Shown: positions 1-64,000 of the stretch, piece by piece
How positions within the stretch are numbered: position 1 is the first letter of the stretch
Layout: every line of letters starts with the position of its first letter
Source: Candidatus Iainarchaeum sp.
GTDB lineage: Archaea > Iainarchaeota > Iainarchaeia > Iainarchaeales > JAXPJC01
Length of the DNA: 64,000 bases
Reading direction: 5' to 3'
NCBI GenBank assembly: GCA_016187745.1
Contig: JACPJC010000005.1
Coordinates: forward strand, 27,220-91,219
Notes under the pieces: generated by a model
Database searches by the model: none
Told to the model about the DNA's origin: nothing
What the model saw: only the letters and a program-made list of their open reading frames with translations
Translations under genes and position numbers: made by a program

Positions 1-228
1 TACAGTCCTGTCGTTAGGGTGCTCATGCCCCTTTATCGTGTAGAGGCGGTTGAACTGCACATGCGCATAATCGCTCCCAAGGCTTATGAGCCTGAAAACA
101 AATCCCGAATCCCCGTCCGCCTCAAACTCCTCGTTTTCAGAAACCTCAATTTGCTTTATTTCCTCGCTTTTTTTAAATGGAGGCTGCCAGTCCTGCTTTA
201 TGTCCTTGATTTCAAAAACTGCTTTCAT
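1..228 (-). CDS. hypothetical protein, N-terminal part only (gene runs off the left edge)
   Basis: A reverse-strand ATG at 226-228 opens a stop-free frame to position 1 (MKAVFEIKDIKQDWQPPFKKSEEIKQIEVSENEEFEADGDSGFVFRLISLGSDYAHVQFNRLYTIKGHEHPNDRTV...). It is not in the ORF track because no stop lies in the window. No family recognised. Confidence 0.3.
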   Translation of the reverse strand, partial: MKAVFEIKDIKQDWQPPFKKSEEIKQIEVSENEEFEADGDSGFVFRLISLGSDYAHVQFNRLYTIKGHEHPNDRTV

Positions 229-384
229 AAAATCCACCCCGAATTCCCCTTATTCTCTTTTTATCAAAAAAAGACATAAAATTAACGCACTCAGCAAATA
301 AAAACCTTTGCGTTTCATTTGAAATTCAGCGGAAATGTGCCCTCAAAATCATTATAAAGGGTTTTTCCCAAATCTTATGTATAA

Positions 385-488
385 AAGCCCCTTTTCTTTT
401 TGAAAAAGAAAAGGCCCTTGGGTTCAAAAGAAAAACTGCCTTTTCCTATTGAAAATGGAAAGCCCGGGAAAAAGAAAAAAGGTTTCAG
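385..488. repeat. intergenic repeat element, copy A (perfect T-tract palindrome CCTTTTCTTTTTG/AAAAAGAAAAGG, a second AAAAGAAAAA tract and GGTTTCAG)
   Basis: Near-perfect 12-bp palindrome at 389-414, followed by AAAAGAAAAA and AAAAAGAAAAAAGGTTTCAG. Related to the copies at 11174-11241 and 44760-44828. Lies immediately upstream of the nurA ATG (492). Confidence 0.5.
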
Positions 489-491
489 AAA

Positions 492-1604
492 ATGAGCAAA
501 AATCTCAATGAGGTGATTGGCGAGGCTGTTGCAAGCATAAAGGGCACAGAGCAGAAGCGCAGGCTGTTTGCTGAAAAGCTTCTGGCCCTGAAAAATAAAA
601 ACCTTCACGAATTTGAAAGCAAGGAACTTATTGAGCGGAATCTTATTTTTCCATTGGAAATGCGCAAGCTAAACTGCACTGTTGCCGGAGTGGATTCCGG
701 ATTCCTCATGAAAAGCCTGCATGCCGCTGATATGCTCATACTGCGCACATGCGCCGCAATCTTCACATACGCCGGGAGCAACCTCTCAAACGCGCAGTAT
801 TACCCCAACCTCTACTCCTTCCCGATTCCAGAATTGAACACAAAGGCCCTTGAGCGCGATGAGCTTTCCTGCAGCAAATCCCTGAAGCGCCTTTACGAGG
901 AGGTAAAAATGGCAAAGGAGGTAATTGAAAGATTCTCCCCGCATTTCATGCTTATTGACGGCAGCATTATCCCCCAATACGCGGACAAGCCGCGCCCTGA
1001 CTCCTGCGTGATTGACAATTACAAGGGGATAATAAACGAATTCCAGTCGCTTTACAAGGTTTCTGAAAAGCACAGCTGCGAGCTCATAGCGTGCGTAAAG
1101 GATTCCAGGGGCTCAAGGTTCAGGAGCATAATTCAGGAGGAAATACTCACAAATGAAAGGCTGATTGAGGCAGCAATGCTTGATGAGTGCTTTGACTCAA
1201 ACCTCCTTGACTATCTCCTGAAAAAGGGCGAGCGCTCATTCGCATTTTCCTATACCAAAAGCATTTCCGAGCATCCTGTGCTGCATGATTTCTCCGAGGA
1301 ATACGCGAAAAAAATATTCGCGTTTTACATGAAGCCGAGCGCGCTTGACCGCCCCCTAAGGGTAGAATTCCTGCACTCAAATGGCGCGGATTTGACAAAG
1401 CACACGGACGAGATTGCGGGCGCGGTTTATGCGTTAAGTTCCCTGCACAGGGAGTTCGCCTATCCTTCGGTCCTTATAGAGGCGGACTTGCGCGCGCGCC
1501 TCAGGCCCGAGGAGGTTGAAACGGTTTACAACAAGATAATTGACAAGCTGGGAAGGAACTCCGCATTCATGGCGCTAAGGAGAAATTCAAGGCCATTTAA
1601 ATAG
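492..1604 (+). CDS. nurA: NurA-family 5'-3' nuclease
   Basis: 370 aa. Contains TVAGVDSGF and MLIDGSIIPQY acidic motifs of the kind seen in NurA. Lies upstream and co-directional with HerA, the canonical NurA-HerA end-resection pairing. Confidence 0.6.
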   Translation: MSKNLNEVIGEAVASIKGTEQKRRLFAEKLLALKNKNLHEFESKELIERNLIFPLEMRKLNCTVAGVDSGFLMKSLHAADMLILRTCAAIFTYAGSNLSNAQYYPNLYSFPIPELNTKALERDELSCSKSLKRLYEEVKMAKEVIERFSPHFMLIDGSIIPQYADKPRPDSCVIDNYKGIINEFQSLYKVSEKHSCELIACVKDSRGSRFRSIIQEEILTNERLIEAAMLDECFDSNLLDYLLKKGERSFAFSYTKSISEHPVLHDFSEEYAKKIFAFYMKPSALDRPLRVEFLHSNGADLTKHTDEIAGAVYALSSLHREFAYPSVLIEADLRARLRPEEVETVYNKIIDKLGRNSAFMALRRNSRPFK

Positions 1605-1642
1605 GGGCATGTTTTATAATTGATTGCAGGGGATGTTTTTAT

Positions 1643-1912
1643 ATGAAGGGACAGGTTTCAGACAGGATTTCAAAAATGCGCGAACTGCTTGAAAAGGCAA
1701 AAACAGCCACTTCAGCAAAAGATGCAAAAACACTTGCACGGGCCATCCGGGCGCACAAGGCCTATATGCAGGGGCTTTCGGCAAAATACGGGAACCTCCA
1801 ACTGAATTACACACACCTTGACAATGCGCTGGCAAAATTGAATTTAATAATGCAACAAGCCAATAAAAACAAACCGCTGGTTTCCGCCCGCAGGAAACCA
1901 ATAATAAAATAG
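1643..1912 (+). CDS. hypothetical small basic helical protein (inserted between nurA and herA)
   Basis: 89-aa ORF, Lys/Ala-rich (MKGQVSDRISKMRELLEKAKTATSAKDAKTLARAIRAHKAY...). No family recognised. Confidence 0.35.
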   Translation: MKGQVSDRISKMRELLEKAKTATSAKDAKTLARAIRAHKAYMQGLSAKYGNLQLNYTHLDNALAKLNLIMQQANKNKPLVSARRKPIIK

Positions 1913-1954
1913 CAAGGCGCGGCAAAGCGGATTATAGGTTCAGGAGGCTGGAAA

Positions 1955-2221
1955 ATGGAAGTAATAAAAAAATCATGGCCTGAGTTTTTCTCCAGGCACA
2001 AATCAGGGAAGCGCTGTTCTGAAGTAAGGCTCGCAGACTTTGACCTGCGCTCCGGGGACACTATGCTGCTGAAGGAATTCAGCCCCAAAACTCGGAAATT
2101 CACAGGAAGGGAAGCGCGCAGGAAATGCAAAGCGGTTCAGAAATTCAGCCCGCTCAAGCACTACACAATGGCGCAGCTGAAAAAGCACGGCCTTTATGTC
2201 ATTGAATTTGAAAAGGGATGA
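1955..2221 (+). CDS. hypothetical protein, translationally coupled to herA (ATGA overlap)
   Basis: 88-aa ORF whose stop overlaps the herA start (2218-2221). No family recognised. Confidence 0.35.
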   Translation: MEVIKKSWPEFFSRHKSGKRCSEVRLADFDLRSGDTMLLKEFSPKTRKFTGREARRKCKAVQKFSPLKHYTMAQLKKHGLYVIEFEKG

Positions 2222-3777
2222 AGTGGATTAAAATGCAGCAGGGCGATCTGGGAACGGTAATTTCAACGCTTGAGGGCCCTTCCCCCGGAAATGTTGATTT
2301 TGTAGTTAATATTCCTGAAATGGTCCTGCACAGGGGGCAGTTTGTTGAGATGTCCTATTCCGAGGGAACGCTCATCGCAATGATTGTGGATTTGCTAAAA
2401 ACAAACCGCTATTTCGAGCGCGCTGATTCTGTGAAGGAATTCGAGGCTTCCGGAAAAAAAATGCTCGATGTTTTCCCAACCGCAGAATGGGAATATCTCA
2501 TTGCAAGGACAAAACCGCTCGGGGTTTTCAGCCCTGATGGGAAAGTAAAGCGCGCAACCTCCCCAATAAGCCCCGGCACGAAAGTAAGGCTTGCGGGGAA
2601 TGAGAAGCTGCATAAATTTTTGGGATTTGATTCTGAGAGCGGCCTGCACATTGGAAATGTAGAATTCCATGACCTTCCGGTAAGCCTGAATCTCTCGAAA
2701 TTGTTCCAGAAGCACCTTGCAATTCTGGCAATGAGCGGCGCGGGAAAGTCGTACCTGGTTTCAGTCCTCATAGAAGAACTGCTCAAAAGGAAAAAGGAAT
2801 CCGGAAGGCCCGCGGCGCTTATTTTCGATGTCCATGGCGAATACACAAATTTCGGGGAGGCAATAACAGATTCAAAGCACGAGGATTATTCCAACAAGAC
2901 AAAAGTTGTAAAGGCGCGCGACATAAGGATAGGGGTTCCGAAGCTCTCAGCTGCAATCCTCAATTCAATAATCCCTGATCTGAGCTCAGCGCAAGTGAGG
3001 GATGTCGCAAGAATCATAGAGCAGTTGCGCAGGAACATGCAGGCAACAGGCCCGTTTGATTTCAGGGACGTGAGGAATGCAATTTCCGCTGATTCGGAAA
3101 TAAAGGACAGCACAAAGGCTGCTCTAATAGGCTGGCTTTCAGGCCTGGAATACCTGAACCTGTTCGCAAGGACTGACGCGCCAAGCATAACTGATTTGAT
3201 TGCGCCCGGGGAACTTACAGTAATTGATTTTTCGGATATTGTGAACCAGCGCAAGAAGCAGATAATTGTGAGCTATTTCCTGCGCAGGCTCTTTGATTCC
3301 AGGAGAAGCAAGCGCATCCCGCCATTTGTTGCTGTAATTGAGGAGGCGCACCAGTTCGCCCCCGCAATGGCAAAAGAGGAAAGCGCAGTCTCAAAGGGGA
3401 TAATTGAAACAATTGCGCGCGAGGGAAGAAAGTTTGGGGCAAGCGTCTGCTTAATTTCCCAAAGGCCGAAAAGGCTCAGCACAACAGCGCTTAGCCAGGC
3501 AAATACGCACATCATACTGCGCATCACAAATCCCTATGACCTGAAGCACATTGGTGAAAGTTCCGAGGGATTGGACCAGCGCAGCCAGGACATGATTTCC
3601 TCGCAGAGAGTAGGAGAAGCGCTAATTGTGGGAGAGGCAACAAATTACCCTGTTTTTGTGAAAATAAGGGAGCGCAAATCCCTCGAATCAAGCCATGAGG
3701 TTCCTCTCGAAAAGGCAGCGCTTGATTTTGAGGCGCGCAAGGAAAAAGCAGGCGAGGAAACCGAGGAGTTTTTATAA
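2218..3777 (+). CDS. herA: HerA-family ASCE ATPase (FtsK/HerA superfamily), NurA partner
   Basis: 519 aa. Walker A LAMSGAGKSYLVSVLIEEL. ISQRP motif (CLISQRPKRLS) of the kind seen in HerA/VirB4-like ATPases. Walker-B-like hydrophobic strand ending in D/E (LTVIDFSD). Adjacent to nurA. Confidence 0.8.
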   Translation: MKWIKMQQGDLGTVISTLEGPSPGNVDFVVNIPEMVLHRGQFVEMSYSEGTLIAMIVDLLKTNRYFERADSVKEFEASGKKMLDVFPTAEWEYLIARTKPLGVFSPDGKVKRATSPISPGTKVRLAGNEKLHKFLGFDSESGLHIGNVEFHDLPVSLNLSKLFQKHLAILAMSGAGKSYLVSVLIEELLKRKKESGRPAALIFDVHGEYTNFGEAITDSKHEDYSNKTKVVKARDIRIGVPKLSAAILNSIIPDLSSAQVRDVARIIEQLRRNMQATGPFDFRDVRNAISADSEIKDSTKAALIGWLSGLEYLNLFARTDAPSITDLIAPGELTVIDFSDIVNQRKKQIIVSYFLRRLFDSRRSKRIPPFVAVIEEAHQFAPAMAKEESAVSKGIIETIAREGRKFGASVCLISQRPKRLSTTALSQANTHIILRITNPYDLKHIGESSEGLDQRSQDMISSQRVGEALIVGEATNYPVFVKIRERKSLESSHEVPLEKAALDFEARKEKAGEETEEFL

Positions 3778-3920
3778 GATTCAAAGAATTTTATTTAACC
3801 TAAAAGTGCTCTACTTATTTGTCTTGCCATAAGCAAGTTGAAGAATGAGTTTTAATTTAGCTAGAGACCCAGACATATTTGCAGCCACTGACCCAACAAA
3901 TCGTTTATGGTCTTCAAGGT

Positions 3921-4355
3921 CTAGCGCTCCGGGGTACTTGTGTTGAGATAATTCCCAAAAGAAGTAGCAATAAAATCGAAATCCACAGCAGATTCTCTAA
4001 GGAGTATTATGTCTTCTAACAAACTATTGGCATTTTTTGCAGTTATTCCTAAATTTTTCAAATATTCTGGCGCACCTTTTTTTAATATTAATTTACTTTT
4101 TCCCTTATCATAAGATAGTAACATTTTTCTATCCAATAATTGTTTTAGCCGTTTTAGCTGCTCCTTTTCTTTAGGTGGTATATCATATCTCATCTCATCC
4201 AGACGCCGCCGTAAAAGCCAGTTCTCAACAAAAGTTCTCTGTTTTTGGGTTCCAAACTCCATTCTTGCCTCATTGCCCCACGTACCTTTAATTTTTCTAT
4301 ACAATGATTCATTCCCGCCGGGTCTTTTATTTCTTACCTGCACTTTTTCAAGCAT
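3921..4355 (-). CDS. hypothetical basic protein in a low-GC islet
   Basis: 144-aa ORF in an AT-rich stretch (about 3780-4400) whose composition differs from the flanking genes. No family recognised. Confidence 0.4.
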   Translation of the reverse strand: MLEKVQVRNKRPGGNESLYRKIKGTWGNEARMEFGTQKQRTFVENWLLRRRLDEMRYDIPPKEKEQLKRLKQLLDRKMLLSYDKGKSKLILKKGAPEYLKNLGITAKNANSLLEDIILLRESAVDFDFIATSFGNYLNTSTPER

Positions 4356-4405
4356 ATTATTTTTAGGTTCCCATCATTTTAAATTTATTGCTAGTAGATT
4401 CTGAG

Positions 4406-5413
4406 CTACTCAGCAAGCCTTTTCTTCAGATATGCGATTTTTGGCACCGGCTCGGGGTCTTTTCCATTCAGCAGCGCCAGATAGCAGGAAGCCAGCTCAT
4501 CAATGAAAATCACATAATACATCCTTGCAAGAAGCGAATTTCCCTTTGCAAAAATCTCAATCTGTTTGCCGTAATCCTTCAGGACGTCTTTTGTTATTTC
4601 AAATCTCTTCGCAATTTTCGCATCTTCGTTCCCGGAGCGCAGGAAAACAAAAGCAGTATTTTCAGGAAAAATCTCAGAGTTGATTTCATTGTGGTTCATT
4701 TCAGGAATTTCCTGGAAATGCGCAAGCGTCTTGCTGTTCTCATTAAGCTCGCAAACCCACCTGTATGCTGCAGAATCCATTTCATCGCCTGCATAAATTA
4801 TTGGGAATTTTCCCTTAAGTTCGGCTGCAGCATCCCTTGCAATTTCATCAATTTCATTTCTGCTTTCTTCCAGCAATGAAAGCATCTCATTGTAGCTGTT
4901 CTCCTGATTTTTAATCAAGCCAAGTTTTTCGAATATTGGGATCATTGGAAGCGTAAGGAAAGGAACTGCCATGCGGGGCTGCGGCGCATCCCTTGGAAGG
5001 GCAATTCTATATTTTCCCAAGTCTTTCAACTTTCCGCCAGAAGCAAGCCCAACAACTAGGCAGTTTCTCTTCAGCGCCTCTTCCATGCATGCGAGTGTTT
5101 CCTCAGTATTCCCGGAATAGCTTACAGCAAAAACAAGCGTGTTCTCATCTGCATATTTCGGCAGGGAATAGCTGTGATAAGCCTCTATTGGAATAGCGAG
5201 TTCAGTTTTCAACAAGTTTTTCAATATGTGCCCACCGATTCCGCTTCCGCCCATTCCGCTTACAATAATGTTGCTGATTTTCCTGCCATCATTAATTTCA
5301 AGCCTTCTGCCAAGCTCCAATGCATTTCTGCATTGCTCCGGAAATGTCTTAAGAAAGCCAAGCGCATTGCTCTTGTCAAGCTCTTCGGCAAGTTTTGAAA
5401 AATCAGGCCCCAT
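4406..5413 (-). CDS. pgi: bifunctional phosphoglucose/phosphomannose isomerase (SIS domain, archaeal PGI/PMI type)
   Basis: 335 aa. SIS-domain signatures SGMGGSGIGG and VSYSGNTEET. Size and architecture match the archaeal bifunctional PGI/PMI family. Confidence 0.7.
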   Translation of the reverse strand: MGPDFSKLAEELDKSNALGFLKTFPEQCRNALELGRRLEINDGRKISNIIVSGMGGSGIGGHILKNLLKTELAIPIEAYHSYSLPKYADENTLVFAVSYSGNTEETLACMEEALKRNCLVVGLASGGKLKDLGKYRIALPRDAPQPRMAVPFLTLPMIPIFEKLGLIKNQENSYNEMLSLLEESRNEIDEIARDAAAELKGKFPIIYAGDEMDSAAYRWVCELNENSKTLAHFQEIPEMNHNEINSEIFPENTAFVFLRSGNEDAKIAKRFEITKDVLKDYGKQIEIFAKGNSLLARMYYVIFIDELASCYLALLNGKDPEPVPKIAYLKKRLAE

Positions 5414-5470
5414 GGTAAAAACAACGCGCTCCCTTGGTTAAAAAGTATTTTGGTTCAAAATTGCCAAGCA

Positions 5471-5509
5471 ACTTTCACCGGCGGAATGCCCCCGAAAGCG
5501 TTTATAATC
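5471..5509 (+). promoter_or_regulatory. promoter module (TTTCACCGGCGGAATG + purine-rich BRE-like CGAAAGCG + TATA box TTTATAA); leaderless for the PIN gene
   Basis: TTTATAA at 5501-5507 lies 29 nt before the ATG at 5530. A near-identical 38-nt module recurs at 6257-6298. Confidence 0.55.
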
Positions 5510-5529
5510 CCGCCTGCGGAAGTTCCTTC

Positions 5530-5955
5530 ATGGAGCAATTGATTTACATTGACACAAACGTCTGGATTGATTTCTGGGAAGACCGCAGGGACAATGTCAG
5601 GCCGCTCGGCGAGTTTGCGTTTCAGCTGCTGAAAAAGGCATATGAGTGCAAATACCGCATAATTGTTTCAGGGCTAGTTATAGATGAATTGGATTTGTTC
5701 TACTCAAAAGAGACTATTATTGAAATTATGAAGAATTTGAGAGCTTCAGGAAAATATCAACCTCTCAAAGTTTTGGAGCAAGACAGATTGCAAGCGGAAG
5801 AGACTGCAAAGGAGACGGGAACAAGCTATAATGATGCGCTTCATGCAATATTGGCCAATAGAGCTAATGCTGACTATTTGGTTACAAGGAACTTGAAGGA
5901 TTTTGAGAGGCTTTCTGATTTAAATAAAACCGTGCTCCCTGAGAATCTGCTCTGA
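5530..5955 (+). CDS. PIN-domain protein (VapC-like toxin)
   Basis: N-terminal LIYIDTNVWIDFWED is a typical PIN first acidic motif. The start is chosen at MEQL (5530), 29 nt after the TATA box; the track ORF starts earlier at 5434. Confidence 0.6.
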   Translation: MEQLIYIDTNVWIDFWEDRRDNVRPLGEFAFQLLKKAYECKYRIIVSGLVIDELDLFYSKETIIEIMKNLRASGKYQPLKVLEQDRLQAEETAKETGTSYNDALHAILANRANADYLVTRNLKDFERLSDLNKTVLPENLL

Positions 5956-6207
5956 CCTTTCCGGCGTGTGCGCCCTTGCAATCTTTTCCCTGATTTCCGG
6001 GGTCAATCCCTTGCCCTTCCCCCTGAGCATTCCGCGCTGCTTAGGAAGGTTTTCAAGCGCCTTTCTCCTGTAATATTCTGTTATGATGCCCCTTATTCCT
6101 TCCCTCACAAGCTCCGCCTGGTTGCTGAACAGCCCCGAATGTATTAATTCATCCATGCTGCTTTTCAGTTCAGCGCCAATTCTTATGTGGATTAAACTAT
6201 TTGCCAT
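5920..6207 (-). CDS. ribbon-helix-helix (CopG/VapB-like) DNA-binding protein
   Basis: 95 aa. IHIRIGAELKSSMDELI...SNQAELVREGIRGII fits the RHH beta-alpha-alpha pattern. Convergent with the PIN gene and overlaps it by 36 nt. Its own TATA (rc TTTTTATAC) lies about 25 nt upstream. Confidence 0.55.
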   Translation of the reverse strand: MANSLIHIRIGAELKSSMDELIHSGLFSNQAELVREGIRGIITEYYRRKALENLPKQRGMLRGKGKGLTPEIREKIARAHTPERSEQILREHGFI

Positions 6208-6256
6208 TTTCTCCCATAACTAGGTATATCATAACAGTATAAAAATGATATAGCCA

Positions 6257-6298
6257 GTTTCACCGGCGGAATGGTCCCGAAAGTGTTTATAAAGGCCT
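6257..6298 (+). promoter_or_regulatory. second copy of the 38-nt promoter module (TATA TTTATAA at 6286-6292), leaderless for the 6315 gene
   Basis: GTTTCACCGGCGGAATGGTCCCGAAAGTGTTTATAA differs from the 5471 copy at 3 positions. TATA-to-ATG spacing is identical (29 nt). Confidence 0.55.
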
Positions 6299-6314
6299 GA
6301 AACAAGCTTCTTCC

Positions 6315-7898
6315 ATGGACTCCCTAACTCCCAATATAAGGGTGCCCGTGTCATTATCCGCCCCGGGCAAGAATGCAATTTCCAATGCTGTGCTGTATTT
6401 GTCCAATGCAGCCTATCTCCCGGAAAGGCAGGAGGTAGTTATTGAATTTTCCAACCGCGCGCAGAAAATTACAAGGCCGTTTTATTTCCTCCCATGCATG
6501 CACGTAAACCCGAACGGAAGCAGGGAGTTGCTCATCGAGCTTCTTTCAGCATATGAGAACAAGAAAATAAAATTCGGGGAATGCGGAAATAAAATAATCA
6601 GGATTACGGCAGCAACTTTCGCTGACCTGCAGAAGGCAGCAGTTATGCTCCAATCAACCCTGCAGTTAAGCCCGGTAATAATTTCCCCTGAAAGGCAGTT
6701 TTTGCTCCAGATGGGCTGGAGCTATTTTGATGCCTTTGTTTTTCCTTCCAATGAGCCTGAAAAAATTGAAGTGCCCTCAATTCCCAATGTGAAATTTGAA
6801 TTCCTGCATGATTCCACAAGGCGCATTTTCTCCTCAATGCTTAATGAGGAAAAGGCTGTTGCCTCAGGCCTTGCTGAAGCCCTGGTAAAGTCAAACATGC
6901 TCACGCTTCCAATAAACGCGCTTCCCGAAACAAAGCAGGAGATTGCCGAGGCCTGGCTTGAAAAAATATTCTTCAAACATGGCTTTGCGCTTTCCGAAGC
7001 GCACATCCCGAAAGCGCCATTCGCGGAAAGCCGGCAGAAGGGCTTCCATTCGAAGGACGCACTAATGGAAGTGAATTTCTCAGAGGTATGGCCCCTGCTT
7101 ATTACAAAATCATTCTTCAACCTGGGCTTTGAAACGCTCAATTGCGCATGCTGCGCGCCGGAAAATCTCCAATCCGGAAATTTATTTCCGAATTCGCCCG
7201 TGAATGTGAAATTCCTCGCGCACGCCAACTATTTTGAATCCATATCAGAGAGCTTCGCCCTTAACTATCATATTTCCAATCCGAACAGGGACTCAAGGAT
7301 TGCAAGGATGCAGGAATTCTGCCTGCAGGCAATTCCTGTCGGGCCAACAACAAAGGACAGGGAAATGCTTATTCCCCTGCATGACGCAAAGCAGCTGCAG
7401 GATGAAAAGTCCGCGCAGATAATGCCCTCAGGCCATAAACTTCTCTGGGGCTGCAGGAAAAAGGAGAGCTTCCTCTCTCTGGAAATTTCAGAATTGCACA
7501 AAAAGATTGCAGGGCTGGAAGCGCTTATTGCGGAAATTGAGAAAAGGCATTCGGAAAAATTCGGCCTGAACTGCTTTGCCGAACTGGAAAAAAACGAGAA
7601 ATACAATTACGCCCTGCAGAAGCTTTCCTGCCTCAAGGCTCTTTTCACATATCTGCCCCGGCATCTCGGGTGCAGGAGCTCAAGGTTTTATTCGGAAACC
7701 ATTGCGGATTCCCTGCAGGCAATAGAGAAAAGCGTGATGCTCGGCTTCAGGGAGTTTACCTCGGCGCAAGGCATAAGGTGCTTCGCATTCCGGAACAAGG
7801 CGTTCATTGAAGGCAAGGAGGCGCTTGCCATCGCAAAGGGATTTTCGGGCCTTGCAAGCCTTCCCGAGCCCTCAATCGGCAAGAGGCACGATTTTTAA
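6315..7898 (+). CDS. large conserved hypothetical protein (527 aa)
   Basis: Long uninterrupted ORF behind a convincing promoter. No recognisable catalytic motif by eye (contains SYFDAFVF and NCACCAPEN segments). Confidence 0.5.
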   Translation: MDSLTPNIRVPVSLSAPGKNAISNAVLYLSNAAYLPERQEVVIEFSNRAQKITRPFYFLPCMHVNPNGSRELLIELLSAYENKKIKFGECGNKIIRITAATFADLQKAAVMLQSTLQLSPVIISPERQFLLQMGWSYFDAFVFPSNEPEKIEVPSIPNVKFEFLHDSTRRIFSSMLNEEKAVASGLAEALVKSNMLTLPINALPETKQEIAEAWLEKIFFKHGFALSEAHIPKAPFAESRQKGFHSKDALMEVNFSEVWPLLITKSFFNLGFETLNCACCAPENLQSGNLFPNSPVNVKFLAHANYFESISESFALNYHISNPNRDSRIARMQEFCLQAIPVGPTTKDREMLIPLHDAKQLQDEKSAQIMPSGHKLLWGCRKKESFLSLEISELHKKIAGLEALIAEIEKRHSEKFGLNCFAELEKNEKYNYALQKLSCLKALFTYLPRHLGCRSSRFYSETIADSLQAIEKSVMLGFREFTSAQGIRCFAFRNKAFIEGKEALAIAKGFSGLASLPEPSIGKRHDF

Positions 7899-7947
7899 AG
7901 GTTTTTATAGCTATTCTTAATATTCATTCTGGCTATTTGTGGTTGAT

Positions 7948-8154
7948 ATGGAAAAGCTTACTAGATTTGAGGTTACAAGGCTCATTTCAGCAAGGGCGCT
8001 GCAGCTCTCCCTCGGGGCAAGCCCATTAATTGAGCAGGAAAAGGGCGTATCGCTGTACGAGCTTGCGAAACTTGAGCTTGAGAAGAAAGTGCTTCCGCTT
8101 GCGGTAATGCGCGCCTATCCCAACGGGGAAATAAGGCGCATAGATGTGAGCTGA
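7948..8154 (+). CDS. rpoK: DNA-directed RNA polymerase subunit K (Rpb6/omega homolog)
   Basis: LTRFEVTRLISARALQLSLGASP matches the conserved RpoK/Rpb6 core. ATG at 7948; the track uses a GTG at 7939. Confidence 0.7.
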   Translation: MEKLTRFEVTRLISARALQLSLGASPLIEQEKGVSLYELAKLELEKKVLPLAVMRAYPNGEIRRIDVS

Positions 8155-8171
8155 TTTTAGGGAGTGAAAAA

Positions 8172-8366
8172 ATGGGAAAGGCAGTTCCAAAAAACCTGAA
8201 ATCGCGCGCGTCCATACTGATTAAGGAATTCCCCGACAAATTCACAATAGATTTTGACAAGAACAAGCAGTTCCTCAATTCACTGCAGCTTCCATTCACA
8301 AACGAAGTAAGGAATCTCATTGCGGGTTACATAACAAGAAAGGTCAAGCAGAAGCACGCTTCATAA
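8172..8366 (+). CDS. rps17e: 30S ribosomal protein S17e
   Basis: 64 aa. MGKAVPKNLKSRASILIKEFPDKFTIDFDKNK...VRNLIAGYITRK matches the S17e pattern (MGxVRPxxIKRxAxxLxExYPxxFTxDF...RNRIAGYITR). Confidence 0.75.
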   Translation: MGKAVPKNLKSRASILIKEFPDKFTIDFDKNKQFLNSLQLPFTNEVRNLIAGYITRKVKQKHAS

Positions 8367-8414
8367 ATCAGAAACCTTAGGTTTCCTCAAACTTCCTCTC
8401 TTCCAAAACATCCT

Positions 8415-10487
8415 TTATGCCGAAACTGCTTGCATAATGGGCTTTGTTATTCCATCCTCTTTTTTATCGCGCTCCATTATGTAAATGCGCGAAGTTGCTG
8501 CTTTCTCCATTTCCTTGTCATGGGTTATGATGAAAACCTGCTCCACGAATTCAGGCAGGTGCGCCTTAAGCATTTTGCTGAATTCTTCCACGGCAAGCAC
8601 ATCAAGGTTGTGCGTTGGCTCATCCAGAATTATCCAGCTCAGGTTCTGCGCGAGAACGAGGGAAAGCGCAATCCTTATTGTTATTGCCGCAGCAGAGCGT
8701 TCCCCCCCGCTAAGGATTCCCTCAACCCTTGTCCAATTATTGCGCGCATCCCTCACCTTAATCTCATAATTCCCGTTTTCAATGTCAATTTTTGCTGAAT
8801 TGTAGTCCGCGTAGGGATAGACCTTCCCCCAGACGTTGTGCATTGCCTGGTTTATCGCATCAATCATAAGATTGCGCAGCTCCCCCTGGCTTGCCTTCAG
8901 CGCATTTGTGAATATGCTTAGCTTTTCCACAACAGCCTTCATGTTCCCGATGTCAGATTCCATAACCTTCATTTCATTTTTCATCCCCTCAATCTTCCCG
9001 ATATTCGCCTTTATGCCCCCGATAATCTCATTATTGCTTTCCAGCTCCTTATGCAGTGACTCAATCCCTGAAGTTTCCCTCACATATTCATTTCTCGCAT
9101 TCCTCAGCAAGGATTCATTGAAATTGAGCTCGCGCATCTTCTTCTCAATTGCTTTCTGCTTCTCCGCTGAATTCTGCATTTCCCTGATATAATTTTCCAT
9201 CTTTCCTGCCTTCTCCGCAAGATTCCTGAACTGCATCTCCTTCTCCCTTAATTCCTTCAATGAATTTTCCGCAGAGCTTTTTTCCTGCCTTAGTTTGCTT
9301 CTCTGCGCGCCTATCCTCCCAATTTCAGCTTCGCTCGCCTTCAGCTGCTTCTGCAGCAATTCAATATCCCTCTCATCTTCCGCAACCAGTGCGCGCTTGG
9401 TCTTTTCATCCAGCGCGGACTTGCATATCGGGCAGGAGGCCTTTGCGCCCCTAAGCTGCAGCAGGTTTTCCTGAATTTCAGCAATCCTGCTTTCATGCAC
9501 CTTTGCCTTCTGCATTTCACTGCTTGCAAGCAGGTTGTTCTTCTCAAGCAGCTCATCGAATTTTTTCATTTCATCCTCAAATTCAGCAAGCTTTTTCCTG
9601 CAGCCTTCCGCTTCCTTCCCAATGTCGCTTAATTTCCTTTTTCCAAGCTCTCCCTCAATCCCGGAGATTATCCCGGAAATCTCCTCCGCGCGGGCCTTTG
9701 CCTTGAGCAATTCCTCATTAAGCATGTCGTGCTTCTTTTCCATATCCTCAAGTTTTTCAACTTCAAGGCGCAGTTTTTCAGCAACGCCCTTTGATTTTTC
9801 AATCCTTTTACCCAGTTCTTTTCCATGCAGGGTTTTTTCATCCAGCCTTTTGTTCAGCTCCGCAAGCTCGGAATCGCTTATCCTGTTTTTTTGTTCTGCA
9901 AGAAGTTTCTCCCTGTCCAGCGCCATTGCCTTTATCCTGTTCGCAAGCGCCCCGGCCTGCTCCCTCGCGTTCTCATATCTGTCTATCGCAAGCAGCTCAT
10001 CAATCTTACCCTTCCTTTCGGAGGGATTCAGGCGCAGGAAAAAATCAATCTGGTTCTGCTCCGCATAAACCGCGCGGGAGAACAGGTCAAAATTAATTCC
10101 CAGGATTTCCTCCACTCTCTCATTGACGTCGCTTACCTTCGGCCCTGCAAGGAAGTTTGAGTTCCTGTATATTTTTGCCTCATTGGTCTTTCTGCCAGAG
10201 CTTTTTTGCAATATCCTTTCAATCCTGTAATTTTCATTCCTGTAATCAAACTCTATTGCAACCTTCGCAAAATCAGCGGAAGTCGGCTTTGACATTATCA
10301 CCTCGTCCTGCGAAAGCCGCCTTGCAAGCAGCGCAGGGAACGTGCCAAATAATGCATAGCTTATGGCGTCCATAACGCTTGTTTTCCCGCTGCCCATCTT
10401 CCCTATAATCACATTCGTGCCCTTCCCAAATTCAAGCACGCTGTGCTTATGGCTCTTCCAGTTCTCAAGCTCCACAAGGGAAATCAT
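8415..10487 (-). CDS. rad50: Rad50 (SMC-like DSB-repair ATPase), short coiled-coil form
   Basis: N-terminal Walker A IIGKMGSGKTSVMDAISYALFG. Central zinc-hook CPICKS. C-terminal signature LSGGERSAAAITIRIAL and Walker B ILDEPTHNLD. Start placed at MISLVELENWKSH; the track ORF extends to 10526. Confidence 0.8.
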   Translation of the reverse strand: MISLVELENWKSHKHSVLEFGKGTNVIIGKMGSGKTSVMDAISYALFGTFPALLARRLSQDEVIMSKPTSADFAKVAIEFDYRNENYRIERILQKSSGRKTNEAKIYRNSNFLAGPKVSDVNERVEEILGINFDLFSRAVYAEQNQIDFFLRLNPSERKGKIDELLAIDRYENAREQAGALANRIKAMALDREKLLAEQKNRISDSELAELNKRLDEKTLHGKELGKRIEKSKGVAEKLRLEVEKLEDMEKKHDMLNEELLKAKARAEEISGIISGIEGELGKRKLSDIGKEAEGCRKKLAEFEDEMKKFDELLEKNNLLASSEMQKAKVHESRIAEIQENLLQLRGAKASCPICKSALDEKTKRALVAEDERDIELLQKQLKASEAEIGRIGAQRSKLRQEKSSAENSLKELREKEMQFRNLAEKAGKMENYIREMQNSAEKQKAIEKKMRELNFNESLLRNARNEYVRETSGIESLHKELESNNEIIGGIKANIGKIEGMKNEMKVMESDIGNMKAVVEKLSIFTNALKASQGELRNLMIDAINQAMHNVWGKVYPYADYNSAKIDIENGNYEIKVRDARNNWTRVEGILSGGERSAAAITIRIALSLVLAQNLSWIILDEPTHNLDVLAVEEFSKMLKAHLPEFVEQVFIITHDKEMEKAATSRIYIMERDKKEDGITKPIMQAVSA

Positions 10488-10522
10488 AAATAACCAGTGC
10501 GCGCAAACCAATAAAAGAATAT

Positions 10523-10798
10523 TCAAACAAGCGTCATTCCCGCAACTTCCACATTGCTCACTCCGCTTATCGCCTTTATTGCGCTTTCCAATGCCTCAAG
10601 CACCCCTTCAACCTTGTCCGGGAGAAGGTATGCCGCCTTAATCAGTTCCATTCCAAAAGCCACAGGCTCCTTCTTCACTTCCCTGAATTCCCCTTCCTTC
10701 AGCCCCCTGAGCGCCTTCTCTATGTGCGGAATGTCCCCCACATCCTCAGGATAAACTGCAAAAACCACGAACATCTTACCCATATAAAAAACCGCCAA
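10523..10798 (-). CDS. ef1b: translation elongation factor aEF-1 beta
   Basis: 91 aa with the conserved FGMELIK...KVEGVLEALESAIKAISGVSNVEV pattern and size of archaeal EF-1 beta. Immediately upstream of rad50 on the same strand. Confidence 0.7.
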   Translation of the reverse strand: MAVFYMGKMFVVFAVYPEDVGDIPHIEKALRGLKEGEFREVKKEPVAFGMELIKAAYLLPDKVEGVLEALESAIKAISGVSNVEVAGMTLV

Positions 10799-10804
10799 AC
10801 AGGC

Positions 10805-10969
10805 TTAAGGGCCTGTAAATCCGCACTTCGGGCATGTGTATGTGTTTACAATCTCCCTGCAGTGCACGCATCTCACGATATTGGACTTGCCGCACTTCGG
10901 GCAGCGGAACTCCGCATAGTCCCTTGTGACCTTCTTATTGCACGTTGTGCAGATTTTCATTGCATTCAT
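10805..10969 (-). CDS. small zinc-ribbon protein (four CxxC pairs), the type that commonly accompanies aEF-1 beta in archaea
   Basis: 55 aa, MNAMKICTTCNKKVTRDYAEFRCPKCGKSNIVRCVHCREIVNTYTCPKCGFTGP, translated by hand from the minus strand; below the track cutoff. TATA (rc CTTTATAAAA) about 25 nt upstream. Confidence 0.6.
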   Translation of the reverse strand: MNAMKICTTCNKKVTRDYAEFRCPKCGKSNIVRCVHCREIVNTYTCPKCGFTGP

Positions 10970-11096
10970 ACATTGCACCAAATCCGTATTTTATAAAGGC
11001 TTAAATAATCAGATATAGTAATATTCCATATAAGCAAAGATTAAAAACCCTCCTGAAAAAGCGGAAGGTATCGGAAACGAAGGGTTTCTGATTGCA

Positions 11097-11168
11097 GGAC
11101 CCATCGGCTAATGGACAGGCCAGACGGCTTCGGACCGTCCAATGGGGGTTCGATTCCCTCTGGGTCCA
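11097..11168 (+). tRNA. tRNA-Arg (anticodon TCG)
   Basis: Cloverleaf folds by hand: acceptor GGACCCA/TGGGTCC, D-stem GGCT/GGCC, anticodon stem GACGG/CCGTC with loop CTTCGGA (anticodon TCG), 4-nt variable loop, T-stem GGGGG/CCCTC with T-loop TTCGATT, discriminator A. CCA is not encoded. Confidence 0.75.
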
Positions 11169-11173
11169 ACCAC

Positions 11174-11241
11174 CAATCCCTTTTCTTTTAGGAAAAGAAA
11201 AGGTCTAGGTTTTACCCCAAAAGAAAAATAGGTTTCAAGTT
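11174..11241. repeat. intergenic repeat element, copy B (CCAATCCCTTTTCTTTTAGGAAAAGAAAAGGTCTAGGTTTTACCCCAAAAGAAAAATAGGTTTCAAGTT)
   Basis: Fills the gap between the tRNA-Arg 3' end and the stop of the convergent minus-strand gene (11257). Carries T-tracts on both strands. Confidence 0.5.
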
Positions 11242-11256
11242 GCCAAAAAGAAAATG

Positions 11257-12570
11257 CTATATGAATTTGTTTTTCCTTAACAGGCCTTCCAGATTTGGCT
11301 TTCCTAATTCCTCCAATTCGTAGCTAACTTCGATTGCAGGCTTATTGAGTTTCAGTATTCTTGCAAGATTCACAGGCGTTGCATCCACAACATAATCGCA
11401 CGGGGTCCTGTTTATTGTTGATTCCAGCTCAGCAACCTGCTTTTTTCCATAGCCGAGCGCAGGCAACACATTGCGCAGATGCTTCCATTTTTTCAATTCC
11501 TTCCTTAATGAGCCGACAGCATACTTATGCGGAGCAATGATTATTGCCTTGTGCTTTTTTGCAACAATAATGCCTGCGCCATAAGCCATGTTCCCATGTG
11601 TAAGCGTAGGGCCATCCTCAACAACCAGGACCTTTTTATTATGCATTTTCCAGGCAAGCGGAGAAATCAATTCCGAATTTGCCTTTACAATCCTTGCATT
11701 TGGATTCACAAGCCTCGCATTTTCAATTATCTCTTTTATTGCCTTTTTCTTTGCGGTATTCATCTTGTTTATTACAATCACATCAGCCATCCTGAAGTTT
11801 GTTTCTCCGGGATGATAAAGCAGCTCGTGCCCCGCCCTGTGCGGATCGGTAACAACAATCAGCAAATCCGGTTTTATGAATGGGAAATCATTATTGCCTC
11901 CATCCCAAATTATTACTTCAGCTTCCTTTTCAGCAGCACGCAGGATTTTTTCATAATCCACTCCTGCATAAACTATTGCGCCCCTTTCAATCAAGGGTTC
12001 ATACTCCTCCATTTCCTCAATTGTGCACTTTTGCCTTTTCAAATCATCAATACGCTCAAACCTCTGGCATCCCTGCAGCAGCAAATTCCCATAAGGCATT
12101 GGATGCCTTATCACAACCGCTTTCTTTCTGTGTGTTTTCAGAATATCAAGGATTCTCCTTGTGGTCTGGCTCTTTCCCGAGCCTGTGCGGACTGCACATA
12201 CAGCAATTACTTTCTTCGTTGATTCCAGCATTGTTTCCTTTGGCCCAAGAAGTGAAAAGCCCGCTCCGCAGGCAAGCACGATGCTCGCCTTGTGCATGAC
12301 CTCTTCATGGCTTACATCAGAATAAGCAAATACAACTTCATGCGCATTGAATTTCTTAATCAATTTTGGCAGTTCTGCTTCAGGATAGATAGGAAGCCCT
12401 TTTTTGTACAATCTGCCGGCAAGTTCTGCAGGATATTTGCGATTTGTAATTTCTGGAATCTGAGTTGCAGTAAAACAAACAACATTATAATTCGGATTAT
12501 TTCTAAATGCTATATTGAAATTGTGGAAATCCCTTCCAGCAGCGCCCATTATTATTACGTTTCTGCGCAT
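11257..12570 (-). CDS. P-loop NTPase with an N-terminal Rossmann-like domain, cyclic 2,3-diphosphoglycerate synthetase-like (CPGS/DUF1611-related)
   Basis: 437 aa. N-terminal IIMGAAGRDF Rossmann-like strand. Walker A AVRTGSGKSQTT. Walker-B-like VIIWDGGNNDFPF. The CPGS name rests on recalled family resemblance and needs an HMM search. Confidence 0.35.
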   Translation of the reverse strand: MRRNVIIMGAAGRDFHNFNIAFRNNPNYNVVCFTATQIPEITNRKYPAELAGRLYKKGLPIYPEAELPKLIKKFNAHEVVFAYSDVSHEEVMHKASIVLACGAGFSLLGPKETMLESTKKVIAVCAVRTGSGKSQTTRRILDILKTHRKKAVVIRHPMPYGNLLLQGCQRFERIDDLKRQKCTIEEMEEYEPLIERGAIVYAGVDYEKILRAAEKEAEVIIWDGGNNDFPFIKPDLLIVVTDPHRAGHELLYHPGETNFRMADVIVINKMNTAKKKAIKEIIENARLVNPNARIVKANSELISPLAWKMHNKKVLVVEDGPTLTHGNMAYGAGIIVAKKHKAIIIAPHKYAVGSLRKELKKWKHLRNVLPALGYGKKQVAELESTINRTPCDYVVDATPVNLARILKLNKPAIEVSYELEELGKPNLEGLLRKNKFI

Positions 12571-12580
12571 TCCTCACTCC

Positions 12581-13963
12581 CTATTCCATAAATTCTTCCT
12601 TTCCCTTGAGATAGCGCGTCAAAAAGCGCCGGAATTCCGCATTCTTCCCGTAAAGCGCCGATATTCCTTTCGCATCCAGAACCCTGCAGCCGGATTTTAT
12701 TGCGCGCTTTATGTCTTTTTTCTCCTTTTTTGCCAATTCCTTTGCATTAACGCAAAGCAGCTTTTTCACATCCGCAAATTCGCGCCTTGTTTCAATCACC
12801 CAGCGCCCTTTCTCAATCCTGGGACCTGAAATTATCCTCCCCTTGTGCGCCGCAATAAATCTTTTTTGGTTTTCCAAATCCTCCGCAAAAGGCCCGATGC
12901 GCCCCATTGTTTTCGGAAGCGCCAATTCCTTAAGCTCGTAAATCAGCGCAATTGTTTTTTTCTCATCGCTCCAGCTGTCTGAGCGCACAACATCAAATTC
13001 ATACTGCTTCAGCTGCACAGAAATCTTCCTCTCAAGCCTTCTCAGTTCGCCCCACATTATGTCCGGCAGGACATTCTTCGGATATGCCAGCTGCAGCGCA
13101 ATTATTTCCTTTTTTGAAAGCATTTGCCTTATTTTCCCAATGCCCCAGCATTTCACAAGCTCTGGAAAGAAAAATTTCTCAGCCGGCTTTTCCAAAAACG
13201 CATTTGCAGCAAGCACCATCCTTTCAAACTGCTCGCGGGAAAGCGCTGCAGCAACATTCCTCCCCTTGTCTATCGGGTCAATTATTATAAGCGCAGAAGC
13301 AGGGAACATTTTTCTCACATCTTTCTCATTCCAATAACCCTCCAAATCAATTACCTTCCCGAAATGCCACTCCGCAATTGCCTTCAGGCAGTCCTCAAAT
13401 TCCCCATATTCCAGAATAAGCAGCTCAATTACATATCCCGGAACGCTTGCAAATTTCAGGTCAGCGCCATAACAGCCGATTCCCTTCATGAACTGGCGCA
13501 GCAATCTTACTTCGCTCCTGTGCCCTTCATTCAGGTTCTTCAGCAGGTATTTTGTATGAAAGGCAGTCCGGTCAACAGCACTTTTCAGTTCCCCTGTGTG
13601 CTCAATCTTATAGCTCGGAACAATCTCAACATCATACCCTTCAACATTTGCGCGAAGGTAAGGATGTTCGGAATACGCCTCAAACCATTTGTATCCCTTA
13701 AGCACCTTCTTTCCGATGCGAAGCCCCTCCTTTACAAATTCCTCCCTTGAGAGATGCTTTGGAAACAAAACAAAAATATCAATGTCCCTGTCGCCTTTAA
13801 GATGGGTGTTCCGCGCAAGAGAGCCGGCCAGCAGGCAATCGACATGCCTGCCCTCCATTGATTTTATCTTCCCAATAAGTTTGTCCGCAAGCGCAATTTC
13901 GCTTGCATACTCCAAGGCGCTTGGGGTTATTTTTGCAAGCACTTTTTGCAGCAGCTTGTCCAT
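12581..13963 (-). CDS. cca: tRNA CCA-adding enzyme (archaeal class I nucleotidyltransferase)
   Basis: 460 aa. Pol-beta-type nucleotidyltransferase motif GSLARNTHLKGDRDIDIFV near the N-terminus. Size matches archaeal CCA enzymes. Confidence 0.8.
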   Translation of the reverse strand: MDKLLQKVLAKITPSALEYASEIALADKLIGKIKSMEGRHVDCLLAGSLARNTHLKGDRDIDIFVLFPKHLSREEFVKEGLRIGKKVLKGYKWFEAYSEHPYLRANVEGYDVEIVPSYKIEHTGELKSAVDRTAFHTKYLLKNLNEGHRSEVRLLRQFMKGIGCYGADLKFASVPGYVIELLILEYGEFEDCLKAIAEWHFGKVIDLEGYWNEKDVRKMFPASALIIIDPIDKGRNVAAALSREQFERMVLAANAFLEKPAEKFFFPELVKCWGIGKIRQMLSKKEIIALQLAYPKNVLPDIMWGELRRLERKISVQLKQYEFDVVRSDSWSDEKKTIALIYELKELALPKTMGRIGPFAEDLENQKRFIAAHKGRIISGPRIEKGRWVIETRREFADVKKLLCVNAKELAKKEKKDIKRAIKSGCRVLDAKGISALYGKNAEFRRFLTRYLKGKEEFME

Positions 13964-14016
13964 GTTAGCAATTATATAGAAAGAGGAATATATTGGTTTT
14001 GTTTAAACAAAACCAA

Positions 14017-14553
14017 CTACTTAAGCATTACTCTCCTTACCACACTATATTCAGGCCCACTCCGCATGAGCTTGCTTTCCATTATGTCAATGCTTTCCAC
14101 TTTAATGTTTGCGGAGTAATTTTCGGCCTTCAATCTTCCAAGCACCTCATCAACTTCCCTTCTTTTTAGCATTTTATTCCTTGCAAGAGTGATATGCGCA
14201 TGGAACCTTTCATCATGGAGACTGAGCGCATCATCAATCATTGCGGAAATGCGCTGAAACTCCCCGCTTCCTTCAGCAATTCCAATCCATATTACGCGCG
14301 CATTGAAATCCCCAATCCCTGAAATGGTTGCATTGAAGCGGGTCTCATTTTCAATAATTTGCATTTTTTCCCCAATTTCCTCCAGCTTTTCATCGCTTAC
14401 ATAACCCAAAAATTTCATTGTTATGTGCAGGTTCTGCATTCCCACAACCTTGCACTTTTCTTGCGGAATTTTGCAACTCAGCCTTTCATAAATCTGCCGC
14501 TTGATTTCCTCAGGCAGATTGACTGCAATGAAAATCCTTCTAAATTCCGCCAT
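14017..14553 (-). CDS. thpR: RNA 2',3'-cyclic phosphodiesterase (2H phosphoesterase, ThpR/LigT family)
   Basis: Two H-x-T-x motifs, HITMKFLG and HAHITLAR, in a protein of about 180 aa. Start taken at MAEFRRIFIAV. Confidence 0.75.
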   Translation of the reverse strand: MAEFRRIFIAVNLPEEIKRQIYERLSCKIPQEKCKVVGMQNLHITMKFLGYVSDEKLEEIGEKMQIIENETRFNATISGIGDFNARVIWIGIAEGSGEFQRISAMIDDALSLHDERFHAHITLARNKMLKRREVDEVLGRLKAENYSANIKVESIDIMESKLMRSGPEYSVVRRVMLK

Positions 14554-14673
14554 ATTCTCACACAAGCCTTAAAATGAAAGTCTTTGTTCCAACATAATTC
14601 TTGGGATATATTCTCACAGGCTTCCATTCTTTTGCCTTTGCCATGACTCTCAGCATCCCGTGATTTTCAGAGC

Positions 14674-14958
14674 TTACATCAATAAACAATTTCCTATTTT
14701 GTTTTTCTTTGCATAATCTGCAATGTCCTTAAGAAATTCTCCAGCCAGATCATGCCCCCTGCGCTTCGGATGCACATACACCCTGGATATGTGCAAGCCG
14801 TATTTGCCTTCCTTGTGGAACAAAGCGAATGAGCCTCCTATCTTGCGTGGCACATTAATTAATGCTGGTTCCGGGAGAGCGTTTGCATGCACAGGCTTTC
14901 CTGAATGTGCAATAATCACATTTCCATATCTTGCATGATTTATTTTCACGCGCCTCAT
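14674..14958 (-). CDS. GNAT-family N-acetyltransferase, apparently truncated after motif A
   Basis: 94 aa. VYVHPKRRGHDLAGEFLKDI fits GNAT motif A (Q/R-x-x-G-x-G/A). The ORF stops where motif B and the C-terminal segment would follow; a +1 frame continues with ENHGMLRVMAKAKEWKPV. Confidence 0.4.
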   Translation of the reverse strand: MRRVKINHARYGNVIIAHSGKPVHANALPEPALINVPRKIGGSFALFHKEGKYGLHISRVYVHPKRRGHDLAGEFLKDIADYAKKNKIGNCLLM

Positions 14959-15563
14959 TCCAGTTTCTCCTTCGCGGCTTTCTCAAGCCTCTTCAAAAGT
15001 TCGTAATTCTTCCTCAGTTTGCTGTTTGCCTCATCCAGTATCTGCTTCATATATTCCCTCTCAATGAGTATTTTCGCGCCCTTTTTTACAGGCAGGCTTA
15101 TGCTTTGAGTGCCAACAAACTCCGCAATGCATTTTCCCTTCTTTGCGACTATTATGCCCCCGCGCTTTACCCCCGCATTGCGCATCACATTTAGCAATGA
15201 ATCCGCATCCCCGAGGCTTTTTGTTCCAATGTGAATTATGAACGGCTCCATCTTGAACCAGAGGGTTCCAGTGCTCTTCGCTTCCAATCCCCTCCATAAT
15301 TCAGCAAATTTAACCGCGCGGTGCCATTTCCTGTGGAAGTAGCTTTCCTCCTTTGTTCCCTTACCATACAATCCCAGAAGCATTATCCTTCCCGCGCACC
15401 CGGATGAAGTGAAAAAATTCTTTGTGGAATTTATGTAATTGCACAAAGAAAGCATTTTTTCATCAGCCTTTCCTTCCCTTACCGCATTTTCCCAGTTTTC
15501 CCTGTTGTGCAGCTTGCTCATCCTCCAGCGCTCATTTTCCGAAAAATCCATAAGCCTCTTCAT
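14955..15563 (-). CDS. taw3: tRNA wybutosine-pathway protein Taw3/TYW3-like (SAM-dependent methyltransferase)
   Basis: 202 aa containing FFTSSGCAGRIML, close to the conserved SSCSGRI motif of the TYW3 family. Size fits. Confidence 0.55.
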   Translation of the reverse strand: MKRLMDFSENERWRMSKLHNRENWENAVREGKADEKMLSLCNYINSTKNFFTSSGCAGRIMLLGLYGKGTKEESYFHRKWHRAVKFAELWRGLEAKSTGTLWFKMEPFIIHIGTKSLGDADSLLNVMRNAGVKRGGIIVAKKGKCIAEFVGTQSISLPVKKGAKILIEREYMKQILDEANSKLRKNYELLKRLEKAAKEKLE

Positions 15564-16228
15564 ATTTCAAATTGCACCTTCAGCAGTTTCATTTTTCCGT
15601 TAAGTTCGGCGAGCAGGGCATTCCCCTCTTTCAGCGGGCCGACATTTATGGATTTTGTTTTTCCAATTTCAATCTCCCCCTTCGCCTCGTGCACATGCGC
15701 GCATATGTGCAGCAGGGGCTGGAACTTCTCAATCGCCCTGCTTATTTCCCTGCAGCCGAGATGCACGCCAAATCCCGCAAGGTCAATTTTTACATTATAC
15801 GGGGGGGAATGCGTAACAAGGATTGTTTTTTTCGGGTTCGTTCCGGGAAGCAGCCCATTCAAAACTTTTTTTGCCTCCAAATCCCCGAGGCTGAACTTAT
15901 AAAAAGTGTGGTAGGGGATTGCGCCGCCAAGCCCGATGAAAGCATAGCCCCCGAATTCAATTTTTCTCTTGTGCAGGAGAATTCCCTTTTTCTCCAGCAG
16001 TTCCACAACTTGCTTGCCGTCCATGTTCCCCGGAACCGCAATTATTTTTTCCGCAAAATCCAGCTCATTTAGGACCCTTTCAGCGCTTTCAGCCATGCCG
16101 TCATCAGTTATGTCCCCGGCAATTGCAATCAAACCAATCCCGGCACCTGAAAATTTCTCCTTAAGCCTCCGCGCGGCAAGCGCATTGGAATGCGCATCAG
16201 CAATGAAAAGCACTTTCATGAAAACCAA
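15560..16228 (-). CDS. metallophosphoesterase (calcineurin-like, YfcE/MJ0936-type)
   Basis: MPP motifs: IADAHS (D-x-H), AGDITDDG (GD-x-x-D), GNMDG, THSPP, AHVHEAKG. Only 222 aa and lacks the Mre11 capping domain. ATGA overlap with taw3. Confidence 0.7.
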   Translation of the reverse strand: MVFMKVLFIADAHSNALAARRLKEKFSGAGIGLIAIAGDITDDGMAESAERVLNELDFAEKIIAVPGNMDGKQVVELLEKKGILLHKRKIEFGGYAFIGLGGAIPYHTFYKFSLGDLEAKKVLNGLLPGTNPKKTILVTHSPPYNVKIDLAGFGVHLGCREISRAIEKFQPLLHICAHVHEAKGEIEIGKTKSINVGPLKEGNALLAELNGKMKLLKVQFEI

Positions 16229-16270
16229 CCTTTATAATTTTATATCCTTAATTATATATTGGGGTGCAGA

Positions 16271-17071
16271 ATGTTAAATAAGTTTGTTATTTTGCTTCTT
16301 TTGACCCTTATGCTGGGCTTTGCAAGCGCGGACATTCTGATAACTTCCCCAATGGAAAGCCGCCTTCTCCCGAATGAAAGGCTCGAGCTCGGCTCAATTT
16401 CTCCCGGAGAAACGCTCATAATAGGCATTAATTCAGACACGGGCTACACGACCCAGCAGAAATGGAGCAGGGCGGAATTCATTGCGGAAACGCTCCCCGA
16501 GAACTGGGAATACACTAACTCAAAATACCTTGCGGATGTTTTTACACTGCAGCTGAAAGTTCCGGAAGATGCGGAAAAAGGCGCATACAATGCGAAAATA
16601 AAGCTTACAGACGTGAAGCACAACATTCCGGATGAATTTGTGCAGCTTCTTTTCTATGTTGAGGACAATTTGATAACCGCGGACATTTCGGATTTGAGGC
16701 AGGATGTGGTTGTTGGAACCGAAGCAAAATTCAAGCTCACAATAATAAACGACTCAATAGCTGAACATGAAATTTCTGTTTCCTCAACGCTCCCGAGCTA
16801 CTGGTTTGCGGAGCAGAAAATAACAGCAAAGCCGAAATCAGTAATCACAAAAACCCTTAAGGTCGATCCGAGGGTATATGGCGCAAAGCAGTTTGATTTT
16901 TACATAGCTTCAGAACAAACAGGAAAGAAAATCGCAACATTCAATGCGCAGCTGAATGTTCTCCCTACCCCCCCAAGCAAGTTCGCGTCCGGCTTCAACG
17001 GCCTTGCGTTCTTCACCCCGAACATGCTTGTAAGCTATTTCATAAACTCATTCATAAGCCTGCTTGGTTAA
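16271..17071 (+). CDS. secreted or surface hypothetical protein (N-terminal signal peptide, hydrophobic C-terminus)
   Basis: ATG at 16271 gives MLNKFVILLLLTLMLGFASA, a signal-peptide-like N-terminus, then a beta-rich body and a hydrophobic C-terminal tail. The track starts at TTG 16259. Confidence 0.5.
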   Translation: MLNKFVILLLLTLMLGFASADILITSPMESRLLPNERLELGSISPGETLIIGINSDTGYTTQQKWSRAEFIAETLPENWEYTNSKYLADVFTLQLKVPEDAEKGAYNAKIKLTDVKHNIPDEFVQLLFYVEDNLITADISDLRQDVVVGTEAKFKLTIINDSIAEHEISVSSTLPSYWFAEQKITAKPKSVITKTLKVDPRVYGAKQFDFYIASEQTGKKIATFNAQLNVLPTPPSKFASGFNGLAFFTPNMLVSYFINSFISLLG

Positions 17072-17075
17072 ATTT

Positions 17076-18662
17076 ATGGACGAAGAAATTGCCCATTATT
17101 CAAGGCAGATAATTTCCGAAATTATCTCCGGGAAGATTGCTGATTTGAAGCGGCTGAATGAAAGGAAAATGCAATTAAGCAGGGAGCTGATGATTCCCCG
17201 GCTTCCGAAAAACCCGGACATACTCGCATACGCAAAGAAAAAAACCCCGAAATTGATTTCCTTCCTCGGGATAAAGCCCGTTCGCACGCTTTCAGGGATT
17301 GCTGTTGTAGCGGTAATGCCGGCTCCGCAGGAATGCCCGGGAAAATGCATTTACTGCCCCTCAGGAAGGGCCTTCAATAAAAACTCCCCGAAAAGCTACA
17401 CAGGATTTGAGCCCGCAACAATGCGCGCTCTCCGCGCGGATTTTGACGCATTTGAGCAGACTTCCGGGCGCATAAAGCAATTGCAGATCACAGGCCACAA
17501 AACTGACAAAATAGAATTGATTGTCATGGGCGGAACTTTTCCGGCTTGCAGATTTTCCTACCAAAAAAAATTCATAAAGGAATGCACCGATGCAATAACG
17601 GGCAAAAAGTCCCGCGACTTGCAGCAGGCGCAGAAGAATGCGGAAACCTCAAAACAGCGCCTAATTGGAATTACATTTGAAACAAGGCCTGATTACTGCA
17701 AGCAGAAGGAAATTAAAAACATGCTTGCATTGGGCGCAACGCGAGTTGAATTGGGCGTGCAGAACATCGATGATGAAATTTACAGGAAAATAGGCAGAAA
17801 CCACAGCGTTGAAGATGTAATAAATGCAACGCAGCTGCTGAAGGATTCCGCGCTGAAAGTCTGCTATCACATGATGCCAGGCCTGCCCGGCAGCACTTAC
17901 AAAAAGGATTTGCATGCGTTCAGGGAAATTTTTACAAATCCGAATTTCAGTCCGGATATGCTCAAAATCTACCCCTGCATTGTGGTAAAGGGCACAAAAC
18001 TATATGATTTGTGGAAGAAGGGAGCATACAACCCTTACACAACAGAACAGGCAGCAAAACTGATTTCAGAAATAAAGCCCCTTGTTCCCAGATGGATGAG
18101 GATTATGCGCATCCAGCGCGACATTCCACTGCATAAGATCTCCGCGGGCGTTGCCCAGAGCAATTTGAGGCAGATTGTGAAGCGCAAAATGCGCGCAAAA
18201 AGCGCAAAATGCAGATGCATACGCTGCAGGGAGGCTGGCCAGCGCAGCTATCTTGAGAACGAATTTGCCGATATGGAAAAAATAAAAATCCTTTCCGAAA
18301 CCTACAGCGCAAGCAATGGCGAGGAAATCTTCATTTCAGCCGAGGACACAAAAAGGGATTTGCTCCTTGGATTCTGCAGATTGCGCATTCCAAATGCGCC
18401 ATTCATCAAACCACTTACCGAACATACTGCGCTTGTAAGGGAGCTGCACGTTTATGGCGAGCTTCTCGGATTGGGGGAGAAAAAGCCAGGCGCCTATCAG
18501 CACAAGGGCTTTGGGAAGGCGCTCCTGCAGGAGGCCGAGCGAATTGCAAATGCGCAGTATGGCATGGAAAGAATTGCAGTAATGTCCGGAATCGGCGCAA
18601 GGCAGTACTATAAAAAATTGGGTTATTCCCTTGAAGCGCCCTATGTGCTCAAATCCCCATAA
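17076..18662 (+). CDS. elp3: Elp3-like tRNA uridine(34) modification enzyme (radical SAM + GNAT/HAT domain)
   Basis: CIYCPSG radical-SAM-type cysteine cluster near residue 100. C-terminal acetyltransferase motif HKGFGKALLQEAERIA. About 530 aa, as in archaeal Elp3. ATG at 17076. Confidence 0.8.
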   Translation: MDEEIAHYSRQIISEIISGKIADLKRLNERKMQLSRELMIPRLPKNPDILAYAKKKTPKLISFLGIKPVRTLSGIAVVAVMPAPQECPGKCIYCPSGRAFNKNSPKSYTGFEPATMRALRADFDAFEQTSGRIKQLQITGHKTDKIELIVMGGTFPACRFSYQKKFIKECTDAITGKKSRDLQQAQKNAETSKQRLIGITFETRPDYCKQKEIKNMLALGATRVELGVQNIDDEIYRKIGRNHSVEDVINATQLLKDSALKVCYHMMPGLPGSTYKKDLHAFREIFTNPNFSPDMLKIYPCIVVKGTKLYDLWKKGAYNPYTTEQAAKLISEIKPLVPRWMRIMRIQRDIPLHKISAGVAQSNLRQIVKRKMRAKSAKCRCIRCREAGQRSYLENEFADMEKIKILSETYSASNGEEIFISAEDTKRDLLLGFCRLRIPNAPFIKPLTEHTALVRELHVYGELLGLGEKKPGAYQHKGFGKALLQEAERIANAQYGMERIAVMSGIGARQYYKKLGYSLEAPYVLKSP

Positions 18663-18714
18663 TATCCTACTAATTTATATATAATAATTATAGTATTATT
18701 ATAGAGGCAATTTT

Positions 18715-19062
18715 ATGGGAAAGGCACTGGTAGCAACCCTTGGCGCTGGAAGGGGGACATGGGGCCATGTTGCAAGGCTCATTGCTACAGAGGAATGGGA
18801 TTCTATTCTGCTGGTTTCAAATGAATGGGCCAAGGAGAAGTTCGCCCCCGCAAAGGAAGTGGAATGGATTCTCCTGAACAACCGCGCTGGCTTTGACATT
18901 ATAAAAGACACAATAAAGGAAAAGCTTCCTAAAGGAGAAATTGCAATAAGCATGGCATCCGGCGCGGGAAAAGAGCACATGGCGCTTATTGCTGCGCTGA
19001 ATGAAACAAACCGCACTTACACGATCGTTACGCTCACAAAGAATGGCTTAAAGTATTATTGA
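18715..19062 (+). CDS. small Rossmann-like protein with a CARF-like signature (candidate stand-alone ligand-sensing domain)
   Basis: 115 aa. N-terminal strand plus Gly loop LVATLGAGRGTW. Later ISMASGAGKEHMALIAAL resembles the CARF (D/N)-x-T-G-G-T-K-x-M...AA motif. Tentative. Confidence 0.3.
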   Translation: MGKALVATLGAGRGTWGHVARLIATEEWDSILLVSNEWAKEKFAPAKEVEWILLNNRAGFDIIKDTIKEKLPKGEIAISMASGAGKEHMALIAALNETNRTYTIVTLTKNGLKYY

Positions 19063-19091
19063 GTTTATTAAGCATTTAGGAAACTCCCGAT

Positions 19092-19451
19092 ATGTTTGAG
19101 TATGTTCTATTAGTTATTGTGGCAATTCTGGCAATCTTCCTTATTTTCCTATACAAGAAATCAAAGTCCCTTGAATTCCGGCTTTCAGAGCTCGGCTTCA
19201 GGAAGGCATCGCAATCAGTGAAATACGGCAAGCTTACGGAGCAGTGGATTCCGATGAGCAGGGATTTCCCCTACAACCCGAATGATTTCAGGTTCATTGG
19301 CAGCCCCATTGACGGAATTGTTTTTGACGATTCGGAAATAGTTTTCTGCGAATTCAAGGCAGCAAATTCGCAGCTCAACGAAAACCAGAAGCGCATCAAG
19401 CAGCAAGTGGAAAACAAGAAAGTGAAATGGCTCGAATTTAGGGCTGAATAG
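19092..19451 (+). CDS. membrane-anchored Hjc-like PD-(D/E)xK nuclease-fold protein
   Basis: 119 aa. N-terminal TM helix (YVLLVIVAILAIFLIFLY). The remainder aligns by eye to Hjc: ELGF / GSPIDGIVFDD / IVFCEFKA against KHGF / GSKKVDLVA / YLCIEVK. 29 nt downstream of the CARF-like gene on the same strand. Confidence 0.4.
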   Translation: MFEYVLLVIVAILAIFLIFLYKKSKSLEFRLSELGFRKASQSVKYGKLTEQWIPMSRDFPYNPNDFRFIGSPIDGIVFDDSEIVFCEFKAANSQLNENQKRIKQQVENKKVKWLEFRAE

Positions 19452-19485
19452 GAAATGCCACAAGTATTTTTTTATTTTATGTCCA

Positions 19486-20046
19486 TCAGGCTAAATTTCT
19501 CCTGAGCAGTATCATTACAGGAAGGTCATTTTTATGTTGTTTTCTGAGCATTTGCCTTATTTCTGGCAGCGCTGGCAATTCATCACGCAGCCCAATGCCA
19601 AGAATTCCTTTTAATTCTATTTCACAATGCTTGTCAACCTTCCATCCAAGCCCAAGAAGTGTATTAATAACAGATTTTTTTGTAGTATTTACAATAGCTT
19701 CTTCACCGCCCTTTTCCTTTATTATAAATTCCATTAATCTAAAGCACAACCTTCCGAGATTCAAACCTCGAGATACAGGCATTATTTCCCTGTGGTTAAT
19801 ATTCCATTCTTTATTATCAAGAGTTATTGCATTAAATACTGCAATTTCTTTTTTTGTCTTATCACTCAATCTCAAGCCAATGGCTCTATCAGACCCGCTA
19901 CGAATATCATTTGCAAAAATTCTTTCATCCCCCATGATTATATATTCACCTCTCCGCATTTCTCTAAAACTCGGGCTTCCTTTAGCGCGCCTGACCTTCC
20001 ATTCCTTTGGAATGTTTTTGTAAAATCTTTCATATGGCATATTCAC
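19486..20046 (-). CDS. hypothetical protein in a low-GC islet, ATGA-coupled to the 3' end of pelota
   Basis: 186-aa ORF in markedly AT-rich DNA (about 19480-20040). Its start overlaps the pelota stop. No family recognised. Confidence 0.4.
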   Translation of the reverse strand: MNMPYERFYKNIPKEWKVRRAKGSPSFREMRRGEYIIMGDERIFANDIRSGSDRAIGLRLSDKTKKEIAVFNAITLDNKEWNINHREIMPVSRGLNLGRLCFRLMEFIIKEKGGEEAIVNTTKKSVINTLLGLGWKVDKHCEIELKGILGIGLRDELPALPEIRQMLRKQHKNDLPVMILLRRNLA

Positions 20047-21086
20047 TCAACCCTGAACCTCAGGAGCGCTGCAATCCCTGTAAGCCCCTGCAGCTGCTTT
20101 CCCGCATCGCCCTCAGCGCTTATTATATGGACCTCGGCATTTGTTTTTTCCGCGCTTTCCATGAGCGCTTCCATTTTTTCCCGCTCCGCAAACAATTTCT
20201 CGTCAGTTATGAGAATTTTCTTGACAGCGCCGTAATTTATTGCATTCTGCACTTCCTTCTCCCCATAGGCAACAAGCCCCGAATTCTTTGCAAGCTCCTC
20301 GTATAATTTTGAAATGTTCCTGATTTCCTCCGCAACCGCAGTTTCCTTCAGCACGCTTTCAATAAGCCCAGACTTTACTGCCTCATTCAGCCCGGTTTCC
20401 CCCACAGAATTTGTTGCGCCCCAAACAATATCAAATTTCGCGCCTTTCTCCTCCAGATATTTCTCAAAATCCTCCTTCGCGAATCCCGGCCCCGCAACGA
20501 TTATCTTATCCGCCTTTATTTCGGAAATTTTTTTGAGTAGTTCTGAAAAATACTTTTTCTGTGCATCTTCTGTTGCGTATCTTTTCCCTGATTTTCCCGC
20601 GTGCATTTTCAGCTTGTGCTCCAGCCCGAACTGCTTCACAAGCGCAAAGTCCGCCTGCTCATCATCCATTACCAGCAAAAGCAATTGAGGTATTTTTGTC
20701 GCCTGCTCCGCCTTCTTCAGGCGCGCAATCTGATACTGCTTCAGCTTCAGTTTTTTTATTTTTATCGGCTCGTTCAAAATTATTTCAAGAGTATGGGAAC
20801 TCCCAAGCGGGGCAACATCCTCGGGCTTTGCATATTTCACAGTCCCCGAGGCGCGCAATTGCTTTGAATACTTGTGGAACTCAACCTTCTGGACGGCAAT
20901 TTCAAGGAAAAACTTCTCCCTCTTGCTTTCAGCGCCTTCATTTTCACTAACCCTGATTTTCCTAGTGCTTGCTCCGCTGAGCACATCATTCGGCTCAATT
21001 ATCCTCTCAAGATGCCAGAGGTCATCAATTGTCTGCGGCACAACCTGCAGGAAATTCTCCCCTGCATCAATCTTCAGAATGCGCAT
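20043..21086 (-). CDS. pelA: Pelota (Dom34 homolog), ribosome rescue factor
   Basis: 347 aa. N-terminal Pelota domain, central and C-terminal eRF1-like domains including the AGPGFAKEDF motif. Confidence 0.8.
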   Translation of the reverse strand: MRILKIDAGENFLQVVPQTIDDLWHLERIIEPNDVLSGASTRKIRVSENEGAESKREKFFLEIAVQKVEFHKYSKQLRASGTVKYAKPEDVAPLGSSHTLEIILNEPIKIKKLKLKQYQIARLKKAEQATKIPQLLLLVMDDEQADFALVKQFGLEHKLKMHAGKSGKRYATEDAQKKYFSELLKKISEIKADKIIVAGPGFAKEDFEKYLEEKGAKFDIVWGATNSVGETGLNEAVKSGLIESVLKETAVAEEIRNISKLYEELAKNSGLVAYGEKEVQNAINYGAVKKILITDEKLFAEREKMEALMESAEKTNAEVHIISAEGDAGKQLQGLTGIAALLRFRVE

Positions 21087-21138
21087 AGATATGTTATGCA
21101 GATACTGCTTTTTAACTATTTTTACCCCCCTTCAATAT

Positions 21139-22932
21139 ATGCCAAAGCAGAAAGAGCGCAGGATACGCATTGCGGTAATCGACTATGACAAGTGCAAGCC
21201 CGAGCTGTGCAGCTACTTGTGCCAGAAATCCTGCCCCGGGGTTAGGATGGGCCAGGACACGGTTTTGATAAATGAGCTTACAAAAAAGCCGGTAATTTCG
21301 GAGGAACTCTGCACTGGCTGCGAAATCTGCCTGCACCGCTGCCCCACAAAGGCAATAACAATAATCAACCTCGCAACAGAGCTTGCAAATCCCCTTCACC
21401 AATACGGGGAAAATTCCTTCAGGCTCTACCGCCTGCCGCTTCCGAAGGAAAATTCAATTGTCGGAATCATAGGGAAGAACGCAGTAGGAAAATCCACAGC
21501 GCTCAATATAATTTCTGGGCTGCTGGTTCCAAATTTGGGCAATTACAGGAGCGCTTCCCAAAATTATGACGCTGCAATTGCGCAGTTCAAGGGCAATGAG
21601 CTGCAGGGCTTTTTCCAGAAACTGAAATCAAGTGGCATAAAAATTTCCAACAAGCCGCAGAACATAACTGAAATCCAGAAGATTGCAGAGGGGAAAGTCC
21701 AGGATTTGCTGAAAAAGGCGGACGGGAGAAATGCGCTTCACGAAATAATTGAGCAGATGAATCTGCATCCGCTATTGCAGCGCAATCTCTCAGAGCTTTC
21801 AGGGGGGGAGCTCCAAAAGGTCGCAATTGCGGCATGCGCACTGAAGCTTGCCGACATATACGCATTTGATGAGCCCACCTCCTATTTGGATGTTTCAGAG
21901 CGCCTCAAAATGGCAGTTTTATTGCGCTCACTGGCGGAGCAGGGAAAAAGCATTATTGTAATCGAACACGACCTTGCAGTTCTGGATTATCTGAGCGATT
22001 ATGTGCACATCCTTTATGGAAGCCCCGGCGCATATGGAATTGCCTCAAACCCCAAATCCTCAAAGGAAGGGATAAATGAATTCCTGCAGGGCTTTATTGC
22101 AGATGAGAACATCCGCTTCAGGGAAAAGGAACTGCACTTTGATGTGAAGCCCGCATCAAAGGGGCGCAAAAGCAAAATTATTGCAGAATATCCCGCGCTT
22201 GACAAGAAATTCCAAAATTTCTCCCTTTCCGCAGAATCCGGCAATCTCTATGAGGGGGAAGTAATTGGGATTTTAGGCGCAAATGCAACAGGCAAAACAA
22301 CCTTTGTGAAAATGCTCGCAGGCCTGCTCCAAGCGGACAACTGCCAAATAAATTTAAAATTGAAGGTTTCCTACAAGCCACAGTATCTGCAGGCGGAGCA
22401 GGGAATTAGTGTGGGGGAGGCATTTGAAAAGGCGCAAATAGATGCGCGGATATTTGAAAGCGAGATTGACAAGAAACTTAACATAAGTGCGCTTTATGAC
22501 AAGAAGCTCCCGGAACTTTCAGGGGGAGAACTGCAAAAAGTTGCTGTTTCACTCTGCTTGTCTAGAAATGACGCTGATTTATTCCTTCTTGATGAGCCAA
22601 GCGCATTCATTGATGTTGAGGACCGCCTGAAAATTGCGGATGTCATAAAAAGTGTTGTTGACAAGAACGACAAGATTGCAATGGTTGTAGACCATGACAT
22701 CATCTTCCAGGATTACATTTCAAACCGCCTTGTTGTATTTTCCGGAATTCCCGGAAACAACGGAAATGCCTCCCCCCCGATGAGCATGCATGAGGGCATG
22801 AATGCATTCCTGAAAGGCCTTGGAATTACCTTCAGGCGCGACCCCGCAACAGGAAGGCCGCGCGCAAACAAGCCGGATTCAGTGAAGGACGCGGAGCAGA
22901 AAAAGAAAGGTGAATACTATTATACATTCTAA
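21139..22932 (+). CDS. abcE1: ABCE1 / RNase L inhibitor (RLI) ribosome-recycling ATPase
   Basis: N-terminal 4Fe-4S ferredoxin cysteines (CKPELCSYLCQKSCP...CTGCEICLHRCP), then two ABC cassettes (GKNAVGKST, LSGGELQKV twice, DEPTS). Start at ATG 21139; the track ORF starts spuriously at 20872. Divergent from pelota. Confidence 0.85.
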   Translation: MPKQKERRIRIAVIDYDKCKPELCSYLCQKSCPGVRMGQDTVLINELTKKPVISEELCTGCEICLHRCPTKAITIINLATELANPLHQYGENSFRLYRLPLPKENSIVGIIGKNAVGKSTALNIISGLLVPNLGNYRSASQNYDAAIAQFKGNELQGFFQKLKSSGIKISNKPQNITEIQKIAEGKVQDLLKKADGRNALHEIIEQMNLHPLLQRNLSELSGGELQKVAIAACALKLADIYAFDEPTSYLDVSERLKMAVLLRSLAEQGKSIIVIEHDLAVLDYLSDYVHILYGSPGAYGIASNPKSSKEGINEFLQGFIADENIRFREKELHFDVKPASKGRKSKIIAEYPALDKKFQNFSLSAESGNLYEGEVIGILGANATGKTTFVKMLAGLLQADNCQINLKLKVSYKPQYLQAEQGISVGEAFEKAQIDARIFESEIDKKLNISALYDKKLPELSGGELQKVAVSLCLSRNDADLFLLDEPSAFIDVEDRLKIADVIKSVVDKNDKIAMVVDHDIIFQDYISNRLVVFSGIPGNNGNASPPMSMHEGMNAFLKGLGITFRRDPATGRPRANKPDSVKDAEQKKKGEYYYTF

Positions 22933-22941
22933 ATGAAAAAT

Positions 22942-23307
22942 TTAGCCGCGGTATTGTTGTGATATTTGTTTGGCGTCTAGGTAGATTTTATTTCTGAATC
23001 CTACTAATTCTCCCAGCCTTGTTAATTGTTCCTCATCCAGGGGTTTATGCTCCTTTAAAATTGCTTTAAGAAGAGGTATACCGTGAGCCTTTCTTTCAGC
23101 CCCCGCATACATTTGGCTATTTTTCCCGACTAACTCCCCAAAACGTTGCAATTCCGGAGGTTCTAGGTATCCACGCCCATCTTGAACCGCAAATAAGGCA
23201 TTAAGGTTTATTTGCTCTTCTCTAGTTCTTACAACGGCTTTTGGTACTTCATGGCTTCGCTTTTTCCACTTCAGCAGCCACCCCCTAACGGCCCCTATAT
23301 TTGCCAT
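22942..23307 (-). CDS. hypothetical protein with an internal repeat (LQRFGELVGKNSQMY / LTRLGELVGFRNKIY)
   Basis: 121-aa ORF in a moderately AT-rich stretch. No family recognised. Confidence 0.35.
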   Translation of the reverse strand: MANIGAVRGWLLKWKKRSHEVPKAVVRTREEQINLNALFAVQDGRGYLEPPELQRFGELVGKNSQMYAGAERKAHGIPLLKAILKEHKPLDEEQLTRLGELVGFRNKIYLDAKQISQQYRG

Positions 23308-23432
23308 ATAATAACCTCATTTCCGAGCAAGTTTTAAACCAAACGAATTTCACTGGTTTTAACCGGTGGCGTGAGTGTAATTCCCAACTATCAAAAACCA
23401 TATGCCGCTGACTTCAGTCAGTGGTGATTGAC

Positions 23433-23717
23433 TCATACAGGCCTGGGCCCGGATTTGCGGATTGTTCTTTGCATTTTTTTATATTTTAGTGCTTTTATTA
23501 AAACATTTCTGTAGGCCCTACTTCCCCTTCCAAGCAAAGACCTAAGGTCCCTCCATTGCTCTTTTTCCAAATAACCTTGAATTCTGAATGCCCTCAACAG
23601 CATATTGCGCAATAATTGTTGTTCTTTAGTCAGAGCCATCATCATACCCTTGAAAGTTTCGTAACCAGTCTCATCAAATCCTTCCCGTAAATGCGCCCAA
23701 TGCTGCCCCCTGCGCAT
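23433..23717 (-). CDS. hypothetical basic protein (doubtful; overlaps the 3' end of apgM out of frame)
   Basis: 94-aa ORF overlapping 76 nt of apgM. May be spurious. Confidence 0.2.
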   Translation of the reverse strand: MRRGQHWAHLREGFDETGYETFKGMMMALTKEQQLLRNMLLRAFRIQGYLEKEQWRDLRSLLGRGSRAYRNVLIKALKYKKMQRTIRKSGPRPV

Positions 23718-24733
23718 GCGCTTTCCGAAAATTCCCCAATCCCATCGCCTCTAATCCCTGCTCCGCTGATCAATACTGGAACAGGGTCCGCGGAATGGCG
23801 CTTCAGCGCGCAGGGAGTTGAATGGTCCGCAGTAATGCAAATCAGCGCATTTTTCTCCTTCACAAGCGGAGCAAGCATTCTATCAATTTTCTCAATCGCC
23901 TTTTTCTTTGCAAGCGCATCCCCATTATGCCCGAGCTTGGCAGGCCCCTTTATCTGCACATAAATATTTGTTCTGCAATTCACTATCTGCCTGACTTCAT
24001 CCCTGCCGCGCCTTATTACTTTCATCCCCAGAAACTTTCCCAGTCCGATTTCAACAGGCATATCCGCAATAATGCCCCAATTATGCATTTTTTTCACATT
24101 CCCCGGCTTTTTCCCCGCATCCCTCAGGAGAATAGTCCCGTTATGCATAATCCTCTCTGCATTTGCAATGAATTTGTTTATCCTTTTGCAGGTTTTTATC
24201 TCCCCCCTGCAAATCCTCTCTATCTTTGTCCGTGTAACCGCGCGCGAAATGCTCCCGTATTTCTCATATCCCGGATGCGTGTTTGAAACATCCTCAGAGG
24301 CGTTTTTCACAATCATAACCGCGCGGTAATCAATTGTCGGGATTATCCTTATTTCAGGGTCAATCATGTTCAGCCTTTCAATAATTCCCCTTGGCGGGAT
24401 TTTCATCCTCACATCAATAATTTTTTTTCCCCTGACCTTTGCAAAATTGCACCTTATTGCGATTTCCCCCCTCTTCAATTTATATCCGATTCCAAGCGCT
24501 TCCAGGGGCCCGCGCCTCGGGCAGGAATTCAAATCATATCCTAGAATCGCATACTGCGCCGCCCCTGATTCAGGCGCAATCCCTTTTATCGGCTGCATTA
24601 TTCCAAGTTTTGCGCGGGATGCAAGCGCATTCAGATTCGGCTTTCCCGCAGCCCCAAGCGGGGTTTTGTTCCCCAATTCCGCAATTGGCAGATCCCCTAT
24701 CCCGTCAAGTATTATCAGGATAATTTTTTTCAT
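23642..24733 (-). CDS. apgM: 2,3-bisphosphoglycerate-independent phosphoglycerate mutase, archaeal type
   Basis: N-terminal IILIILDGIGD metal-site motif typical of ApgM (alkaline-phosphatase superfamily). 363 aa, slightly short of the usual ~400. Confidence 0.7.
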   Translation of the reverse strand: MKKIILIILDGIGDLPIAELGNKTPLGAAGKPNLNALASRAKLGIMQPIKGIAPESGAAQYAILGYDLNSCPRRGPLEALGIGYKLKRGEIAIRCNFAKVRGKKIIDVRMKIPPRGIIERLNMIDPEIRIIPTIDYRAVMIVKNASEDVSNTHPGYEKYGSISRAVTRTKIERICRGEIKTCKRINKFIANAERIMHNGTILLRDAGKKPGNVKKMHNWGIIADMPVEIGLGKFLGMKVIRRGRDEVRQIVNCRTNIYVQIKGPAKLGHNGDALAKKKAIEKIDRMLAPLVKEKNALICITADHSTPCALKRHSADPVPVLISGAGIRGDGIGEFSESACAGGSIGRIYGKDLMRLVTKLSRV

Positions 24734-25098
24734 TCCACCACTTCAACCTTTTCCCCTTTCCCTTTTACATTAAATGCCCTTGTGCTATTTAAATTATAGG
24801 GGTGCGCCATGATGATGTGCAATTCCCCGAACTGCGCAAAGCTTGAAATATCCGCGGAAGACGGAAAATTATAATTCCCGGGGTGGGAATGCGCGCTCCC
24901 CGCAATCCTTGAATCAAACGGGACCAGCCAGGTTTTTATGAGCGTTGAAGTTCTCCCATATTCCGCAGGCACAACAATAATTTCATCAATGATTTTTTCC
25001 CTTTTATTTCCCCCGAGAAGCGCGAAGAACTCATCCGGATATGCATTCCTTGCGGCCTCAAGCAAATCCATCAGAACAGCCCTTTTTATGCGCCACAT
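24730..25098 (-). CDS. JAMM/MPN+ metalloprotease-like protein (archaeal JAB1/desampylase type)
   Basis: JAMM motif HSHPGNYNFPSSADI (H-x-H-x7-S-x2-D) with an upstream Glu. 122 aa. Confidence 0.7.
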   Translation of the reverse strand: MWRIKRAVLMDLLEAARNAYPDEFFALLGGNKREKIIDEIIVVPAEYGRTSTLIKTWLVPFDSRIAGSAHSHPGNYNFPSSADISSFAQFGELHIIMAHPYNLNSTRAFNVKGKGEKVEVVE

Positions 25099-25113
25099 GC
25101 CAATAACTATAAT

Positions 25114-26328
25114 TCACAAACCCAGATAAAACAGCATTGTAGGCAGCATCAGAAATGCCATTGCGTTTGTGCGCTTTGTCCCTGTTGCAATCGGTATCAG
25201 CCCAATGCTAGTTGCAATTGCGCATATGAACAGCCCAAAAGGCCCGGAAAGCAGCAATACCAGAACGAGCAGTACAGCAAGGACAATCGCATTAAGCGCC
25301 TTGTAATTCAGGTTCTGCACTCCATTTACAAGCGCCTTCGCAAGAATGCCTGTTGCCAAAAAGGCAATTCCTGCAACAAAAACGCACACAAGCGCAATAA
25401 TTATTATTTGTTCAGCCTGCAGATTGATGATTTGCGCAATTGCCGCAGCGCTTCCGGTTCGGGTTTTTCCAAGCGCAAACAGCACAAAAAAGCCGAATAT
25501 CATATTGCTTGTTGAAATTCCCCCGAGCATCACAAGATATTTGGAAGTGCTGATTTTCCCAAGCAGCTTGCGCAGAATGAATGCGGCCTCATTCGGCCCT
25601 ATGCTTGGCAGCAAAGCCACAAGGCCTCCCGCAACAGCGCTAAGGAAACTCCCGTGCAGGACCATTTTTTTGCTGTAGTTTGAGGATTCAATCACCTGTC
25701 TTGGAATAGTGGAATTGTTTTTCAGGCTGAAAAGAAGGTTGCTGATTCCGAAAAAGCCCGTAATCAGCGGAAAGAGCGCATTGCCCATTGAAAAATTGCG
25801 CAAAATATACAGGCCCATGATTCCCGAAAGCGCAATTACAGCAAGCGCCCAGAGTTTTTTGCAAATGTTTTTTTCCGAATGCACCATCAGGATAAGCACA
25901 AGCCCCAGCAGATAGGGGATTGCAATTGTTATCAACGGAATGAATTTTGCAATGAAAACCAGGAACAGCGGGGCAAGCAAAAGCGCAAAAATTGCCCCGA
26001 AAAAGCATCCGAGCGAAGTCAGCTTTATCGCCTTGTATCCCAGGCCTTTAAGCAGCATCCTGTGCCCTGGAAGCACTGAAAGGAAGGAATTCTCATCAGG
26101 CGCCCCGAGAAGGATTCCTGTAACAAAATCCACAAAGCTGTGCATTACGCTCATCGCAACAATCAGCAGCACCAAATTGAAATCCCCCAAGGCCGCAAAA
26201 AGCAAGAGAACCGCAGAAACAGTATTTATGTGAATTCCCGGCGCAATTCCCGTGAATATCCCTATAATGCATCCGGCAAGGACATAAAGCAATTCAATCA
26301 TTTTCCGCAGCTTCCAGCTTCTGCTCAA
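25114..26328 (-). CDS. TctA-family / DUF112 polytopic membrane protein (putative transporter)
   Basis: 404 aa with more than 10 predicted TM helices. N-terminal GIFTGIAPGIHINT resembles the TctA/DUF112 signature. Confidence 0.5.
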   Translation of the reverse strand: MSRSWKLRKMIELLYVLAGCIIGIFTGIAPGIHINTVSAVLLLFAALGDFNLVLLIVAMSVMHSFVDFVTGILLGAPDENSFLSVLPGHRMLLKGLGYKAIKLTSLGCFFGAIFALLLAPLFLVFIAKFIPLITIAIPYLLGLVLILMVHSEKNICKKLWALAVIALSGIMGLYILRNFSMGNALFPLITGFFGISNLLFSLKNNSTIPRQVIESSNYSKKMVLHGSFLSAVAGGLVALLPSIGPNEAAFILRKLLGKISTSKYLVMLGGISTSNMIFGFFVLFALGKTRTGSAAAIAQIINLQAEQIIIIALVCVFVAGIAFLATGILAKALVNGVQNLNYKALNAIVLAVLLVLVLLLSGPFGLFICAIATSIGLIPIATGTKRTNAMAFLMLPTMLFYLGL

Positions 26329-26689
26329 TCAATGCAATCTTTTCAATGATTATTTCAGGATTTCCCTGATACTGCCTTACGCTTCCGACAACCCTCACAA
26401 AATTTCCCTTTTTTGCAATGCGCCTTTCCTCATCGCCTGGATTGAACTTTACTGCGCTGATTTTATTGCCATCATAGAGCTGGAGCATAAGCGCGTTTTT
26501 TGCTGTGTAAGCACTTAGAATTTTCGCATTAATGCCCGCCTTCTGCATTGCCCGCCCCTGCAGTATGCCCGAAATGCTGGTCTCTGTTGGCTTCTGCTGC
26601 TCAAGGGCAAAAACTACCAGCAGCAATCCCAATACGGATGCGATTAAGGCAATTTTTGCAATATTCCCGTCGCTGAGCTCAAAAGCCAT
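26294..26689 (-). CDS. membrane-anchored protein with a C-terminal OB-fold-like domain
   Basis: 131 aa. TM segment IAKIALIASVLGLLLVVFAL, then NFVRVVGSVRQYQGNPEII, an OB-fold (tRNA_anti-like) pattern. Confidence 0.4.
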   Translation of the reverse strand: MAFELSDGNIAKIALIASVLGLLLVVFALEQQKPTETSISGILQGRAMQKAGINAKILSAYTAKNALMLQLYDGNKISAVKFNPGDEERRIAKKGNFVRVVGSVRQYQGNPEIIIEKIALIEQKLEAAEND

Positions 26690-26792
26690 ATGAAATTAGC
26701 GCATGGAAAGGGTTATAAGTATATTCGTCAATCGCCGATAAATATAAAAACCTTTTTAAATAGAATATACCTATAGATTAAGAGGTGAAAAG

Positions 26793-27161
26793 ATGCCAAA
26801 AAGAATACCGAATTACTTTGAGATTCTGATTACGCCAAACCCGCCATTTACAAAAAAGATTCAGGGAATAGGCTTCAGGCCATTTATAGTTGAGAATTCC
26901 ACTAAATTTGATTTGCATACCCTTCCAATAAACCAGCCGGATGGAAGCGTTTTCATCCAGGTATGGGGAACAGAAAGCAGCACCGAGGGCTTTATGCAGT
27001 TTTTAAGAGACAACAAACCGCAGAAAAATGCGGATTACAGGGTTGATTTAATCTCAAAATCATACAGAACGCAGAATCAATTCAAAGTCCTGTATTTCAT
27101 AGACGCCCTGACTCTCGGGCAGATAAAAAGAGGGGTTGACTTTGCCATCAATATGAGATGA
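26793..27161 (+). CDS. acylphosphatase-like domain protein
   Basis: KKIQGIGFRPFIV...NQPDGSVFIQVWG...GFMQFL matches the acylphosphatase pattern (V-x-G-x-V-Q-G-V-x-F-R...N-x-x-D-G-S-V-E). Extra C-terminal ~45 aa. Confidence 0.5.
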   Translation: MPKRIPNYFEILITPNPPFTKKIQGIGFRPFIVENSTKFDLHTLPINQPDGSVFIQVWGTESSTEGFMQFLRDNKPQKNADYRVDLISKSYRTQNQFKVLYFIDALTLGQIKRGVDFAINMR

Positions 27162-27180
27162 TGGCATACCTGATGCAATT

Positions 27181-28308
27181 TCATAGCAGCACCAAATTCC
27201 AGAGAATATCCCCCACAATGCTCAAAACAATGAACGCAATCAATATTGCGGGCACAAATGGAACGCTCATCTTTATGCAGATTTCATCCTTCAGTTTTTT
27301 TTGCCTTACCAGTTTTTTAAGTTCCGCAATCTCCTCTTCGGAAACTCCGCCCGCGCGCCTTGCGCTTGCAATTATTTTCCCCTTTATGCGCATCCTTTCC
27401 GAAAGCGCGCGCATGTTCATTCCTCTGAAATAATCCCACAGCTCCCCGAAGCCGAGCGGCTTCACCCTGATTATTTTCCCGTTTCTGCTTACAATATTTT
27501 CCGCAACAATCATCCCTTCCTCCAGCGCGGTTATTTTCATCCTTTTTCTCATTGCCTCATCCCTTCCGACAACATAGAGTTTCAGCAGCAGATAGATTGC
27601 CGCAACAACCGCAAACAACACCAAAAAATCAAATGCAAGCGCATAAGCATCAAAGAACAGCGCAATTGCAATCAAAACGGCATCAAGAGCCATCCTGATT
27701 AATTTTGGCAGCAATGCCATAACAATCAATGCAATCAGCACCAAATACGCATTCCACTTCAGTTGGATGAATATTGCATTCAGCGCACCGACCGCAATTG
27801 CAAACTCCGCAATATGCAGAAGTCTCCCCTTAATTTCAGGCATAATTATTTTTCTCAATTCCGCATTTTTCCTAATTCCGTTAATGCTCAACGCCAATCC
27901 GTAAGGAAGCATCGCAAGAACGCTGAAAACAAAAAGCGTCAATGGGAAAAGTGGAAGAGCAATTGTTTCCAACAGCGGGGCGCTTATTCCGAGCGCGCTC
28001 CCCAAAAACGCGTAATTAATGGGATTAAGCGCTGCAATTGCAGTGAATAATTTCACATCCCCGCCCGCCCAGACCCCGAAATGATAGAGCGCATATGCAA
28101 AAACAAAAGTCGCAATTACCGCAAAAACCGTCTCATAAAACACCAGCATCTGCGCATTTGCAAGCGCATCCGCAAAATGCAGCGCAATTCCTATTGCAAT
28201 CAGCCCGAAAGTGAGCCTGTTTGCAACAATGCGCTCCCTGAAATCAGTGTAAGTCGCATAGCCCAATCCGAAAACACTCAGCAGGAAATATGCAATTGAA
28301 AAATACAT
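27181..28308 (-). CDS. archaeal type IV prepilin/preflagellin peptidase (A24 family, FlaK/PibD-like)
   Basis: Both catalytic-Asp contexts are present: YTDFRERIV near the N-terminus and GVWAGGDVKLFTAIAA in a later TM segment. 375 aa, polytopic, with a C-terminal soluble domain. Confidence 0.75.
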   Translation of the reverse strand: MYFSIAYFLLSVFGLGYATYTDFRERIVANRLTFGLIAIGIALHFADALANAQMLVFYETVFAVIATFVFAYALYHFGVWAGGDVKLFTAIAALNPINYAFLGSALGISAPLLETIALPLFPLTLFVFSVLAMLPYGLALSINGIRKNAELRKIIMPEIKGRLLHIAEFAIAVGALNAIFIQLKWNAYLVLIALIVMALLPKLIRMALDAVLIAIALFFDAYALAFDFLVLFAVVAAIYLLLKLYVVGRDEAMRKRMKITALEEGMIVAENIVSRNGKIIRVKPLGFGELWDYFRGMNMRALSERMRIKGKIIASARRAGGVSEEEIAELKKLVRQKKLKDEICIKMSVPFVPAILIAFIVLSIVGDILWNLVLL

Positions 28309-28315
28309 TTTTTCA

Positions 28316-28465
28316 CTAGGCCTTTAGGTTTCCCTTCCACTCTTTTGCCATTTCCCTGTGAATTGCCTTTTTGCCCTGCTCAACCAGCCTTTGCTGCTGC
28401 TCCCTCAATTTCACATTGCGCTTCGCTTCGGCAATGAATTCCCTTACCGCTTCCTTTGCATCCAT
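28316..28465 (-). CDS. small helical Lys-rich ORF (49 aa) immediately upstream of the prepilin peptidase gene
   Basis: Hand-translated: MDAKEAVREFIAEAKRNVKLREQQQRLVEQGKKAIHREMAKEWKGNLKA. Its stop lies 5 nt before the peptidase start. Below the track cutoff. Confidence 0.25.
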   Translation of the reverse strand: MDAKEAVREFIAEAKRNVKLREQQQRLVEQGKKAIHREMAKEWKGNLKA

Positions 28466-28472
28466 GTTCTCA

Positions 28473-30377
28473 TTAATTGCTGCTTACAAATATCGGCCTC
28501 TTGCTCAAAAGCCTTGGCAGCGCAATCGGCCTGAAGGGCATTCCCTCAGTGCGCTTCTTGATTTCCTCAATCAGCTGCCCCTTTGACATCTGCTTCTGCT
28601 CATTTGTTTTTCTGATTCTTACATTCAGCGGAGCGCCATTAATTTCTTTATCCCCTATGACAATTATGTGCTGCGCCCAGTCCTTCTCAGCATCCCTTAT
28701 TTTGCGCCCAATGCTTTCCACCCTGTCATCAATATCAACCCTTATATTCTGCTTTTCAATCTCATCAGCAAGCTTGTTTGCAAATTCCAGATGGCTATCA
28801 GAGACTGTTGCAATCCTCACCTGCGTAGGGCTCAGCCAGAGGGGAAGAACAGCCCTTGCGCCCTTCTGCTGCTCCATATAGGCCTTCTCGAGCAGCGCAT
28901 AAATTACCCTCTCAATCGCCCCGCAGGGGGAGAAATGCAATATTAATGGGTTTTTTTGCTGGTTGTTCGCATCAGTAAATTTCAAATCAAAGTTTTTCCC
29001 ATTCTCAATGTCTATCTGGTCAGTATTGAGCGCGGAGGCCTTCTCAAGCGCATCAACAAAATTCCACTCATATTTCATTGCAAAATAGAAGAACTGCCTG
29101 TCCCACATCTCAATAAGCGCGGGCTTCCCCCATTTCTTTACAAGCCCTACCACAAACTCCTTGTTCTGCTCCCAGAATTCCTTCACAACCCTTATTGCGA
29201 ATTCCAGATCATTCGGAATCTCAAACCCTATCCTTTCCTGCATATTGCGCGAAACCTCAAAGCGCCTTGACATCTCATCCTTTGCCTGCTGCATGTCCGC
29301 GCACAGCGCATGGCAGTCCGGCATTGTAAAGGCACGCAATCTCCTAAGTCCTGTAAGCTCGCCGGATTGCTCCACCCTGAAGCTGTATTTTGTCATTTCA
29401 AAAATCTTAAGCGGCAGCTGCTTGTATGAAAAGTTCGCATCATGCAGCATCAGAAATTGCCCGAAACAGGCGCTGAATCTCAGGAAAACATCCTTGTTCG
29501 GGGTTTTGATCGTATACTGCCTTGCGGGAAATCTCTCCAGATATTTTTTAAGCGAGGGATGCGCATAATCATACATTATCGGGCTTTCAATTTCAACTGC
29601 GCCATATTTGTGCATCTCATCAGAAACGAACTCCTCAAGGAGCTTTTTTACCAGTTTCCCATTAGGTGGATAGCGCATGTTCCCCGGGTCCGAACCGCTT
29701 TCATAATCCGCAATCTCAAGCTGCTTCATCATTTTAACATGCGGCGGCTCCTCCTTCGCAACCCTTACCTTCGCCATCTCATAGCTAGCAAGCTTCTCAA
29801 GGCCCTTATAATTCCCGAAATTGAATCCCGCGACTTTCCCATTCTCATTCCTTATTTCATTCAATTTCCCGTTAGGCTCGAGCACAAACCAGCCTGATTT
29901 AAGAGTTTTTTCAGCCTTTACTGCGGTTGATTCAGCCTCTTTTTTTGTTTCAGCAGTTATCTGCCTGCTCAATTCGCTTAATGGATGCCCCTTGCATGCA
30001 ATCTCAAATGCCTTGTAATAGCCGAAGGGGCTTTTTACAACCTTGTATTTCTCTTTTGCAAGCGCCTGCTCCGCAAGAGCCATTATTTTTACAGCGGTTT
30101 CAGGCCTGCTGGGCTTTTTCCCGAAAAGCAGATGCACATAGGGATACAGGACAATATTTTTCTCCTTAAGGCTCTGCGCAACGCCTGCAATTTCCTTCGC
30201 GAGGTTTTCCGCAGTTCCCTCGGGATTCGCATCGTCCTCCTCAGCAAAGCTCATAAAGCAGACAAGGCATTCCTTCAGCTTCGCGCTCTTCTCCTTGGGG
30301 GCCAGAGGCTCAGCAAACTTGGTTTTCTCCCCCGCCTTGTAATTCAGCTTGTCAGAGTGTATGAATAGCACGTTCAT
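28473..30377 (-). CDS. thrS: threonyl-tRNA synthetase (archaeal type with N-terminal editing domain)
   Basis: About 635 aa. N-terminal archaeal-type editing domain, class II catalytic core, C-terminal anticodon-binding domain. Start at MNVLFIHSD. Confidence 0.85.
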   Translation of the reverse strand: MNVLFIHSDKLNYKAGEKTKFAEPLAPKEKSAKLKECLVCFMSFAEEDDANPEGTAENLAKEIAGVAQSLKEKNIVLYPYVHLLFGKKPSRPETAVKIMALAEQALAKEKYKVVKSPFGYYKAFEIACKGHPLSELSRQITAETKKEAESTAVKAEKTLKSGWFVLEPNGKLNEIRNENGKVAGFNFGNYKGLEKLASYEMAKVRVAKEEPPHVKMMKQLEIADYESGSDPGNMRYPPNGKLVKKLLEEFVSDEMHKYGAVEIESPIMYDYAHPSLKKYLERFPARQYTIKTPNKDVFLRFSACFGQFLMLHDANFSYKQLPLKIFEMTKYSFRVEQSGELTGLRRLRAFTMPDCHALCADMQQAKDEMSRRFEVSRNMQERIGFEIPNDLEFAIRVVKEFWEQNKEFVVGLVKKWGKPALIEMWDRQFFYFAMKYEWNFVDALEKASALNTDQIDIENGKNFDLKFTDANNQQKNPLILHFSPCGAIERVIYALLEKAYMEQQKGARAVLPLWLSPTQVRIATVSDSHLEFANKLADEIEKQNIRVDIDDRVESIGRKIRDAEKDWAQHIIVIGDKEINGAPLNVRIRKTNEQKQMSKGQLIEEIKKRTEGMPFRPIALPRLLSKRPIFVSSN

Positions 30378-30424
30378 TCCGCAGCACCACAAATATGATA
30401 AAGCCAAATATTTAATATATTATC

Positions 30425-31666
30425 ATGAGTACTTCCCCAAGCGCCGAGCTTTGCGTCAGGTGCAAAGGGCGCCTTTACTGCGGCATGCACTATTGTCCAA
30501 TCCTTGAGCGCTATAAGAGCGCCAGGAGGATTACTTCTGAAATAAAGGGCACTGAATTCTCAGGGAATTCCCCCCCGGGCGTTTTTGTTTCATGGAATGA
30601 TTATCCTAACATTTCCTTCGCGCCCATGTCTCCCCCGAAGGTAATGGAAAACGCGGATTTGCTTGACAATCCCGAGAAATGGTATGGCATTGCGCAGGAG
30701 GAAATTATTGCCTTCAGGGAAATACTCATAAGGGGCACAAAGAAATTCAATGCGCTTTCAGCCTCAAATCCCTCCTATGAGCTTTCCGAAATGCAGGAGA
30801 TGCTGATGGCCTCAAAGCCCACGGAAGTTGAAATAAAGCTGAAATATGCCCCGAAAATTGAACTGGAATTTGACGCAAGCGCCGCGCCCTCAGGCCCAGC
30901 TGCCCCGCTTGAAAAATTCACACTTGCAGAGAACCCGAAAATCCCCAAGGACATTGATTATGCTGTAAGCGATTTTGACCTGAAGGCAAACTCCGCGCTG
31001 CAGGAACTTTATAAAAAGGAAGTTCCCGTCCATGTGCTCTACAAGCTGCTGAGCGCAGGCCTGCTCGGGGTGCAAAAGAACAGAAAATTAACTCCCACCA
31101 GGTGGTCCATTACTGCAACCGATTCAAATTTATCCAATGCGATGATTTCGCGCATAAAGGAATTTTCAAAAATTGACTCTTACTTGCTTTTCAATTCAAA
31201 TTATTTGGATAATAATTTCTATGTCCTGCTGTTGCCAAGCGAATGGCAGTTCGAGCAGCTTGAGGCATGGCAGCCCGGAAGCCCCTGGGCGGGAAATGCT
31301 GAAAACGCGTTCATTATTTCGGATTATGAATTTTACAAAGGCAGGACAACATACGCTGACAATGTAACAGGCGCTTATTACTCCGCAAGGCTTGCAGTCT
31401 GCGAATATCTGACGCAGCAAAAGAAGCAGGCAGGCGCAATAATTTTCCGGGAGATAGGGCCAGATTACAGGGTTCCGCTAGGGGTATGGCAGATAAGGGA
31501 AAATGTAAGATATGCGCTGAAGCAGAAGCCGCTTAATTTCTACTCCCTTGATTTGGCGCTGCATTACATTGACTCAAAGTTCAGGATTCCGATGAAATTC
31601 TGGAAAAGCAAATCAGCGCTCCTTGACGCGCACCTCAGGCAGAGAAGGATGCATGAGTGGTTCTAA
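30425..31666 (+). CDS. NreA-like DNA-repair protein (DUF650/DUF651 family)
   Basis: 413 aa. N-terminal zinc-ribbon-like LCVRCKGRLYCGMHYCP, as recalled for archaeal NreA. Family assignment is from memory of the architecture. Confidence 0.45.
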   Translation: MSTSPSAELCVRCKGRLYCGMHYCPILERYKSARRITSEIKGTEFSGNSPPGVFVSWNDYPNISFAPMSPPKVMENADLLDNPEKWYGIAQEEIIAFREILIRGTKKFNALSASNPSYELSEMQEMLMASKPTEVEIKLKYAPKIELEFDASAAPSGPAAPLEKFTLAENPKIPKDIDYAVSDFDLKANSALQELYKKEVPVHVLYKLLSAGLLGVQKNRKLTPTRWSITATDSNLSNAMISRIKEFSKIDSYLLFNSNYLDNNFYVLLLPSEWQFEQLEAWQPGSPWAGNAENAFIISDYEFYKGRTTYADNVTGAYYSARLAVCEYLTQQKKQAGAIIFREIGPDYRVPLGVWQIRENVRYALKQKPLNFYSLDLALHYIDSKFRIPMKFWKSKSALLDAHLRQRRMHEWF

Positions 31667-31680
31667 CATTTTCTCTTAAT

Positions 31681-32649
31681 TCATTTCCCCGCATACTTCA
31701 TGAACTGCGCGAGCAGCGCTTCCAGCTGTATCCTTTCATTTGCGCCCTCAACAATCCTGAAATTGTACTCGCCAATAATGTCAATCAGCTCAATCTTCGT
31801 TTTGCTGTCAATCTCGGTTTCAGGCATGTCAATCAGCTCCCTGTACAACTGCACAATAATGTCCTCCCCGCTCATCCCGTGCTCATAAAGCAGCGCATCA
31901 AGCTTCTGCCGCGCCTCCAGAAATTCATGTTTTAGAATGAGCTTTATCATTTCCTGGATTTCAACAGGCTTTGCGCGCGATGCGACATTGTATATTGTGT
32001 CCTCATCAATTTTTTTGCCCAGGGAAGCTCCGGCCTGCAGTATGTTAACAGCTTTCCTCAAATCCCCCTCGCTCACGTAAATCATCGCCTTTACCGCCTT
32101 TTCATCCATCTGCAATGATTCCTTCCCCGCAATATCCTGCAGCTTCTCCTCTATGTGCCTTGAACTCAATGGCTTGAAGCGGAACAAAACGCATCTGCTC
32201 TGCAATGGCTCAATAATGCGCGAAGAGTAATTGCATGAAAGGACAAACCTGCAGGTCTTTGTATAGCGCTCCATTGTCCTTCTCAGGGCCTGCTGCGCAT
32301 CCGCTGTTAATGCATCAGACTCATCCAGAAAAATTATCTTGAATTCTGTATTGAAAGCAAGGGTGCGCGCAAAATCCTTTATTGTAGAGCGCACAACATC
32401 TATTCCCCTCTCATCCGATGCATTCAATTCCAGGAAATTCCTCCCGGTTTCATTCCCATACAATTCCCTTGAAAGGGCAACCGCCGCGCTTGTCTTTCCG
32501 GTTCCCGCAGGCCCTGAAAACATCAGATTCGGCATGTTCCTGTTTCTCACATATGCCTCCAGGCGCTTAACTATCTCATCGTGCCCTATTATGTCATTGA
32601 GCCTCTGCGGCCTGTATTTTTCCACCCATGGAAGATTGTCAGCAATCAT
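31681..32649 (-). CDS. rfcS: replication factor C small subunit
   Basis: LPWVEKYRPQRLNDIIGH, Walker A FSGPAGTGKTSAA, DEAD-like IIFLDESDALT and SRC-type motifs. 322 aa. Confidence 0.85.
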   Translation of the reverse strand: MIADNLPWVEKYRPQRLNDIIGHDEIVKRLEAYVRNRNMPNLMFSGPAGTGKTSAAVALSRELYGNETGRNFLELNASDERGIDVVRSTIKDFARTLAFNTEFKIIFLDESDALTADAQQALRRTMERYTKTCRFVLSCNYSSRIIEPLQSRCVLFRFKPLSSRHIEEKLQDIAGKESLQMDEKAVKAMIYVSEGDLRKAVNILQAGASLGKKIDEDTIYNVASRAKPVEIQEMIKLILKHEFLEARQKLDALLYEHGMSGEDIIVQLYRELIDMPETEIDSKTKIELIDIIGEYNFRIVEGANERIQLEALLAQFMKYAGK

Positions 32650-32710
32650 GAAGCATCAAAATAATTAGCGTAGGGAACACTTTTAAAGTGTTTGCAGAAC
32701 TATTTGTAAT

Positions 32711-33130
32711 ATGAATTTCAACTATGCCGCAAAGTTGATAGTACTCTTCATTTTCTTCTATGCTGTCCTTTTTGCCGTTTCAAATCTCATCAATCTCGGG
32801 CTGACCGCCTGGTCAAACAACCCGATGTTCTGGCTCATGCCCTTTGTGGGCTTCTTTTTCGTGTTCATTGCGATTGACTACATTGACAGGTATCTTGGAA
32901 TAAAATTCGCAAACACGGTTTTCTTCCCGCTTGCCTTCATAATTGCGTGCTTCATCTCCTACTGGGTAGCGCTTTACATATATTTCGGCAATACCGCCCA
33001 GCTTTCAGGGCAGACGGCAGTTGTGTTTGACTTCTGGGAGAAGCTCAGGGCGAGCGCCTTTTTGCTGTTTGTTTTCTCGGGGCTTTTCGGCTGGCTCTCA
33101 AAAATCGCAATGGACAGAATAGGCAAATAA
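32711..33130 (+). CDS. hypothetical integral membrane protein (4 TM)
   Basis: 139 aa, strongly hydrophobic. Confidence 0.4.
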   Translation: MNFNYAAKLIVLFIFFYAVLFAVSNLINLGLTAWSNNPMFWLMPFVGFFFVFIAIDYIDRYLGIKFANTVFFPLAFIIACFISYWVALYIYFGNTAQLSGQTAVVFDFWEKLRASAFLLFVFSGLFGWLSKIAMDRIGK

Positions 33131-33179
33131 TGCATCAGAAACTGCGTTTCCCCAGGCTTCCTCATTTTCAGGAGAAATT

Positions 33180-34433
33180 ATGCCAAATTCAAAAACATTT
33201 TACCTTGAAACTTACGGCTGCGCGTTCAACAAGTCAGATTCTGAAATATTGTCGGGGTTCCTGAAGCAGCACAAGTTTTCCCCCGCTCCGCCGGAAAAGG
33301 CGCGCTATATAATAATAAATTCCTGCGCGGTAAAGGAGCCCACGGAAAAGAGAATGCTCTGGCGCATCGGGGAGCTGCAAAAAACTGCGGAAAAAAGCGG
33401 GGCGGAGCTGATTGTTTACGGCTGCCTGCCGAAAATAAATTCAAAAGCAATATCTGAAATTTCCGGAGAAATAACCCAAATCGGGCCGGATTTGGGGGAG
33501 CTTGCGGATTATTTGCACCTGCATCCCGCGCAGAATGAGCTGGAAATCCCGGAAGAGCGCGCAAACAGATTCATTTCCATAATTCCAATATGCAAAGGTT
33601 GCTTACAAAACTGCGCATACTGCTGCACCAAATTCGCCCGCGGGAAACTCAAAAGCCAGGGCATTGAAGCGATAAACAAGCGATTCCAAAGGGCAATTAA
33701 AAAAACAAGCGAAATCTGGCTAACCGCGCAGGATTGCGCGGCATATGGCGCGGACATAAAAACAGGCCTTGCTGAATTATTGGGGGCTTTATTGCAGAAC
33801 AGGGGCAATTACAGGATAAGGATTGGGATGATGAACCCCCAGCATCTCCTGAAAATATATGGTGAATTTGCGGAAGTGTTTGATTCCCCGCGCATATACA
33901 AATTTTTGCATGTTCCGCTGCAATCCGGCTCCGACCGCATACTGAAGCTGATGGGAAGGGGCTACCGCGCAGATGATTTTTTGGGCTTGGCAAAAAAACT
34001 GAAAAAGGAATTCCCGGAACTTTCGCTCAGCACAGACATTATTGTGGGTTTCCCCTCGGAAACTGAAAGCGATTTCAGAAAGACAATTGAAACAATTGAA
34101 AAAATAAGGCCTGACATTGTGAATATTTCAAAATTCGGCGCAAGGCCGGGAACAAGGGCAAAGGAAATGGAACTGCAAGTTGATGGCGCAATAATAAACA
34201 GGCGCTCCGCGCTGCTGAGCAGAATATGCAGGGAAATCGGGCTTGAAACTAACAGGGAAATGATTGGAAAAAAAGCCCGGGTACTGGTTTCAGGGAAGGG
34301 CTCAAAATCCGGCTTTATTGGAAGGGCTGAAAACTACAAGCCGGTACTGCTGCGCAAAAACCTTCTCGGGAAGTTTGCCAATGTGAAAATAACCGGCGCA
34401 AGGCAGAATTACCTTGAATGCAAACTGATTTAA
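33180..34433 (+). CDS. MiaB-like radical-SAM methylthiotransferase, archaeal e-MtaB/CDKAL1 type (tRNA ms2t6A)
   Basis: UPF0004 N-domain (YLETYGCAFNKSDSE). Radical SAM CKGCLQNCAYCCTKFARG. C-terminal TRAM-like domain. 417 aa. Confidence 0.8.
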   Translation: MPNSKTFYLETYGCAFNKSDSEILSGFLKQHKFSPAPPEKARYIIINSCAVKEPTEKRMLWRIGELQKTAEKSGAELIVYGCLPKINSKAISEISGEITQIGPDLGELADYLHLHPAQNELEIPEERANRFISIIPICKGCLQNCAYCCTKFARGKLKSQGIEAINKRFQRAIKKTSEIWLTAQDCAAYGADIKTGLAELLGALLQNRGNYRIRIGMMNPQHLLKIYGEFAEVFDSPRIYKFLHVPLQSGSDRILKLMGRGYRADDFLGLAKKLKKEFPELSLSTDIIVGFPSETESDFRKTIETIEKIRPDIVNISKFGARPGTRAKEMELQVDGAIINRRSALLSRICREIGLETNREMIGKKARVLVSGKGSKSGFIGRAENYKPVLLRKNLLGKFANVKITGARQNYLECKLI

Positions 34434-35197
34434 ATTCCTTTCTTTCCAAGATTATAGCAAGGGGTGCATTTATGGATTTGCTTACCGTTGCAGAGGAATA
34501 CATTTCAAACTACAGGATTGCGCTTGGCTTCGGCATACTTCTCGTTTTCGTAATCTTTTTCGCGCAGTTCTCCGGCCTGTACATAAGCTCAGGCTCAATC
34601 TTCATGGAATACAACCTCATGCAGCAGAATGTTTTCACAATTCTCCCGCAGATTGGCGCAATTCTGGTATACCTTGCAATGTTCTCAACCTTTGTTACCC
34701 TCCTTGTTTTTGCAGTGAAGAACGACCTGAACGTTACGAAGCGCCTTTATTACTTCACTGAGAAAATGCAGAAGTTCGGCGCAAGGGTCTTTGTTTTCTA
34801 CGCAATAATGATTGCGGCGCTTTCCATTCTGGGCGCGCTTCTGATAGCGGGCGGGGCAAGCACCATTGTTACTGCACTAATACTGCTTGTTATTTCACTC
34901 CCCTTCATTTTTGTCGTGCAGGCGCTCATAGTGGAGGAATGCTCGCTCCGCAATGCAATACTCTATAATTTTGAATTCATCTCCGAAAACATTGACACAA
35001 CAATCTATGTTATTGTGATTTCCGCAGCGCTTCTCGCAGGCCTGCAAATTGCGGAATTCTATCTCGACTCCTTTGCCCTCTCCGGAAAATTCGTCTCGCT
35101 GCTCATAATGCTGGTCCTTATAGTGCCGCTGGTTGAAATCCTGAAAACAGCCGCATACATAGTGCAGAAATTCACGCTTGTAAGAAGAGTTGTATGA
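34418..35197 (+). CDS. hypothetical polytopic membrane protein
   Basis: 259 aa, 6-7 TM helices. The start could alternatively be the Met at 34472. Confidence 0.45.
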   Translation: MQTDLNSFLSKIIARGAFMDLLTVAEEYISNYRIALGFGILLVFVIFFAQFSGLYISSGSIFMEYNLMQQNVFTILPQIGAILVYLAMFSTFVTLLVFAVKNDLNVTKRLYYFTEKMQKFGARVFVFYAIMIAALSILGALLIAGGASTIVTALILLVISLPFIFVVQALIVEECSLRNAILYNFEFISENIDTTIYVIVISAALLAGLQIAEFYLDSFALSGKFVSLLIMLVLIVPLVEILKTAAYIVQKFTLVRRVV

Positions 35198-35202
35198 CCC
35201 TA

Positions 35203-36852
35203 TCACATTGCAACGCACTCCGCATTGCCGGCAAGGAGCTTTTGCACATCACTAATGCTGCCTGCGGCGCAGGGCATTGAATAATATTTCCTAACTATGA
35301 AATCGCTCTTCATGAACTGCCCCGTGGATTCCGTTTCGGAAGCCCTGTAGCTGAATTTCCTTGAATTTTCATATGCAAACCTTTCCCCTGCCTCATCATC
35401 CGAAGCAGGCGCAATAATCCATTCCGCCCCCAGCGATTTTCTTATTGCATCCATTGTGCGCTCAGCAAATTTCATTGTTTCCTTTGCATTTTCCCCGGAA
35501 AATGCCGCCGCAGCGCCAAACAGCGAATCAATGCAGAGCATCGGCGCAAATGAATCCAGCCCGATGCCCCTTTCTTTCAAGTATGCGCGCTGCCCCAATT
35601 GCAGAAGCTTTATTTCCGCAATCTTCTTCGCGGAATTAATGCATTTTTCCAGCTGCCCGAAGAAATCCGCGTCATTCCCCCTTGCGGACAGCGCAATGCC
35701 CGTAAGGTTCGCATTTACGCAGGAAAGGATTCCGTTCCTGAATTTCGAATAGAAGCCCTGCGCAAGCGGTCTGAGATTGTTGCTCTTGCAGTTTAGCACG
35801 TATGCGCCCCTGCGCAGCGCAGCGCCTTTAAGCAGCTTCAGCTCCGCCGGCGAATCAACCGCTATCTTGAATGTGAATTTTCCATCATATCCCGCGCTTC
35901 CCAGAAGAAGCGCGTTTGCAAATTCTATTGCCGCTGACTTCCCATCCTTCCTTACCTGCATGCCCTCGGGCGCAAAAAGACTTATCCCTATCGTGCATTT
36001 TCCATTAAATGCGCCGAATGCCCTGAAAAAAAGACTGGAAGTTTCCGCAATCTTCCTATTTCCCGCATTCACAAGGTGCTTTGAAATTGCCATGTTAAGC
36101 GCCTCAACTGAAATCGGGAGGGAAAAAAATTCCCGGATTTCCGCAATCCTTTCCCCAAGCCCGAAAATGAAATCCTCCGCGCTTGCAGCCTCCTTAATCT
36201 CATTCGCAGGGATGCAGTACGCATAGGGCTTTGTTGGAAAATCCCCAAGCGCTGAAATGTGGATTTCGGCGGAAAAATGCCGCTCCCTTATCTCCTGCGG
36301 AATGAGCCTCTGCAGGGAATATCCCTTCAGCAGCTCGCAATTCCCGTAAAAGCCCTTTGAAATCTTTTCAGCGATGTCATATGAGGGAAGGCCAATCCTT
36401 GCATACTGCCTGTAAATGTTCTCATAGCCGTATTCCAATAGCCTTGCATTCACAAGCTCGCGTATAAGCGCAGTATCCAAATATGAAATTTTAAGGTCCT
36501 TGATTTTCCCCTCAACCTCATGGCCTATCCTCTCAGCTATTGCCCTCGGCAGGCTTGTTTCCTTCAGGAGCGACTTTATTATGTTGCCCCTGTCAAAACC
36601 CTCAATCCTCTCCCCTGAAGTATGAACATGCATCCTGTGGAAGCTCGCATACACTTCCGCTGCCTCAGGGTTTATCCCGCGGAGCAGTGAAATTGCCTCT
36701 TTTCGCAGCTCTTCAATGTCAAGGGTTTCCCTCTCAGAAAGGGATTTTATTATTTTCACGACATCCCATTTTGAGGCGCCGGCTTCCTCGCACTCAAGCG
36801 CTATTTTCCCTATGGTTTCATTCATCGGCTGCGCCGAGTGCTGCTGCATCAT
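35203..36852 (-). CDS. ATP-cone domain protein of unknown catalytic function (no P-loop, no glycyl-radical motif)
   Basis: Start chosen at MMQQHS (36852) so as not to run through the divergent lrp promoter. ATP-cone-like segment SGERIEGFDRGNIIKSLLKET...ISYLDTALIRELVNARLLEYGYENIYRQY, followed by an unrecognised ~400-aa domain. Confidence 0.45.
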   Translation of the reverse strand: MMQQHSAQPMNETIGKIALECEEAGASKWDVVKIIKSLSERETLDIEELRKEAISLLRGINPEAAEVYASFHRMHVHTSGERIEGFDRGNIIKSLLKETSLPRAIAERIGHEVEGKIKDLKISYLDTALIRELVNARLLEYGYENIYRQYARIGLPSYDIAEKISKGFYGNCELLKGYSLQRLIPQEIRERHFSAEIHISALGDFPTKPYAYCIPANEIKEAASAEDFIFGLGERIAEIREFFSLPISVEALNMAISKHLVNAGNRKIAETSSLFFRAFGAFNGKCTIGISLFAPEGMQVRKDGKSAAIEFANALLLGSAGYDGKFTFKIAVDSPAELKLLKGAALRRGAYVLNCKSNNLRPLAQGFYSKFRNGILSCVNANLTGIALSARGNDADFFGQLEKCINSAKKIAEIKLLQLGQRAYLKERGIGLDSFAPMLCIDSLFGAAAAFSGENAKETMKFAERTMDAIRKSLGAEWIIAPASDDEAGERFAYENSRKFSYRASETESTGQFMKSDFIVRKYYSMPCAAGSISDVQKLLAGNAECVAM

Positions 36853-36897
36853 AGGATTATGCGCGCAAAAGTAATAAACCTTGCTTTCGGAAAACAA

Positions 36898-36907
36898 ACT
36901 TTTATAT
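36898..36907 (+). promoter_or_regulatory. TATA box (TTTTATATAA) for the lrp gene
   Basis: AT-rich box 35 nt upstream of the ATG at 36942, in a divergent intergenic region. Confidence 0.4.
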
Positions 36908-36941
36908 AATCTTGCGTTTGGAATATTAACAGGGAGATAGC

Positions 36942-37415
36942 ATGGAGCTGACTTTGGATAAAATTGACCATAAAATAATTCAGAAACTGCTTGAGGACGG
37001 AAGGGCGAGCTTCTCGGCAATTGCAAAGGAGATTGCGCTTACTGATGTTGCGATAAAGAAGCGCGTTGAGCGCCTGAAGAAGCGCGGCATAATTTCCAAC
37101 ATTTCCGCCGAGCTCAATCTGAAGGTATTGGGCTATGAAAATCCCATATTTGTGCAGATACGCACGGAAATGAGCAAAAACAAGGATGTCATAAAGCGCC
37201 TGAAAGAACTTGATTACATTGTTGAATTGTATCAAATCCTCGGCGAATACAACCTTCTTGCAAAGCTGATAGTTCCGAACATTGAAAGCGCGGAAACCTT
37301 CATAAACAAGCTTGGAACCTTTGATGGAATTTTAGATGTGAAAACCCAGGTAATTCTCACAGAGCTGAAAAAGACCAATACGCTTCCCGCGCACTCGCTT
37401 CAGAAGAAGCTCTGA
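36942..37415 (+). CDS. Lrp/AsnC-family transcriptional regulator
   Basis: 157 aa. HTH (DKIDHKIIQKLLEDGRASFSAIAKEIALTDVAIKKRVERL) plus a RAM domain. Confidence 0.8.
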   Translation: MELTLDKIDHKIIQKLLEDGRASFSAIAKEIALTDVAIKKRVERLKKRGIISNISAELNLKVLGYENPIFVQIRTEMSKNKDVIKRLKELDYIVELYQILGEYNLLAKLIVPNIESAETFINKLGTFDGILDVKTQVILTELKKTNTLPAHSLQKKL

Positions 37416-37420
37416 TTGCT

Positions 37421-38074
37421 ATGGCCGGCAGATATAACAGGATTAATTTGGCAAGGCTTAAGAAATTCCTTAAGCTCACAGGCGGAAATATTAACAAAGC
37501 AGCCGGGCTGCATGGAAAAATTACAACTGAAGCCGCGAGGCTGGCTGTTTTGAATAATAAAGCGCTTAAGGAATTCAGGAAAAAGGGAGGACAGGGTTCT
37601 GTAATGAGGGTGGCAGACCCCAATCTCAAAAAACTTGCCGGAAAGAATTCAGCATTTGAAAGGGATTTGGCGTGGCAGGAAACAATCCAGAAAGTGCTCG
37701 CAGCAAAAAACGTGAAAGAAGCCGCAGAACACCTGAATATAAATAAGGCTGGCCTGTACTCAAGGCTTAATCTCATTGGGGGAGTTAAAACATTTCTAAG
37801 AGATGAAAAACAGGCAAGACCAAAAACCACCACAAGGATTTTTGACGCAAAATTAATAAAGTTTGCAAGGGAATACCCCGGCCTGACAAGGCAGTTTGCA
37901 ATACTGGATACTGTCTGGAAGAATAAAATAACAGGGAATGCGGAAAGGACCGCAAAAGCGATGAAACTTAAGGAAATAACAGTTTTCAAGAGGCTCCAGA
38001 ACGCAAACGGCGCAATGGCCGCCCTTAGGGCACGGCTCCCGAATAAAACGCTCAGGGAACTGAAACTGCGCTGA
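37421..38074 (+). CDS. DNA-binding protein with three tandem Fis-type (HTH_8-like) helix-turn-helix modules
   Basis: Three repeats resemble the Fis/NtrC C-terminal HTH (GN-x-S-K-A-A-x-x-L-G-I-S-R-x-T-L-Y-R-K-L): GGNINKAAGLHGKITTEAARLAV, NVKEAAEHLNINKAGLYSRLN and GNAERTAKAMKLKEITVFKRLQ. Confidence 0.5.
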   Translation: MAGRYNRINLARLKKFLKLTGGNINKAAGLHGKITTEAARLAVLNNKALKEFRKKGGQGSVMRVADPNLKKLAGKNSAFERDLAWQETIQKVLAAKNVKEAAEHLNINKAGLYSRLNLIGGVKTFLRDEKQARPKTTTRIFDAKLIKFAREYPGLTRQFAILDTVWKNKITGNAERTAKAMKLKEITVFKRLQNANGAMAALRARLPNKTLRELKLR

Positions 38075-38106
38075 GTTGGCTTTTTATTACTTTTTGAATT
38101 CAAAGT

Positions 38107-40344
38107 TTGTTGATTGGCATGATAGTGGTAATAACAGAGAAGGCCATTGCGGGCAACAGGATTGCGGGAATACTTTCCGGGGGGGACTTGAAGGAGGAGA
38201 TGCGCGAGGGAATTCCCTTCTGGATTTTCGAAAGGGCAAACAAGCAATTTGCAGTTGTGCCATTGAAAGGGCATATTGTTGAACTGGATTTTCCGCCGCA
38301 GTACAAGCACTGGTTGGGAACTGACCTTAGAAAACTGAATTCCGCGCCAATCGAATACCTTCCCTCTGAAAAAAGGATTGTTGCGCTGCTTGAGAAAACA
38401 GCAAAGGGCGCCGATTCCGTAATTGTTGCAACTGATGCGGACAGGGAAGGGGAATCAATAGGGGTTGAGGCGCTGAATTTCATGAAGGCAGTTAACCCAA
38501 AATTGAAAGCAGAGCGCGCCTATTTCTCGGCTATTACCCCACAGGACATAAATGAGGCATTTGGAAAGCTTGCAGAGGTTGATTACAATCTGGCGGATTC
38601 CGCGGATGCGCGCAGGGAAATTGATTTGATATGGGGCGCAGTTCTCACGCGCTTCCTTTCCCTAGTTTCGGGGAGGATGGGTCATGAGTTTCTGAGCATA
38701 GGGCGCGTGCAGGGCCCTACCCTAAAAATAATTGTGGACAGGGAAAAGGAGAGGCTCGCCTTTTCCAGCAAAAAATACTGGGTTGTAAAGGCGATTTTTG
38801 AAAAGGAGAAGAAGGAGTTTGAGGCGATTCACAAAAAGGCGCGCCTCTGGGCAAAAGAGGAGGCGGAAGCCATCCTCAAGAAAAAAGCCCCAAGCGGAAC
38901 TGTTGTGAAAGTTGAATCGCACAAAAGGGGCATAAGCCGGCCGATTCCCTTCAGCACAACCGGCTTTTTGCGCGCCGCAACTCTGCTGGGATTTTCCGCA
39001 GGGGAGGCGATGAGCATTGCGGAAACCCTCTACATGCAGGGATATATTTCCTATCCCAGAACGGACAACACAGCATATCCGAAAACCCTTAACCTAAAGC
39101 AAATCCTTAATGAGCTGCTCAAAGGCGAATTTGCGCCGCTTGCTGAAAAAATCCTCGCGCTTGGAAAATTAATCCCGAGTTTCGGGAAAGAAACAAAGGA
39201 CCATCCGCCAATCCATCCCGTCGCTTCAGCCCCAAAAAACAAAATCAGCGAAAGGGAGTGGAGGATTTACGAGCTGATTGTAAGGAATTTCCTTGCGACG
39301 CTCGCGGAGGATGCGCAGGTTGAAACAACAACAGTTGAAATTGACCTGAACTCGGAGCCCTTCATTGCAACAGGCCTGGTAATACTTTCCCCGGGCTGGA
39401 AGGAATTCTATCCATATATTGCGCTAAAGGAAGTTACGCTTCCAAAGCTCCAGAAGGGCGATGTTGTGCTGCTGAAAAAACTGGAAATGCTCGAGAAGGA
39501 GACCCAGCCCCCGACGCGCTACTCCCAGGGCGCGCTGATAAAGCTGATGGAGCAGTTGGGAATAGGCACAAAATCAACGCGCCATGAAATTATAAAAAAA
39601 CTGTATCTGCGCAATTACATTTCCGGAATAAAATCCATCGAGCCCCATAAAATTGCGTTTGCAATAATTGCCGTGCTCGACAAGTACTCGCAAAAAGTTG
39701 TGAAGCCGGAAATGACCTCTGATTTGGAAAAGGAAATGGACTTTGTTGCGGAGGGAAAAAAGAAGAAGGAAGAGATTGTTGACGGAAGCAGGGGCGCGCT
39801 TGCAAGCATTTTGGATGAGTTGCTGCAGAACAAGGACAAGATCGGAAGCGAACTGAGGACCGCGCTGAGGCAGGACACAATCCTTGCAAAATGCACAAGC
39901 TGCCCGGGGGATTTGCGCATAATAAAAAGCCGTTTCGGAAAGCGCTTCCTCGGCTGCACAAACTATCCCAAATGCACAACCACTTATCCGCTTCCCCAGA
40001 AGGGAATCATTTCCCTTGGGAAGGAGCCCTGCAAGGAATGCGGCAAATTCACAATTGCAATAAAAGGCACGCGCTACAGGTTTGAGATGTGCATTGACCC
40101 CAACTGCAAAACAAAGGACGAGTGGAAGGCAAAAGCCGCGGCAAAAAAAGCGGAGGAAGCCGCGGCGCTTGAGGCGGAAAAATTATCCGGCAAAAAAACT
40201 GAAGCAGGAATTGAAGCCGCAAAAAAGCCCGAAGCGCAGGCAGAAAAGGCAATTGGAAAGAAAGTGGAAATCAAGCCAATAAAGCCGCAGGAAAAAAAGG
40301 CAAAGCCAAAAGCCGTTAAAATTAAAAAAGAAAAGGGGCAGTGA
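38107..40344 (+). CDS. topA: DNA topoisomerase IA with C-terminal zinc ribbons and a Lys-rich tail
   Basis: Toprim DxD (VIVATDADREGESIG). Catalytic-Tyr region ISYPRTDN. Two C4 zinc ribbons (CTSCPGD...CTNYPKC and CKECGKF...CIDPNCK). A 70-aa KA/KE/KP-rich tail. Confidence 0.85.
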   Translation: MLIGMIVVITEKAIAGNRIAGILSGGDLKEEMREGIPFWIFERANKQFAVVPLKGHIVELDFPPQYKHWLGTDLRKLNSAPIEYLPSEKRIVALLEKTAKGADSVIVATDADREGESIGVEALNFMKAVNPKLKAERAYFSAITPQDINEAFGKLAEVDYNLADSADARREIDLIWGAVLTRFLSLVSGRMGHEFLSIGRVQGPTLKIIVDREKERLAFSSKKYWVVKAIFEKEKKEFEAIHKKARLWAKEEAEAILKKKAPSGTVVKVESHKRGISRPIPFSTTGFLRAATLLGFSAGEAMSIAETLYMQGYISYPRTDNTAYPKTLNLKQILNELLKGEFAPLAEKILALGKLIPSFGKETKDHPPIHPVASAPKNKISEREWRIYELIVRNFLATLAEDAQVETTTVEIDLNSEPFIATGLVILSPGWKEFYPYIALKEVTLPKLQKGDVVLLKKLEMLEKETQPPTRYSQGALIKLMEQLGIGTKSTRHEIIKKLYLRNYISGIKSIEPHKIAFAIIAVLDKYSQKVVKPEMTSDLEKEMDFVAEGKKKKEEIVDGSRGALASILDELLQNKDKIGSELRTALRQDTILAKCTSCPGDLRIIKSRFGKRFLGCTNYPKCTTTYPLPQKGIISLGKEPCKECGKFTIAIKGTRYRFEMCIDPNCKTKDEWKAKAAAKKAEEAAALEAEKLSGKKTEAGIEAAKKPEAQAEKAIGKKVEIKPIKPQEKKAKPKAVKIKKEKGQ

Positions 40345-40361
40345 AAAATAAAAAAAAGTTT

Positions 40362-40432
40362 AAGAGGGGGATCAGGATATTTTTTAAAAAAATATACCAT
40401 TTAAGCCTGGTGAGCCTATCCCCCTCTTTTGT
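40362..40432 (+). terminator. hairpin (11-bp inverted repeat AAGAGGGGGAT / ATCCCCCTCTT around an AT palindrome) followed by TTTT, just after topA
   Basis: Arms at 40362-40372 and 40418-40428. Internal palindrome ATATTTTTTAAAAAAATAT. A T-tract follows immediately. Confidence 0.4.
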
Positions 40433-40565
40433 GAATAATTCTAGGTTTTAGATTTATTCCCCCCTTCTGAGTTGTATAACTATTGCATCATATCTTCCTT
40501 ATATAAATTCTTTGGCTATAATTGTGCTGAAATGGATAGCTATTTTAATTTAATTGTTCTGGAAT

Positions 40566-40577
40566 ATATAATAAAGA
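40566..40577 (+). promoter_or_regulatory. TATA box (TATATAATAAAG) for the 40590 regulator gene, leaderless
   Basis: About 24 nt upstream of the ATG at 40590. Confidence 0.4.
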
Positions 40578-40589
40578 GGGCATATCTAT

Positions 40590-41132
40590 ATGCGCGCACC
40601 AAAGCGGATTGGCGATGAAATAAGGCTGAAAATACTGGAAGCGCTGCTCGAGAAGGGAAGCGTTGCCCCCAACATAAGGCAGATACAGAGAAAAACAGGC
40701 TTCCACAAGGCAACAATAAAGGCATCGCTTGATTTCCTCGCGAAGGAAGGCCTGCTCCAGGGCTATGGCCCGAAAATAAATTTCCATTCCCTCGGCTACA
40801 AGCTTGAAACAACAGTTTTGCTGCAGGCTGACATGTCCGAGAAAAAGACCTTTGATGAGCTTGTGGAAAGAATAAAAAAGGATCCGCATATCTATCAGTT
40901 AGCATCAGTAATAGGCTCCGGGAACTGGAACCTGCTTGCAAGGCACATCTACAAGGATGTTGAATCCTACCACAACAACGACCTGAAAAATTACTATGAG
41001 GCAATTCCCGGGATTTTCAAGGTCATAAAGGACAGGCAGATATTCTATGCGACAGAGCCGTACTACAAGAGCGCCTCGCGCACGCGCTCGATAATAGAGC
41101 TTATAAGGCGCTCAAAGGAAGGGAAGGACTGA
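40590..41132 (+). CDS. winged-helix transcriptional regulator with a C-terminal Lrp/RAM-like domain
   Basis: 180 aa. N-terminal HTH (RLKILEALLEKGSVAPNIRQIQRKTGFHKATIKASLDFLAKEGLL). Confidence 0.5.
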   Translation: MRAPKRIGDEIRLKILEALLEKGSVAPNIRQIQRKTGFHKATIKASLDFLAKEGLLQGYGPKINFHSLGYKLETTVLLQADMSEKKTFDELVERIKKDPHIYQLASVIGSGNWNLLARHIYKDVESYHNNDLKNYYEAIPGIFKVIKDRQIFYATEPYYKSASRTRSIIELIRRSKEGKD

Positions 41133-41136
41133 AAAA

Positions 41137-41946
41137 ATGAATGTGGAAATTGACTTGCGGAAAAGCCTGAATGAAAACGCATCGGATTACTTCAACAGGG
41201 CGAAGAAGCTGAAAAGCAAAATACACGGGCTGCAGATTGCGCTGCAGGAAACCCAGAAAAAGGCTGAAATGCTCAGGAGAAGGGAGCAGCAGCAATTGCA
41301 GAGAAAGGAAAGGGTTCCCGAGAAGCGCAGGGAAAGGGAATGGTATGAGAAATTCCACTGGTTTTTCTCCTCTGACAATTACCTTGTTATTGCGGGAAGG
41401 GACGCGGCAAGCAATGAGCTGCTTGTAAAGAAATACATGGAGCCCAGCGATGTTTATTTCCATTCCGATATCCAGGGGGCGGCGCACTGCATAATAAAAT
41501 CAACAAACAGCAAGGCCCCGGAGGCAACAATGAATGAGGCTGCGCAGTTTGCAGCTGTATTCTCAAAGGCATGGGCGCTCGGAATTGCCGCAGTTGATGT
41601 TTATTCTGTTGCGCCTGAACAGGTAAGCAAGTCCGCGAAATCCGGGGAATATCTCTCAAAGGGCGCATTTGCAATCTCCGGGAGCCGCGAATGGTACAAA
41701 AAAATGAAGCTCGAGCTTGCGGTAGGGGTGCGCAAGGAAAAGGAAGCCTATGTAGTAATTTCAGGGCCTGTTTCGGCAACGGAAAAGCATTCAATCGCGT
41801 TTGTAAGGATTGCGCAGGACTCGATGGACAGGAACGGGCTTGCAAAGCAAATCAAAGCCGCATTGGAAAAGAAGATTGAAAAGTTTGGGGCGCTCAGCCT
41901 TGATGAGATAAATTCCATGCTTCCCGGAGGGGGGAAAATTGCATAA
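41137..41946 (+). CDS. NFACT-R (DUF814) domain protein with an N-terminal coiled coil (Rqc2/NEMF/FbpA C-terminal-module homolog)
   Basis: DVYFHSDIQGAAHCIIKS matches the DUF814 signature (F-H-a-D-x-x-G-S-x-V-I-L). Only 269 aa, so it lacks the NFACT-N and HhH parts. Confidence 0.5.
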   Translation: MNVEIDLRKSLNENASDYFNRAKKLKSKIHGLQIALQETQKKAEMLRRREQQQLQRKERVPEKRREREWYEKFHWFFSSDNYLVIAGRDAASNELLVKKYMEPSDVYFHSDIQGAAHCIIKSTNSKAPEATMNEAAQFAAVFSKAWALGIAAVDVYSVAPEQVSKSAKSGEYLSKGAFAISGSREWYKKMKLELAVGVRKEKEAYVVISGPVSATEKHSIAFVRIAQDSMDRNGLAKQIKAALEKKIEKFGALSLDEINSMLPGGGKIA

Positions 41947-42505
41947 CGCAAGGGCGCTTGAGGAATTCGCAAAAAACAGGCTCAGGGGAATTCCCGTCCT
42001 CGGGTTTGCATGCATCCTGAGGGTCAGGCGCAATGCGGAAATAATTTCAGAAGGAATGGATTTTGATGGAAAAATCCTCCATGCCGCAATTTACCTCCAC
42101 AACCTGGGGATGGAGCAGGCGCTGAAATACAACCAGGATGCGATTGCAACCTCAATGGCGCTCGCAAAGAAATTAATGCTCAACAACAATTTCACGCAAT
42201 CGGAAATTGACAGGGTACTGCACTGCATTTCCGAAGCCCACCTGAACGGAAAGCCGAAAACAGCCGAGGCAAAAATACTGCACGATGCGAAAATGCTTGA
42301 CGAATGCGGCGCCTCCGGAATCCTCAATGACTGCTATGCGCTCGCGCAGCGCAAAAAAACCTCGCCGCAAATTGCCTCGCATTTTGCCTCAAAAGCAAGC
42401 CTGCTCAAAGGCGCATTTTTCACGCAGTCCGGAAAGGAGCTCTCAGGCGGGAGCATTGCATTATATGTGGAATTTGCAAAATCGCTGGAAAAGGAAATCC
42501 TGTAA
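41939..42505 (+). CDS. HD-domain metal-dependent phosphohydrolase
   Basis: HAAIYLHNLG (H-x-x-x-x-H-D/N-like) and HDAKMLDECG motifs. 188 aa. 8-nt overlap with the upstream gene. Confidence 0.6.
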   Translation: MHNARALEEFAKNRLRGIPVLGFACILRVRRNAEIISEGMDFDGKILHAAIYLHNLGMEQALKYNQDAIATSMALAKKLMLNNNFTQSEIDRVLHCISEAHLNGKPKTAEAKILHDAKMLDECGASGILNDCYALAQRKKTSPQIASHFASKASLLKGAFFTQSGKELSGGSIALYVEFAKSLEKEIL

Positions 42506-42554
42506 ATTTGTGCCGGATTGGACGGGTTTAAAATCCTTTGGAATTTAAGTTCTT

Positions 42555-44759
42555 ATGGAGCTGGGCAGCATGTTGGCAGGCGATAAAAAGCGCAAGGAAA
42601 TTGTCCTCAGGGTGCAGGACCCTGACCCGAGCCATGTGGGGCGCAATATTGTCACGCTGAGCCGCAAGGCAAAGGAAGAGCTTGAAATTACCTCGGGAGA
42701 CATTGTTGAGATTGAGGCAACCAAAAAAACTGCTGCTGTTGTATGGCCCGCAAGGCCCGAGGACGAGGGCAAGGACATTATAAGGATGGATTCCCTCATA
42801 AGGAGAAATGCCGGAGTTGGGCTTGGAGAAAAGGTAACAATAAGGAAGGCGCACGTTGAGGAAGCAAAAAAGGTTGTTCTGGCCCCAACGCAGGAAGTTA
42901 GGATTATAGCTTCAGGCTATGACAGGATATTAAAGCGCAATTTCATCGGAAGGCCGCTCACAAAAGGCGACAGCGTATGGATAAGCGTCTTCGGCTCCGG
43001 CTTTATTTACATTGTTACTGAAACCTCCCCGCGCGGAATAGTAAGGGTTACCGATTACACGCAGTTCATCCTGAAGGAAGAGCCGGTAAAGGAAGCCGCC
43101 GAAGGAGTCCCGAAGGTTGCCTATGAGGACATTGGGGGCCTGGAAGAGCAGGTCCAGAAAGTAAGGGAAATGATTGAACTGCCAATGCGCCATCCGGAGC
43201 TTTTCAGGCGCTTGGGGATTGACCCCCCTAAAGGCGTTTTATTGCATGGCCCCCCGGGCTGCGGAAAAACGCTCCTTGCAAAGGCAGTTGCAAATGAAAC
43301 CAATGCGCATTTCATTTCCATTTCCGCCCCTGAAGTAATGAGCAAATTTGTGGGGGAGGCGGAAGAGCGCATAAGGCAGCTGTTCAAGGATGCGCAGGAA
43401 AATGCCCCGAGCATAATTTTCATTGACGAGATTGATGCGATTGCCCCAAAGCGCGAAGAGGTAATTGGGGAAGTGGAGAGAAGGGTTGTTGCCCAATTGC
43501 TTGCAGCAATGGACGGGATGGAAGCGCGCGGGAATGTTATTGTGATTGCAGCAACAAACCGCATAAATTCAATTGATGAGGCGCTGCGCAGGCCCGGAAG
43601 GTTTGACAGGGAAATAGAATTCCCGGTTCCTGACAGAAAGGGAAGGAAGGAGGTTCTCCAGATTCACACAAGGGGAATGCCGCTCGCAAAGGATGTTGAC
43701 CTTGACCATTTTGCAAATATTACGCACGGGTTTGTGGGTGCAGACCTCTCCGCGCTCGGGAAAGAGGCCGCAATGAAGGCATTGCGCAGATATCTCCCTG
43801 AAATAAACCTGGAGGATGAAACAATCCCGCAGGAAGTCCTTGAGAAGCTTGAGGTAAACAGGGAAGATTTCATAAACGGCCTTAAGGATGTCCAGCCTTC
43901 TGCGCTCAGGGAAGTTACAATTGAAATCCCGAATGTGAAGTGGGAGGACATTGGCGCACTGGACCATGTGAAAGAGGAACTGCGCCAGGCGGTTGAATGG
44001 CCGCTGCAGAACCCGGAGGCATTCAAGAAATTAGGCATAAAGCCCCCGAAAGGAATTCTGCTTTACGGGCCTCCGGGCTGCGGAAAAACCCTTATTGCAA
44101 AGGCGCTCGCAACTGAAAGCGGGATAAATTTCATTTCAATAAAAGGCCCTGAGCTCCTGAGCATGTATGTCGGGGAAAGCGAGCGCGGGATAAGAAAAGT
44201 CTTCAGGCGCGCAAGGCAAGTGGCCCCTGTAATAGTATTCTTTGATGAAATTGATTCAATTGCAAGCAGGCGCGGCGCACACACTGATTCCGGGGTAACG
44301 GAAAGGGTTGTAAATCAATTGCTTACAGAGCTTGATGGAATAGAAAACCTCAAGGATGTTATTTTTGTTGCCGCAACAAACCGCCCCGATTTGATGGATC
44401 CGGGATTATTGCGCCCGGGTAGGATTGACAAGATAATCAAGATTGACGCGCCCGAGAAAAAGGCAAGGCTTGAAATACTGAGAATACACACAAAGAAAAT
44501 CCCCCTTGACAGGAATGTCCCGCTTGAGGAGCTTGCGGAAAAAACCGAAGGATACAGCGGCGCGGACCTTGAGGGATTGGTAAGGGAAGCCGCGCTGATT
44601 GCGCTTAAGGAAAGCGGAATGAAAGTTGAGAAAGTTGATAAAAAGCACTTTGCGCAGGCAATGCAGAAAATTCTCCCGAGCATAAGCAAGGAAACAACAG
44701 AGGCGTATGACGAATTCAGGAACAGCTATTCCACATACAAGCCGAGCTATGTAGGCTAA
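42555..44759 (+). CDS. cdc48: Cdc48/VCP-like AAA+ ATPase (two AAA domains)
   Basis: N-domain, then D1 ([27 protein letters not shown]) and D2 ([27 protein letters not shown]) with second regions of homology. Confidence 0.9.
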
Positions 44760-44828
44760 CCAATCCTTTCTCTTTTAAAAAAAAGAAAGTCTAGGTGTTA
44801 CCTAAAGAGAAAAAAGGTTCAAGTTTCT
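44760..44828. repeat. intergenic repeat element, copy C (CCAATCCTTTCTCTTTTAAAAAAAAGAAAGTCTAGGTGTTACCTAAAGAGAAAAAAGGTTCAAGTTTCTG)
   Basis: Fills the gap between the cdc48 stop (44759) and the stop of the convergent S2P gene (44831). Compensatory change TTTCTCTTTT / AAAGAGAAAA relative to copy B. Confidence 0.5.
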
Positions 44829-44830
44829 GA

Positions 44831-45442
44831 TTAAAAAACCAGCCCCGGCAGAAATGCAATTACAGCGCTCGGCACGAACAAAATTCCCCAGACCAAGGGA
44901 TTCCATGAAATTACCTTTGTGCCATCCAACGGCCCGAAGGGAAGCAGGTTGAAGGCAGCGAGGAAAAGATTCACGCGCATCCCAATTCCAGCAATCGCTG
45001 CAACAAGCGGCGAAAATGGCAGAACAAGAATTGAAACCAGAAGGAATATGGCCGCAATTATTATGTTTGTAAGCGGCCCCGCGGCTGAAATTATTCCGTT
45101 TTCTTTCCTCCCTAAATTCTCGCCAAATATGTAAACCGCGCCAGGCGCTGCGAAAACAAACCCGCCGTTTGTAAGCAATGAAAGCAGAAGCGCCAGCCCC
45201 AATCCATAGGGCCATGCGAAATACTCGGCATGGCTGCCGTAATGGATTGCGGTGTATTTGTGCGCAAGCTCATGCAATACAAATCCAGTGCCTACTGCTA
45301 TAATCACTGCAACAAATGAAATTGCAATCCAATAAAGCGGCGGTAGGGGAAAGCCGGGCCATGCGAATGCTATTGCTATTACAAGCATTGAAAGCAATAT
45401 GTCGCGGACTTCGCGCGGGTTCATGGTTAAATTAGAATGCAA
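44831..45442 (-). CDS. site-2 protease family zinc metalloprotease (M50)
   Basis: HELAHK (HExxH) in a TM helix, plus NLLPFGPLDG, the second conserved S2P motif. 203 aa, polytopic. Confidence 0.7.
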   Translation of the reverse strand: MHSNLTMNPREVRDILLSMLVIAIAFAWPGFPLPPLYWIAISFVAVIIAVGTGFVLHELAHKYTAIHYGSHAEYFAWPYGLGLALLLSLLTNGGFVFAAPGAVYIFGENLGRKENGIISAAGPLTNIIIAAIFLLVSILVLPFSPLVAAIAGIGMRVNLFLAAFNLLPFGPLDGTKVISWNPLVWGILFVPSAVIAFLPGLVF

Positions 45443-45467
45443 AATGCTTTAAATTCTATTTCTGAAT

Positions 45468-45806
45468 TTATTTGGCTATCATTTCGAGTTTCTTCTCAGA
45501 TATGACTTTAAGCATCACCTTCTCCCCGCTTTTCAGCTCCAGCGCCTCCTCTATTCTTTTAGGAATCCTTACAATCAGATTGCTCCTAATTCTTCCAAGC
45601 TTTACCTCAAGCGCAGCACTCTTCAACTTATTCTGGAGAAGAAGCCTCTCGGCCTGTATTGGCTCAAGATACTCCTCCCCGCACTTGCACTTCCATCCAT
45701 CTATCTCGCTGCCCTGAATTCTCAGCCTTGCCCCGTAAGCTTTCTTGCCGCATCTGGCGCAAATCATCCAATTTTCATTATCCTTCATTTTAGAAAACCC
45801 CGGCAT
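45468..45806 (-). CDS. zinc-ribbon + AbrB/SpoVT (swapped-hairpin) domain protein, antitoxin-like
   Basis: N-terminal CARCGKK...CKCGEE ribbon. C-terminal LIVRIPKRIEEALELKSGEKVMLKV matches the SpoVT_AbrB pattern. Confidence 0.5.
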   Translation of the reverse strand: MPGFSKMKDNENWMICARCGKKAYGARLRIQGSEIDGWKCKCGEEYLEPIQAERLLLQNKLKSAALEVKLGRIRSNLIVRIPKRIEEALELKSGEKVMLKVISEKKLEMIAK

Positions 45807-46068
45807 GAATTATCAGCCAACACCCTGTTCTGTAAAAGTTGTTGTATGCATTAACAACCACAACCTTTAATGTTTTGTTCCCTCTCCAAATGCATTTTTC
45901 AATCACATCCTTCTTTCTTCTGCCGCTTCCGCAATCAAACCCATATTCCAAAATTTCAGCAACATCACACAATGAAATGCCGCATTGCTCCAATTCAGTG
46001 AAAGCGCTTCTTGATGGAATTACCGGCAATCCCATGTAGCGCGGATAAATTACAAAGTCATTATACAT
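45790..46068 (-). CDS. DUF4258-like small protein (putative RelE-fold toxin) overlapping the AbrB-type gene
   Basis: 92 aa. LEQCGISLCDVAEILEYG...LKVVVVNAYN...LIIHAGV resembles the DUF4258 pattern (R-M-x-x-R-G-I-S...beta strands). 17-nt overlap with the downstream AbrB gene. Confidence 0.3.
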   Translation of the reverse strand: MYNDFVIYPRYMGLPVIPSRSAFTELEQCGISLCDVAEILEYGFDCGSGRRKKDVIEKCIWRGNKTLKVVVVNAYNNFYRTGCWLIIHAGVF

Positions 46069-46173
46069 ATGTAATCAGCATATGTTATTAAAATATGTTT
46101 TTACAATCCATTTATATATCGTTAATCAACGAAATATTTAAAATACCTTCCATTCAGTATATGTATGATTTTT

Positions 46174-46341
46174 ATGGATTGCAAAGCACAAATCTCAATA
46201 GAAATGATAATAGTTCTTGCGGCAGTTGTTGCAATTGTATTGCTGCTGGTTTCGCAGCTGCAGCAGACGAGCAAGCAGGGCGCCGATGTGATAAAAAAGA
46301 AAACCGACGACATCTTCAAGGAAATAACGGACATAGCCTAG
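46174..46341 (+). CDS. very small archaeal type IV pilin-like protein with a class III signal peptide (55 aa)
   Basis: Hand-translated: MDCKAQISIEMIIVLAAVVAIVLLLVSQLQQTSKQGADVIKKKTDDIFKEITDIA. K-A followed by Q-x-S-x-E then a hydrophobic helix is the prepilin-peptidase substrate pattern. It lies in a different frame from the spurious 5' part of track ORF 46095-46781. Confidence 0.45.
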   Translation: MDCKAQISIEMIIVLAAVVAIVLLLVSQLQQTSKQGADVIKKKTDDIFKEITDIA

Positions 46342-46346
46342 GGAAA

Positions 46347-46781
46347 ATGCGGAAAATTGAAGTGCACAGCAGGGCGCAGCTTTCTCTGGAATACATGCTC
46401 CTGCTTGCTGCATTTTTCTCAGCGCTGCTGGTTTTCATGCCGGTAATTGCGAGCCTGCACGCAAATGCCGTTTTTGCAAGCGATGTGCAGAATGCGCAGA
46501 ACTTCATGGGCGGGCTGGAAAGCGCTTCGGAAAAAATGCTCATCCTTGGCAGCGGCTCGCAGCTGGAATTAACCGCAAAAGTCCTTACCGCATGGGACTT
46601 GGAAATAAGCGGGCCAAAAGCAGTCCTAAATATCAGGTCAGAAAGCGCTGGCAAAAGCAAAACCATTGAGGCAGAGCTTGCTGCTCCCCTTGAGTTGGGC
46701 CGGAGAACATTCACTTCAGGATTCAGCATGCTGCTGAAAAATGAGGACGGGAAAATCACAATCAGGCAGGCTCAGCCGTAA
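46347..46781 (+). CDS. archaeal type IV pilin-like protein (class III signal peptide, DUF361-like N-terminus)
   Basis: MRKIEVHSRAQLSLEYMLLLAAFFSALLVFMPVIASL: R-A, then Q-L-S-L-E-Y and a hydrophobic helix. Start at the internal Met of the track ORF. Confidence 0.6.
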   Translation: MRKIEVHSRAQLSLEYMLLLAAFFSALLVFMPVIASLHANAVFASDVQNAQNFMGGLESASEKMLILGSGSQLELTAKVLTAWDLEISGPKAVLNIRSESAGKSKTIEAELAAPLELGRRTFTSGFSMLLKNEDGKITIRQAQP

Positions 46782-47143
46782 ATGCTTATGCTTATCTCAA
46801 CCGCATTCAATTCCCCATCAAGCGCAAATCCCGATGCCGAATAAGTCTCCCTGTGCCTTCCTCCGGGCTTCCCGACAGCAATCCTTTCATTTCCAAGCCC
46901 TATCTCCCCTGAAGAATTCGGAAAAACGAATTCAAAATCCGCCTTCATCCCATCCAAATCAAAATCCCTTTCAAAGAGCCATGCCTTAAGCAGGTCATCC
47001 TCTTTCTGCAGGATGTGCAGCTCATCCAAATCTTCCATTTTATTCTGCATGGGGATTGAGAGTATTGCAAACAGGATGAGCAGGCTCAGCATCGCCTCAA
47101 ATGCAAGGTAAATTCCCCTGCGCTTCATTTTCCAACCCCGCAC
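46772..47143 (-). CDS. pilin-like protein (basic leader KRRG then hydrophobic helix IYLAFEAMLSLLILFAIL)
   Basis: 123 aa. Class-III-like N-terminus with Glu at +6. Confidence 0.4.
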   Translation of the reverse strand: MRGWKMKRRGIYLAFEAMLSLLILFAILSIPMQNKMEDLDELHILQKEDDLLKAWLFERDFDLDGMKADFEFVFPNSSGEIGLGNERIAVGKPGGRHRETYSASGFALDGELNAVEISISIYG

Positions 47144-47586
47144 ATCAAAAACAGAATTTTCGCTTTCCCATCCCCGGAATCATTCCTTATATGAACAAGC
47201 CTCTCAACAGCGGAGCAGTTATTTTTATTTCCGCTTTCCGAAATGACCTCTTTTTTTCCATCAACATATTCAAGCGCAATTTTCCCGATAAGGAATTTCT
47301 CATTTTCCGGCTTTTGCGAGCCGCTTTTTTTGAGCAGCCCGTAATCAATCACATTATCCAGAACCCTGCGCCTTTCCATATCATAAACCGCGAAAGAATC
47401 CTTCACTGAAGAATCTGCAAACGAGAATGCGTTCTGGTAGAATGAAAACTCCCCAAGCGCATCTGCGTCCTGCGCCGCAATCAAATTAAAATTAAGGAGC
47501 ATGAAATACAGCATTGCGCACATTATGAAAAACGCCAGCAGCAGGTCAAAGCTGAAAAGCAATCCCAGCTCATTTATAGTGCGCAT
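47125..47586 (-). CDS. pilin-like or pilus-associated protein (N-terminal hydrophobic helix, degenerate signal)
   Basis: 153 aa. MRTINELGLLFSFDLLLAFFIMCAMLYFMLL. Confidence 0.3.
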   Translation of the reverse strand: MRTINELGLLFSFDLLLAFFIMCAMLYFMLLNFNLIAAQDADALGEFSFYQNAFSFADSSVKDSFAVYDMERRRVLDNVIDYGLLKKSGSQKPENEKFLIGKIALEYVDGKKEVISESGNKNNCSAVERLVHIRNDSGDGKAKILFLMCGVGK

Positions 47587-47914
47587 TTGTTTTCACCCAT
47601 ATTTTGGTCCCGCCCAGTGATTCCACGTTTGTTGCATCCCCATAAAGCAGGAAAGCGTCTGCCTCCTGCCCCGCATATTTGCTTGCAATTTTATTTCCCT
47701 TTATGAAGCAGCTTATTTCAATATTTGTGAGATTTCCTCCCTCCGCGGAATAAAGCCCGTTTACAAGGGCGGCGCATTTCTCCGCATTTATTTTTGCTGT
47801 TGCGTAATCCCTGCTGCTGCCTGCTCCGCTGCCCGCATTCTGCAGTGCGCCAGCAAAAACCCCGATGATTGCGAGGAAGGCGGCAAATGCGATCAGTGCC
47901 TCATAGCTCTGCAT
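47570..47914 (-). CDS. pilin-like protein (N-terminal QSYEALIAFAAFLAIIGVFAG; no basic leader)
   Basis: 114 aa. An in-frame stop lies 9 codons upstream and no alternative start is available, so the protein begins directly with M-Q-S-Y-E. Confidence 0.3.
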   Translation of the reverse strand: MQSYEALIAFAAFLAIIGVFAGALQNAGSGAGSSRDYATAKINAEKCAALVNGLYSAEGGNLTNIEISCFIKGNKIASKYAGQEADAFLLYGDATNVESLGGTKIWVKTNAHYK

Positions 47915-47916
47915 TT

Positions 47917-48483
47917 TTATGCCTCCGCGGTTATTGCATAATCAAATGGAATTGCAAAAACCTGCAAATAATTTCCATATGCAATTTCCGCAAAAACAGC
48001 CCTGTCCTTGAATATTCCCCCGGTGTATGAAAATTCCGCGCTATAACCCTCCAAATCCTTGACAACAATCACCTTGCTGTTTGCGCAAATGTCAGATTCC
48101 TGCAAGGGCGCTTTTACTTTCAAAGGCAGCTCCTGATACTCGGAAGAGCTTGCAAAGGCCGAATAGAATTTTATTGAAGGGTGCGCCGCATATGCCGATT
48201 CCACATCCGTAAAATAGCCGAACAGCGCCGAGCAGATTTTTCCCCTTATTGTCTCGGGGTCGTAATTCCCGCCCTTCAGCTCATTTTCCATGACCCTTTC
48301 AATCAGGAAATCTGAATTCTGCTCAATCTCATTGCGCACATAAGAAGCCTTTTCCATCTGCATCAGCAGCGCCTGCGTTTTCCCAATCTCCATTGCAATT
48401 TCGTTCTGCGCCCCGAGCATTGCAAACTCCATGGCAATGAACAGCAGGACAAGCACGAAGCTCAATATGCCCCTTGAGCGCAT
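47917..48483 (-). CDS. pilin-like protein (MRSRG then ILSFVLVLLFIAMEFAML)
   Basis: Start taken at the internal MRSRG, which gives a class-III-like leader. The track ORF extends to 48528. Confidence 0.4.
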   Translation of the reverse strand: MRSRGILSFVLVLLFIAMEFAMLGAQNEIAMEIGKTQALLMQMEKASYVRNEIEQNSDFLIERVMENELKGGNYDPETIRGKICSALFGYFTDVESAYAAHPSIKFYSAFASSSEYQELPLKVKAPLQESDICANSKVIVVKDLEGYSAEFSYTGGIFKDRAVFAEIAYGNYLQVFAIPFDYAITAEA

Positions 48484-48508
48484 GCAATAATTATGGAGAA
48501 ATAGCTTT

Positions 48509-49126
48509 TTATTTATTTCGCTTATCAACGAAATATGATGCTTTGGGCATTTTGCGCATTTTCATGATGCAAAACGCAATCAAGAGCCCAAGCGCAATAA
48601 TTACCGCAATATACAAAACAACATCAGCAAAGCCCGCAGCGGAAACTGCCTGCGCAGCTGCCTTTTCCGCAATGCCCTTCACAACTTCATTTTTGCCTGC
48701 TTCCAGCGCAGGCGCCGAAGCGCCCGTAAGCCCCTGGCTCATCTCAGGCGCGCCTGAGGCAATAGGTTTTGCGGCTCCCACAAATAAAACCCAGAATTTC
48801 GAAATGAACTCATAAAGCAGCCCAACCATTGCAAGCGATGCAAGCGCCAGAACTATAAGTATGCTGGCTTCAGCCTTCCCCACAAGCGCCTTGCTCTTAT
48901 TGCTCAGCGTATAGTATTTCCACTTGTGCCTGCTTTCAATCTGCTCAACAAGCCCGGCCTTCCCAAGCGTGCCAAGATGCTGCTTTATTGTTGGCGAGGA
49001 CATTCCAAGCTTTGCAGCCAGCTCGCTGAGATTGTGGTTCCTGACTGCAAGCAGCTTTATTATGTCAACGCGCGTTTTGGAAGAGAGCGCCTTGAACTCG
49101 TTTGCGCCCAATGCAACTTCAGCCAT
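48509..49126 (-). CDS. membrane-anchored ArsR/SmtB-family winged-helix regulator at the head of the pilin cluster
   Basis: N-terminal ArsR-type HTH (TRVDIIKLLAVRNHNLSELAAKLGMSSPTIKQHLGTLGKAGLV). Two TM helices (ILIVLALASLAMVGLLY and VVLYIAVIIALGLLIAFCI) flank an Ala/Gly-rich linker. Confidence 0.55.
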   Translation of the reverse strand: MAEVALGANEFKALSSKTRVDIIKLLAVRNHNLSELAAKLGMSSPTIKQHLGTLGKAGLVEQIESRHKWKYYTLSNKSKALVGKAEASILIVLALASLAMVGLLYEFISKFWVLFVGAAKPIASGAPEMSQGLTGASAPALEAGKNEVVKGIAEKAAAQAVSAAGFADVVLYIAVIIALGLLIAFCIMKMRKMPKASYFVDKRNK

Positions 49127-49192
49127 GATTCTATTAATTGTTAAAAGGAATTTATAACCCTTCTTATTTTACTTAGGCAAATGCCTAACTAA

Positions 49193-49696
49193 CTATTGTC
49201 TTTTATTTGATATAATGCGCCTAATCGCAGCAATTTGTGCATGTTGCTTGCCAAGAATTGTTTTAAACAATTTTACAGATTCTTCATTGCTAGTCGCATT
49301 CCTAACAAGGTTATCAATGTTGTCAAATTTATCTAGTACTTGCTGCTGCACTTCCTGCCTTTCAGGACCAGATATTTTATCAGGGTGTTGCAAATCCTGT
49401 GATAAATTAACTATATTTTGAAATTCATTGTGAATGAGGCCTCTATAATAGCGGTCCTGTGGTATCTTCTGATTAAGCCCTATTGCACTCAATGCTTCGC
49501 TCACAGCAATTCTAGTATTGAGGCCGAATCTTTTTCTAGCTGAATAGTCAATCCAGTTTCCCCCCTCTTTGGAAATTTTTTCTGCTCTACTTGCAATTTT
49601 TTGTTCATGTTTACTAAATGTTTTTTTTAAGGCTCTATCAGTCGGCCCTAGAAGGCCTCTTCTAATAATTCTTTGAATTCCCTTCGCCCCAGTCAT
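49193..49696 (-). CDS. hypothetical basic protein in a low-GC islet
   Basis: 167-aa ORF in an AT-rich stretch (about 49150-49760). No family recognised. Confidence 0.35.
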   Translation of the reverse strand: MTGAKGIQRIIRRGLLGPTDRALKKTFSKHEQKIASRAEKISKEGGNWIDYSARKRFGLNTRIAVSEALSAIGLNQKIPQDRYYRGLIHNEFQNIVNLSQDLQHPDKISGPERQEVQQQVLDKFDNIDNLVRNATSNEESVKLFKTILGKQHAQIAAIRRIISNKRQ

Positions 49697-49759
49697 TGTT
49701 TCACATTGATTTATTGTACAACCTTATTAATAACAATTTCTCATAACAAAAAGAAATAT

Positions 49760-50596
49760 CTATAATTTCTCCCAGTATTTTTTCATCAGCAGCGCGTCCT
49801 CTTCCAGATTTGGGGATTCGCAAATAATGCAGCCTGATGCATTTTCCCCGCGAAGCGCTTCCAAAAGCCATTTGTAGTTGAAGCTGTTCCCAATTTCCTG
49901 CATATTCATATGGTTCCTTTCCCCCTTTGCGCTGAAATTTATTCCAGAAACATGCATCTGCAGGTTTTCCAAAAACTTTCTGTTTGATTTTTTGATTTCA
50001 TTTATCGCTTCTGCAAAATCCCTTTTTGTTTTAAACCTTCCATTCTCCCGCGCGTGCAGGTGCGAAAAATCAACCATCGGCATTATTTCAGGAATGCGCC
50101 TGCACAATTCAAGCGTTTCCGAAAGCGAACCAAATTGCGAGCCCTTTCCTGTTGTTTCAGGCGCAAGCCTTATGTTCATTTTTTCCTTTTCCATTCCCCC
50201 AAGGATGTCATTGACTGCGCTTTCAACAGCCCGCATGCACTCCTCCCTGCCGCTCCCCCCGTAATATGCGGGATGGAACGTTACAATCTTAGCCCCGCAG
50301 ATTTCCCCAATCCTTGCGGAATCAAAAATCCTTTTCTTGCTCGCCTCAATTTTCTTTTGTTCAGCAGAAGTCAGATTTATGAAATAGGGTGCATGCACGC
50401 GGAGCATTACATTATTGTCCCTTGCCGCATTCCCAACAGAATGCGCAGTTCCCTCGCTCATGTGCACCCCCCGCACAAATTCAAGCTCCATCGCATCAAG
50501 CCTGAGCGCTGAAACCCTTTCAATCCCGCTTATTGAATCGGGTCCGCCCGAGGAGTGAGGAACCCCCGCAGTGCCAAAAAGCATTTTTGCTTTCAT
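49760..50596 (-). CDS. nfo: endonuclease IV (AP endonuclease family 2, xylose-isomerase-like TIM barrel)
   Basis: 278 aa. Metal-ligand contexts HAPYFINL, ETTGKGSQFG and DFSHLHA match the Nfo family. Confidence 0.75.
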   Translation of the reverse strand: MKAKMLFGTAGVPHSSGGPDSISGIERVSALRLDAMELEFVRGVHMSEGTAHSVGNAARDNNVMLRVHAPYFINLTSAEQKKIEASKKRIFDSARIGEICGAKIVTFHPAYYGGSGREECMRAVESAVNDILGGMEKEKMNIRLAPETTGKGSQFGSLSETLELCRRIPEIMPMVDFSHLHARENGRFKTKRDFAEAINEIKKSNRKFLENLQMHVSGINFSAKGERNHMNMQEIGNSFNYKWLLEALRGENASGCIICESPNLEEDALLMKKYWEKL

Positions 50597-50600
50597 GCTT

Positions 50601-51812
50601 CTACCATCTGCCAGTCAGCTTTGCCCCGACATATGGCGCCCCGCCAGGCGTCCTCATAGGTCCCAGGTCCACATTTATGTTTCTCTCCCTGAGCAATTTC
50701 GGGTCAATCCTGCCTGTGAGTGCGGCTTTCCCAAGCCCGCGCAATGTTGACCAGTTTAATGCAAGGTCCATAACCGCGGCTGCGCCAATCATCCCCCTGC
50801 TAACGCCTGTTTCCCTGGAAATGCCGTTCAGGTCATTGATGGATTCTTTGCTTCCCCCAAACAAATAAGCGCTTGCAACATATGTCGGGAAGTCAAGCCT
50901 TCCAAAAAGGCCCGCAGTTGCCCAGAATGATGCATGCGCAGGGTCCCCCATAGCCAGATTCTCGGCCATATGGGCGAAATTTCTTGAATTTTCCAGCCCG
51001 CTGACATATACATCAAGCAGGACCCTGCTTGCCGCCTTCGGGTCCTTATCCGCCAATTCCCTGAATTTCTCCGAGTCATACCATGTTATCTTGCCGCTGA
51101 CAGGAAGAAGGCTGGCGCGGAATCTGACATTAAATTCCACGTTTTCAAAAAGATTTCCATAGCTATGTATTGTTTCCAAATGCCCCAAATACTCGTGTGC
51201 AAAACTCGCAAGCAGGTTGGTGCTGACCGCAGTTGCAACACCCCCAACAAGCGTTAATTTTTGTTCGCCGCCAATAACTCTTGCAGCCAAAGCCTCAGGC
51301 CCGCCTTTTCCTTTTTTTGCGAAGCCCTCGGCTTCCATAACTGATTTCACGCAGCCCGGAGCAAACTTCTGAGCAACAGGCAGCTGGGAATCATTTATTT
51401 CAACCAATCTCATTTCTGCGGTGTTTTTAATCATTTCCTGCGGATTTTCAAGCCCAAACAGGCCTTTTGCATTTATTTCGCGCACAATTGGTGTTGGCTT
51501 TCTGGCTCCGCGCAACATTGCGCTAACATCTTCCTGGACAGCAGCCAGCCTCGGGGCAATTAATGAAGGCAGGATAAACCCAAGCGCCCCGAGCGCAATG
51601 CGCCTTTTGAGGGAGGAATTCCCAAAAAACCTTCCCCGCCGCAGATTCTCAACAGGCGTTTTATTTGGAAAGGGGATTCTGATTTTCCCGGGAGGGGCGG
51701 CGCGCCGGTTCCCAAATACCGGGAAACGCCGGTTTCCTCTTTTGGATAAACGCCTGTTCTGCGCACTAAGGTTGATATTGCTCCTGTTTCCAACAATTAT
51801 TGATCTGCCCAT
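50601..51812 (-). CDS. putative secreted or membrane zinc metalloprotease (HExxH); start uncertain
   Basis: HEYLGH motif (ASFAHEYLGHLE). A signal-peptide-like KRRIALGALGFILPSLIAPRLAAVQ is preceded by an Arg-rich, low-complexity 65 aa, so the true start is probably internal. Confidence 0.4.
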   Translation of the reverse strand: MGRSIIVGNRSNINLSAQNRRLSKRGNRRFPVFGNRRAAPPGKIRIPFPNKTPVENLRRGRFFGNSSLKRRIALGALGFILPSLIAPRLAAVQEDVSAMLRGARKPTPIVREINAKGLFGLENPQEMIKNTAEMRLVEINDSQLPVAQKFAPGCVKSVMEAEGFAKKGKGGPEALAARVIGGEQKLTLVGGVATAVSTNLLASFAHEYLGHLETIHSYGNLFENVEFNVRFRASLLPVSGKITWYDSEKFRELADKDPKAASRVLLDVYVSGLENSRNFAHMAENLAMGDPAHASFWATAGLFGRLDFPTYVASAYLFGGSKESINDLNGISRETGVSRGMIGAAAVMDLALNWSTLRGLGKAALTGRIDPKLLRERNINVDLGPMRTPGGAPYVGAKLTGRW

Positions 51813-51905
51813 CTGCTCTCAAATCAATTATATCTTAAGAGGTATTAATGCCTTTCGGCATATTCTTTAAATATCCTTTCAGCCATTTTATTCTCAGGAA
51901 TTGGA

Positions 51906-53039
51906 ATGCCTCGCAACATATTTGAGAATGCAGCGCTTGAGGGCGCAATATTCAAGAATGAAAGTTATCTGTATCCGGAATTCGTTCCCGAGCGCCTCCC
52001 GCACCGCGAGGCGCAGATTGATGCGCTTGTTTACTGCTTCTCCCCGATAGCAAAAGGCGCAAAGCCGCACAATGTCTTTGTCCATGGGAAAACCGGAACA
52101 GGGAAAACCGTAACAGTGAAATATGTGATGAATGAGCTGCAGGAGCACACTGACCGCGCGAAAGCGCTTTACATAAACTGCTTTGAGTTTTCCTCGCGCT
52201 CTTCTGTCCTTTCGGAAGTCGCAAACTTCATTGGCGCTGTTGTTCCAAGGCGCGGGCTCTCAACTGATGAGATATACTCAAAACTTCTTGAAAGCGCCAG
52301 GCGCCTGCAATTTACCCCCATAATCATCCTTGATGAGGCGGACCAGCTCTCAGTTCAGGGAAAGGAGGATGCCTCAAAGCTGCTTTACGATTTGCTGCGC
52401 ATAATAGAATATGAAAAAATCCGCTTCGGGATTGCGCTCATTTCAAATTCCGGGGAATTCCTTGCAAAGCTTGATGCAAGAGTAAGGAGCTCCCTTGCCG
52501 AGGAGCGCATTGAATTCGAGCCCTATTCCCCCATTCAATTGAAGGAAATCCTGAGGGAGCGCGCGGAATTTGCATTCCTTCCAAATGCGCTTGAGAATGA
52601 GGTTATAAATGTCGCTGCGGCGCACGCTGCAAAATTGGGGGGAGACTGCAGGATTGCGATTGAAAGTTTATGGAAAGCGGGAAGGATTGCGGAAAAGGAG
52701 GGCGCAGGGAAACTCACATTAAAGCACCTGCGCAGCGCCTTTGAGCTTATTGAAAGCTCCCCGGGAAGAAAGCCCGCGAATTTCCTTTCCGGAACAGAAA
52801 AGGCAATGCTCAAAATAATCCTGCAGGAAAAGCAGCTCAATTCAGGTGAACTGTTCAGGAAATACAATGAAAGCGCAGGGGAAAAGCTCAGCGAGAGGCG
52901 CCTGCGCGAAGTTGCAACCGGGCTTGAAAAAAAGCAGATAATTTCCTCAGAGGGAATAAACCTTCCGGAAAGGGGCAGGACCCGGAGGATTTCGCTGAAG
53001 ATTTCCCGGCGCGAGCTCGCGGAAAAATTAGGCAAATGA
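51906..53039 (+). CDS. cdc6: Orc1/Cdc6 replication initiator
   Basis: AAA+ Walker A VHGKTGTGKTVTV. Walker B IIILDEADQL. C-terminal winged helix. PEFVPERLPHREAQIDAL is typical of Orc1/Cdc6. Confidence 0.85.
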   Translation: MPRNIFENAALEGAIFKNESYLYPEFVPERLPHREAQIDALVYCFSPIAKGAKPHNVFVHGKTGTGKTVTVKYVMNELQEHTDRAKALYINCFEFSSRSSVLSEVANFIGAVVPRRGLSTDEIYSKLLESARRLQFTPIIILDEADQLSVQGKEDASKLLYDLLRIIEYEKIRFGIALISNSGEFLAKLDARVRSSLAEERIEFEPYSPIQLKEILRERAEFAFLPNALENEVINVAAAHAAKLGGDCRIAIESLWKAGRIAEKEGAGKLTLKHLRSAFELIESSPGRKPANFLSGTEKAMLKIILQEKQLNSGELFRKYNESAGEKLSERRLREVATGLEKKQIISSEGINLPERGRTRRISLKISRRELAEKLGK

Positions 53040-53073
53040 ATTTAAATAAGTTTCCCCTATTATTCCTTCAATT

Positions 53074-53973
53074 ATGTCTGCATTAGGCATACTGAAGAAA
53101 ATTGTCCTTGCAGTCCTTGCATTCCTCCTAGTTTCAAATCTGGTTGCGCTTGTGCTTCTGCTGAATTTCAAGGCAGTGGCATTTGAGCCAACATTCTATG
53201 AGGATGAGCTGGAAAAGCTACAGGTTTATGGCTCCGCGAAAAATCTTATTGCAGAGCTGCTGGTTCAGCAGCTTCCCGCGCAATTAACATTAATAATCCC
53301 CGCAGACCGGCTTGAAGCGGAAATAAAAAATGCAATCCCCGATTCCTGGATGAAGGTGCAGTTCAAAAGCCTGACGCAAAACACCCTTGCCTATTTAAAA
53401 GGCGAAAAAGAAGCCCTTGAGCTTGAAATTTCCCTTTCCGAAGTGAAATCCTCGCTGCAGGCATTTGCGCAGGATTACATTGCGAAGAACATCCCCCCTG
53501 AGCTCGCAGGCGCAATAAATTTAAATCAGCTCTTAAGTTCGCTCCCGGACACATTTGATTTAACATCAATGCTCCCGAATCTGCAGCAAGTGGAGCAGGC
53601 AAGGCGGATAATACAATTGTTTTTCCTTGCGATAAATGCGCTTATTGTGAGCGCGGTAATCCTTTTTGTGCTTATAATTCTCCTTACATTCAGGAGTTTG
53701 AAATCCCTGCTCCGCTGGGTTTCTGAGCCATTGATTGCATCAGGCGCGGTATGCATTTCCCTTGCCTACACGATGCCGGCTGTTGTAAAGCAGATGCTTT
53801 CCCAGCAATTGGGCGCGGCGGGCGGCCTTGCCTATGGCGCCAATACAATTTCCGCATTTATAGCGGATTTCGCAAACGCAATCTTCTCGGGCGCAATGGC
53901 TTATGGGATAGCGCTTCTGGTTATAGGGCTGGTTCTGTTTATTGCGTCATTTTTCATAAAGAAAAAGATATAA
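53074..53973 (+). CDS. hypothetical membrane protein (N-terminal TM, central coiled region, C-terminal TM bundle)
   Basis: 299 aa. Confidence 0.45.
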   Translation: MSALGILKKIVLAVLAFLLVSNLVALVLLLNFKAVAFEPTFYEDELEKLQVYGSAKNLIAELLVQQLPAQLTLIIPADRLEAEIKNAIPDSWMKVQFKSLTQNTLAYLKGEKEALELEISLSEVKSSLQAFAQDYIAKNIPPELAGAINLNQLLSSLPDTFDLTSMLPNLQQVEQARRIIQLFFLAINALIVSAVILFVLIILLTFRSLKSLLRWVSEPLIASGAVCISLAYTMPAVVKQMLSQQLGAAGGLAYGANTISAFIADFANAIFSGAMAYGIALLVIGLVLFIASFFIKKKI

Positions 53974-53988
53974 AATATTTAACTTTTT

Positions 53989-54948
53989 TTAAATCTGCGG
54001 CGCATAATAGATTTTTTCAGTTTTGAAAATAGTTATCCAGTTGAATTCTTTTATTATTTCAGGGAATTTCAGCCTTATTTCCCTCATCAGCTCATGGAAT
54101 TCTCTTGGTGTTTGAAGCATTGCCTCAAACTCAAGATCAGAAATGCCAATTGCCTCTGTTACAAACATTACATTCATTTTGGATTTAAGGAAAGAAATAA
54201 GTTGCAGATATTTTTCTGCAGAAAGGTCCTGCAACTGCATGAAGACCTTATACCATGTGTATCCGATTTTTGAATAATCCAAAACAACCATGTACCCCAG
54301 AATGACTTTGTTTCTTTCAAGCCTTTTTATCCTATACTTTACAGTCTTGTCTGATATGCCAAGCTTTTTTCCCATTTCAACAAGCGAGGCCCTGCTGTTT
54401 TTTGCCAATATGCTAAGAATTCTGCCGTCAATAGAATCTATTTCAAAGTGCGAGAACCTTTGCTCCATCATCAGCTCATGCAAAGAGGTTTCTTTTGTGA
54501 GATATCTATGGGAGATATGGTGCGCCCTCACAATAAAGGAAATATCAACTGTTTTGAGAAACTTCCCAAACTTAAATTTCAATGTCTTTATTGCGCCATC
54601 AAGCTCAAGCATATCTCTTGACCAGAAAATTATTAAAAGATCATATGCGCCATCAAGCCTTGTGACCCAGCCAACATCGTGCATCTTCAAAGCAAATTTA
54701 ATGATGTCATCTTCATTATAGCTGCCTTGCAGCTTTATCCAAAGCCTTGCACTCTGCCTCTGAAGCTTGAAAACATCAATTACTGCATAGTATCCAAGAA
54801 TTATTTTGTTGTACTCAAGTTTTTCAAGTCGCTGCTTTACTGCCTGCTTTGAGAGCCTTACTTTTTTAGCTAAAGCTGAAATGGGCTGTCTTGAGTCTTT
54901 GTCCAGTTCAGCCAATAGTTTTCTGTCTATCAAGTCTAGCTTATACAT
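53989..54948 (-). CDS. tandem-duplicated Lrp/AsnC-type regulator (two HTH + RAM units in one chain)
   Basis: LDLIDRKLLAELDKDSRQPISALAKKVRLSKQAVKQRLEKLE and, about 160 aa later, IDGRILSILAKNSRASLVEMGKKLGISDKTVKYRIKRLE. Confidence 0.6.
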   Translation of the reverse strand: MYKLDLIDRKLLAELDKDSRQPISALAKKVRLSKQAVKQRLEKLEYNKIILGYYAVIDVFKLQRQSARLWIKLQGSYNEDDIIKFALKMHDVGWVTRLDGAYDLLIIFWSRDMLELDGAIKTLKFKFGKFLKTVDISFIVRAHHISHRYLTKETSLHELMMEQRFSHFEIDSIDGRILSILAKNSRASLVEMGKKLGISDKTVKYRIKRLERNKVILGYMVVLDYSKIGYTWYKVFMQLQDLSAEKYLQLISFLKSKMNVMFVTEAIGISDLEFEAMLQTPREFHELMREIRLKFPEIIKEFNWITIFKTEKIYYAPQI

Positions 54949-55316
54949 ATATTGACAATTGTAAAAAAATATTAATAAATCTTTCTATTAGTTCTGTAAA
55001 ATAATAGGAATTCTTATAAATCAGAATGAAGGAAGATGTGTATGGTGGAATAATGAATAAATGGTTAAAATCCTTGACAAAAGAGAGAATAGAAAAAGAT
55101 GTGAGAGGCGAACGCTGCTCATCTCCGCTTGAAAGGCAGTTGAGGGGCGGGCATGATTGCCCCTATCCTTAAGGTATGCGTATGCAAGAGAAAAATCCTT
55201 GGTTGCTTAAAAGGCGCAGAGAAAGGCAAAAAGAATCAATACAAAAGCGCTATGCCTCGGCATCCGACCAATGCAGGCTTCATACGATTTGACTACAAAA
55301 CTCCCGGCTGATTTAA

Positions 55317-56906
55317 ATGCAGATTCAACTAGTTAGGCTTAGAGACGCAAGGACAAATGATGTGTTGCATTTCCCAAAGGTGGAAAGCCTGGCCCTTGGC
55401 TATCTGGCTGGCTTTTTGAAGAGTAAGGGGCTTGAGGCAGAAATCATTGATGAAGAAGTTATGGGTTTGCAAAGGAAGCAAACAATTGAAAGCCTCCAAT
55501 GCAATAGCGACATAATTGCCTTTACAGCAATTGCAAAATCACAAATCTATTCCATACTTGAAGTGATTAAAGAGTTGAAAAAGAATGGAAATAAAGCACA
55601 CATAACTATCGGCGGCCAATTTGCAACCTTTCTTTTCAGGGAGCTCCTTTCCCTTGAGAATAAATTTGATTCCGTTGTTCTATATGAGGGCGAGGAAACG
55701 CTTTTTGAGCTTGCAAATGCCCTTAATAATGAATTTGATTTGGGCTCCATTAAGGGCTTGGCATTTAAAACTTTCAATGGACAAATAAAGCAAAATCCTT
55801 TAAGGCCTTTAATCTGCAATTTGGATTCACTCCCATTTCCTGCAAGGGATACTTTGCCTAAAGTTATTGAAAATGGCGGCTTGCCCATTATATCTTCCAG
55901 CAGGGGCTGCTATAATCGCTGCTCTTATTGCTCAATAAGCCAGTTTTATTCAGGGCCCGGAGGAAGTGCATTTCGCTACAGAAGCGCTGGGAATGTCTTG
56001 GCAGAATTGAAGCATTTGAAAGAGGAATTTCCCGAAATTAGCGATATTTGGTTTGTTGATGATAATTTTGTTGTTCCTGGAAAAAAGGGCTTGGAAAGAA
56101 CAGCAAAGCTTTGCAGAGGGATAAAAGATTTGGATTTGGGAGTTGACCTTAATATTTATCTCAGGGCAAATCAAATCAATGGAAGGCTCTTGAAGTTATT
56201 GGATGAATGCAGTGTCAGGTCTATTTTCATCGGCGCTGAGGCAGGAACAAATTATACATTGCAGCAAATTTTCAAAAAGAACCTATCAATTGAACAAACA
56301 AAAAGGGCAATAAAATTATGCGGCCAGAGGGGAATAAATGTTGACCCCGGCTTCATAATGTTCCACCCGTGGAGTACACTTAAAGAAATTGAAAGCAATA
56401 TTCGCTTTTTGGAGGAGATTGGTCAATTTACCCTGTATGGGATTGTAAGCTTTTTGACTGCTTATAAATTCACGCCGATTGGAAAGGAAATGCTTTCGGG
56501 GGAAAGAACATACAAAAAACCCATTTTCAAATCAAAAGAGCTTATTCAAGATACAGTGCCATATGAAATAGCCGATGAAAAAGCAGAGGTGCTGCTCTGC
56601 CTAACTTTGAAGGCATTTGAAGAATTCCACAAACTGCCTGAGCAATTTGCAAAATTAAAGCAGGAAATAAGGAAGATTAGGTCAATCAATAAGGAAAAAG
56701 CAATGGCACTAGATAAAGAATGGACTATTAGGGTTAATGCGATGAATAGGCAGGGAATGGCTTTCTTTAAAGAGCTATTCAGATTCATTAAAAAGGCAGA
56801 TTTAAATGACAAATCAATAAAGCCGTTCTTTGGGCATTTCAAATTAAAGATAAGAAGCTATGTTGCGAAAGAATCAGGAGAAATAGAAAATTTGACCAAG
56901 AATTAA
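55317..56906 (+). CDS. B12-binding-domain radical SAM protein (class-B-like)
   Basis: N-terminal cobalamin-binding Rossmann-like domain, then a radical SAM core (SSRGCYNRCSYCSISQ). 529 aa. Confidence 0.7.
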   Translation: MQIQLVRLRDARTNDVLHFPKVESLALGYLAGFLKSKGLEAEIIDEEVMGLQRKQTIESLQCNSDIIAFTAIAKSQIYSILEVIKELKKNGNKAHITIGGQFATFLFRELLSLENKFDSVVLYEGEETLFELANALNNEFDLGSIKGLAFKTFNGQIKQNPLRPLICNLDSLPFPARDTLPKVIENGGLPIISSSRGCYNRCSYCSISQFYSGPGGSAFRYRSAGNVLAELKHLKEEFPEISDIWFVDDNFVVPGKKGLERTAKLCRGIKDLDLGVDLNIYLRANQINGRLLKLLDECSVRSIFIGAEAGTNYTLQQIFKKNLSIEQTKRAIKLCGQRGINVDPGFIMFHPWSTLKEIESNIRFLEEIGQFTLYGIVSFLTAYKFTPIGKEMLSGERTYKKPIFKSKELIQDTVPYEIADEKAEVLLCLTLKAFEEFHKLPEQFAKLKQEIRKIRSINKEKAMALDKEWTIRVNAMNRQGMAFFKELFRFIKKADLNDKSIKPFFGHFKLKIRSYVAKESGEIENLTKN

Positions 56907-58096
56907 TGGTTCAGCTGTATTTTCACAATGTCATTGCTCTTCAGCGCGTGCTCTTTTCCAAGCTTCATTCCGCTCCTGCAGTCAACTGCAGCAACAAACC
57001 TCTTTATGAAATCGCTGTGTATTTCCCCCGCGAGATCAAGCGCTGTTGCGCCTTTTTTTAGGAGATAAGCATCCGGTAAATAATGCCCCTTTCCCGAAAG
57101 CATTTTGTGCTGGTCCTCCACGGGATAAACAACCATAAGCTCCAGCAAATTGAATGCGGTTTCATTTATCGCTTCCTGAACTCCGGTTCCGCCCCACACA
57201 TCCAATATGTTTTTCTGTATGAACTCAAGTGCCTTTTTCTGCTTCTCATCAATTTCTTTAAGCACACTGAATTCCTTCGCCCCGGGAACATATTCTATTG
57301 CGCCATTTCTTGCTGCCCTGCGCAATGCAAGTTCAGCTTCCGCACAGCAGGGAACAATTTTCTTCCCCGGCAATTGCGCGCGCAATTTCTCATAATTCTC
57401 CCTGGATTCAGGCAAATCAATTTTATTTGCTGCAATCAACATCGGCTTGCTTTTTTTCCTTATATCCCCGGAAAAGCGCAGAATCTCATCCTCATTCCAA
57501 TTGTCAGGCCTTTCGCCGAAGTTCCCCTCCTTAATTACCTCCTTCACATTCTCCTCGGAAATTCCCAATCCGCTCAATTGCTTCGCAAGCGTTGGCGCAG
57601 CGCCCTTGGAATCCATCGCTGCCTGCTTGCTTAGCTTCTGCCAGCTCTCCATCAGAATTCCCCTAATCCAGTAGGAAATTTCCCTTTCAAGGAATTCAAC
57701 ATCCAGCGCAGGATCCCTTCCCTTTGTAGGATTTCCCTCCGCATCAGTCCTTCCGGAAACATCCAGCACGTGAATCAATGCGCGCGCCTGCATTATGTCC
57801 CCCAAAAACCTGTTCCCAAGCCCCTTCCCCTGCCACGCATCAGGCACAAGCCCAGCAACATCATAAAGCGTAATGGGTATTTCCCTTATCCCATTAATGC
57901 ATTTTGAGTTCTGCGGCTGGCATTCCCCCTTTTCAAAATCAGTGTGCGCGCATTTTGCTGTTACGTATCCAATCCCCTGATTCGGCTTTATTGTAACAAA
58001 TGGCCTGTTTGATATTTCAACATCAACAAGCGTTGCCGCGCTGAAGAAGGAAGATTTCCCAGTGTTTGTTTTTCCAACGATCCCTATCTGCATCAT
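56903..58096 (-). CDS. Obg-family GTPase of the YchF/Ygr210 type with a C-terminal TGS domain
   Basis: G1 GIVGKTNTGKSS, G3 DVAG, NKID, and a C-terminal TGS-like beta-grasp. 397 aa. Confidence 0.7.
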   Translation of the reverse strand: MMQIGIVGKTNTGKSSFFSAATLVDVEISNRPFVTIKPNQGIGYVTAKCAHTDFEKGECQPQNSKCINGIREIPITLYDVAGLVPDAWQGKGLGNRFLGDIMQARALIHVLDVSGRTDAEGNPTKGRDPALDVEFLEREISYWIRGILMESWQKLSKQAAMDSKGAAPTLAKQLSGLGISEENVKEVIKEGNFGERPDNWNEDEILRFSGDIRKKSKPMLIAANKIDLPESRENYEKLRAQLPGKKIVPCCAEAELALRRAARNGAIEYVPGAKEFSVLKEIDEKQKKALEFIQKNILDVWGGTGVQEAINETAFNLLELMVVYPVEDQHKMLSGKGHYLPDAYLLKKGATALDLAGEIHSDFIKRFVAAVDCRSGMKLGKEHALKSNDIVKIQLNH

Positions 58097-58156
58097 TTTA
58101 TCTATCTGGGCACAAAATAGTTAAAAACTCTTGCAACGAAGCTTATATGGGAGAAC

Positions 58157-58540
58157 ATGTTCAAATTCCGAAATAAGAAAGTGCAATTGCCCAGGGCAGG
58201 CAGGCAATCATTGCGCCAAGTTGGTGATAGTAATGTTTTTGTCCTTGGAGAGCCGCCAAGGGGCGCAGGTCATCAAATTGATGCGCTTGAACAAATGGTT
58301 AATGAGAGATTGGAAAAAGGAAAAATTTCTCTCAAGCCAACACAAACCCGCGGGGCAGGGCTGGAAAAACGCAATCCGGAGCGCAGGATAAAGATAGACC
58401 GCATACTCCATACAAGCGGCATTCCAATTGCAAGCAAAAAGACCATAATAAATCTCCTGAAAATAATAAACCGCTCCCTGAAGACAAAGGTAGAAAGGGA
58501 CGTAGCCCTCAGAGCTATAAAGACTTTTTTGGGGGAATGA
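58157..58540 (+). CDS. hypothetical basic protein upstream of rfcL
   Basis: 127-aa ORF. No family recognised; the start could be an internal Met. Confidence 0.3.
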   Translation: MFKFRNKKVQLPRAGRQSLRQVGDSNVFVLGEPPRGAGHQIDALEQMVNERLEKGKISLKPTQTRGAGLEKRNPERRIKIDRILHTSGIPIASKKTIINLLKIINRSLKTKVERDVALRAIKTFLGE

Positions 58541-58547
58541 AAAACAC

Positions 58548-59933
58548 ATGCCCGAACTCTGGACTGACAAGTATTTTCCGAAAAGCCTTTCCGAGTTCAT
58601 AGGCAATTCCGAAATAGTTGGAACAATTGATAAATGGGCGAATGGATGGAATTCAGGAAAGCAGGGAAAGCCCCTCCTCCTTTACGGCCAGACAGGCTCC
58701 GGGAAAACAGCGCTTGCGCACCTTATTGCGCGCATAAACGGCTGGCAGATTTTTGAATTGAATGCAAGCGATTTCCGCACAAAGGAAATAATTGAAAGGC
58801 TTGCTGGCGCTGCAGCATTGAACGCTTCCTTCAGCGGAAAGCCGCGCCTTGTTCTCCTTGATGAGATTGATGGCCTGCAGTCAAGCGACAAGGGGGGTGC
58901 GGCAGCAATTGTAAATGTGCTGAAGCAGTCCCAGAATCCTGTAATGCTTACGGCAAATGAGATTTATTCCGAAAAAAAGCTCGCGCCAATCCGCGCTGTT
59001 TGCACTCCGCTGGAATTCAGGAAAATAAATTACCTCTCAATCGCGAATTACCTTAAAAAAATCTGCAATGCCAATGCGCTTGCATATGAGGATTTGGCGC
59101 TTGCGGAAATTGCAAAGAACTGCTCCGGGGACCTGCGCTCCGCGCTTCTTGATTTGCAGACCCTTGCAATCAGCTCCGAGCGCATTACGCTTCAGGAGGT
59201 TTCAACCCTCTCCTACAGGGAAAGGCAGGAAAAAATATTCTCAATCCTCGCAAAGGTATTCAATGCGCAGAGCATAAGCGAGGCGAGAAGCGCGAGATTC
59301 TCAAGTGAAGTGGACACTGAAATGCTCCAGAACTGGATTGAGGAGAACATTCCCAGAGCTTATGCAGATGCCAATGACATCGCCTCGGCATACCGGATGC
59401 TGAGCAGGGCTGACATTTACGAGGGAAGGATAAGGAAAAGGCAGCACTACGGCTTCTTGAAATATTCCTCCGAGCTTGCAACAAGCGGGGTCGCTCTTTC
59501 AAAATCCCAAAAAATCGCTTCCTATGTCCGATATGAGTTTCCGCAATTCCTCAAGAAGCTGAGTGCGGGCTCCTCCCAAAAGGCCCTGCGCAAAAGCCTT
59601 TCCGGGAAAATGGCGGAGCAGATGCACTCCGGCATTAAGGGCATAATCCGCGAGGATTTAACTTACATAAAGATGCTTTTTGAGAACAAGGCAAATGCGA
59701 TAAATCTGGCTGCGCAGTTTGATTTTGATGCCGAGGAAGTCGCCTTCCTTCTCAGCACAAAGCCCGAAACAAAGAAAGTGCAGGCAATAATCGGGGAGGC
59801 GCAGAAAATCAGGGGCAGGCACGCAGTGCCGGGAAAGCAATTAATGCAGGAATCCGGGATTGCAGAACCCGCGCATGAGCAGGAAGAAATTCCAAAGCCG
59901 GTTGCGGAAAGCGGCCAGAGGAAATTATTTTAA
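58548..59933 (+). CDS. rfcL: replication factor C large subunit
   Basis: WTDKYFPKSLSEFIGN, Walker A LLYGQTGSGKTALA, DEID Walker B and SRC region. 461 aa with a charged C-terminal tail of the kind that carries a PIP motif. Confidence 0.8.
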   Translation: MPELWTDKYFPKSLSEFIGNSEIVGTIDKWANGWNSGKQGKPLLLYGQTGSGKTALAHLIARINGWQIFELNASDFRTKEIIERLAGAAALNASFSGKPRLVLLDEIDGLQSSDKGGAAAIVNVLKQSQNPVMLTANEIYSEKKLAPIRAVCTPLEFRKINYLSIANYLKKICNANALAYEDLALAEIAKNCSGDLRSALLDLQTLAISSERITLQEVSTLSYRERQEKIFSILAKVFNAQSISEARSARFSSEVDTEMLQNWIEENIPRAYADANDIASAYRMLSRADIYEGRIRKRQHYGFLKYSSELATSGVALSKSQKIASYVRYEFPQFLKKLSAGSSQKALRKSLSGKMAEQMHSGIKGIIREDLTYIKMLFENKANAINLAAQFDFDAEEVAFLLSTKPETKKVQAIIGEAQKIRGRHAVPGKQLMQESGIAEPAHEQEEIPKPVAESGQRKLF

Positions 59934-59936
59934 CAA

Positions 59937-60662
59937 ATGATCCCAATGGAAAAACAAATAAATAGCAGGGATGTCTTTGAGGCATTGGCAAAGGATTATA
60001 TCAGGGAAGACACCCACTGGGGCTCTGATTTGGATTTGATAAAAGCAAGCCTTGACGAACTGATTAAAACAGAACCGAATCCAAGATGGCTTGATCTGGG
60101 ATGCGGCGCAGGATTTCATATTGCAGCCATGGCTGAGCTATATCCTGAAGTTAGCATTGTCGGAGTTGACCACTCCCAACAGATGCTGAATGCCGCAAAA
60201 TACAAAATTAAAAATCTGGGCCTTAAGAATATAGCCCTCAACAATTCCGATATTACTAAAAAATTTCAGGAAGGCAAATATCACCTAATAACTTCCCTCA
60301 ACAACGCCTTCGGCAACTTGTACGTAAGCGGCACTGACCAGAATGAAATAAGGGCAGGCATAGCCGGGAAAATAACAGATGCGTTGTGCAGCAAAGGATG
60401 CCTAATCCTGTCAGTATACAACATAGAAAAGTTCAATGAAAAATCACAGTATTGCAGCAATGTTACAGTGGTTGAAAATCTGAGCGATTTAGCAAAAGGG
60501 GATTTAATTGCAGAGTACCGCAACAAAGGCAAAAAAGTTCTTTATTACACCCACTGGTTCTCAGAAGGGGAACTCCGCGAACTTGCAAAGGAAACAGGCC
60601 TTAAAATTGATTTCTTAGAAAGGAGAATGTCCAGGTTTCTGGTTAGATATAAAAAGGACTGA
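59937..60662 (+). CDS. class I SAM-dependent methyltransferase
   Basis: Motif I WLDLGCGAGFH. Post-I acidic strand IVGVDHSQQM. Confidence 0.65.
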   Translation: MIPMEKQINSRDVFEALAKDYIREDTHWGSDLDLIKASLDELIKTEPNPRWLDLGCGAGFHIAAMAELYPEVSIVGVDHSQQMLNAAKYKIKNLGLKNIALNNSDITKKFQEGKYHLITSLNNAFGNLYVSGTDQNEIRAGIAGKITDALCSKGCLILSVYNIEKFNEKSQYCSNVTVVENLSDLAKGDLIAEYRNKGKKVLYYTHWFSEGELRELAKETGLKIDFLERRMSRFLVRYKKD

Positions 60663-60667
60663 TGAAC

Positions 60668-62308
60668 CTAAATTTCGAATTCAAGCACAGCAACAGGCGC
60701 ATCAATGAGGAAATTTTTCAGGACTTTCTCGCCCACTTCCCCGAGGATTCCGCATTTTCCCAATGCAACAATCTCCGCAGCCCTTCCCTCCGCAAAGCTT
60801 GGGTGCTTCATTGCGCGCGTTTCGTATTTTATTCCAAGGTTCTGCAAAAGCGCATTCAAATGCGACTTTATTTCAGTAAAATTCGCGTTCTTGTGCGAAA
60901 TTGCAATGCACACCTGCGTGCGCTCCTTAACTCCCGTTTCAGCGCTTGCATCAAGCGCAAGCGTCCTTCCAATCTCGAATATTTTCTGCGGATAGGGGCA
61001 GTTCTTGTTTTTTGACAAAAATTCAAGCAGCTCAGGAACAACGCTCCTGCGCAATACGCTCCAGTTGGTTGAAACAGGGTTTGCGATTTCCACAAACTGC
61101 TGCTCTGGGAGTTCCATCATCCTCTGCTGCTTTTCCTTTGAGGTTAGGGTAAAGGTAAGGACTTCCTGCAGCCCAAGCCCGACACAAACTTCCCTGCAGG
61201 CATTTTCAATCCTGTTGTTCTGCAGCTCATTCCCGATTGTTGCGATTTTCACTTCCGCAGGCGCAATTTTCTCATATCCGTATGCAATAATAATGTCTTC
61301 AATCACGTCTATCGGATGCAGGATATCCTGGCGGTATGCGGGATACTCCGCAATAATTTTCTTTCCCTTTGCAGCCGCATCATAGTGCGCATTTCTGAGG
61401 AGTTTTACAATATCTGCGGCGCCCAGCTCCAACCCGCTGATTTTCTGCACATCTGAAACATCAACTGAAATTTTTCCCGGAGTGAAATCCGGAGTTGTAA
61501 TCCTGCTTTTCGGATAAACTATCTGCACGGATTCAATTTTTGCATTCCTCTCGGCAAGCGCGCTTGCAATTACATTCAGCGCGGTATTAACAGTTTCCTG
61601 CCTCATTCCCGTAACTTCCACAAACAAATTGCGGGTTTTTTCAGTTACTTTTCCCGTTGCCTGGGAATTTATTATGGGAGGCATTGATGCAACAACATCC
61701 GCGCTGTCAATCAGTATGGGATATTTCTTGCAGCCCTGGAGCAAATGCGCATATTCCTTCCCCTTCGGATGCTCCTTCAGGATTTCGTCCAAATCCATCT
61801 CAACTCTGTATTCCAGGGGAACGAACTTCAATTCATGCGGGGCAAACGCCTTGTAATGGATTGGCGCCTTCATCGCATCAAAATCATACAAGCCGATTGC
61901 AGCCTCTTTGCGCTTTCTTCCAAATGTTAAGCAGACCTTCTCCTGCAGCTGCACCATCTGCTTGATGAAATTTCCATCCACCTTTACATTCCTCGCAATT
62001 GCGGCAGCAATGCAGGGCCTTACCGCGGAAACGGAGGCATCAGCAATTACCTTCACTCCGCTTGATTTCACATCATATTTCGCAAGCCCTTTTTCCTTTC
62101 CCAGATGCCCCTTCAATTCCCTTGCAATTCCCTCCGCAGAGAGCAGATCCGGCCTGTTGGTTTCCTTCACATCAACAACAATTTCATTCCCATCAACAGA
62201 ATCGATTTCCCCCTTTACAAAAAGCAGCGCTTCCCTCACCCGCTCAAGGCTCAGCTTCTTCCCCACAAGCGCGCCCAAATCATTCAGGTTAATTTCAACG
62301 TTTGGCAT
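60668..62308 (-). CDS. pheT: phenylalanyl-tRNA synthetase beta subunit (archaeal form)
   Basis: About 545 aa with B3/4 and B5-like domains. Immediately downstream of pheS with a 1-nt overlap. Start at MPNVEINL. Confidence 0.85.
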   Translation of the reverse strand: MPNVEINLNDLGALVGKKLSLERVREALLFVKGEIDSVDGNEIVVDVKETNRPDLLSAEGIARELKGHLGKEKGLAKYDVKSSGVKVIADASVSAVRPCIAAAIARNVKVDGNFIKQMVQLQEKVCLTFGRKRKEAAIGLYDFDAMKAPIHYKAFAPHELKFVPLEYRVEMDLDEILKEHPKGKEYAHLLQGCKKYPILIDSADVVASMPPIINSQATGKVTEKTRNLFVEVTGMRQETVNTALNVIASALAERNAKIESVQIVYPKSRITTPDFTPGKISVDVSDVQKISGLELGAADIVKLLRNAHYDAAAKGKKIIAEYPAYRQDILHPIDVIEDIIIAYGYEKIAPAEVKIATIGNELQNNRIENACREVCVGLGLQEVLTFTLTSKEKQQRMMELPEQQFVEIANPVSTNWSVLRRSVVPELLEFLSKNKNCPYPQKIFEIGRTLALDASAETGVKERTQVCIAISHKNANFTEIKSHLNALLQNLGIKYETRAMKHPSFAEGRAAEIVALGKCGILGEVGEKVLKNFLIDAPVAVLEFEI

Positions 62309-63774
62309 TATTGCACCACCGCGCATTTCCTGAGCCAGCCCAAATCATCCGAGAACAGATAGCGCACGTCCTTTATGTTCAGTTTGAACATCGCAAGCCT
62401 GTCAATCCCTATCCCCCATGCAAGCGCAGGCTCCTTGATTCCAAGGGGCAGCATCATTTCCGGCCTGAAAATTCCCGCGCCCGCAAATTCAATCCATCCC
62501 AATTCAGGATGCTTTGCGCTCAATTGAACTGAAGGCTCCGTGAATGGATAATAATCAGGAAGGAATTTCACTTCCTCCGCGCCCGCAATTTCCACTGCGA
62601 ACTGCTTCAGCATCCCCAGAAGATGCCTGAAATTGAATGATTTATCAACAACAAACCCCTCTAATTGGTTGAATTCAATTAAGTGTGTAGCGTCAACAAC
62701 ATCAGGCCTGTAGCAGCGCGCAATTGCGAAATATTTTCCCGGAATTTCAATACCTTTTACCAATTGCCTTGCGCTGTGCGCGGTTCCGTGCGCTGAAGGC
62801 ATGAGCCTTTTTGCAATTTCCTCATTCCATTTGTACTGCCATCCACTGCTTCCCGTATTTCCTCCGTTCTCATGCGCTGCCTTTACCCCTGAAACAATTC
62901 TCGCATCCGGAAGCTTCCCGAATTTCGGCTGTTTTAACTGATAAGTATCAGACCAAGAACGCGCAGGATGCCCCTGCGGCTGGAAAAGAGCATCAAAATT
63001 ATAGAACTCCTGCGTTATCAATGGCGCAGGCATTTCCTTGAATCCCAGCGCAACTAACTTATTGCGGATATTCCCCAAAAACTGCACATAGGGCTGTTTC
63101 TTTCCCAGAAGAATTTCAGGAACCCCAGCATCAACAACATATTTTCTCTCAGTGAACTTTTCAGCAAACGCAAGCGCCTCAAGCCCAAGCTCATTTATCC
63201 TCGCGCTCCTCTCAATTATCTGCTTCCTTTCCACAAACCCGCGCCTGATAAGCTCATTCAGGCCTTCATTTTCAGCTTCGCTTAATTTCTCATTCTCCCC
63301 AATTTTTCCAAGCGCAATTTCGCTTGCATATTTCCCCTGCAATAAATCCTTCTCAAGCCCAGTAAGTTCCAGAACAAGCTCATTCCCCTCCTTGTGCAGC
63401 GAAACCCAGGCATTGCGCTTTGCAATTCCCAGCACAAAATCGCTTTCCTTTCCCAGATTCGCATTTTTCTGGATCTCAATCAGCCTTTCCTTTCCCCCGG
63501 CCTTATGTATTGCCTCAATTGCCCTTTTCTCCGGCAGGCCCTTCTGCAGCGCCTCCTTCCCCGAAGTAGTCAATGAAATGTGCATTTTTGCGCTTTCAAT
63601 CAAATCAACAAGCGCCTTCTCCTTCAGCCACATTATTGCCCTGCGCGCGGAATCTATGTTCATGCCTGCGGAATTTGCAATCTGCCCAGCATTTTTTAGC
63701 CGCCCGTCCCTAAGCGCAATTAGGGAATTTCTTTCAATCTCGCTCAGCGCCTGAGCGGTTTCCTCGATTTTCAT
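62308..63774 (-). CDS. pheS: phenylalanyl-tRNA synthetase alpha subunit
   Basis: 488 aa. Class II motifs: motif 2 region FRPEMMLP..., motif 3 GIGIDRLAM. N-terminal winged-helix repeats. Confidence 0.85.
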   Translation of the reverse strand: MKIEETAQALSEIERNSLIALRDGRLKNAGQIANSAGMNIDSARRAIMWLKEKALVDLIESAKMHISLTTSGKEALQKGLPEKRAIEAIHKAGGKERLIEIQKNANLGKESDFVLGIAKRNAWVSLHKEGNELVLELTGLEKDLLQGKYASEIALGKIGENEKLSEAENEGLNELIRRGFVERKQIIERSARINELGLEALAFAEKFTERKYVVDAGVPEILLGKKQPYVQFLGNIRNKLVALGFKEMPAPLITQEFYNFDALFQPQGHPARSWSDTYQLKQPKFGKLPDARIVSGVKAAHENGGNTGSSGWQYKWNEEIAKRLMPSAHGTAHSARQLVKGIEIPGKYFAIARCYRPDVVDATHLIEFNQLEGFVVDKSFNFRHLLGMLKQFAVEIAGAEEVKFLPDYYPFTEPSVQLSAKHPELGWIEFAGAGIFRPEMMLPLGIKEPALAWGIGIDRLAMFKLNIKDVRYLFSDDLGWLRKCAVVQ

Positions 63775-63834
63775 GGCAATTCCTTTATATTGTATAATGA
63801 TGCATTTAATTATATTTATACTTTAGTGATTATT

Positions 63835-64000
63835 ATGCTATATCTCCTTGATGCCGGCGCGATTCTGAACGCCCCGGGCTTCCGCTTCTCAAGGGAGCAC
63901 AAATACCTCACAACGGATTCAATCGTTGGGGAAATGCGCGATTTGGTAAGCAGGAACTTCATTCAGGCCGCAATAGGGCAGAAAAGCCTTAGCATAAGGA
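63835..64000 (+). CDS. PIN-domain protein, N-terminal fragment (continues past the window end)
   Basis: MLYLLDAGAILNAPGFRF... has the PIN first-Asp context (LLDAGAI). Could be Nob1-like. Confidence 0.35.
   Translation, partial: MLYLLDAGAILNAPGFRFSREHKYLTTDSIVGEMRDLVSRNFIQAAIGQKSLSIR

Follow-up and report, generated by a model that had tools for sequence, protein, structure and literature searches.

A structured spacer repeat at gene and tRNA boundaries of small-genome archaea, with a mirror tract that suggests an intrastrand triple helix

The window, as we refer to the whole 64,000-nt stretch of archaeal DNA that was analysed, carries a tRNA-Arg(TCG) gene at 11097-11168 of the plus strand (found by ARAGORN, 58 bits with the Rfam tRNA model) and, beginning 3 nt past the discriminator base, a short repeat that we call copy B (11172-11241, plus strand). 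A convergent gene of 437 aa (11257-12570) has its stop codon at 11257-11259 on the minus strand. Copy B is a full-length member of the main CCAATCC/TCTAGGT family and is matched over 11171-11235 by covariance model R1, described below, with 76 bits (E 3e-16). It opens with ACC (11172-11174), whose partner is GGT at 11208-11210 in a helix, P1, that is predicted both by covariation in relatives and by the minimum-energy fold. There follow AATC (11175-11178), which lies opposite TCTA (11204-11207) in an internal loop with conserved RATC/TCTA halves, and a covarying hairpin, P2, of 11 perfect pairs (11179-11203, CCTTTTCTTTT-AGG-AAAAGAAAAGG). The core, TCTAGGTTTTACC (11204-11216), consists of the loop half TCTA, the 3' strand of P1 (GGT), a TTT linker and ACC, the 5' strand of a further helix, P3, which is weak in this copy (2-3 bp) because GGT is the sole possible partner of ACC. 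The third tract, AAAAGAAAAA (11219-11228), mirrors the purine arm of P2 in keeping with a family-wide rule on which copy B is itself uninformative, its tract being symmetric, and the right end is GGTTTCAAGTT (11231-11241). T-runs are found on both strands, T4CT4 on the plus strand and T5CT4 together with T4CT4 on the minus strand.

Copy C (44759-44830, plus strand; R1 match 44758-44821, 67 bits, E 4e-14) is likewise a full element and occupies the entire 71-nt spacer between cdc48 (42555-44759) and a convergent M50-peptidase gene whose stop codon lies at 44831-44833 on the minus strand, the last A of the cdc48 TAA stop (44757-44759) serving as its first base. Its P2 hairpin (44766-44789, CTTTCTCTTTT-AA-AAAAAAGAAAG) contains one C.A mismatch (44772 versus 44783) that becomes G.U if read on the opposite strand. 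The core TCTAGGTGTTACC (44790-44802) again joins the TCTA loop half, GGT (partner ACC 44759-44761), a linker and ACC, and the third tract AAAGAGAAAAAA (44804-44815) matches the T3CTCT4 of the 5' arm in parallel register. The T-runs are T3CTCT4 on the plus strand and T6CTCT3 and T3CT8 on the minus strand. Copy C is identical in four Logan assemblies and is also present at the orthologous junction in locus L032, where the flanks are 85-87% identical. An earlier note on this DNA had described copies B and C accurately: CCAATCC, the T-rich/A-rich palindrome, an exact TCTAGGT(T/G)TTACC, the purine tract and GGTT(T)CAAGTT occur in both, and both follow a plus-strand gene and end a few nt before a convergent stop. 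A Cdc6/Orc1 gene is located at 51.9 kb, 7 kb from copy C; replication-origin boxes were considered and discarded, as the element does not resemble ORB repeats and copies in other genomes sit in ribosomal-protein operons.

The third of the three copies claimed in that note, copy A, is a real sequence with a perfect 12-bp palindrome (390-414), but it is not a full member, since it lacks both CCAATCC and the TCTAGGT core; R1 matches its hairpin alone, and only the hairpin and the right end are common to it and the main family. Its unit 1 (390-435, plus strand) is made up of P2, CCTTTTCTTTTT-G-AAAAAGAAAAGG (390-414), a turn, CCCTTGGG (415-422), and the mirror tract AAAAGAAAAA (426-435). The arms of this unit and the 21 nt downstream (CCCTTGGGTTCAAAAGAAAAA) are identical to those of a tRNA-intron copy, L034 1569(-), and one base off those of L024 908(-), with different hairpin loops in each case. 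Unit 2 (438-463, plus strand) is a degenerate, imperfect hairpin, GCCTTTTCCTATTGAAAATGGAAAGC, 77% identical to unit 1, and the right end, AAAAAGAAAAAAGGTTTCAGAAA (469-491, plus strand), is the same as that of copy B and adjoins the nurA ATG at 492; AAAAAGAAAAAAGGTTTCAG stops 4 nt short of this ATG, and AGGT within the right end is Shine-Dalgarno-like. Judged by its sequence, copy A is a member of a sister subfamily with a CCC-TT-GGG turn, other members of which sit in tRNA introns (Gly, Leu-like and three Pro). It may form the nurA leader and be the source of the AGGT ribosome-binding motif of that gene, a weaker proposition than those made for the family below. A fourth, partial relative had been suggested at 40438-40451. 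The string is indeed present but is no member of the family: it departs from the core at 2 positions, a degree of similarity for which chance alone predicts 1.5 matches, and R1 does not match it; the hairpin next to it is an inverted repeat of another kind, rich in GC.

R1 was built from 15 related copies with B and C included, so that its scores for these two are partly circular; the next match in the window reaches only 18.9 bits, and the matches of B and C are far beyond chance. A pattern scan of species-representative genomes, a set outside of which the window's own genome lies, found the element in archaeon GW2011_AR5, which we take to belong to the Aenigmarchaeota, in Aenigmatarchaeota RIFCSPLOWO2_01_FULL_48_10 and in SMAG_U8133, and returned no locus with both B and C. 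A metagenome scan gave 24 true loci, and R1 found 38 matches in 198 kb of these loci and none in 4 chance loci; the viral contigs scanned contained no matches. This wider search and a covariation analysis had both been proposed in the earlier note, and its view of a recurrent element with pairing under selection and a strong positional bias is borne out by them: the three other archaeal MAGs and the 24 metagenome loci all carry the element at gene, tRNA or intron boundaries, and P1, P2 and P3 all covary. The hosts form a clade of small-genome (DPANN, Aenigmarchaeota-related), uncultured archaea whose RNA biology is little known. With Rfam 15 at gathering threshold only tRNA matches were obtained, relaxed scans producing generic hairpin noise of at most 22 bits, and the element shows no CRISPR-like spacing.

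Each unit folds, as a single strand, into one long interrupted hairpin in which P1 (ACC of CCAATCC with GGT of TCTAGGT) is separated by a conserved 4x4 internal loop (AATC/TCTA) from P2, a polypyrimidine:polypurine stem; a short linker and then the purine tract follow, the latter often closed by a small GC stem, P3. In P1 and P2 97.2% of cells are paired and 8 of 12 pairs have changed on both sides, a result equalled in 0 of 500 shuffles and to be compared with 44-67% for slid controls. The P1 types found in relatives are ACC:GGT, ATA:TAT, ATC:GAT, GTC:GAC and ACG:CGT, the last, from L029, having been read from the sequences because the L029 row is misaligned in the covariation count. The P3 stems include ACTCC:GGAGT, TCGCC:GGCGA, CCCCC:GGGGG and ACCCT:AGGGT, and their summed pairs amount to 68 against 54.7 +/- 3.6 with partners permuted (0/2000). 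The RATC/TCTA loop is kept in all two-hairpin copies; its opposite strand reads as tandem G.A/A.G plus A-U plus U.U. A K-turn (L7Ae site) shares the tandem G.A, yet the loop is a symmetric 4x4 one without the 3-nt bulge of a K-turn. Minimum-energy folds of intron-bearing pre-tRNAs yield P1, the loop and P2. The folding energies of B, C and A are, however, not significantly better than those of shuffled sequences (z -0.7 to +0.2, from ViennaRNA, which models Watson-Crick and G.U pairs only), because shuffled A-run/T-run sequence folds too, and the case for structure therefore rests on covariation.

The conserved core, which had been put forward as a possible protein-binding site or part of a small RNA, needs no such reading, as TCTAGGT(T/G)TTACC is accounted for by the 3' strand of P1, half of the internal loop and the 5' strand of P3, all of them covarying, and we regard it as structural on these grounds. 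A local GGT-NTT-ACC mini-hairpin inside the core was considered as well and is broken by variants that keep the pairing with the left flank. Were the element instead a small RNA gene, freed by intron excision or by RNase Z cleavage of a tRNA trailer and with the core as a guide or protein-binding sequence, one could point to the 7 of 11 non-redundant contexts in the window-like lineage that are tRNA-linked, all of them sense, and to a core that is identical across MAGs, although 12 of the 13 core positions were already set by the genome-scan pattern. Yet the core varies freely where P1 covaries (TCTCTATCACACC, TCTAGATTTCACC, CCTAGACTATCACT) and so is not a guide, C/D boxes are absent, with no UGAUGA on either strand of any copy, no Rfam family is matched, and many copies are far from tRNAs or inverted. 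We consider a small RNA gene quite improbable.

What the pairing of P1, P2 and P3 leaves over is the third tract. Of 96 strand-specific records of asymmetric perfect hairpins, 35 are followed within 45 nt by an exact mirror of the tract and 2 by an exact direct copy; 12 tract types are represented, and the observed count of 31 compares with a mean of 8.0 under permutation (maximum 18; 0/5000). A purine tract that mirrors the purine arm of P2, as an intramolecular triple helix requires, suggests an intrastrand triplex, which would be of class II (purine motif) on the sense strand and of class IV (U.A-U / C+.G-C) on the opposite one. The window copies take this argument from the family, since B is symmetric, C nearly so, and P3 has 2-3 bp in both. 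It is for the same reason that C, being nearly symmetric, cannot discriminate between tract registers. The compensatory change that had been noted in it (TTTCTCTTTT with AAAGAGAAAA) is real, but the Watson-Crick pairing of tract 1 with tract 3 that it implies, and that the minimum-energy fold of C also has, is not a rule for the family, where asymmetric tracts take the parallel and not the antiparallel register; the T-tract regularly forms its Watson-Crick pairs with the middle purine tract, with one C.A mismatch in C and none in its ortholog in L032. Two points bear against a triplex. According to the quoted literature the purine motif does not form in RNA, where the pyrimidine motif alone has been reported, and the tRNA-linked copies are all transcribed in the purine-motif sense; moreover, P3 would compete with the triplex.

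The mirror tract also bears on whether the element could be an operator that a lineage-specific regulator binds as double-stranded DNA, or part of a promoter with the purine tract as BRE/TATA. Copies are palindromic and can lie near start codons, as such a site might, but a mirror repeat is not equivalent for a protein that binds duplex DNA, the neighbouring genes are unrelated, and some copies are in introns. The purine tract was rejected as TATA/BRE on its spacing to the ATG, which is inconsistent (-12 to -23 for nurA, -10 to -22 for L019, -20 to -29 for L011), and an operator or promoter is, in our judgement, very improbable.

Intergenic repeats with the potential to form intrastrand triplexes have been described in bacteria as BoxC/PIT/TMECO (Hoyne & Maher 2000, 2002; Holder et al. 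2015, PMC4666352). Like the present element they are dispersed, and a single strand carries, in this order, a pyrimidine arm and two purine arms, with a loop after each of the first two arms (class II); their copy number varies among related strains, there is no agreed function, and a link to genome rearrangement has been made (PMC4666352). They are, however, G/C-rich (CCCTCNCCC...), have plain loops of 3-6 nt and are bacterial, whereas the present element is A/T-rich and archaeal. A hairpin of the PIT/BoxC type is found in the window, P2 being perfect over 11-12 bp in B and in unit 1 of A with 1 mismatch in C, and the mirror third tract holds at the level of the family only. The short unstructured loops and G/C-rich stems of TMECO are not seen in the element, where loop 1 is 1-4 nt and loop 2 is 7-16 nt and structured (the P1 helix or the CCC-TT-GGG turn). 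Relative to BoxC/PIT it adds the hairpin P3, a location in tRNA introns and leaders, and mirror covariation over 12 tract types. Covariation evidence for a triplex has so far been missing for the bacterial PIT/BoxC repeats, the function of which has been unknown since the 1990s, and if the mirror rule does reflect a real triple helix the family would be a natural covariation dataset for triplex formation. It would, besides, tie together three archaeal topics that are usually kept separate: repeats scattered between genes, how tRNA introns arise and spread, and how mRNA leaders are built in the very compact DPANN genomes. An archaeal case is known from Methanomicrobiaceae, whose recurrent G-rich/C-rich intergenic repeats adopt an antiparallel intramolecular triplex in vitro (PMC8044849). 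These too are near gene starts or ends and consist of a hairpin plus a purine third strand, but they are G4-forming and GC-rich, come from another phylum and have not been reported in connection with tRNA introns or leaders (PMC8044849).

The contexts of the copies are varied. Inside tRNA genes the element is found in sense orientation at position 37/38, the canonical site of introns (L016, L030, L034/L022), with the main family in introns of tRNA-Ala, tRNA-Val and tRNA-Arg. The Rfam tRNA model spans these inserts, whose position fits 37/38, with no clear 3-4-3 BHB in the folds, and copies outside tRNAs have no bulge-helix-bulge context. Elsewhere the element lies 0-3 nt past a tRNA (copy B, L014, L019/L033, L024), between two tandem tRNA-Pro genes, or after stop codons (copy C, L032). 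ARAGORN missed every intron-bearing tRNA here.

Oligo-T tracts on both strands had led to the reading of the element as a bidirectional terminator, in which polymerase arriving from either side would stop at the T-runs and the hairpin would protect the 3' ends. T-runs directly downstream of genes and tRNAs are what one looks for in archaeal oligo-T intrinsic terminators. Copies B and C do fill the spacers between convergent genes, their T-runs on both strands begin 7-10 nt past the tRNA or stop, plain T-runs follow other gene ends in the window, and in the AR5 lineage 'sense-type' modules lie on or just past stop codons. An archaeal oligo-T terminator, however, works without a hairpin, a mirror tract or a conserved loop; P1, P3 and the mirror tract are not required for termination, and such a terminator is not expected inside tRNA genes. 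The element is not absent where transcription must continue: sense units with runs of up to T6 lie within tRNA-Ala, tRNA-Val and tRNA-Arg genes, one copy separates the two tandem tRNA-Pro genes, and inverted copies make up the leader from the TATA-like box to the start codon of ribosomal-protein genes, in all of which places a strong terminator would be harmful. A terminator role of B and C is possible but made less likely by the intron copies in the same orientation, and we doubt that the family is a dedicated terminator. A weaker proposal is that in B and C the T-runs and the stable hairpin form the probable end and protection point of both convergent transcripts.

The leader copies point in another direction. 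In the AR5 lineage a divergent ATG adjoins 10 of 10 copies, and past the end of the model ATATTA recurs at a fixed distance of 13-18 nt; P1 ends 0-1 nt before the ATG and the TATA-like ATATTA is ~24-26 nt beyond P3, so that the element is the whole leader. All 10 present the opposite strand as RNA, and the element may be a host-functional RNA end module in which this strand, in the order 5'-pyrimidine third strand, linker, hairpin-3', would form a U.A-U / C+.G-C triple helix that caps the 5' leaders of mRNAs and the 3' trailers of convergent genes, blocking exonucleases or gating the adjacent ribosome-binding site. The pyrimidine motif is the only one reported to form in RNA, the opposite strand has tandem G.A/A.G in the loop, and the same strand provides the 3' UTR of the 437-aa gene at B and that of the M50 gene at C. 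Wobble pairs were discarded as a means of calling the strand, the two C.A mismatches (C and L033), which are G.U on the opposite strand, and the one T.G (L005 6781), which favours the other strand, not being decisive. Against such a module are the 8 of 8 non-redundant tRNA-intron and 4 of 4 tRNA-trailer contexts, which are in the other orientation, as are the operon 'sense-type' modules, and an occupancy that is not conserved across syntenic genomes; we think such a module unlikely. In the ENE of PAN RNA and at the 3' end of MALAT1, U.A-U triples with interspersed C+.G-C protect an RNA end, and the opposite-strand RNA of the element may be capable of the same triples. In the ENE, though, the two U-rich strands of an internal loop close around a 3' A-rich tail, whereas in the element a 5' pyrimidine strand would read one arm of a hairpin.

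A broader version of this proposal, which we put forward only tentatively, is that selection maintains the copies as natural modules that form a triple helix within one molecule, and that they spread at the DNA level. Many mRNAs, those of ribosomal-protein genes among them, would have the opposite-strand RNA (U.A-U / C+.G-C) as their entire 5' leader, convergent genes would have it as their 3' trailer, and it would serve there either as an end cap that resists exonucleases or as a gate, sensitive to pH or Mg, on the neighbouring ribosome-binding site; DNA-level spread of the units would create or fill tRNA introns in DPANN archaea. If so, they would be the first such modules in archaea with three-way covariation support.

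The reading that we prefer, to which we assign a probability of about 0.5, is that a lineage-wide family of structured spacer repeats, each 55-75 nt long, includes B and C as full members and A as a composite of the sister subfamily, and that the family turns over in a mobile-like manner. Between the syntenic ribosomal-protein clusters of L009 and L027, which share 70-84% nt identity, the occupied junctions are not the same. A collapsed version without the hairpin is found at L009 2948, and L033 has one more copy, of another subfamily, than its ortholog L019. Copies that follow a tRNA-Arg, a tRNA-Ala and a tRNA-Pro are identical over 56 nt, and a fourth, after another tRNA-Pro, is identical over ~48 nt. 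Differences in occupancy together with near-identical units in unrelated contexts mean that the element behaves like a small mobile, REP-like repeat, and it may turn over as a miniature repeat that is mobile or undergoes gene conversion, of the REP/BIME, PIT/BoxC or MITE kind.

REP/BIME repeats are likewise short imperfect palindromes at gene junctions, single, in tandem or in mixed orientation, that differ between relatives, and roles in mRNA stabilisation or termination have been proposed for them. What is missing here is the GTAG-type GT(A/G)G 5' tetranucleotide, the 5' flank of the element being (A)CC-RATC, and, among the window ORFs, a RAYT-like gene; we know of no REP with a third mirror strand and of none in tRNA introns. 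Transposed BHB introns of Thermoproteales, near-same introns in tRNA genes of different identity, provide a second parallel (Fujishima et al. 2010, reviewed in PMC4090602), from which spread at the DNA level by an unknown mechanism was concluded (PMC4090602). The same sequence does occur in introns of different tRNA genes in our case, but the element is also found outside tRNAs (trailers, leaders, convergent spacers), in both orientations, and makes up only part of the intron.

Several observations speak against mobility. There is no transposase, and no Y1-transposase domain, among the ~45 ORFs of the window (Pfam), and no target-site duplication is visible at 24 distinct insert sites. Of terminal inverted repeats there is no more than a weak, loosely inverted similarity of the ends, seen when CCAATCCCTTTTCTTTT is set against AAAAGAAAA.TAGGTTTCAAG in reverse complement. 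Several copies have stayed at orthologous sites between genomes that are 77-87% identical (C/L032, L015/L021, L019/L033 and the rpl6 leaders), which could equally mean a host function, and the near-universal structural intactness of the copies is unusual for decaying selfish DNA. On the mobile-like reading copies would persist only where extra sequence is tolerated, that is, in tRNA introns, tRNA 3' trailers, tRNA-tRNA spacers, the stretch from promoter to start codon and the spacers of convergent genes, and a self-contained fold would spare the neighbouring sequence. Whatever its origin, the element is a lineage marker and explains many 'orphan' spacers as well as the long tRNA introns that break tRNA gene finders.

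The repeat is best described as a lineage-wide structured spacer repeat with a putative intrastrand-triplex anatomy, one that would be evolutionarily dynamic and at RNA boundaries may be tolerated or put to use. The window belongs to a compact archaeal genome (∼46% GC) and carries nurA-herA-rad50, topA, cdc48 and genes for the CCA-adding enzyme and Cdc6/Orc1. Copy B (11172-11241, + strand) starts 3 nt past tRNA-Arg(TCG) (11097-11168, +) and ends 15 nt from the stop codon of a 437-aa gene that runs towards it. Copy C (44759-44830, +) shares its first base with the final A of the cdc48 stop and runs up to the stop codon of the M50-peptidase gene, which is convergent, making it the entire 71-nt spacer; four Logan assemblies contain the cdc48 locus together with an identical copy. 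Both copies are real and present as the earlier note described them, and a covariance model built from 15 related copies scores them at 76 and 67 bits, values that are partly circular since B and C belong to the training set. Copy A (390-491, +) is real in part: it combines a 12-bp palindrome without mismatch, a further, degenerate hairpin and a right end, AAAAAGAAAAAAGGTTTCAG, 4 nt upstream of the nurA ATG, but the model matches the hairpin only (18.9 bits). The supposed fourth relative at 40438 is a chance match, with two mismatches to the core TCTAGGT(T/G)TTACC, a level at which chance alone predicts 1.5 matches, and the hairpin adjoining it is a different, GC-rich one; a model scan of the 64-kb window left this site unmatched and returned nothing besides B, C and the hairpin of A.

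When one genome per species was scanned with the pattern, six loci emerged, three in archaeal MAGs (GW2011_AR5, Aenigmatarchaeota RIFCSPLOWO2_01_FULL_48_10 and SMAG_U8133) and three bacterial ones that the model rejected as chance matches. The corresponding scan of JGI metagenomes gave 25 loci, 24 of them true, and the two scans combined yield 24 distinct sequences; because both fixed the CCAATCC and TCTAGGT motifs, motif variation can be judged only from extra copies in the fetched flanks. No Rfam family matches the element, and no description of an A/T-rich, two-hairpin, tRNA-intron-associated form was found in Rfam or the searched literature.

The earlier note held that the core is not explained by termination and might be a protein site or part of a small RNA; in fact pairing accounts for it. 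The GGT of the core and the ACC of CCAATCC form helix P1, followed by a conserved 4x4 internal loop (AATC opposite TCTA) and by helix P2, the T/A palindrome, while P3 is a small second hairpin that ACC(C) opens and that has the downstream purine tract as its loop. In an alignment of 15 sequences 97.2% of cells are paired, with two-sided changes in 8 of 12 pairs; none of 500 shuffles reached the observed pairing and slid controls gave 44-67%. Compensating variants of P1 occur in the flanks of loci from the lineage of archaeon GW2011_AR5 (ACC:GGT, ATA:TAT, ATC:GAT, GTC:GAC, ACG:CGT), and P3 has its own (ACTCC:GGAGT, TCGCC:GGCGA, CCCCC:GGGGG, ACCCT:AGGGT), a crude permutation giving 68 paired bases against 54.7 ± 3.6 (0/2000); in B and C this helix has 2-3 bp at most. 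P1, the loop and P2 are recovered in minimum-energy folds of intron-bearing pre-tRNAs. In folding energy A, B and C do not surpass their shuffles, and the structure therefore rests on covariation, not thermodynamics.

In the window-like lineage 7 of 11 non-redundant contexts are tRNA-linked, every one in sense orientation. Three copies lie inside tRNA-Ala, tRNA-Val and tRNA-Arg genes, directly past position 37, as 80-90-nt inserts that the Rfam tRNA model spans, these genes being missed by ARAGORN; four more lie 0-3 nt 3' of a tRNA, one of them as the spacer of two tandem tRNA-Pro genes. A sister subfamily with a CCC-TT-GGG turn, which includes copy A, occupies five further tRNA introns. Over the hairpin arms and the next 21 nt, unit A1 of the window is identical to the intron copy at 1569(-) of the relative locus L034 and differs by one base from that at 908(-) of L024, the loops differing in both cases. 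Six loci (L016, L019, L024, L030, L033, L034) hold many tRNA genes with 45-90-nt introns built of these modules, all found by the Rfam tRNA model and none by ARAGORN; tRNA counts of such MAGs are probably underestimated. Copies of the AR5-like lineage are placed otherwise, 10 of 10 two-hairpin copies being reversed, with the left end 0-1 nt off the ATG of an opposite-strand gene (rpl6, rps3, rps4e, rps17, a PAC2-like gene and others). ATATTA recurs at a fixed 13-18 nt past the model end, so that, relative to the gene, a TATA-like box stands ∼24-26 nt 5' of the element, and we infer that the element is here a complete 5' leader. Four sense copies also precede a start codon, their right end (purine tract plus AGGT/AGGG) 3-8 nt from the ATG: window A at nurA, L011 at an SMC-like gene, L019 and L033.

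The purine tract follows a rule of its own. Where the 5' arm of P2 reads T(p)C T(q), pairing makes the 3' arm A(q)G A(p), and the tract further downstream reads A(p)G A(q), a mirror of the 3' arm, neither a direct copy of that arm nor the complement of the 5' one. This relation is seen for (p,q) of (3,4), (4,2), (2,3), (3,2), (4,3), (5,3), (3,6) and (4,5) and for T3CTCT4 and T3CT2CT4; the tract of B is symmetric and that of C almost so, which leaves the window copies uninformative. Among 96 strand-specific records with asymmetric perfect hairpins, some of them orthologs and with 12 tract types contributing, the 45 nt that follow contain an exact mirror tract in 35 and a direct copy in 2; permuting the downstream regions gave a mean of 8.0 and a maximum of 18 against 31 observed (0/5000 as high). 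No logic of protein binding or replication known to us yields mirror repeats. Judged from sequence, a homopurine mirror repeat beside its own hairpin would be the design of an intrastrand triple helix, of class II (purine motif) on the written strand and class IV (pyrimidine motif, U.A-U and C+.G-C) on the opposite one, and such three-way covariation is evidence of an uncommon kind for a natural triple helix. There are hints that it acts as opposite-strand RNA: in RNA the pyrimidine motif alone is reported to form, the internal loop there becomes tandem G.A/A.G plus A-U and U.U, as read from sequence, and the C.A mismatches of C and L033 turn into G.U. That strand also carries the element as a 5' leader in the AR5 lineage and as a 3' trailer of the minus-strand genes at B and C. 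However, all 12 non-redundant tRNA-linked contexts (8 intron, 4 trailer/spacer) are transcribed in the other sense, as are sense-type modules on stop codons inside ribosomal-protein operons, and one T.G mismatch favors the other strand. Both motifs would be possible in a structure formed at the DNA level. The bidirectional terminator proposed earlier is possible at the two convergent junctions, but it leaves P1, P3, the mirror tract and the intron and leader copies unaccounted for.

Several observations are signs of turnover. L009 and L027 have syntenic ribosomal-protein clusters with 70-84% nucleotide identity, and junction occupancy differs: L009 has two modules between rpl22 and rps3, where L027 has none and the genes overlap; none between rpl24 and rps4e, where L027 has one; one between SUI1 and Rpp29, where L027 has none; and between Rpp29 and rps17 a different type from that of L027. 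L033 has an additional copy of a different subfamily relative to its ortholog L019, sited after the purine tract. Copies identical over 56 nt lie 3' of tRNA-Arg (window B), tRNA-Ala (L014) and tRNA-Pro (L019), and one 3' of another tRNA-Pro (L024) is identical over ∼48 nt. Tandem arrays and truncated and rebuilt copies occur. At L009 2948-2975 a collapsed copy retains GAAGGGATTGGTAATG and the same TATA-like box, 21 nt from the ATG, with the hairpins absent; at L029 ∼2560-2630 (minus strand) the P2 apex is swapped for a GACGCC-TTT-GGCGTC hairpin; and at L014 1212-1300 the unit of the second hairpin (TTACCC, purine tract, ..GTTTCAAG) stands by itself in 3-4 tandem copies, each purine tract different and none matching the single upstream hairpin. 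By analogy this behavior is that of REP/BIME, PIT/BoxC or MITE-like repeats, and it is like that of the 'transposed' tRNA introns of Thermoproteales (PMC4090602). Several results speak against a simple selfish element: no terminal repeats beyond a loose similarity of the two ends, no target duplications and (among window ORFs) no transposase were found, a search of viral contigs gave no carrier, several copies persist at orthologous sites (C and L032, for example, at 85-87% flank identity) and nearly every copy is structurally intact. The structured spacer repeat has counterparts of the same kind in bacteria, BoxC/PIT/TMECO (PMC4666352), and an analogue in the repeats of Methanomicrobiaceae (PMC8044849), which are GC-rich whereas the present element is A/T-rich; within DPANN genomes it connects repeats with tRNA introns and leaders.

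Several neighboring features were noted. Directly 3' of the element, L018 11137-11233 (minus strand) has three tandem ∼31-nt units (..TCAGGATTACCCTAAAACTG..) and then GC-rich long-range stems; a similar unit lies at L026 ∼1960-2030, neither matches Rfam, and the units may be an undescribed structured RNA. After sense-type modules a coding-like string, ATT AAY GGT GGN nnn CTG GCN TTC GCN ('NGG(S/E)LAFA..'), is conserved at L027 ∼1020-1056, L008 7430-7480, L009 ∼290-330 and L029 ∼4400-4430; third codon positions vary and a canonical start codon is absent, and at some loci an ORF of 12-18 codons would result. Within the window, a 10-bp GC-rich inverted repeat, AGAGGGGGAT...ATCCCCCTCT, surrounds an AT palindrome, ATATTTTTTAAAAAAATAT, after topA (40355-40432); it is unrelated to the repeat family, with no model match, and might serve as a terminator, or as an operator in front of the HTH gene at 40590. 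Beside tRNA-Arg and copy B the minus strand (11257-15563) carries a run of tRNA/RNA-end genes, namely the CCA-adding enzyme (12581-13963, -), a LigT-like 2',5'-ligase/phosphoesterase (14017-14565, -) and TYW3 (14955-15563, -), and the 437-aa gene abutting B has only a weak CobW-type GTPase match. The Cdc6/Orc1 gene (51906-53039; Pfam Cdc6_lid, AAA) and a 204-nt AT-rich spacer (54949-55152) in the stretch of lowest GC of the window (0.39 at 54-56 kb) may mark a replication-origin region.

Follow-up and report, generated by a model that had tools for sequence, protein, structure and literature searches.

To our knowledge, almost every CARF domain acts in type III CRISPR signalling, either as a sensor or as a ring nuclease; the main exception is RtcR. 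The stand-alone ring nucleases of the CARF type, Crn1 (Sso2081/Sso1393) and Csx20/Csx16, belong to type III CRISPR loci, and ring nucleases have been identified by their position within such loci (PMC12409355). In Can2, Card1 and VC1899 (DUF1887), a CARF domain is fused to a PD-(D/E)xK nuclease, and the proteins are activated by cA4, the product of a type III CRISPR complex. The hallmarks of CARF are a Rossmann-like core of six strands, the last two of which pair as a beta-hairpin, and the signature [DN]x[ST]xxx[RK], whose conserved basic residue directly follows strand 4 (PMC4012209). CARF proteins are further expected to form homodimers with cyclic oligoadenylate or another nucleotide as ligand.

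The second family of interest here, PF10107 (COG4741, [quoted passage not shown]), is widespread in archaea and bacteria and occurs in a few phages. We know of no experimentally determined function for this family, which has been predicted since 2005 and never characterised. Its strongly hydrophobic N-terminal helix was described by Feder & Bujnicki 2005 (PMC1189080), and the family has also been covered in PMC3424549. The family was formerly listed in COG as “predicted secreted endonuclease”, and secretion was among the options weighed by Feder & Bujnicki; with three topology predictors, the nuclease domain came out as cytosolic (PMC1189080). A CARF partner is mentioned in neither survey (PMC1189080, PMC3424549).

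In this study, we analyzed a locus in which a small protein with a predicted CARF fold lies next to a PF10107 nuclease. The window, that is the whole stretch of 64,000 nucleotides under analysis, comes from a tiny archaeon of the Iainarchaeota (Diapherotrites, DPANN), and both genes are chromosomal. A sequence-only reading had interpreted the pair as a module of a CARF-like sensor and a membrane-anchored nuclease similar to the Holliday junction resolvase Hjc.

Results

The three open reading frames are found where the sequence-only reading had placed them. Gene 1 (18715-19062, forward strand, 115 aa) encodes a stand-alone minimal protein with a predicted CARF fold, gene 2 (19092-19451, forward strand, 119 aa) a membrane-anchored minimal PD-(D/E)xK nuclease of PF10107/COG4741, and gene 3 (19486-20046, reverse strand, 184-186 aa) a low-GC ORFan in the variable interval between gene 2 and pelota. 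The spacing of 29 nt between genes 1 and 2 was also given correctly. ELP3 (17064-18662, forward strand; radical SAM and GNAT domains according to Pfam) is kept 5' of gene 1 in Iainarchaeota loci and forms the upstream flank of a syntenic block, the conserved downstream flank of which is pelota (20043-21086, reverse strand; identified by Pfam eRF1_1/2/3 and synteny). The AT-rich spacer between ELP3 and gene 1 contains a TATA-box-like element, TTTATATATA (18674-18683, forward strand), about 36 nt 5' of the gene 1 ATG, a putative promoter element of gene 1 as judged from the letters, and the T-rich spacer ATTTTTTTATTTTA (19466-19479) between the convergent genes 2 and 3 is a possible archaeal terminator. 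ORC1 is encoded within the window as well, 33 kb from genes 1 and 2. As had been claimed, no CRISPR-like array was found in the window, and neither PADLOC nor the neighbour families revealed a cas gene or a nucleotide cyclase; Cas10 was not seen in the window or in the locus flanks.

Gene 3 indeed lies in AT-richer DNA (GC 0.369, against a gene mean of 0.456 with sd 0.034). Its supposed ATGA coupling to pelota is a GTGA overlap with a GTG start, and the deposited 184-aa protein (P0391) uses an alternative start, an ATG 2 nt past the pelota stop. We rejected gene 3 as part of a system with genes 1 and 2: it is an ORFan that matched only itself in 5.8 billion proteins, is missing from all 80 related loci compared below, and sits at a variable insertion spot, the interval between gene 2 and pelota ranging from -4 to 3274 nt across loci.

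The AF2 model of gene 1 (pLDDT 93.8) has six strands (residues 3-8, 30-35, 50-53, 75-79, 102-108 and 111-114) interspersed with four helices and closes with a hairpin, and thus reproduces the six-stranded Rossmann-like core with a hairpin of the last two strands that is characteristic of CARF domains. Solved CARF domains are its nearest structural neighbours, the top matches being the CARF domains of Can2/Card1, which are there fused to PD-(D/E)xK nucleases. At the sequence level, gene 1 has no Pfam, NCBIfam or PADLOC match at E<=1, profile searches with its family against the PDB (33 and 106 sequences) gave nothing significant, and the sole recurrent sub-threshold Pfam family, Csa3_N, appeared for 5 of 106 relatives at E>=0.04. 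It was the structure alone that placed gene 1. The earlier description of the protein as CARF-like is borne out by AF2 fold, structural neighbours and motifs, but not by a significant match to a curated CARF profile. Going by the model, the gene 1 family has a CARF fold, and it is without annotation in databases.

Two loops carry conserved motifs. Motif I, LGAGRGTWGH (residues 9-18; 18739-18768, forward strand), occupies the b1-a1 loop and has the family consensus LGxGKGTWGH; L9, G12, G14, W16, G17 and H18 are invariant among 33 sequences, and G12, K13, G14 and W16 are conserved at 73-77% among 106 diverse relatives. In the pattern G-[KR]-G-[TS]-W, T/S15 is retained by the set of 33 sequences but by only 58% of the set of 106; it lies about 6 residues past the end of strand 1 and could be the equivalent of the polar S/T residue that CARF proteins have at or after the end of that strand. 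Motif II, SGAGKEHMA (residues 82-90; 18958-18984, forward strand), spans the b4-a4 loop and the start of a4, with conservation among the 106 relatives of 0.92 for S82, 0.99 for G83 and G85, 0.98 for H88 and 0.75 for K86. Its S82-G-A-G-K86 segment matches the [ST]xxx[RK] part of the CARF signature, including the basic residue after strand 4; the upstream N, present in 85% of the broad family and replaced by S79 here, is offset by -3 instead of -2. The conserved residues coincide with the canonical small-ligand pocket and not with any obvious surface patch. Gene 1 lacks an effector domain.

At least 586 genome loci carry a member of the gene 1 family, which forms 295 clusters at 50% identity and consists almost entirely of stand-alone proteins of about 115-135 aa. 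True fusions are absent among the 150 listed family representatives. Longer members had been considered as Rosetta-stone evidence, but those that were checked are chimeras or start-site artefacts: P0317 joins gene 1 residues 1-75 mid-sequence to an ORC1 AAA+ domain, without the SGxGKEH half, and others have methyltransferase or transposase fragments attached or mis-called starts.

For context, 80 related gene 1 loci were compared with 12-kb flanks, 38 of them of the Iainarchaeota type and 42 from other lineages, mostly Woesearchaeota/Nanoarchaeia and Methanofastidiosum. The neighbour varies by lineage: a PF10107 nuclease in Iainarchaeota, ORC1/Cdc6 in Woesearchaeota/Nanoarchaeia, and in Methanofastidiosum an immediately adjacent LarA-type racemase, with an XPB-type helicase 1-2 kb downstream. 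In Woesearchaeota/Nanoarchaeia, about 13 loci have the ORC1-type gene (NCBIfam E=7.5e-54) directly 3' of gene 1 on the same strand, at a gap of about -7 to +50 nt, and 19 loci have it no more than about 1.6 kb away. The recurrent neighbour families of the 80 loci include no cas or cyclase genes, no phage or plasmid copies of gene 1 were found, and none of its viral structural matches was convincing. A reading of the locus as a defence island was rejected, as these negative findings and the missing CRISPR array oppose it, and as PADLOC gave no match for gene 1 and just a weak one for gene 2 (HEC-02B, E=0.006).

As a PF10107/COG4741 protein, gene 2 is unremarkable. It matches the profile with 74.7 bits (Pfam gathering cut-off 23.8; E=9.8e-21), and all 120 homologues listed carry PF10107. 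The N-terminal TM helix reported earlier (about residues 4-22; 19101-19157, forward strand), followed by the basic stretch KKSKS, is real and conserved: the median 19-residue Kyte-Doolittle maximum in the family is 3.11, and residues 2-55 are modelled as a helix, with pLDDT 95-98 in the TM part. The anchor had been called unusual, yet it is the defining trait of this family (PMC1189080). The nuclease core, as delimited by Pfam match, conservation and model, comprises residues 39-117 (19206-19442, forward strand) and contains E50, D74 and E87-F-K89. I73-D74 and E87-F88-K89 are invariant in the family and E50 is nearly so, fitting the E-(V/I)D-E(V/I)K motif of PF10107. Of the catalytic positions proposed earlier, D74 and E87-x-K89 were recognised correctly, but the Glu of “ELGF” (E33) varies within the family, and the acidic position that is kept in the first helix is E50. 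The modelled core has the order alpha-beta-beta-beta-alpha-beta (b-b-b-a-b after the long helix) and matches VRR-NUC/FAN1, NucS and SfsA nucleases, VRR-NUC/FAN1 being nearest, whereas no Can2 or Card1 nuclease domain is among the best 60 structural matches. With few residues and a neutral or acidic character (M-x-E...), the N-flank of the TM helix does not look like the n-region of a Sec signal, and in most members the helix is followed by basic residues. The charge bias is modest: the C-terminal flank is the more positive one in 68% of the family, and the bias is absent in 32%. The nuclease site most likely faces the cytoplasm.

Of the 38 Iainarchaeota-type loci, 34 (from 34 species-level genomes) have genes 1 and 2 as neighbours, with a median gap of 33.5 nt (at most 11 nt in 12 of the 34, at most 100 nt in 26). 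Since they share a strand and are so closely spaced, they are probably co-transcribed. These loci are syntenic over the whole ELP3-gene 1-gene 2-pelota-ABCE1 block, and in two loci (L031 and L036) gene 1 resides in the same frame of genes while unrelated genes take the position of gene 2. In the other lineages, gene 2 lies within 6 kb of gene 1 in none of the 42 loci. The proposed two-gene module is therefore conserved as a pair of neighbours in one lineage only, and the adjacency is a lineage-specific, operon-like arrangement in a larger syntenic block. A dedicated sensor-effector module is possible, but nothing beyond the synteny within the lineage supports it.

Discussion

On balance, we consider it probable that gene 1 represents a new, CRISPR-independent family of solo CARF proteins that lies beside a known nuclease and acts as an autonomous unit, not as a dedicated sensor for gene 2. 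The lack of an effector domain and the housekeeping neighbourhoods without cas genes in several archaeal lineages both argue for autonomy and for independence of CRISPR. The analysis established the fold assignments, the motifs, the distribution, the synteny and the family of gene 2. By analogy with all solved CARF proteins, gene 1 is most likely a homodimer, in which the G-K-G-T-W loop after strand 1 and the S-G-x-G-K-E-H loop after strand 4 would form a pocket that may bind, and possibly cleave, a small nucleotide ligand. Gene 1 would then bind a ligand or act as a phosphodiesterase, and in its design it would most resemble a ring nuclease of the Crn1/Csx20 type. In gene 2, a signal-anchor helix at the N-terminus leads via a helical stalk to a minimal PD-(D/E)xK nuclease, the E...D...ExK site of which is intact, and the two genes stem from families whose distributions are otherwise separate. 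Two observations are counterpoints to autonomy: the tight same-strand coupling in 34 genomes would fit a functional partnership as well, and the CARF domains that match gene 1 best, those of Can2/Card1, are nuclease-fused.

Such a partnership could take the form of a split Can2/Card1-like pair, in which a gene 1 dimer senses a nucleotide messenger and activates or restrains gene 2 by direct contact, as a CRISPR-independent module at least in Iainarchaeota. The close same-strand spacing, the intact catalytic residues of gene 2 and the absence of an effector domain in gene 1 itself are consistent with this idea. We nevertheless regard it as somewhat unlikely. The pairing is confined to loci in which the entire ELP3-to-ABCE1 block is syntenic, it does not extend to any of the 42 loci from other lineages, and gene 1 persists in two loci where gene 2 has been replaced. 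PF10107 is widespread and its published surveys name no CARF partner, the fold of gene 2 resembles VRR-NUC/FAN1, with no Can2 or Card1 nuclease among its best 60 matches, and the window and the recurrent locus neighbours show no cyclase, cas gene or CRISPR array. It is unlikely, in our view, that gene 1 is a vertically inherited, CRISPR-independent CARF signalling or ring-nuclease core gene of DPANN (Iainarchaeota, Woesearchaeota/Nanoarchaeia) and Methanofastidiosum, gating gene 2 in Iainarchaeota and wired to ORC1/Cdc6 in Woesearchaeota. Its housekeeping task would then be to sense a nucleotide messenger or to destroy it, with genes 1 and 2 as a split, Can2-like pair in Iainarchaeota; if true, CARF would have a pre- or non-CRISPR use that connects nucleotide signalling with DNA transactions in archaea with reduced genomes.

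The ORC1-type genes directly downstream of gene 1, the PF10107 nuclease that follows it in Iainarchaeota and the XPB-type helicase in Methanofastidiosum could also point to an accessory of DNA transactions, which would use its CARF-like fold for protein or nucleic-acid contacts with the neighbouring enzyme. This is very unlikely, as every one of these adjacencies is confined to one lineage and may reflect inherited synteny, Methanofastidiosum has a racemase immediately next to gene 1, ORC1 is distant in the window, and the conserved residues of gene 1 mark a small-ligand pocket and not an obvious surface patch. DPANN archaea have reduced nucleotide biosynthesis. An exported or anchored gene 2 with its nuclease outside the cell might break down DNA from the environment or a host to scavenge nucleotides, in line with the historical COG name, the secretion option in the literature and the third of the family without the charge bias (32%). 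We give this idea little credence, given the N-flank, the basic residues after the helix in most members and the published topology predictions. A nuclease outside the cell would make regulation by a cytoplasmic gene 1 impossible.

The preferred reading, a solo CARF family, gives gene 1 its wider interest: a confidently modelled CARF fold with a conserved pocket occurs in housekeeping loci of hundreds of DPANN and Methanofastidiosum genomes. As the family has no cas genes among its recurrent neighbours, no effector domain and no annotation, this suggests a CRISPR-independent cellular role of the CARF fold. If the ligand is a cyclic oligonucleotide, this would imply nucleotide signalling, or a defence against host signalling, in genome-reduced symbiotic archaea. 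At 115 aa, the protein is very small and easily expressed, and thus suited to ligand discovery. Gene 2 is less notable, but offers a clean archaeal example of PF10107.

Compared with known systems, gene 1 differs from Csa3 and RtcR-type CARF regulators in having no HTH or AAA+ output domain. It has no detectable sequence similarity to Crn1, Csx20 or Csx16, is shorter than the solved Crn1 chain 7ygh (178 aa), has a His (H88) and a Trp (W16) that are nearly invariant in its motifs, and is found, in the loci examined, in chromosomal housekeeping contexts of DPANN and Methanofastidiosum and not near cas genes. While Can2, Card1 and VC1899 join sensor and nuclease in one polypeptide, genes 1 and 2 encode separate ones, without a type III CRISPR context and paired in a single lineage, and the nuclease is a TM-anchored, VRR-NUC/FAN1-like PF10107 protein. 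The likeness of gene 2 to Hjc (PF01870) holds at the level of the PD-(D/E)xK superfamily, the D/ExK blocks of Hjc corresponding to D74 and E87-x-K89, but Hjc itself was matched neither by profile nor by structure. Within PF10107/COG4741, gene 2 is a short version: although its 119 aa match only positions 73-158 of the 159-position profile, and the middle residue of its ExK is Phe where the family motif has E(V/I)K, gene 2 shares with this family the TM helix, the minimal core and the motif.

A predicted CARF fold in gene 1

Gene 1 (18715-19062, + strand, 115 aa) belongs to a family that escapes every curated model at the sequence level. It has no match at E≤1 in Pfam, NCBIfam or PADLOC, and profile searches against the PDB returned nothing significant. 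AlphaFold models the protein with high confidence (pLDDT 93.8, pTM 0.88) as six strands alternating with four helices, the final two strands forming a hairpin. Structural matches (scores in brackets) are to Can2 (8bao, 12.6; 8q3y, 12.0; 7bdv, 11.1), VC1899 (1xmx, 12.3), Csa3 (6wxq, 11.8), Card1 (6wxw, 10.9), Csm6 (8jbc, 10.7), Can1 (6sce, 9.7) and the Crn1 protein Sso2081 (7ygh, 9.5). The 2014 census (PMC4012209) recognizes CARF domains by three features: a Rossmann-like core of six strands in which β5 and β6 form a hairpin, a serine or threonine following strand 1, and a [DN]x[ST]xxx[RK] signature that puts a basic residue right behind strand 4. In the model, G12-K13-G14-(T15)-W16 follows strand 1 and S82-G-x-G-K86 lies directly after strand 4. 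Judged by this model, gene 1 largely fits the CARF definition and is a real, unannotated CARF-fold protein with conserved pocket loops. Fold, conserved loop positions and the matches to Can2, Csa3, Card1 and Crn1 bear out the CARF call that the sequence-only reading had made by eye.

The family is strongly conserved. A database search found 120 homologues of about 115 aa (40-96% identity), and searching 1.84 billion proteins exhaustively with a profile resolved it into 295 clusters at 50% identity, 180 of them with E<1e-10, nearly all members being 110-135 aa long. Among 106 diverse relatives (28% mean identity), conservation is highest at S82 (0.92), G83 and G85 (0.99 each) and H88 (0.98), and reaches 0.75 at K86. 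The only Pfam family that recurs among them is Csa3_N, below threshold (5 of 106, best E=0.04). No true domain fusion occurs among the 150 listed family representatives, the longer “fused” members being chimeras or proteins with mis-called starts. One such candidate, the 279-aa protein P0317 of the representative library, was rejected as a genuine fusion with ORC1: residues 1-75 of gene 1 run straight into the middle of the ORC1 AAA+ domain, the SGxGKEH half is missing, and the protein is probably a deletion or assembly artefact across the gene 1-ORC1 junction. Searches of phages and plasmids gave no homologue, and no viral protein was convincingly related in structure. A search of the literature, the 2020 CARF census aside, turned up no description of the family.

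Gene 2 is a PF10107 nuclease

Gene 2 (19092-19451, + strand, 119 aa) starts 29 nt downstream of gene 1 and matches PF10107 over residues 39-117 (E=9.8e-21, 74.7 bits, cut-off 23.8). The domain is present in all 120 listed homologues (207 homologues at E≤0.001); PADLOC gave only a weak match (E=0.006). The catalytic motif is intact, with D74, E87 and K89 invariant and E50 nearly invariant in an alignment of 34 family sequences. Every aligned member has a hydrophobic N-terminal helix (family median Kyte-Doolittle maximum 3.11). The AlphaFold model (pLDDT 87.4) has a single long helix, residues 2-55, that combines anchor, stalk and core α1, followed by a β-β-β-α-β arrangement, the minimal PD-(D/E)xK core.

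The sequence-only reading had described an Hjc-like nuclease with an unusual membrane tether. The helix is borne out by the family alignment, whereas the likeness to Hjc holds at the superfamily level but not at the family level. The proposed catalytic Asp and ExK stand; the Glu of “ELGF” (E33) lacks conservation, and the first acidic residue that is conserved is E50. The tether is not unusual, since a strongly hydrophobic N-terminal helix was published for COG4741 by Feder and Bujnicki (2005), together with an “absolutely minimal core”, an E-(V/I)D-E(V/I)K motif and a nuclease domain that HMMTOP, TMAP and TMPRED place in the cytosol (PMC1189080); it is a known hallmark of the PF10107/COG4741 family. 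The family, which also appears in the 2012 PD-(D/E)XK survey (PMC3424549), is thus already known, though not experimentally characterized.

Relatives with 30-34% identity occur in a few Flavobacterium and Acinetobacter phages. These PF10107-type domains are annotated as endonuclease in Flavobacterium “immuto” jumbo-type phages and in an Acinetobacter phage (phage records MW353175-7 and NC_055915, 9657-9914; CAKLQH020000003.1 and CAKLQF020000004.1).

Locus and neighborhoods

The positions of genes 1 to 3 agree exactly with those first read from the sequence. ELP3 (17064-18662, +) lies on one side of the trio and pelota (20043-21086, -), followed by ABCE1, on the other. Ahead of gene 1 is an AT-rich spacer containing a TTTATATATA element; the spacer behind gene 2 is T-rich. 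The best database relatives come from Candidatus Diapherotrites / Iainarchaeum MAGs, which places the window in a DPANN archaeon.

We mapped the window genes onto 80 species-level loci with relatives of gene 1, out of at least 586 matches. In 34 of 38 Iainarchaeota-type loci, gene 2 follows gene 1 on the same strand, with a median gap of 33.5 nt (at most 11 nt in 12 loci and at most 100 nt in 26). Shared strand and short gaps make co-transcription of the two genes likely in Iainarchaeota. However, the same 34 loci keep the whole block of YfcE-like phosphoesterase, 270-aa protein, ELP3, gene 1, gene 2, pelota and ABCE1, and the adjacency is therefore inseparable from general lineage synteny. 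Gene 1 remains in its ELP3-to-pelota frame in two loci where gene 2 is replaced by unrelated genes, a purF-like amidotransferase (L031) or DHH- and HD-type genes (L036). In the 42 loci of other lineages, the 6 kb around gene 1 never contain a PF10107 gene. The two genes of the proposed module are operon-like neighbors only in Iainarchaeota; elsewhere gene 1 is conserved independently, in housekeeping contexts.

In Woesearchaeota/Nanoarchaeia, the gene most often found directly downstream on the same strand encodes an ORC1/Cdc6-type AAA+ protein (NCBIfam ORC1-type, E=7.5e-54), at about 1.6 kb or less in 19 loci and about 50 nt or less in roughly 13. In L051, L056, L057, L059, L062, L068, L069, L074, L077, L079 and others, gene 1 lies at ~6001-6345 and the gene for the ORC1-type replication initiator starts at ~6335-6392; the gap of ~-7 to +50 nt is as tight as the coupling of genes 1 and 2 in Iainarchaeota. 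This arrangement may be the sign of an operon close to a replication origin. The ORC1/Cdc6-type gene of the window (51849-53036, +; phmmer E=4.8e-33 to the Woesearchaeota neighbor) is ~33 kb from gene 1, so the two are no longer linked in this lineage. The order downstream of gene 1 in Methanofastidiosum is LarA-family racemase, ArsR, small ORF, XPB helicase.

The co-localization of gene 1 with a YfcE-like calcineurin-type metallophosphoesterase (15560-16228, -), three genes upstream in Iainarchaeota, spans two phyla, the enzyme's gene lying within ~1.5-3.5 kb of gene 1 there and in at least nine Woesearchaeota/Nanoarchaeia loci (L051, 8249-8920; L054, 7310-7981; L056, L057, L059, L060, L068, L071, L079), whose proteins match the window protein at E=1e-16 to 1e-23. 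The 270-aa protein (16259-17071, +) is hydrophobic in an N-terminal segment and at its C-terminus, and its Pfam matches (DUF4625, NPCBM_assoc) are no more than weak hints. Most Iainarchaeota loci keep it between ELP3 and the phosphoesterase, and it is probably a lineage-specific surface protein. Three contigs with the archaeal block (L024, L034, L041) come from MAGs labeled Thaumarchaeota, Chloroflexi and Firmicutes, probably through binning or labeling errors rather than real cross-domain occurrence.

Gene 3 (19486-20046, -, 186 aa) does lie in AT-richer DNA (GC 0.369 vs a window gene mean of 0.456 ± 0.034). Its supposed ATGA coupling to pelota is in fact a GTGA junction, or an ATG 2 nt past the pelota stop, where the deposited 184-aa protein P0391 begins. 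Gene 3 matched only itself among 5.8 billion proteins and has no counterpart in the 80 loci. It sits in a gene 2-pelota interval (19452-20042 in the window) whose length in Iainarchaeota (L001-L037) varies between -4 and 3,274 nt, a spot of recurrent insertion or variability. For these reasons we regard it as a strain-specific low-GC ORFan and exclude it from the gene 1/gene 2 pair. Four other genes are similarly GC-poor (0.358-0.387), at 3924-4373 (-), 49196-49723 (-), 53992-54984 (-) and 55317-56903 (+), and are possible further recent acquisitions.

Possible functions

Like all solved CARF proteins, gene 1 would dimerize, and a small nucleotide would be bound in the pocket of the two conserved loops. 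As gene 1 has no output domain and the characterized domain-only CARF proteins are the ring nucleases Crn1, Csx20 and Csx16 (PMC12409355), the most economical reading, towards which we lean slightly, is that gene 1 works autonomously, binding a ligand or acting as a phosphodiesterase, with S82, K86 and H88 as candidates for the catalytic or binding residues. Gene 2 would, in this reading, act on nucleic acid on the cytoplasmic side of the membrane. In gene 2, a short N-flank of neutral or acidic character precedes the helix, and in most members the basic residues come after it; this fits a signal anchor with a cytoplasmic C-terminus better than a secretion signal, although the bias is modest (68% of family members). 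Export of gene 2, a separate question of topology, we consider improbable.

The tight coupling in Iainarchaeota, and Can2 and Card1 being the best structural matches of gene 1, would suit a split Can2/Card1-like sensor-effector pair confined to that lineage. We find this doubtful: the adjacency cannot be told apart from synteny and is absent from other lineages and where gene 2 is replaced, and the nuclease fold of gene 2 is not of Can2 type. Moreover, neither cas genes nor nucleotide cyclases are among the recurrent neighbor families of the 80 loci, the window has no CRISPR-like array, and neither survey of PF10107, widespread in archaea and bacteria, mentions a CARF partner (PMC1189080, PMC3424549). 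That gene 1 is instead an accessory of its DNA-handling neighbors (ORC1, nuclease, XPB) seems a long shot.

Gene 1 is the part worth keeping: it represents a solo CARF family of minimal size that sequence comparison does not reveal, with a wide distribution in DPANN archaea and Methanofastidiosum and no CRISPR association. Gene 3 is an ordinary ORFan, and the architecture of gene 2 is exactly that published for COG4741 (PMC1189080).
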